Shown here piece after piece: positions 1-25,187 of a stretch of 25,187 nucleotides of DNA. The position numbers were made by a program, and so were the translations under genes. A model generated the notes under the pieces. The model had not been told where the DNA came from. It ran no database searches and saw only the letters and a list, made by a program, of their open reading frames with translations. Position 1 is the first letter of the stretch. Each line of letters starts with the position of its first letter. The stretch comes from Synechococcus sp. Its GTDB lineage: Bacteria > Cyanobacteriota > Cyanobacteriia > Thermostichales > PCC-7336. The DNA lies in assembly GCA_051439425.1 (NCBI GenBank), contig JBFRWD010000055.1, positions 1-25,187 on the forward strand, read 5' to 3'.

Positions 1-707
1 GACGAAGAACCGTGCATGACCAAGTGGGTGTTGGGCAGACGACGGTGGATTTCTTCGATGCGGCTGATGGCCAGGATGTCACCGGAAGGCTTACGGGTGA
101 ACTTGTAAGCGCCGTGGCTGGTGCCGATTGCCAATGCCAGAGCATCAACTTGGGTGCGCTCTACGAACTCAACCGCTTCATCGGGGTCGGTCAGCAGTTG
201 ATCCTTGCTCAAGGTGCCTTCGAAACCGTGGCCGTCTTCTTTGTCACCCTGACCGGTTTCCAAAGAGCCCAAGCAACCCAATTCGCCTTCAACGCTAACG
301 CCAATGGCGTGTGCGACATCTACAACGGTCTTGGTGACGTTGACGTTGTAGTCGAAGCTAGCAGGAGTCTTGGCATCAGCTTCCAGAGAGCCGTCCATCA
401 TGACGCTGCTGAAGCCTTGCTGCATAGCGGAGTAGCAGGTAGCAGGGCTATTGCCGTGGTCCTGGTGCATCGCGATGGGGATATGAGGATAGGTCTCAAT
501 CGCTCCCAAAATCAGGTGGCGCAAAAAAGTGTCGCCAGCGTACTTACGAGCGCCGCGAGACGCCTGCAAAATAACTGGGCTATTGGTCTCATCAGCAGCC
601 TGCATGATTGACAGGATCTGCTCCATGTTGTTGACGTTGTACGCCGGGATGCCGTAGTCGTTTTCGGCGGCGTGATCCAGCAGTGTACGCAGCGATACTA
701 ATGCCAT
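1..707 (-). CDS. fbaA: Class II fructose-bisphosphate aldolase, N-terminal part (runs off the left edge of the window)
   Basis: Absent from the ORF track because its stop is outside the window. The minus strand from ATG at 707 reads [41 protein letters not shown]..., the typical cyanobacterial/CbbA class II aldolase N-terminus. GGAGGGAG RBS just upstream. Confidence 0.95.
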
Positions 708-998
708 GTTCTCCCTCCAGGGACCTCTCTACTGCACTATTGCAATACTTATGGCTGATTTTAAGTCATCTTTAACGATGTTGATAACTTTTGTTTCTGG
801 ATATGTCCCGTCTGGCGGTAAAAATTGCGTCAAGAGAGACTGCAGTTGGATAGCAATGGAGCGGGGTAAATATCACCAAGATGCCGGTTGTTGCAAGGCT
901 CCAAGGGAGACTCGGCGAGCGTTCGGGTGAGTTAGGTGGTTCTGACACTACCACCACTTTCTAGCCAGATATCCCACATTACCTAACTGAATTTTTAC

Positions 999-1637
999 TC
1001 AATTAAACAGTGGATCGAGATCGGGCTGATGCCAAAACTTTGAGAGTGCTTGCATTTGCTCGTAGGTGTTTCGGGCTGTGGACAGGTCGGGAAGGGCGTC
1101 AAACGAGAAAAATCCTACATCATCCGTTTCGGCATTTTCTTCAAACTCGCTGAGACGTTCGACAATTTCACAGCGCATGAACACTTTGTAAATGTAGAAC
1201 GCTCTGGGCATACGAGCAGATTTATTGCGATCGATGATGCCCAATAGCTTAGTGGCTTGGGCGATGTAGCCAGCCTCTTCGCGGATTTCGCGCACCACCG
1301 CTTCTGCCGGGGAATCCCCTAAATCTGCCCATCCACCCGGCAGTGACCACTTACCATCAATCTTCTCCCGCACCATCAACACATGACCATCGGTGTTAAA
1401 CACCACGCCGCGCACATCGACTTTAGGGGTGGAATATCCAGTATCGGATTCGAAAAAACTCTGTACCTTGGAGAATTCGGTGTCGCTGTAGGTGGATAGA
1501 ATTTCGTGGGCTAATGCTTCAAGCTTGCGACAGCGCTCGATTTCAAATTCGCTTGTACTGTATGCCAGTGCTCCTTGAACAGATGCCTGGATTTGGATTG
1601 CCCATTCGTACCAGCGGTGTTGGGGATCGAAAGACAT
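999..1637 (-). CDS. NUDIX hydrolase with N-terminal extension (ADP-ribose pyrophosphatase-like)
   Basis: Nudix box GGWADLGDSPAEAVVREIREEAG and upstream GYSTPKVDVRG motif. Start placed at ATG 1637 (MSFDPQHRW) rather than the ORF-track 1793 by inference from family length. Confidence 0.85.
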   Translation of the reverse strand: MSFDPQHRWYEWAIQIQASVQGALAYSTSEFEIERCRKLEALAHEILSTYSDTEFSKVQSFFESDTGYSTPKVDVRGVVFNTDGHVLMVREKIDGKWSLPGGWADLGDSPAEAVVREIREEAGYIAQATKLLGIIDRNKSARMPRAFYIYKVFMRCEIVERLSEFEENAETDDVGFFSFDALPDLSTARNTYEQMQALSKFWHQPDLDPLFN

Positions 1638-1808
1638 GGGACAGAACTCGCTGAGGGCGTAAGCACGATAGCAAACTTTCTCGAACCCTGTCACCATCCT
1701 GTCAGCAAGTACAGCCAAAGCCCTGGCGATATCATCGCTGTGTGTCAAGTCCGTGAGGTGAGTATAGCGACGGTTTCGCATTGTTCTGCACAAGGTAACG
1801 GTCTTAAA

Positions 1809-3221
1809 CTAACGATTTCGAGCGACATTTTGAGTTTGGACAAAGTTTCGCGTAATGCGCATTTCCAGTGGGGTATCCGGGCCGATCTCGACGACACGGG
1901 GCGCGACCAGATTGCCGATCGCCGCTCCAGCCGCCGCCCCCACCAGCACTTCCTCAGTCGCGATCGCCCGATCCCCTGTTACTCCGGCCAAAACAGCCCC
2001 AGCCGCTGCTCCAATCGCTGCATCACCCGCGATATTCGCCGGTCGAGTTTGGCGCGGGTCTTTGATGTCTCGCAGGATGGTGGACTGAGCCGAGATCGGA
2101 AACGTACGGCCTCCAACTGTCACTCGCTCGGCCCGGAAGCGCAGCCCCCCTTCCACCGGTTCTAAGCGACCTTCAACTCGCGATCCGAATGGAATGGCCA
2201 CCTGACCGGTTTCGGAACGGACGACATCATCTGTCACTGCTGCAAAGGCGTGGGATTCTTTCGGGCTGAAATACTGGGTGCGATCGCTTCTGCTCAACGC
2301 TTGGAATCGCGTTCCGGCAACTGTGGTGTTAGTCACGCGCACCGATAGGGTTTGTTGGGAATTGGAGCGATTCGAATGATTTCTGCTTGAGTTATTCCTG
2401 TTCGAGTTATTTCTATTCACGTTATTAGAGCGGTTGGAGCGAACCATTGTGACATTCCGACTGCTCGTCGTACCGCGATTCGTCGTGGTGCTGGTGGTAC
2501 TAGTGCTCGTAGCCACCGTCCGGGTCTGAGTTCCATCCAGTGCTCCCATGCGTTGCAGGCTGCGATGGGCAAAGGCTGCGACCTCGGCACGGGTTGCGGT
2601 GCGATTGGGTTCTAGCCAATTGGGGTTGAGTGGGTTAACCGTCAAATCCATGCGTGCCGCTGTCGCCAGCCCGGTAGTGGCCCACGAGGGAACGGCATTT
2701 GCATCCCGGAACATCTGCAGCCAGCGCCCAGTGCGACTGACCGGAACGAGACGATCGTTGTTGGCCGCCTGCAGGCCATTGACCATAACCACTAATGATT
2801 GGGCTCGCGTGACGTTTTGCTCGGGCCGAAAGTAGCCTCCGGGGTAACCGGCAACCAGCCCGCTGCTGTTTGCGGCAGCAATATGACCGGCAGCCCAGTG
2901 AGAAAACGGTACATCGCGGAAGGTTTGGGTGGTGGGGCCACCTCCCAGCTCGAAGACTTGATTGGCAATGGTGGCAAATTGAGCCCGAGTAACGGGGGCA
3001 TTTGGCCGAAAACTGCCGTCGGGGAATCCCCCCAGTACTCCCATATCGGATAAATCGTCGATATAGTCTTCAGCCCAATGACCGTTGGTATCGCTAAACT
3101 CAGCAGCGTTTGCAGGGCCAGCAGCGATCGCCCCCCATGTCATCGCAGCCATGGCTAATCCTGCGGTCACGATTTTCTGAGTCAACCGTTTGGTGTAGGT
3201 GAGTCGTTTTGATTGACTCAA
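1809..3221 (-). CDS. Secreted S-layer homology (SLH) domain protein
   Basis: Signal-peptide-like segment ending GPANAA, three SLH repeats (FSDTNGHWA..GFPDGSFRPNAPVTRAQF; FRDVPFSHWA..GYPGGYFRPEQNVTRAQ; FRDANAVPSWA..LEPNRTATRAE), low-complexity T/N/S/R linker and C-terminal Gly/Ala-zipper. Start uncertain: TTG 3221 preferred, ORF is open to GTG 3317. Confidence 0.85.
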   Translation of the reverse strand: MSQSKRLTYTKRLTQKIVTAGLAMAAMTWGAIAAGPANAAEFSDTNGHWAEDYIDDLSDMGVLGGFPDGSFRPNAPVTRAQFATIANQVFELGGGPTTQTFRDVPFSHWAAGHIAAANSSGLVAGYPGGYFRPEQNVTRAQSLVVMVNGLQAANNDRLVPVSRTGRWLQMFRDANAVPSWATTGLATAARMDLTVNPLNPNWLEPNRTATRAEVAAFAHRSLQRMGALDGTQTRTVATSTSTTSTTTNRGTTSSRNVTMVRSNRSNNVNRNNSNRNNSSRNHSNRSNSQQTLSVRVTNTTVAGTRFQALSRSDRTQYFSPKESHAFAAVTDDVVRSETGQVAIPFGSRVEGRLEPVEGGLRFRAERVTVGGRTFPISAQSTILRDIKDPRQTRPANIAGDAAIGAAAGAVLAGVTGDRAIATEEVLVGAAAGAAIGNLVAPRVVEIGPDTPLEMRITRNFVQTQNVARNR

Positions 3222-3481
3222 GAAGAAGACTTGGGCAACTTCAAACCAATATTGAGTAGCGCCAGATTGTTGATGCACGTGCTCTTCCTCCGATGGAATA
3301 CGGAATGAACTGTTCACATGCTGGCGAGAAATGACTGGCCATGAAAAGGGGTGAAACCCTTGAAATACGGTGTTTTTCGCCTTTGAGCGCAGAAGTCTGC
3401 GGTCGGAAGATGTCGCGATCGTAGCGACGAAGTATTTGGCCTTGCGCTCGAATTACCTACGGAGGTATGGACAGTAGAAAT

Positions 3482-3568
3482 AAAAAAATACCCAGGCGAT
3501 AGACCCGGGCAAGAGCGACATTCATGTTCCGGTTACATATAACCAATCAACTGTGAATGATTTGTGAA
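3482..3568 (-). repeat. Intergenic repeat unit copy 1, putative small RNA gene
   Basis: Minus strand: TTCACAaatcaTTCACA-gttgattggttatatgtaaccg-GAACATGAATGTCGCTCTT-GCCCGGGT ctatc GCCTGGGT-ATTTTTTT. The repeat is seen directly; sRNA status is inferred. Confidence 0.8.
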
Positions 3569-3610
3569 CGGAGAATGCATTGGAGTGAATTTAAGAATAG
3601 GGGTGCAAAT

Positions 3611-3695
3611 AGAAAAGCCCAGGTGGCTAACCCAGGCAAGAGCAACATTTATCTTCTGAGTTCATCAATTCAAAATGGTGTGAATGATTTATGAA
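3611..3695 (-). repeat. Intergenic repeat unit copy 2 (diverged), putative small RNA gene
   Basis: Minus strand: TTCATAaatcaTTCACA-ccattttgaattgatgaactca-GAAGATAAATGTTGCTCTT-GCCTGGGT tagcc ACCTGGGC-TTTTCT. Same block spacing as copies 1 and 3. Confidence 0.75.
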
Positions 3696-3797
3696 TATCT
3701 ATTCTTCTCTTTATCTGGCTTAGACAGTTGGCATCGCGGTATTCAGATGCTCGGGTCAACTGCACTGTTGAGGACTCTGACGTTTCCAAAGTGAACC

Positions 3798-3885
3798 AAA
3801 AAAAATACCCAGGCGACAAACCCGGGCAAGAGCGACATTCATGTTCCAGCTACATACAACCAATCAACTGTGAATGATTTGTGAA
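3798..3885 (-). repeat. Intergenic repeat unit copy 3, putative small RNA gene
   Basis: Minus strand: TTCACAaatcaTTCACA-gttgattggttgtatgtagctg-GAACATGAATGTCGCTCTT-GCCCGGGT ttgtc GCCTGGGT-ATTTTTTTT. Five substitutions versus copy 1 (2 in the hairpin loop, 3 in the spacer). Confidence 0.8.
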
Positions 3886-3933
3886 AAAGCCAGCCATTAT
3901 GAACTTAGGTGGCTTGAAAAGTTGAATGGCTGG
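3884..3933 (-). terminator. Possible terminator or insulating hairpin downstream of the MFS gene
   Basis: Inverted repeat CCAGCCATT...AATGGCTGG with inner AACTT/AAGTT, followed on the minus strand by CTTTTT. The loop is long, so this is uncertain. Confidence 0.4.
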
Positions 3934-3996
3934 AGTGCAGCCAATGAGCGAGTGACATCATCCCATGTCCGACTGAACCTTACTCTTGGACAACGC

Positions 3997-5187
3997 TCAT
4001 ACGCTAGCGGGTACTCGATTCTTTCCGATTGTTTGACCCCCAATCAAAGCGATCGCCACAAATACCAACACCGTGCCAGCCAGCATGGGTGACACTTGCC
4101 CCCAATTGTCATACGTCCAACCAGCCGCTAATGGACCTAAAATCTGCGTCACGCTGCTGAGGGATTGCGTTCCCCCACTCAGCTTGCCCTGTTCGTCATC
4201 CGCCACGTTATTAGCCAACAAACCGCGTAATGACGGAGATGCTATTCCAATCCCAAAGGCGAAGAGGGCTTGAGTTCCGTAGAGGAAGTAGCCGCGTGGG
4301 CTGATGGCAACCAAGATTAAGGCCAAGGACACCATACTCATGCCCGCCAACAACAGTCGCATCTCCCCAAATCGGGGCAGAAGCTTGCGAATTAATCCCC
4401 CCTGAACAATGCTGGCGACAACTCCGACAAACACCAGAATGGCCCCCGATTCTACTGGTCCCCATCCGTAGCGATCGCGAACCAACACCACAAATACATT
4501 GGTAAATCCGGCGAAGGCCATGAAGAATGCCAAGTAGCCTCCCAGCAGCGATCGCAAATTAGCCCGTCCAAATAAATTGGCAAGCTGACGCAATGGATTG
4601 AAATCCTGCAGGGTTAGTGGTGCTGTAGTGCGCACTTTTAAGGACTCTGGCAAGACACAGTAGGCCATGATTCCGTTGCAGACTGCCACCCCTCCAGCCA
4701 CAAATACCGGCAAGCGCAGGTCAATGCTGCCAAGAATGCCTCCCATCAACGGGCCGAAGATAAAACCAATTCCGGCAGCAGCTCCGATCAATCCGAAATT
4801 TTTGGTGCGGTCTTCTGGAGATTTGGACACATCGGCGATGTAAGCCTGCGCGGTACTGACCACTCCCCCTGTTAGCCCGTTTGTAATTTGAGCGGCAAAC
4901 ATGACCCATAGGGCATTGGCAATTCCGAATAGGAAAAACGCCATCGCCGTACCGAACGTGCATATGACAATGATGGGACGCCGACCGTAGCGATCGGAGA
5001 TAGCACCGAGAACGGGGGCGGCAAAAAACTGGGCAATTGCAAAACTAGCCGCCAGCAAGCCAATCGTGAAAGCGTTACTGCTGTACTGCTCGACTAAGTA
5101 AGGCAGGACGGGGAATAACAGCCCCCCACCGATCACCTCAATGATGATGGTCAACACCACTACGAATAGTGGAGAGATGGCGCTCAT
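3997..5187 (-). CDS. MFS transporter, TetA/DHA1-like drug:H+ antiporter
   Basis: 396 aa with about 12 hydrophobic segments, MFS motif A (GAISDRYGRRP) and antiporter motif C (GIGFIFGPLMGG). Confidence 0.88.
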   Translation of the reverse strand: MSAISPLFVVVLTIIIEVIGGGLLFPVLPYLVEQYSSNAFTIGLLAASFAIAQFFAAPVLGAISDRYGRRPIIVICTFGTAMAFFLFGIANALWVMFAAQITNGLTGGVVSTAQAYIADVSKSPEDRTKNFGLIGAAAGIGFIFGPLMGGILGSIDLRLPVFVAGGVAVCNGIMAYCVLPESLKVRTTAPLTLQDFNPLRQLANLFGRANLRSLLGGYLAFFMAFAGFTNVFVVLVRDRYGWGPVESGAILVFVGVVASIVQGGLIRKLLPRFGEMRLLLAGMSMVSLALILVAISPRGYFLYGTQALFAFGIGIASPSLRGLLANNVADDEQGKLSGGTQSLSSVTQILGPLAAGWTYDNWGQVSPMLAGTVLVFVAIALIGGQTIGKNRVPASV

Positions 5188-5453
5188 AAGTTGCAGCTCG
5201 CAGATAGACAGACCGTAACTTTACAAAGCTTAACGTTTTTCGCCTCGTTTCCGCGATGCTTCGCATACCAACAGTTACCGACCTCGGCGTGCGTCTCGAT
5301 CCACACTCGGTCTGAGCAAGCAAGCGATGCTTGAGCCTTGATGCTATGGAGATCGGCAATCCGCTATGGAGACTTTTCGAACCACTTTCCATATGTATCA
5401 AGGCTTTCAGCTATTTCCACACTCCAGACCTTACAGCGGATTGCTATATACAG

Positions 5454-6476
5454 CTAGAACTGCCAATTCTCCAACCCTAAGACCTCTCCTTCACCGGCTA
5501 CGATCTCGCCAATTTCAATCGATCCGGGCAACAGTTCAAGAGCACGACCGCAGGTCTCCGCAGGAACCACAACGATATAGCCAATCCCCATATTGAAGGT
5601 CTTGAACATCTCCATCGGCTCCACCGGCCCCTGCTGCATCAGCCAGACAAAGTCTGCCGGAATCTCCCAACTGTTGGGGATAATGCGGGCGGATAGTCCG
5701 TCGCCAAAGCAGCGGGGCAAGTTCTCTGGAAAGCCGCCGCCAGTCATGTGAGCCATGCCGTGAACGGTCAATCCGGCCTTAAGGGCAGCGAGAATGGGTT
5801 GGACGTAGATCTGAGTTGGGGTGAGATAGGTATCTACCAGCGATCGCCCCCAGCTATCGGGAACTGTCGACCAATCTTGCTTGCTTTCGCTGACAATATG
5901 TCGCACTAAGCTATAGCCGTTGCTGTGGACCCCGGAGCTGGGCAAACCGATCAGGCGATCGCCAACTGCAACTTTAGAGCCGTCAATGATGTCCGTTTTC
6001 TCAACCACACCGACGCAAAAACCAGCGACATCATATTCTCCTTCGCCATAGAAACCGGGCATTTCAGCGGTTTCCCCACCCAATAGCGCACAGCCCGACT
6101 GCTCGCAACCGGTGGCAATCCCGTCCACCACTTCTTTCAACTGCTGCGGTTCTAATTTACCGGTGGCCAAATAGTCTAAGAAAAACAGCGGCTCCGCCCC
6201 CAGTGTCAGGATGTCGTTGACACACATCGCCACCAAGTCAATCCCAATGCTGTTGTGACGTTGGGAGATCTGAGCCAATTTCAGCTTGGTACCGACACCA
6301 TCGGTTCCCGACACCAAGACGGGCTGGCGATACCCCTGCGGAAGCTCGAACAATCCGCCGAACCCGCCCAAGCCCTGCAAAACTCCAGGGCGCATGGTAC
6401 GAGCAACGCTGCCTTTGATGTCATCCACAAACTCGCGCCCGCGAGCAACGTCAACGCCTGCTGAACGGTAGTCCAA
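5454..6476 (-). CDS. purM: Phosphoribosylformylglycinamidine cyclo-ligase (AIR synthetase)
   Basis: [39 protein letters not shown] and TFNMGIG motifs. Start moved to TTG 6476, which has AAGAGGA upstream. Confidence 0.96.
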
Positions 6477-6694
6477 AACTTGCAATCCTCTTAGCAACAA
6501 CCTGGGTGTAAAAACTGAGATTGCCGCTCATCCGGATAACAACACCCACCCGTGTCTTTACCGACACCTGACAAGTTCTGTGATACGGTCACGGCGTTTA
6601 TACCTAAGGCCTTTGCCGAACCCAACTTTTCGAAGTTGGATTACTGGCAGGAAAAGTCTCCAGGTCGATCTAAGCAGAATTCCGACACTCGTCC

Positions 6695-7795
6695 ATGAAT
6701 CCAAAACAAACTCTGGTTCTCTTCGCGTCGTTGAGTGCTGGGTTACTGATCCTGCCCGCAGGGATGGTGAAAGCGTCCGAATCCAACACCTCTTCTAGCC
6801 AGAGGCAGCCAGCGGCGATAAGTTTAGAGGGCGATCGCGTTGCAACTCTCGGTCCACTGAATACCGACGAGTCTGCCATAGAGGACTCTAGAGATTTTAT
6901 CGAGACTTGGCTGAGGACAACGATTGAGGAAGAGCAATTTGAAGAGAGAGCTGTTGAGCGGGAGGGTACCGATACTGCTGCCTCTACGGCAAACGAGGCC
7001 CCAGTAAATACGAACACGGATGCCGTGTTGGAAGCAGCACGAGGTACTGCAGAACTCAATGAGCTGTTGGGTGGAAATGATGGGCCAGCATCACTCTACG
7101 CTCACGATCTATGGGGGCACGAGGCGGCGACGGTGTATTTGGAGGGGTTGCCTTTGGTTACATTTACAGCCGCTAACAACCCATCAGCTAATCCGGAGGA
7201 CATGGCAGCTGATTTAACAGAACGTCTCAACCAGTTGGCCCAAAGCGAACCCGAGTCTTACGACATTGGCTTAATTGCGGGTGCTAACTACGCCGTTACG
7301 GTAGATGGGACTGCGGTGATTGAGATTGATGACACAGTGCAATCGACATTCCGAGATCGCGATCGCTCTGCAACTGCCACTAGCGTGGCAAATCAAATGC
7401 GCCGGACTTTACAAGGAACTTCCCCAATCGATGCTTCCGATGCCGTCGTTGTCGCTCGTGCATCTTCCGATTACACATCCAGTACCGTAACCGGAACTGT
7501 TGTTGGCACCCAGCGAGGATTGGCCTCTTGGTATGGCCCTGGGTTTGCTGGGCGCCTCAGTGCAAACGGTGAAATTTTCAATCCCGAGCACATGACAGCA
7601 GCTCATAAATATCTGCCCTTCAACACGATGGTGGAAGTGATTAATCTGATTACTGGCAGCTCGGTAGTAGTGCGGATTAACGATCGCGGCCCGTTTGTGG
7701 GAGAACGCATCATCGACCTATCGGCAGCAGCGGCTCGGTCGATTGGGTTATTACAAAGTGGTGTCGGGCCGGTTGAAATCAGGATTTTGAATTAG
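6695..7795 (+). CDS. rlpA: Septal ring lytic transglycosylase RlpA family protein
   Basis: N-terminal signal peptide and C-terminal DPBB domain GLASWYGPGFAGRLSANGE..TAAHKYLPFNT..VRINDRGPF..RIIDLS. Confidence 0.92.
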   Translation: MNPKQTLVLFASLSAGLLILPAGMVKASESNTSSSQRQPAAISLEGDRVATLGPLNTDESAIEDSRDFIETWLRTTIEEEQFEERAVEREGTDTAASTANEAPVNTNTDAVLEAARGTAELNELLGGNDGPASLYAHDLWGHEAATVYLEGLPLVTFTAANNPSANPEDMAADLTERLNQLAQSEPESYDIGLIAGANYAVTVDGTAVIEIDDTVQSTFRDRDRSATATSVANQMRRTLQGTSPIDASDAVVVARASSDYTSSTVTGTVVGTQRGLASWYGPGFAGRLSANGEIFNPEHMTAAHKYLPFNTMVEVINLITGSSVVVRINDRGPFVGERIIDLSAAAARSIGLLQSGVGPVEIRILN

Positions 7796-8243
7796 GCAGG
7801 CAATGCTCTACCAAGATATTGGGACGCGTTATTGGGCGATCTCGTCCAGCCATCGGGCATGTTCGGATGCTAGTGCGATAATTCAGGCTGAATAAGGACC
7901 GCAATACTATCAGTGGGCTGTGGTTGCATTGAAAATCTGAGTTGAGACGTATGTAGCGCTAGATTGGCTTATACCCAACAGTTTGTGTACTTGCTAAACA
8001 CAAGGACTTCCACACAACTAGAATGATTGCGGCGACGATATCGGCTTTCCATACGTTGCCAGGATCGTCTATTATTGTTTATCTGTGAGCGTATTTGTAC
8101 GGCACTCTAGCTTTGATTAGTTGTCCGTGTCGATCCAGTCTGACGGTATTACCAGATCCAGAGCTATATCTGTCGTCTCTGTCCTACCGATGTCTAGCGT
8201 CCACTTCTAGCTACCCCTTCCTGTAACCCCTAGTAAGAATCCA

Positions 8244-9185
8244 ATGCCCGAAACATCCACACTACCTGCAGTTGGCTTTACCCACGAAGATTTTGCCGCT
8301 CTTCTCGACCAATACGACTATCACTTCAATCCGGGCGATGTTGTTGCAGGAACCGTTTTCTCGCTAGAGCCTCGTGGCGCACTGATCGATATTGGAGCCA
8401 AGACTGCTGCATTTCTGCCCATCCAGGAAATGTCCATCAGCCGCATCGACAACGCTGATGAAGTTCTGGCCCCCGGTGAAACTCGCGAATTCTTCATTCT
8501 GACTGAAGAGAACGAAGAAGGTCAGCTCACCCTATCTATCCGCCGCATCGAATACATGCGCGCTTGGGAGCGGGTCCGTCAGCTTCAAGCTGAAGATGCT
8601 ACCGTTCGTTCCGATATCTTCGCCACCAACCGTGGTGGTGCATTGGTTCGCATCGAAGGTCTGCGCGGATTTATCCCCGGTTCTCACATCAGCACCCGCA
8701 AGCCCAAAGAGGAATTAGTGGGCGAAGAGCTGCCTCTGAAGTTCCTGGAAGTGGACGAAGAGCGCAACCGTCTGGTTCTCAGTCATCGTCGTGCGTTGGT
8801 AGAGCGCAAGATGAACAAACTAGAAATGGGCGAGGTGGTCATCGGTACCGTTCGCGGCATCAAGCCTTACGGTGCATTCATCGACATCGGCGGCGTCAGC
8901 GGTCTGCTGCACATTTCCGAAATCTCGCACAACCACATCGAAACCCCTCATTCCGTGTTGAACGTGGGCGACGAAGTGAAGGTCATGATCATCGACCTGG
9001 ATGCCGAGCGCGGACGCATTTCGCTGTCTACCAAGCAGCTTGAAGTTACTCCTGGCGACATGACTCGCGATCCTCAGTTGGTGTACTCCACTGCTGAAGA
9101 GATGGCTGAGAAATTCCGCGAGCAAATGATGGCCAAGCACGAGGGCAGCGAGGAAGTGATGGAAGAAGAGTACGTTCCCGCCTAA
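8244..9185 (+). CDS. rpsA: 30S ribosomal protein S1 (short three-domain cyanobacterial type)
   Basis: GFTHEDFAALLDQYDYHF N-terminus and S1 domains (..IKPYGAFIDIGGVSGLLHISEISH..). Confidence 0.97.
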   Translation: MPETSTLPAVGFTHEDFAALLDQYDYHFNPGDVVAGTVFSLEPRGALIDIGAKTAAFLPIQEMSISRIDNADEVLAPGETREFFILTEENEEGQLTLSIRRIEYMRAWERVRQLQAEDATVRSDIFATNRGGALVRIEGLRGFIPGSHISTRKPKEELVGEELPLKFLEVDEERNRLVLSHRRALVERKMNKLEMGEVVIGTVRGIKPYGAFIDIGGVSGLLHISEISHNHIETPHSVLNVGDEVKVMIIDLDAERGRISLSTKQLEVTPGDMTRDPQLVYSTAEEMAEKFREQMMAKHEGSEEVMEEEYVPA

Positions 9186-9223
9186 GCTCTTTCAGCCCAT
9201 CAATTCGCCTTGCTTAGTTTTAC

Positions 9224-9250
9224 AAACCCTCCTCAGTTGAGGAGGGTTTT
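9224..9250 (+). terminator. Rho-independent terminator after rpsA
   Basis: AAACCCTCCTCA gt TGAGGAGGGTTT T, a near-perfect inverted repeat about 40 nt after the stop codon. Confidence 0.85.
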
Positions 9251-9335
9251 GCCGTAGACGAGAATTACCAGTTATTCAGACGTTGGCCTGATTCGGCAGG
9301 ATAGACTGAAGCAGTTCGCAGGTGAAACTAACTTT

Positions 9336-10787
9336 ATGCCAGAGTGGGCATCGCTACAAGACGACCTCAACTTTCAGCGCGCCAGAGAAAGCCTGCACAA
9401 GCTGATTGCATCCATCGATCTTAACCCTGCCGAGAAGGCTGGGTTAGAGCGGGATTTGAGCGAGTTGGAGACGTTTAGCAGCAAGCTCGAAAACGAAGTT
9501 ATTCAAATTGCGGCCTTCGGGCGTGTCGGTACTGGCAAGTCTTCGCTACTGAATGCGTTGGTTGGTCAACCCGTGTTCGAAACGGGTCCTATTCATGGGG
9601 TCACCCAACGGCAACAGGCGGTTGAGTGGGACATTCATCGAGACACGATTCCGTATCGCGGACCTGCGAGCGATCGCCCCTTCGAGCAAACGAGCAATCC
9701 CAATCATTCGGGAGCCGCGATTGTGCGTGTTACTGCTCCTCACATCGGTGGAGCCAAGCTGCAGCTACTCGATACCCCCGGCATTGACGAAGTGGATGGG
9801 GAAGCCAGAGCTGATTTAGCCCGCCAGGTGGCTCGCCAAGCCGAGCTGATTCTGTTTGTGGTTGCTGGAGATATTACCCGTGTTGAATTTGACGCGCTGG
9901 CGGCGTTGCGGGAGGCGAGCAAGCCGATTCTGTTAGTGTTCAACAAGGTTGACCAATTTCCGGAAGCAGATCGCCTCACGGTCTACAACAAAATTCGCAA
10001 CGAGCGTGTCAGAGAGATCCTGTCTCCAGACGAAGTCGTCATGGCAGCGGCGACGCCGAAAGTGGCGAAGCCGGTGGTGAATCGCGATGGCTCGCTGTCT
10101 GCTCGACTGGTGGATGCTCCGCCGCAGGTAGAGCAACTGAAGCTGAAGATTTTGAACGTGTTGCATCGGGAGGGGCGATCGCTGATGGCCCTGAATACGT
10201 TGCTGTTTGCGGACGAAGTGAATGAGGCGATCGTCAAACGTAAGCTGGAGATTCGTAGCGAGTTGGCAGAAAAGCTGGTGTGGAACGCCGCTCGCATTAA
10301 GGCGATGGCGGTTGCCTTTAACCCCGTTACCGTTCTGGACACGATTGGTGGGGCAGTGGTGGATGTGGTGCTGATCTTAAAACTGTCACAGCTCTACGGC
10401 ATTCCCATGACTCGGACCGGCGCTACCAAGCTGCTGAAGACGATCGCGCTCGGGATGGGCAGCATTGGGGCAGGTGAAATGCTGGCGACGTTGGGGTTGG
10501 GATCTTTGAAGTCGTTCTTTGGCGGTGCGGCTCCGTTGACGGGGGGCTTGTCGTTGGGGGCGTATGCGTCTGTGGCGGCGACGCAGGCGGCAGTGGCTGG
10601 GGTGTCGTCGTATGCGATCGGGAAAGCGACGGCATATTACTTAGCGCGTGGGGCATCGTGGGGGCCACAGGGGCCGAAATCAACAATCGCTCAAATTCTC
10701 GAAACGGTAGACGATGAATCGATTGTGGCTCGCATCAAGGGGGAGCTGTCGTCCAAGATTCAGACCAAGCCAGAGGGGACAGAGTAA
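9336..10787 (+). CDS. GTP-binding protein with C-terminal DUF697/YcjF-like domain
   Basis: G1 GRVGTGKSS, G3 DTPG, G4 NKVD and a hydrophobic Gly/Ala-rich C-terminal domain. Confidence 0.85.
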   Translation: MPEWASLQDDLNFQRARESLHKLIASIDLNPAEKAGLERDLSELETFSSKLENEVIQIAAFGRVGTGKSSLLNALVGQPVFETGPIHGVTQRQQAVEWDIHRDTIPYRGPASDRPFEQTSNPNHSGAAIVRVTAPHIGGAKLQLLDTPGIDEVDGEARADLARQVARQAELILFVVAGDITRVEFDALAALREASKPILLVFNKVDQFPEADRLTVYNKIRNERVREILSPDEVVMAAATPKVAKPVVNRDGSLSARLVDAPPQVEQLKLKILNVLHREGRSLMALNTLLFADEVNEAIVKRKLEIRSELAEKLVWNAARIKAMAVAFNPVTVLDTIGGAVVDVVLILKLSQLYGIPMTRTGATKLLKTIALGMGSIGAGEMLATLGLGSLKSFFGGAAPLTGGLSLGAYASVAATQAAVAGVSSYAIGKATAYYLARGASWGPQGPKSTIAQILETVDDESIVARIKGELSSKIQTKPEGTE

Positions 10788-10854
10788 GGCCGAGGATCGA
10801 CTGCAAGTTTCCAGAATTCAGACGATCTGGAATGCTGCTCGTATTCCAATGCTC

Positions 10855-10880
10855 AAAAAGGACTCCCTTGTGGGAGTCCT
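10855..10880 (-). terminator. Rho-independent terminator after rpsD
   Basis: Minus strand AGGACTCCC acaa GGGAGTCCT TTTT. Confidence 0.85.
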
Positions 10881-10906
10881 CCATCGCTGAAGTTGGAGTG
10901 TGGGTA

Positions 10907-11518
10907 CTAGATCTTACGGGAGTAGTATTCCACCACCAGTAGCTCGTTTACAGGAGCGCAGACAGCTTCACGAGGGGGCATTTCTTTGATGCGACCCTTG
11001 AGGGCGTCTTTGTCGAATTCGAGGTAGTCGGGCAGGAACAGGCCGGGGAAGTCGGCGTAGTTTGCAACCAACTTGCGGGAGGTGTCGGTGTCGCGCACGG
11101 TGATGACATCACCCACTTTGCATTCGTAGCTGGGGATGGTGACCTTACGGCCGTTGACCAGGATGTGACCGTGATTGACCACCTGACGGGCGGCGGGGAT
11201 GGTGGGACCCATGCCCATACGAAAGACGATGCAGTCCAAACGCATTTCCAGGAGCTGCAGCAGCATCAAACCGGTAGAACCTTTGGATCGACGAGCACGC
11301 TTCATATAGCGCACCATCTGCTTTTCGGTGACGCCGTAGTTGTAGCGAACCTTCTGCTTCTCCTCAAGACGAACCGCATATTCCGACTTCTTCTTGCGGG
11401 CAGCGCCGTGCTGTCCGGGAGGATTGGTGTTCTTGGGGCGCTTGCGGGTTAGACCGGGGAGGTCGAGACCGCCAAAACGGCGAACAACTTTCAGGCGAGG
11501 GCCTGTGAAGCGGGACAT
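10907..11518 (-). CDS. rpsD: 30S ribosomal protein S4
   Basis: [64 protein letters not shown]. Confidence 0.98.
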
Positions 11519-11752
11519 GCAGGGTTCTCCAGAGCGATGGTTAGAATATAGAGATGCTGCAGTATTCGAGCAGCGATCTATTATCCTACTCGTTTAGTGT
11601 CAGTCCGTACAGCTTGAATGCAAAAAAGTTTGTTGGCTATGCTCGATTAGGGAAAGCTCCCGGTTTCAGCCTATCCCGCCGGCAGGCCGACCCGATTAGT
11701 TTCGCTTGTTTCTCAATAGTTCTACTTCTCAATAGTTCGCGATAAGGAATGA

Positions 11753-12961
11753 ATGATGAGGTTGATGCGATCGCTAGCAGCGCTAGCACTATCCATTCTG
11801 ATTGCTGGCTCTAGCTTTATGCTTCCGGTGGTGGCTAGAACTCACCTAACGCTTGCCCAAAGCCAAGCGACGGGAGAGCCATTATTCGCCAATTTAGATA
11901 GCTCGGCTAACCAGTCGGTGATCGCCGATAACTTTGTGGTCCGGGCCGTCAAGCGGGTGGAACCTGCGGTAGTGCGGATTGACACGGAGCGTACCGAAAC
12001 TCGTCAGGTGAGATCGCCGCTATCTCCGTTTTCTCGCGACCCGTTTTTCCGAGATTTCTTTGGAGAGGATTTCTTCTCGCAAATCCCTGAAGAACGGGAG
12101 TATCACACTCGTGGTCAGGGGTCAGGGTTCATTGTGGATGAGTCGGGCATTGTGGTGACCAACGCTCACGTGGTCGATCGCGCCGATACTGTCTCGGTGC
12201 ATTTAACTGACGGGCGCACGTTTAAGGGGGAAGTGCGCGGAGTGGATGAAGTTCAGGATTTGGCGATCGTCAAGATTAATGGTTCCGATCTTCCGATTGC
12301 TCCGGTGGGGGATTCGGACGCGGTGAAGGTGGGAGACTGGGCGATCGCGTTGGGGAACCCGCTGGGATTGGACAGTACGGTGACTTTGGGGATTGTCAGC
12401 ACGCTCGATCGCTCTAGCGCCGAGGTGGGTATTTCCGATAAGCGTTTGGACTTTATTCAAACGGATGCGGCGATTAATCCGGGTAATTCGGGCGGGCCGC
12501 TCTTGAATAAGAATGGCGAGGTGATTGGCATCAATACTGCCATTCGTGCCAATGCTCAGGGGATTGGGTTTGCGATTCCGATTGCGACGGAGCAGGCGAT
12601 TCAGACTCGCTTGGTGAGGGGGGAAGCGATCGAGCATCCATATATAGGTGTGAATTTGGTGACGCTGACGCCGGATGTGCGCGAGCGGTTCAATAGCAAT
12701 CCGAATGGGTTGTTTGTGGAGCGGGATTCTGGCGTGCTGGTAGTGCAGGTGGTTCCCGATTCTCCGGCTGCGGCTGCGGGGTTGCGGGCGGGTGATGTGA
12801 TTGTGAAAATCGGTCGCCGAGGGATTGCTTCGGCTTCAGATGTTCAAGCGGCTGTCGAGTCGGTTGGTGTTGGCCGGAATTTGCGTGTTGAAGTTGAGCG
12901 CAATGGTAACCCGAGAACGGTACAGGTTCAGACAACGAACTTGGTAGCAAAAGCCGGATAA
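11753..12961 (+). CDS. HtrA/DegP-family serine protease with single PDZ domain (HhoA/HhoB-like)
   Basis: Catalytic triad motifs TNAHVV, DLAIVKI and INPGNSGGPLLN, a signal peptide and a C-terminal PDZ (PDSPAAAAGLRAGDVI). Confidence 0.93.
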   Translation: MMRLMRSLAALALSILIAGSSFMLPVVARTHLTLAQSQATGEPLFANLDSSANQSVIADNFVVRAVKRVEPAVVRIDTERTETRQVRSPLSPFSRDPFFRDFFGEDFFSQIPEEREYHTRGQGSGFIVDESGIVVTNAHVVDRADTVSVHLTDGRTFKGEVRGVDEVQDLAIVKINGSDLPIAPVGDSDAVKVGDWAIALGNPLGLDSTVTLGIVSTLDRSSAEVGISDKRLDFIQTDAAINPGNSGGPLLNKNGEVIGINTAIRANAQGIGFAIPIATEQAIQTRLVRGEAIEHPYIGVNLVTLTPDVRERFNSNPNGLFVERDSGVLVVQVVPDSPAAAAGLRAGDVIVKIGRRGIASASDVQAAVESVGVGRNLRVEVERNGNPRTVQVQTTNLVAKAG

Positions 12962-12990
12962 ATTTTCTCAGTCGCTCCATGGCTGGTGCG

Positions 12991-13024
12991 AGGCGATGCT
13001 ACAAATTCGCGTCGCCTTTTCTTT
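12991..13024 (+). terminator. Probable terminator after the protease gene
   Basis: AGGCGATGC tacaaattc GCGTCGCCT TTTCTTT: 9-bp stem with one G-U pair and a U-rich tail. Confidence 0.65.
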
Positions 13025-13142
13025 CGAAAATTTCTCCTCAACATTAGGGGGAAAACGAGACTAAGGTTAGTGGAGACTGAAGATCTTCGACAGTGATAGT
13101 TCGATCTAGCTTCTAAGGTAAAACTCTGGCATTACAGCAAGA

Positions 13143-13475
13143 ATGACATCTGCAGAAATCACACTACCGGTTGAGGAAATAGCTGACTTTTGTCACAAAT
13201 GGCAGGTGATAGAACTATCCTTTTTTGGCTCTGTCTTGCGCGATAACTTCCGCCCCGACAGCGATATCGATGTCATGGTGCAGTTCCATCCCGATGCTCG
13301 CCCCACATTTAGCACTCTCGACAAGATGGAAGCAGAACTGAAAAGTATCTTTCACAGAGATGTTGACCTTGTTACCCGTCAGGGCATAGAAACCAGCCGC
13401 AACTACCTCCGCCGTAACGAAGTCCTGTCCTCCGCTCAGGTGATATATGCAACGGGATCTTTAATTCCTGCTTGA
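13143..13475 (+). CDS. Minimal nucleotidyltransferase (MNT/MntA) antitoxin
   Basis: 110 aa with the GSX10DXD motif (GSVLRDNFRPDSDID) and downstream RDVDLVT. Confidence 0.9.
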   Translation: MTSAEITLPVEEIADFCHKWQVIELSFFGSVLRDNFRPDSDIDVMVQFHPDARPTFSTLDKMEAELKSIFHRDVDLVTRQGIETSRNYLRRNEVLSSAQVIYATGSLIPA

Positions 13476-13700
13476 GCCGTAATTCGCCGACTGCTAATCG
13501 TCGCTGAAGCCGCAAGACGAGTATCGGAAGCCAAACGCCAATCGCTGCCAAACATCTCGTGGCAAGAAATCAACGGTATGCGCAATCGGCTCGTGCACGA
13601 ATATGACGACGTCAATCTCGATATCGTCTGGAACGTTATTCAGTCCGAGATACCGACATTAATTCAGGAACTGAAACCACAAGTCCCTCCGGAATCATGA
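13447..13700 (+). pseudogene. HEPN/DUF86 (HepT-type) ribonuclease toxin, disrupted
   Basis: ATG 13447 overlapping the MNT 3' end reads MQRDL*FLL (TAA 13462-13464). The homologous body continues in another frame from 13476: AVIRRLLIVAEAARRVSEAKRQSLPNISWQEINGMRNRLVHEYDDVNLDIVWNVIQSEIPTLIQELKPQVPPES*, containing the RX4HXY motif. Confidence 0.88.
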
Positions 13701-13706
13701 AGGCGT

Positions 13707-14840
13707 TTACCGATCGCCGGCTTGCACGCGAATCAGCTTTTGCACCGCCCCCACCGCAGGATTCAACTCGTAACTTCTCCGCTTGGGATGCGACTCAAAC
13801 GACGCCTGCTCCTCCTCAATCATCAACACATCCTGCTCCACCAACCCTGCCAACAACCCGCGCGCCGCATTAAAACAGCGATCCTTCACCCACCGCCGAA
13901 ACCCCACCGGCAACTTGTGCAACCGCCAAAATGGCTTCAACGACGTGAAATGCATCAAGTACGCCCGAGTCTGCGTTTCGCTCACCGGACAAAACAAACA
14001 GACAATCTTGAACTCATCCCCCAACGTCGCCACCCAATTGGGATAGACATAACTGACATCCAACGGCGCAGGATGCAACTTGCGTAAGGATTTAAAAAAG
14101 AGCTGGCTGATGGAATAAATCTTGTCGATGGTGTAGTAACTTTCTGCATCGTAATGGGCATCCACCCGCCCTGCTCCAGACTCCAAACTAGCCAGCTTCG
14201 GATTGGCCCACGCCTGCAAATCGTCATGCAAATGCCCGTGATACATATCCATCAAATTCTCAATCAAGAAGGAAAAATGCGCCTTCACATCAACCGGCGT
14301 CACCGCCGCAATGTAATTCAAATGCTCCCACTCCGGTAACGGCAACGGTCGGCATCCATCCGCCAGCTCCACATCCCCCGGAAACACCCAAATAAACCCA
14401 TCCTGCTCCAACACCGGAAAGCAACGCACCCCGCAGCGAGGCAACCGCTGCTTCTCCCCCAAATAGGGCACATCCACACAGCGCCCCTCCCCATCAAATC
14501 CCCAGCCGTGATAAGCACACACCAAGCGATCGCCTACCACCTGCCCGTGACTGAGCTGCACCTGCCGATGAGGACAGCGATTCTCCAACGCCCGCACCCC
14601 ATCGCCATCCCGAAACAACACGATGGATTGATGCCACAGCGTGATCGCTAACGGGCGATCGCCCAACTCCACATCCCGAGCCACCGCATACCAATGGTTG
14701 GGATTAATCGCCGCCCGCCGCAACACAAATGGCTGGCGTGTGTCTTGTGGTTGGTCGATGTCGCGATCGAGAGTTACCGAGTCAACACCCCGTTTGTCCT
14801 CAAGCTTCACGTCCGAAATCTTGCGCAAATGAGCCGTCAT
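13707..14840 (-). CDS. cruH: Rieske non-heme iron oxygenase, probable CruH-type carotenoid chi-ring C18 hydroxylase
   Basis: Rieske ligands CPH..CAYH and mononuclear iron motif ENLMDMYHGHLH..EQD. Lies 19 nt downstream of the cruE-like gene with a GGAGG RBS. The family is clear; the cruH symbol is inferred from context. Confidence 0.65.
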   Translation of the reverse strand: MTAHLRKISDVKLEDKRGVDSVTLDRDIDQPQDTRQPFVLRRAAINPNHWYAVARDVELGDRPLAITLWHQSIVLFRDGDGVRALENRCPHRQVQLSHGQVVGDRLVCAYHGWGFDGEGRCVDVPYLGEKQRLPRCGVRCFPVLEQDGFIWVFPGDVELADGCRPLPLPEWEHLNYIAAVTPVDVKAHFSFLIENLMDMYHGHLHDDLQAWANPKLASLESGAGRVDAHYDAESYYTIDKIYSISQLFFKSLRKLHPAPLDVSYVYPNWVATLGDEFKIVCLFCPVSETQTRAYLMHFTSLKPFWRLHKLPVGFRRWVKDRCFNAARGLLAGLVEQDVLMIEEEQASFESHPKRRSYELNPAVGAVQKLIRVQAGDR

Positions 14841-14859
14841 CGCTTGCCCTCCTGCTCCC

Positions 14860-16794
14860 TCAAATCTGCAACACCCCTTCCGGCATCACGCTCATCAACA
14901 CCCGTCGCTGCAACCCCTCCCGCTGCAAAATCTCATTCGTCGCCAGCAACCCACTACTCACCGCCCGCTCCATCAACCCGCACGGAAACGGCATCTTCAC
15001 CCAATCCCCCGCAAACATCAAATTGGACGTAGACGTACCGCTAGTGGGTCGAGTGGCATTACTCCCCGGCGGGAACCCGGCAAAGTTCTTCTGATTAACC
15101 AACTCCCGATGCAGCATCGTCGCCTCCGCCAGCTCCGGAACAATTTCGTACAACTCCTGCTCAAATGTATCCAGTAAATCCTGCTGGGTGGGAAACTCCG
15201 CTTCCTTGTAGCAATAGGCGTGCAGCTCCACCACACTCCCCCCAGTCCGCTGCGCCCAGTCCGCATAATCCTCCTGAATGCGGTGGTACAGCGTAATGCT
15301 GTCCGTCAGCCGATATCCCGACAGCGACGTAAACGAACTAAACTCCCAGTCAAAATCTTGGTCAAACCACATCCGCGTCACTGCAAACGGATCGGCCACT
15401 TCCAAGCCATCCACCCGCTTCTGCAACGCCGTATCCACCTCTCCTGACGACAGCGAAAACAGATGCCGAATGCCCGGCACATCCGCCGCAAACACGTAAT
15501 AATCCGTAGCCAGCGCTAGCTCCTCCTGCGGCTGCGGATCGCTCGCCACCAACTGCACTGCATTGCCCTCAGTTGCCACAGCATCAAATCGTTCTAAATC
15601 TCTCCGGGCCGGGCCGCTCACCACTTTCCCATCCCCATCAAACACCGCCCCATGACAGGGACAGTGGAAACAGCCATCGTCACCCGCCTGAACAGTGCAT
15701 CCCTGGTGGGTACAAGTCAGCGACATCACCCCATTGCCATCTGAGGTCGCCGCATATTCGCAATCACCCGCCCCATAAACCGTTCGCCCATCCTCGCTCA
15801 GCAGGTTGTTACGCTCGACCCAAAAGGGCACTGCACTATTGCTTGTCCCGACGTGATAGTTCAGTCCTGCAATCTCCCCCTGTTCCCACTGCACTTCGCT
15901 GACAGTAGCTTCTGTCAGGATCTGTCCTCCATTGGCACGAATAGCATCCGCGATCGGCTCCACCAAGCTGCGCCCCATATCCTGACGCGACCCCTCAAAC
16001 GCCAACCCCTCCGGATTGCCGAAAAAGTAGAAGTGGAAAAACTGCATCAACTCCCCTGCACTAAGGCGATCGGGGGCATTCAAACTAGATTTAGCAAACG
16101 GCAGAAAATAGAGGTCATACAAACCATGTGGGAAGTCACTTTTCACCCACTCCGCCACAGAGATATCGTCCAGCCGCTCGTAACTTTTTACCGGCTGGAA
16201 TCCCACAATTTCCCGAAATACCTTCCAGTGGGAGAGCTTGGTTAAGTTGATGCCCCAGCGCAGCGAATTGCGGGACGACACCCCCAAATCCACAACATTC
16301 CACGGAAACGCCGAATGACTTGGCTTAAAAATCTCGGGCTTATACCCATCGCGATACACAACCGCATAGGATTCCAGCGAAACGAAATTCTTGCGAATCG
16401 ACAGCTCCCGCTCGATGCTCTTGAGGTTGTAGTACTGAGGGAAAAATCCGTGGAAGCCATGCTCCATTCGCATTGACTCGTCACCCACCTGAATATCCCA
16501 ACTGGCAATCTTGCCCCCCAACTGCGGCGCTTTCTCCAGCAGCGTCACCTCGAATCCCCGCTGACTCAATTCGTACGCCGATGCCAAGCCCGCCAGTCCG
16601 CCACCGATGACCGCGACCGTCTTGCGATCGCTCACCTTGCGCGGCAATGTCAGAGCATCCTGCTGATGCAAGCTGGGTTCAGGCTTGTGAACGCGGCTGT
16701 AACCTACCGTGCCAACAGCTGTAGACAGCCCTGCAAATTGCAAAAAGTGGCGACGAGATAGGGAGCGATCGAGTAAGTGATTGTGGAAGTGCAT
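14860..16794 (-). CDS. cruE: FAD-dependent carotenoid desaturase/methyltransferase with internal Rieske domain (CruE/CrtU family)
   Basis: GGGLAG dinucleotide motif, EHGFHGFFPQYYNL, inserted Rieske motif CTHQGC..CPCHG, C-terminal FAGDW..LMERAV and N-terminal SRRHFLQ. The 644-aa architecture matches my recollection of CruE/CrtU. Confidence 0.78.
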   Translation of the reverse strand: MHFHNHLLDRSLSRRHFLQFAGLSTAVGTVGYSRVHKPEPSLHQQDALTLPRKVSDRKTVAVIGGGLAGLASAYELSQRGFEVTLLEKAPQLGGKIASWDIQVGDESMRMEHGFHGFFPQYYNLKSIERELSIRKNFVSLESYAVVYRDGYKPEIFKPSHSAFPWNVVDLGVSSRNSLRWGINLTKLSHWKVFREIVGFQPVKSYERLDDISVAEWVKSDFPHGLYDLYFLPFAKSSLNAPDRLSAGELMQFFHFYFFGNPEGLAFEGSRQDMGRSLVEPIADAIRANGGQILTEATVSEVQWEQGEIAGLNYHVGTSNSAVPFWVERNNLLSEDGRTVYGAGDCEYAATSDGNGVMSLTCTHQGCTVQAGDDGCFHCPCHGAVFDGDGKVVSGPARRDLERFDAVATEGNAVQLVASDPQPQEELALATDYYVFAADVPGIRHLFSLSSGEVDTALQKRVDGLEVADPFAVTRMWFDQDFDWEFSSFTSLSGYRLTDSITLYHRIQEDYADWAQRTGGSVVELHAYCYKEAEFPTQQDLLDTFEQELYEIVPELAEATMLHRELVNQKNFAGFPPGSNATRPTSGTSTSNLMFAGDWVKMPFPCGLMERAVSSGLLATNEILQREGLQRRVLMSVMPEGVLQI

Positions 16795-17021
16795 CTACAA
16801 AAAGACTCGATAGAGACACAAAAGAAAAGCGCATTAAGTAATGCTTAAAGTCCCGACTTCGCCAATACGATCCGCTGAACGTCAATGTGCGATCTTAACG
16901 GCAGCAAAATCGAGAAAAACTCTGCCTATAGCGTATCCTTTACTCCTGATAGTAGCTAGACGCCACCGATTGAGCGAGCCATACTGGCTAATCATAGAGA
17001 ATACCGGGGGGATGGAGCGCT

Positions 17022-17798
17022 ATGCAGCGATTTTGGGGCGAAACTCTTGCCGTTGCCCGCCGAATTTCAATCGAATTGCTACGCCGTCGTCGCAGTTTAA
17101 TTTTTTGGGGAATCTTTCCATTAATTTTACTTTTGCTTAACGGTTCTATCTTGGCGGAGCGCCGACAAATTGAACTGGCTGAAGCATTAGGACTGGCAGC
17201 ACCTGTCACATTGGTCGGAGCCGCACTATTTTTTAGTTGTTTGGGTGGCAGCGTCGCGATTGTGGTGGCCGAGCGAGAGCAACAGACTCTCAAGCGACTG
17301 TTCGTGTCTCCCCTCAGCGGTACGGCCTACTTCTGCGGCATCTTTGCAGCTCATTTTGCCATTGGTCTCGGACAAACGTTGCTAGTGGCGACCTCTGCTA
17401 TTGTGCTGGGAGCAACGCTGACTGGCTCTCTCTCCTGGAGCTTTCTCACCTTAGTACTCAGCGTCCTCAGCTACGTCGGCGTCGGGTTTATCCTGGGTAC
17501 TCAGCTGGCCCGCCGCACGGAAGACGTTAACGCCTTAGTCGCCACGTTTGGCGTTCCTTTACTGGTGTTAGGTGGCACATTTGTTCCAGCCTTTTTGTTT
17601 CCGGAACACCTGCTGGCGATCGCTCAATTCAATCCCATCTACCACATGAATGAAGCCATACTGGCAGCAACGGACGCTACTCCTGATTGGCCGGATTTTG
17701 CTCCCCATCTGTGGGTGTTGGGTTTATTCGCCGCTGCCTCGGTTCTCTTTGGTTGGCTATCCTATCGCCGCATGTTAATTCAGGAGCGCAGTTTGTAA
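17022..17798 (+). CDS. ABC-2 type exporter permease
   Basis: About 6 TM segments and the motifs AEREQQTLKRLFVSPL, LGGTFVP and NPIYH. Confidence 0.88.
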   Translation: MQRFWGETLAVARRISIELLRRRRSLIFWGIFPLILLLLNGSILAERRQIELAEALGLAAPVTLVGAALFFSCLGGSVAIVVAEREQQTLKRLFVSPLSGTAYFCGIFAAHFAIGLGQTLLVATSAIVLGATLTGSLSWSFLTLVLSVLSYVGVGFILGTQLARRTEDVNALVATFGVPLLVLGGTFVPAFLFPEHLLAIAQFNPIYHMNEAILAATDATPDWPDFAPHLWVLGLFAAASVLFGWLSYRRMLIQERSL

Positions 17799-18712
17799 TG
17801 TTGCATCTCGATCGGGTGAGCAAAGCATTCGGAGATCGCCAAGTTCTCGACGCCCTTTCCTTTCACGTCAATCCCGGAGAAATCTACGGGCTGCTGGGCC
17901 CCAACGGTGCGGGCAAGACTACCACTATTAATCTGATTTGCCATCTGCTAAATACCGACAGCGGCAACATCACCCTGAACGAACAGCCCATCTCCCACAG
18001 CACCAAAGCCCTAGTAGGGTTGGCTCCGCAAGATAACCTGCTGTACCGCAGCCTCACCTGTGCCGAAAATCTCAATTTCTTTGCCCGAATTTACGGCCTC
18101 AGCCGCCAACAGCGCCGCCAGAAAATCGCCAGTTGCTTAGCAGCCGTTAACTTAACAGAACGTGCCGACAGCGTTGTGTCTACCCTCAGTGGTGGTATGC
18201 AGCGCAGGCTGAACATCGCGATCGCTCTCGTTCACAATCCTCAACTGGTCATCCTGGACGAACCCACCACCGGCCTCGATATCGAAGCCCGCCAAGACAT
18301 CTGGCAACTGATCCGAAAGCTGAAGCAACAGAATATTGCCGTTCTGCTCACCACCCACATGTTGGAAGAAGCCGAACGGTTGTGCCATCGGATTGGGATT
18401 TTGAAAGCGGGGGCGATCGCAGCCGAAGGCTCTCTCGACCAACTGAAAGATTTGGTGTCGGCCCGCGAAATTGTCACCATTAGTACTGGAGAGCCGGAGC
18501 GAGCTATTTCTAGAGCTCGGGAGTTGGGGTGGAAGCACCGATTTTACGGAGATGAGCTGGCCCTTCTATTGCCCGAGCCACTGGAACTTCGCACTTTACT
18601 CGATCGATTGGCTGACATTTCCTTAGACTCTGCCATCCGACAGCCAGTTCAACTGGAACATGTCTACTGGGAAGTCGTCCAAACCGCCAAGCCCGCTACG
18701 ATCGCTTGCTAA
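17798..18712 (+). CDS. ABC transporter ATP-binding protein (DrrA/CcmA-like)
   Basis: Walker A GPNGAGKTT, signature LSGGMQ, Walker B ILDEPT and H-loop TTH. Start is ATG 17798, overlapping the permease stop (TAATG). Confidence 0.93.
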   Translation: MLHLDRVSKAFGDRQVLDALSFHVNPGEIYGLLGPNGAGKTTTINLICHLLNTDSGNITLNEQPISHSTKALVGLAPQDNLLYRSLTCAENLNFFARIYGLSRQQRRQKIASCLAAVNLTERADSVVSTLSGGMQRRLNIAIALVHNPQLVILDEPTTGLDIEARQDIWQLIRKLKQQNIAVLLTTHMLEEAERLCHRIGILKAGAIAAEGSLDQLKDLVSAREIVTISTGEPERAISRARELGWKHRFYGDELALLLPEPLELRTLLDRLADISLDSAIRQPVQLEHVYWEVVQTAKPATIAC

Positions 18713-18891
18713 AAAGTAGCCCGAGCTCGATTGCTCTCACCCTCCCTTACTCTTGCGCTCACATCCATCCTGTCCCCCGTTGACAGTCTGAGCTGCGATC
18801 GAGATCTCATCCCCCCAGCGAGCACCATCACGCCGTATACCATCCGCAAAGCCTAGGGTGTACTCATCCCGTTGCTCGTTGAGGTAACACC

Positions 18892-19503
18892 ATGAAATCG
18901 GCATTCCCTACCAAGCTCCCCCTCGCGACATCGCTCGTTGGCTGCGCCCTCGCTTGTATTGGTGTTGCGATCGCAACCGTACCGGTCGCCGAAGCTCGCC
19001 CGTTTGCAGAACTTAGCCGTCAATCCACCAGCCCCCAACTTCTCAACAGCCGCAACGATATCCGCCAGCTGGAGAGGGTTCGCTTACCGCAATACGACTA
19101 CCAAGTGTTTGCTCCCAGTACTCCGACCAGCGGTCCCCAGGGGATTTGGAAATACGGCACTTGCAGCAATACCGTCCGGGTGTTGGTCAGCAACCTCAAC
19201 GACGTGGACGGAGGCCAAGTGGACGTGACTTTGCGGGTCACCCATAGTGAAAAAACCCTCAATTACAGTCCTTCCACAGAAACAGTCTCGACCATTACGC
19301 GCATCGAAGAAGACTTCGAAGGAACTCGAACGATTCGCAGCATCGGGGCCAACGACCACCAATGGGTGGAGTTCTCGAATGTGTCCTTTCCCGATGTAGA
19401 CAGCTACACGCTGACAGCATCCATCAGCCCCCAACCCAACGGGGACAATACCGATAACAACAGCCGGACTGTATCTTCATTCGTCAACCACAGCTGTAGC
19501 TGA
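18892..19503 (+). CDS. Secreted hypothetical protein, CARDB/Ig-like C-terminal domain
   Basis: GAGGT RBS, signal peptide ending AEA, and a beta-rich region ending YTLTASI..DNTDNNSRTVS that resembles the CARDB end motif. Confidence 0.65.
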   Translation: MKSAFPTKLPLATSLVGCALACIGVAIATVPVAEARPFAELSRQSTSPQLLNSRNDIRQLERVRLPQYDYQVFAPSTPTSGPQGIWKYGTCSNTVRVLVSNLNDVDGGQVDVTLRVTHSEKTLNYSPSTETVSTITRIEEDFEGTRTIRSIGANDHQWVEFSNVSFPDVDSYTLTASISPQPNGDNTDNNSRTVSSFVNHSCS

Positions 19504-19782
19504 CGCGAGTCGAGTCTGGCAATCTGCCACTCTACAGCTCGGTCCCGTTGGTTGGTTCCCTGCCACTCCGATTCCATCCCCTTCGGAGTTGCTGGAAACC
19601 GACATCGCACACCGCTGTCAGGTCGAGAGGATTTGAATGGCTGCCACACTCATAGGAAGTGTAAGTGTGGCAGGACTGAGTAGGCTCAAATCCTGAAGCA
19701 GCAAGGAAATAGGTTCGAGCAATCTGCCTAACGGTTTACCCGACGCCATATGACGAACATCGCATCCGGTAGACCGCTCACC

Positions 19783-19810
19783 AAAAAAGGACCTCATTCG
19801 TTCGAGGTCC
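19783..19810 (-). terminator. Rho-independent terminator of the atp operon
   Basis: Minus strand GGACCTC gaacgaat GAGGTCC TTTTTT. Confidence 0.85.
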
Positions 19811-19847
19811 CTCCTTTTGAATTCAACTGCAGTTTGATTGACTCGGT

Positions 19848-20786
19848 TTAGACAGCACTGGAGCCACCAACAACCTCGAGAATCTCTTGCGTGATGCTCG
19901 CTTGACGTGCCTTGTTGTAGCCGAGGTTCAGCTGACCGATTAGATCCTTGGCATTGTCGCTCGCGTTATTCATCGCAGTCATTCGAGATGCCAGTTCGCT
20001 AGCGGCAGACTCCTGCAGTGCTCTGAGCAGTTGGCTCTCGATATAGAGAGGCAACAGAGAGTCCAAGATTTCCACCGGATCTTGTTCGAAGATCATGTCT
20101 TGAGGAGGAGCCGTCAAATCAACATCAACCTCATCGCGCTCGACCGCAAATTCCCCTTGCTTAACCAACATTTTGAAGACATCGTCAGTCTGTAACAGGT
20201 CAGTTGTTAGAGGCAGCAGAGTCTGAAGAACTGGGCGAGAGCTAATTAGCGACACAAAGCGGGTAAAGACAACTTCGACGCGATCGACCTTCTTGGCTGC
20301 AAACGCAGTAACTAATTCATCAGCAATCCCCGCGGCTTCTTCCGCCGTTGGAATCTGTTCCAGCCCTTCGTAAGACTTCACCACAGCAGCTTTGCGACGC
20401 TTGAAGTACTGGTTGGCCTTTCGACCCACCAAATGCAAATCGCACTCGATGCCTTTGCCTCTCAAGGTGGCAAGTCGCTCTTCTGCTTTCTTGATGGCGT
20501 TGGTGTTGTAAGCACCACACAGCCCGCGATCGGCTGTCACCACCAGTAGAGCAACGCGCTTGACCGTGCGGGTATCCATTAGCGGAAGTTCAACACTCTC
20601 AAGCTGTAGACGAGTCTGCAGGCGAAAGAAGACCTGAGCAAGCCGGTCGGCAAATGGACGGGAGGCATCCACCTGTTCTTGGGCACGTCTCACCTTCGCG
20701 GCTGCAACTAGTCGCATGGCTTCGGTGATTTTGCGAGTGTTCTTTACAGATTTGATGCGATCTCGAATAGCCTTCAGATTCGACAT
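19848..20786 (-). CDS. atpG: F1 ATP synthase subunit gamma (cyanobacterial atpC)
   Basis: [48 protein letters not shown] and [16 protein letters not shown]. Confidence 0.98.
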
Positions 20787-20839
20787 GACAGGTCTTCTCG
20801 ATGGGGTGGCTCGGTATTGGTAGAAGGTAGAGAAAAAAG

Positions 20840-22934
<2,095 letters not shown>

Positions 22935-22939
22935 TCTAA

Positions 22940-23443
22940 CTATCCTCCGAGAAGCTGAATACTGTTATCAATCAAGCGAGACTGGACGTCATCGTTCAAT
23001 CGGCTGGGCAGATCGGCTTCAACTTTCTCCAAAGCCTTCTGAACAGCCTGCCGGCGCAACTGCGCAACAGCCCGATCTCGCTCTGCTGCAATTTCTCGGT
23101 CGGCCGCAGCTTTCATTTTGACGACATCATCCTCAGCTTGACTGAGAATCTCCGCTTTCAATTTCTCTGCAGTTGCTTTCGCTTGCTCCAGAATTGATGC
23201 GGCCTCCTGCTGGGCTTTAGCAAGCTTGTTCTTTTGCTCGGACAACTGTAGTAGGGCAGATTTCTGCTGCTCCTCTGCATCTTTAATGGCCGAGAGAATG
23301 ACCGATTTGCGCTCGCTCAAAATATTGCCGATGGCATTCTTTCCCAGGTAGATGAGCAGGCTTAAAACAACCAAAATGTTGAGGATGTTGCTGCCTAGGA
23401 TGTCAAAATCTATTCCAAATCCGCCGGATAAGGCAAACATCAT
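22940..23443 (-). CDS. atpF: Fo ATP synthase subunit b
   Basis: GFGIDFDILGSNILN, single TM segment plus coiled coil, and operon position. Confidence 0.94.
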   Translation of the reverse strand: MMFALSGGFGIDFDILGSNILNILVVLSLLIYLGKNAIGNILSERKSVILSAIKDAEEQQKSALLQLSEQKNKLAKAQQEAASILEQAKATAEKLKAEILSQAEDDVVKMKAAADREIAAERDRAVAQLRRQAVQKALEKVEADLPSRLNDDVQSRLIDNSIQLLGG

Positions 23444-23468
23444 TGAGTCTCCAAATTACGGGGTCGCA

Positions 23469-23945
23469 CTACACGGCGCTCAAAAGCTTGCTGACAATTC
23501 CATCGCTGAGGAGATCGACTTCAGCATCCAGCGAATTCCGAGCGGCTTCCCTCTCCTGCTCCACCTCTTGGCGAGCCTTGTCAACATCGGCTTGAGCACT
23601 CTGCTGCGCTTCAATCACCATGCGATTGCGAATATCGTTCGCTTCGGCTTGTGCATCGGCAATCACCATCTGTGACTTAACTCGCGTCTGGGACAACTCC
23701 TGCTTGTATTGAGCAGTCAGCGCCTCAGTCTCCGCTAGCTTGGCCTTCACATCGGCAAGGGTGCTCCTGACATAATCATTGCGATCGTCAATCGCTTTAG
23801 TCAGAGGACCAAAAAACAGCCCTTTCAATACAGTCATCAAGACTAAAAACTCGATGACAACGATCGGCAGTGTGGCATCGAAACCAAACAAACTAGCCTT
23901 TTGCTCGACAGCCTCTGCCGCAACGATTAAGGACCAATGAATCAT
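23469..23945 (-). CDS. atpF2: Fo ATP synthase subunit b' (cyanobacterial atpG)
   Basis: LFGFDATLP..FFGPLTKAIDDR motif and operon position. Confidence 0.94.
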   Translation of the reverse strand: MIHWSLIVAAEAVEQKASLFGFDATLPIVVIEFLVLMTVLKGLFFGPLTKAIDDRNDYVRSTLADVKAKLAETEALTAQYKQELSQTRVKSQMVIADAQAEANDIRNRMVIEAQQSAQADVDKARQEVEQEREAARNSLDAEVDLLSDGIVSKLLSAV

Positions 23946-24049
23946 GACTTTCCAAGAGCACTATTGAGGGCACTATTACAAATCGAAGTCGCGGCACCCG
24001 GTAGGCAACTTTGTCTAGCCCATTACCAAGTGCCACGCATTAGTTCGGT

Positions 24050-24358
<309 letters not shown>

Positions 24359-24454
24359 CTAGTAACTAATTACTAACAAACTTGTACAGAGGGAGGCTCA
24401 AACACAGCTTTAAAACTGCCGGTAGGCCACAAAAAGATGGAGAATCACGATAAT

Positions 24455-25183
24455 TTAGTCGTGATGATCGCCATGTCCCTCGAGCGCTTCACCAATATAA
24501 TTGGCACTAAGCGTTGCAAAAATCAATGCCTGAATTGCACCAGTAAAGAGGAAAAGAATCATCAACGGTACTGGAATAACTAGAGGTACCAGTAATACGA
24601 TTACCGCAACAACCAATTCCTCTGCCAAAATATTTCCAAACAGTCGGAAACTGAGGGAAAGAGGCTTAGTCAAATCCTCCAAAATGTTAATCGGAAGTAG
24701 AATAGGGGTCGGCTCGACATACTTTTTGAAGTATCCGAATCCCTTCTTCCGAATGCCAGCGTAGAAGTAGGTAACGCTAGTCAGGAGTGCAAGACCTAAT
24801 GTGGTGTTGATATCGTTTGTCGGTGACGCAAGTTCGCCCTCCGGAAGAGTAATGATTTTCCAGGGGAAAAGGTTACCCATCCAGTTCGAAACGAAAATGA
24901 ACAGAAAGAGAGTTCCTACGTAAGGAACCCAGGGTCTGTATTCTTTTTCTCCAATCTGGCTTTTTGCCAAACCTTCAATGAATTCAAGAACGTATTCAAG
25001 GAAGTTTTGCGGCCCAGCAGGGATGCGCTCGATCGAGCGCGTTCCCCAGAAAACCAGGGCCAAGATGATAGCAATCGCAATCCAACTGCCGATCAGAACC
25101 TGACCGTGAATCGAATATTTGCCGATGTGCCAGTACAGGTGGTAGCCAACTTCTAGCTCGGCAAACGGTAAGAGGTTGGGCAT
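24455..25183 (-). CDS. atpB: Fo ATP synthase subunit a (cyanobacterial atpI); start may lie slightly beyond the window edge
   Basis: [27 protein letters not shown] and IQALIFATL motifs. Confidence 0.96.
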
Positions 25184-25187
25184 GGAT

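Follow-up and report, generated by a model that had tools for sequence, protein, structure and literature searches.

Predicted sibling small-RNA genes, a family absent from Rfam, in marine mat or sediment cyanobacteria

The array and its units

Three related units lie in a row on the minus strand between a gene for an MFS transporter and a gene for an SLH-domain protein, in the 25-kb stretch of DNA analysed here (the window; Table 1). The window belongs to a 4.8 Mb assembly (G000) of a genus of marine mat or sediment cyanobacteria, of which the remaining genomes are here called G001, G002 and G003. A repeat search of the window returned a single family with three copies, each an 87-nt direct repeat on the minus strand; their starts are 127 and 190 nt apart. 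Compared with unit A, taken as the reference, unit B is 69% and unit C 94% identical. The genes around the array (MFS, SLH, NUDIX and AIR-synthase-like) also occur as its neighbours in the sister genomes.

Along the minus strand, a unit consists, in 5′-to-3′ order, of a 17-nt box, about 22 variable nucleotides, a core, a linker of 3–4 nt, a stem-loop and a U-run. In the units of the window the box reads TTCA(C/T)AAATCATTCACA and the core GGAACATGAATGTCGC, with AGAAGATAAATGTTGC as the core of unit B. The core pattern matches three times in the 25-kb window against 0.17 matches expected, and none out of 100 shuffles reached three. The hairpin of each unit has a GC-rich stem of 8–9 bp and a loop of 5 nt and is followed by the U-run. 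In a mechanical scan of positions 3200–4100, exactly three terminator-like sites were found, one per unit and all on the minus strand, where 1.1 would be expected; each combines 8–9 pairs, five of them G-C, with the 5-nt loop and the U-run expected of an intrinsic terminator. A preliminary description of this DNA had proposed three minus-strand units of about 87 nt between the MFS and SLH genes, built from four blocks (box, spacer of about 22 nt, core, hairpin with U-run) and separately terminated. Its coordinates are right to within 2 nt, and both the blocks and the separate termination are borne out by the present analysis.

Table 1. Coordinates of the array and of the genes on either side of it (window positions).
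Feature	Position	Strand	Remarks
MFS_1 transporter gene	3997–5187	minus	DHA1-like, far below Tet cut-offs
Spacer, MFS stop codon to unit C	3886–3996	minus	
Unit C	3799–3885	minus	first unit after the MFS gene
Unit C box	3885–3869	minus	
Unit C TGn and −10-like hexamer	3862–3854	minus	TTGTAT
Unit C core	3847–3832	minus	invariant
Unit C stem	3828–3806	minus	9 bp, 5-nt loop
Unit C U-run	3805–3798	minus	
Unit C predicted sRNA	~3847 to ~3798	minus	
Unit B	3609–3695	minus	diverged; middle unit
Unit B box	3695–3679	minus	one deviant base, at 3691
Unit B −10-like hexamer	3669–3664	minus	ATTGAT
Unit B core	3657–3642	minus	variant AGAAGAUAAAUGUUGC
Unit B stem	3637–3617	minus	8 bp
Unit B U-rich tail	3616–3609	minus	
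Unit A	3482–3568	minus	last unit; SLH ORF 165 nt downstream, same strand
Unit A box	3568–3552	minus	
Unit A TGn and −10-like hexamer	3545–3537	minus	TTATAT
Unit A core	3530–3515	minus	
Unit A stem	3511–3489	minus	9 bp
Unit A U-run	3488–3482	minus	
SLH-domain protein gene	1809–3317	minus	downstream of unit A

The spacer between the MFS gene and unit C contains a further, weak hairpin with a U-run just before the unit C box. It is not significant (z = −1.7) and could serve as the terminator of the MFS transcript. Where the SLH gene region begins, the plus strand has a weak match to CRISPR-DR10 (3321–3357; E = 0.97), which scores 16.7 bits where the gathering score is 39; as a single copy, it is taken as a chance match.

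Family members and conserved parts

The family extends beyond the array. A solitary unit, D, with box, core and hairpin, is located at 95079–95165 of contig C123 of the same assembly, and a divergent paralogue, E, at 6865–6949 of contig C118 (minus strand). G000 thus carries five family members, A to E, and not the three of the preliminary description. A covariance model built from the units, the search suggested there, recovers the family in all four genomes of the genus: one unit in G001, three tandem units with a period of 125 nt in G002, and in G003 two units in tandem, a third that is degenerate, and counterparts of D and E. Paralogue E is found in two of the four species, G000 and G003, its counterpart in the latter being at 2428–2510 of contig C6 (L260). 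In G000, G003 and G001 alike, the array lies directly 3′ of the MFS orthologue; its copies number three, two (plus the remnant) and one, respectively. The SLH gene also follows the array in G003 and is missing there in G001; it is therefore not an obligatory partner of the array.

In 26 other genomes of the order the covariance model has no match, and in a sample of 31 genomes that represent other orders of the class it has a single, weak one, in G055. With up to one mismatch allowed, the core is present in 26 of 401 genomes of the class. Outside the genus this amounts to 23 sites in 22 genomes. None of these sites has a hairpin with U-run after it, and the core when reversed, used as a control, is about as frequent in class genomes as the core itself (around 24 matches). 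When metagenome contigs were scanned for core plus U-run, 14 stretches were obtained, one of them with a real unit (L241, of the G001 type). A near-match of the core on contig C73, inside a coding sequence, was discarded as chance, and an additional core site of G002, at 1234498, is without a terminator. Among the genomes searched (26 others of the order and about 370 others of the class), the family appears to be confined to one genus.

There are also signs of variation between strains. The public runs that include window positions 2900–4500 number 14, all of them DNA. In run X11, one low-depth contig joins position 3481 to 3798, corresponding to a one-unit form, which is a weak hint of strain variation. 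Run X2 has the three-unit form, with the consensus base at 3691 in the box of unit B, and a third run has two units with 40 other letters between them. From these differences, copy number and spacing of the array seem to vary between strains.

Conservation was measured on 11 aligned units from the four species, all of one genus, so that identity partly reflects relatedness. Between species, identity is highest in the core (0.94) and the box (0.90), followed by the stem arms (0.82–0.85), the −10-like hexamer (0.65), the linker (0.56), the spacer (0.50), the loop (0.44) and the discriminator (0.35). The invariant element is the 16-nt GGAACAUGAAUGUCGC, placed at the predicted 5′ end of the RNA and identical in A, C, D and E. 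In minimum free energy folds of the 49-nt forms of units A and C, this 5′ part is unpaired. Downstream of it, conservation breaks down: the linker TCTT is AAT in unit D and TCAA in the G001 unit, unit D has a length change of 1 nt after the core, and the sequence 3′ of the core in paralogue E is unrelated to that of the other units. The earlier idea of a CU-rich seed beside the terminator is thus revised: the conserved element is the 16-nt core, and the CU-rich GCUCUU part is replaced in D, E and the G001 unit.

In the stem, 97.7% of the cells are paired across the 11 units. The variants are G-C/G-U, A-U/G-U and U-A/U-G, with one U-A/U-G/C-G series. Read from the opposite strand, 15 G-U cells would turn into A-C mismatches, which fixes the polarity of the hairpin as minus; on pairing and on polarity, the preliminary description was correct. 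Covariation gave less: a double compensatory change occurs in only one cell, and 292 of 500 column shuffles reach the observed value for the 11 units. As the shuffles are not exceeded and only a single double change is present, covariation alone proves little.

Paralogue E is the most informative member. In both G000 and G003, its 16-nt core is identical, and the spacing between this core and a −10-like hexamer matches that of the other units. Its terminator stem, CUCCACC/GGUGGAG, is unrelated to theirs, and the place of the box is taken by a conserved palindrome, GATAC-N6-GTATC, which overlaps its −10 element. The core is thus kept behind two control regions and before two terminators, a pattern expected of the functional end of an RNA. 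In G003, paralogue E is situated 144 nt upstream of a gene for a ZnuA/MntC-type metal-binding protein (its N-terminal sequence judged by eye). An arrangement of this kind would suit a metal-responsive repressor, although another gene lies downstream of E in G000.

The box and the predicted RNA

The box, TTCACAAAT-NN-TTCACA, consists of two 7-bp direct repeats with a period of 11 bp (TTCACA-N5-TTCACA). In the units of the genus it is followed by 9 nt, a hexamer T(T/C)nnAT, 6–7 nt and the core. Nine of the 11 units have the trinucleotide TGn immediately ahead of the hexamer, an arrangement known from extended −10 elements; the hexamers lack the usual A at position 2. The two TTCACA repeats are 20 and 9 bp from the hexamer, neither being a workable distance for a −35 element, and a consensus scan for sigma-70-type promoters in 3200–4100 returned none. 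Promoters activated by OmpR/PhoB-type regulators have direct repeats of 11-bp period that overlap the −35 region and keep a constant spacing to the −10 element. In class II promoters of the PhoB type, the −35 element gives way to a pair of 7-bp direct repeats, likewise of 11-bp period, whose end lies about 10 bp ahead of the −10 hexamer. The units of the window resemble these Pho boxes in repeat period and spacing, with 9 bp between box and −10; they differ in the half-site sequence and in that the exact box of the genome is found at sRNA units, not at phosphate-uptake genes.

Matches to the exact box were found 34 times in 23 of the 401 class genomes, against eight for the reversed control; seven are in G055 and three in G315, both of family f28. 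In 18 of 30 distinct cyanobacterial sites outside the genus, TAnnnT follows the box at exactly 9 nt, while each of the other offsets from 4 to 15 has it in none to three of these 30 sites. The 115 sites from outside the cyanobacteria are for the most part chance matches; they have TAnnnT 13 times at +9 and one to seven times elsewhere. Within G000, the exact box is present only at the sRNA units. It is most likely, given its recurrence before a −10-like hexamer in other cyanobacteria, that the box is promoter DNA and not part of the RNA, which revises the preliminary description. With the box as promoter DNA, the geometry of the units places the predicted start on the first bases of the core, so the RNA would extend from the core to the U-run and measure about 46–49 nt, instead of the 87 nt of the whole unit.

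Near-boxes of the same genome were considered on contigs C25, C94, C111, C153 and C178, and they make up no coherent regulon. The one at C178:88261–88277 (plus strand) has intact half-sites (TTCACAAAAAATTCACA) and lies upstream of an ORF for a CheY-type receiver and an HPt-like ORF. These neighbours, a receiver of the CheY-only kind and an HPt protein, are not DNA-binding and were rejected as the regulator of the box; the pair could be a phosphorelay tied to the box signal. A box variant at C142:26510 (minus strand), TTCACAGGATTTTCACA, has TAGTGT exactly 9 nt downstream and precedes a 91-aa ORF and a prephenate-dehydrogenase-like gene; this site may be a further member of the regulon in the genome.

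HLR1, the site of RpaB, consists of direct repeats with a 10-bp period. The box was rejected as an HLR1 site because half-site and period (11 against 10 bp) both differ. G000 does have canonical HLR1-type repeats, TTTACA/GTTACA with a period of 10, upstream of small ORFs (C30:1863, C75:36265, C157:2596, C128:263 and C77:52233); with these and its TTTACA-N4-TTTACA sites, the genome has a classical site of this type apart from the box.

We consider it probable that the units are sibling sRNA genes, each self-contained, producing RNAs of about 46 nt and driven by a putative OmpR/PhoB-type activator. A response regulator of this type would bind the two 7-bp repeats of the box, which ends 9 bp upstream of the weak −10 hexamer and would stand in for the −35 element. 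Judging from the geometry, transcription should start at or beside the first G of GGAACAUGAAUGUCGC and stop at the predicted terminator, the GC-rich hairpin with its U-run, some 46–49 nt later. The single-stranded 16-nt 5′ end would then pair with mRNAs in trans; it is the likely seed because it is predicted to be single-stranded and is invariant across paralogues and species. Several copies with the same kind of box would mean a larger dose in response to one signal, and paralogue E, with its palindrome in place of the box, would supply this seed in response to another. With five units in G000, there are two or more paralogous genes with a common single-stranded core, as a family of sibling sRNAs should have.

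Alternatively, the units might be promoter-plus-terminator cassettes acting in cis (an 'actuaton' or attenuator), in which the RNA is a by-product and the SLH or the NUDIX gene is driven by regulated read-through at the last terminator. The position of unit A relative to the same-strand SLH ORF (Table 1) is compatible with this, as is that of the single unit of G001, about 180 nt upstream of a same-strand NUDIX gene, and an actuaton arrangement is known for Yfr2c of Synechocystis, according to an excerpt of PMC6596454. However, cassettes of this kind leave unaccounted for both the presence of three units in a row and the invariant 16-nt core, which recurs in D and E, each standing alone elsewhere in the genome. 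Furthermore, unit D of G003 faces a convergent gene, and the downstream gene changes between species, which makes regulation in cis unlikely.

The 16-nt core may also be thought of as a DNA operator or a signal of the initially transcribed region, the short RNA having no function in trans. It holds an imperfect palindrome, ACAT-GA-ATGT, is partly self-complementary, and would occupy +1 to +16, a frequent position for repressors. Neither of two target scans showed the enrichment that a trans-acting seed might be expected to give. Ungapped complementarity to the seed was found at 408 sites, compared with 385 for the reversed seed. When duplex energies were calculated at 4003 crude ORF starts, 52 sites were at or below −20 kcal/mol, against 129–229 for five shuffled seeds, all of which gave stronger duplexes than the seed itself. 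Against an operator, the arms of the palindrome are only 4 bp long, and unit B and unit 1 of G002 have changes that disrupt them with no compensating change. The core is also kept behind two different upstream control regions, and the strand-specific terminator right after it fits an RNA product. We therefore regard an operator as quite unlikely.

The few candidate target sites compared at start codons are not convincingly conserved. A site on C162 is kept in G003, but G003 is a close relative; one at the start of a GH57-like gene varies at a pairing position; and the target region on C3 has no DNA match in the sister genomes. A 14-nt perfect complement of the core was observed inside an aquaporin/MIP-like coding sequence of G000 (C77:65876–65889). 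It was set aside as a candidate, its G003 orthologue pairing by way of two wobble-compatible transitions, both synonymous.

A dispersed selfish or structural DNA repeat is very unlikely, and so is a mere series of terminators behind the MFS gene. The units are repeated, contain a hairpin and differ in copy number between strains, as such elements may, but conservation is highest in the box and the core, outside the hairpin, and target duplications are not present. A MITE or REP-like element in particular, the alternative that the preliminary description had raised against itself, is ruled out, because there are only five copies in 4.8 Mb, at a position of the array that is syntenic across species, and without terminal inverted repeats. 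Tiny protein-coding genes, suggested by AUG codons at core positions 6–8 and 10–12, are hardly credible, since both AUG frames run through the terminator, leaving a terminated RNA without a stop codon, and since the 1-nt indel of D, the unrelated 3′ part of E and the loss of the first AUG in B leave no conserved reading frame.

Known families and the box module in other cyanobacteria

At gathering score, Rfam 15 has no match anywhere in the window, Yfr1 and Yfr2 included; the Rfam scan proposed at the outset thus came out in favour of a new family. With E values up to 10, nine matches were obtained in 3300–4050, all far below their gathering scores. The weak matches to anti-hemB, SorX and NsiR1 are mainly due to the terminator hairpin and U-run, as seen from the alignments of anti-hemB and SorX. 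In the literature searched, the core string was not found and the box was not linked to cyanobacterial regulation; nor did the search find a TTCACA repeat with a cyanobacterial response regulator or sRNAs of Coleofasciculus. The family is absent from Rfam and from the literature searched.

Sibling sRNAs such as Qrr and OmrA/OmrB are Hfq-dependent and experimentally established. The adjacent paralogous sRNA genes OmrA/OmrB of enterobacteria have a common 5′ seed and terminator and are subject to OmpR-type activation. With them, the units of the window have in common that they are adjacent paralogous genes with a likely 5′ seed, a terminator and a putative OmpR-type activator. Sequence and organism are unrelated, and the RNAs of the window are predictions from sequence.

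Excerpts of PMC6596454 name NsiR1 and Yfr2 as published multicopy sRNA families of cyanobacteria. NsiR1 is described there as a head-to-tail array of sRNA genes of about 60 nt, each with its own promoter and terminator. The window likewise has direct repeats arranged head to tail, in a cyanobacterium, and each of its units ends in a predicted terminator of its own. It differs from NsiR1 (RF02399) in following an MFS gene, in having a direct-repeat box and in lacking any match of sequence or structure, the best score being 15 bits (E = 4, at 3798–3854) against a gathering score of 39. The genomic context of NsiR1, an array upstream of hetF in heterocyst-forming strains, was not found either, the neighbours in the window being MFS, SLH, NUDIX and AIR-synthase-like genes. 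Yfr2 is, in the same excerpts, a multicopy family with one to nine copies per genome in varied arrangements (PMC6596454). It is comparable in being multicopy, but has no match with E up to 10 in 3300–4050; also, Yfr2 is widespread, whereas the family of the window is found in one genus among the genomes searched.

A very small terminated sRNA of about the same size, RF02596 (cyano_het_sRNA), is described in an excerpt of PMC4734099 for Nostoc PCC 7120 (TSS 4547237r, 51 nt) from primer extension and northern blotting. At its cut-off of 35.7 bits, RF02596 has no match in G000 or G002 and matches one of 151 class genomes (G140), where no TTCACA repeat was found upstream. With no match in G000 or G002 and an unrelated promoter region, it is an architectural analogue only, of around 50 nt.

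The box module itself, that is box, 9 nt and TAnnnT, occurs more widely. A scan of named genomes gave at least 120 stretches, mostly chance matches in AT-rich Firmicutes; among the matches listed, the window's own genus is absent and the module is found in metagenome-assembled genomes of Coleofasciculaceae and in Symplocastrum torsivum, while a contig of G055 is listed as uncultured Microcoleus. In the Coleofasciculaceae or 'Microcoleus' assemblies, the box precedes short units with hairpin and U-run and a different 5′ core, TAAGCCTTTGGAC in several of them. The units with this core constitute a further candidate sRNA family of about 45–60 nt plus terminator (L091, L110, L109/L165 and L180, from G055, G315 and Coleofasciculaceae assemblies), and their promoter is box + 9 nt + TAnnnT. 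On contig C81 of G055, two tandem box units with other bodies were observed. None of the box-led short units of other cyanobacteria has a match in Rfam.

Proteins are also encoded behind the module. G356 (L107) and G315 (L112), genomes of two different families, have it ahead of proteins of 146 and 166 aa that are homologous to each other; in two Nostoc-like genomes, G140 (L093) and G343 (L092), it precedes a conserved Cys-rich (CxxC...CxxC) peptide of 54 aa. For the 146-, 166- and 54-aa proteins, no Pfam or NCBIfam family was found. Tentatively, and with less than even confidence, we propose that box, 9 nt and TAnnnT mark an undescribed regulon across several cyanobacterial families (the window's genus, Coleofasciculaceae, Nostoc-like and others), which might be run by one candidate OmpR/PhoB-type regulator and have as outputs mostly lineage-specific sRNAs, often in tandem, and small proteins.

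The array of the window belongs to a well-delimited family of predicted sibling small-RNA genes that is new to Rfam and of a familiar kind (NsiR1, Yfr2, Qrr, OmrA/B). Its anatomy is unusually legible, with a predicted 16-nt 5′ seed kept behind two promoters and before two terminators. Of all the findings, the promoter module that recurs across families most deserves further work. If the proposed regulon is real, a conserved signalling input would be coupled to riboregulator outputs that are reinvented in each lineage. The fixed distance of 9 nt between box and −10 element in distant cyanobacterial families points to a conserved, as yet unnamed transcription factor and its regulon.
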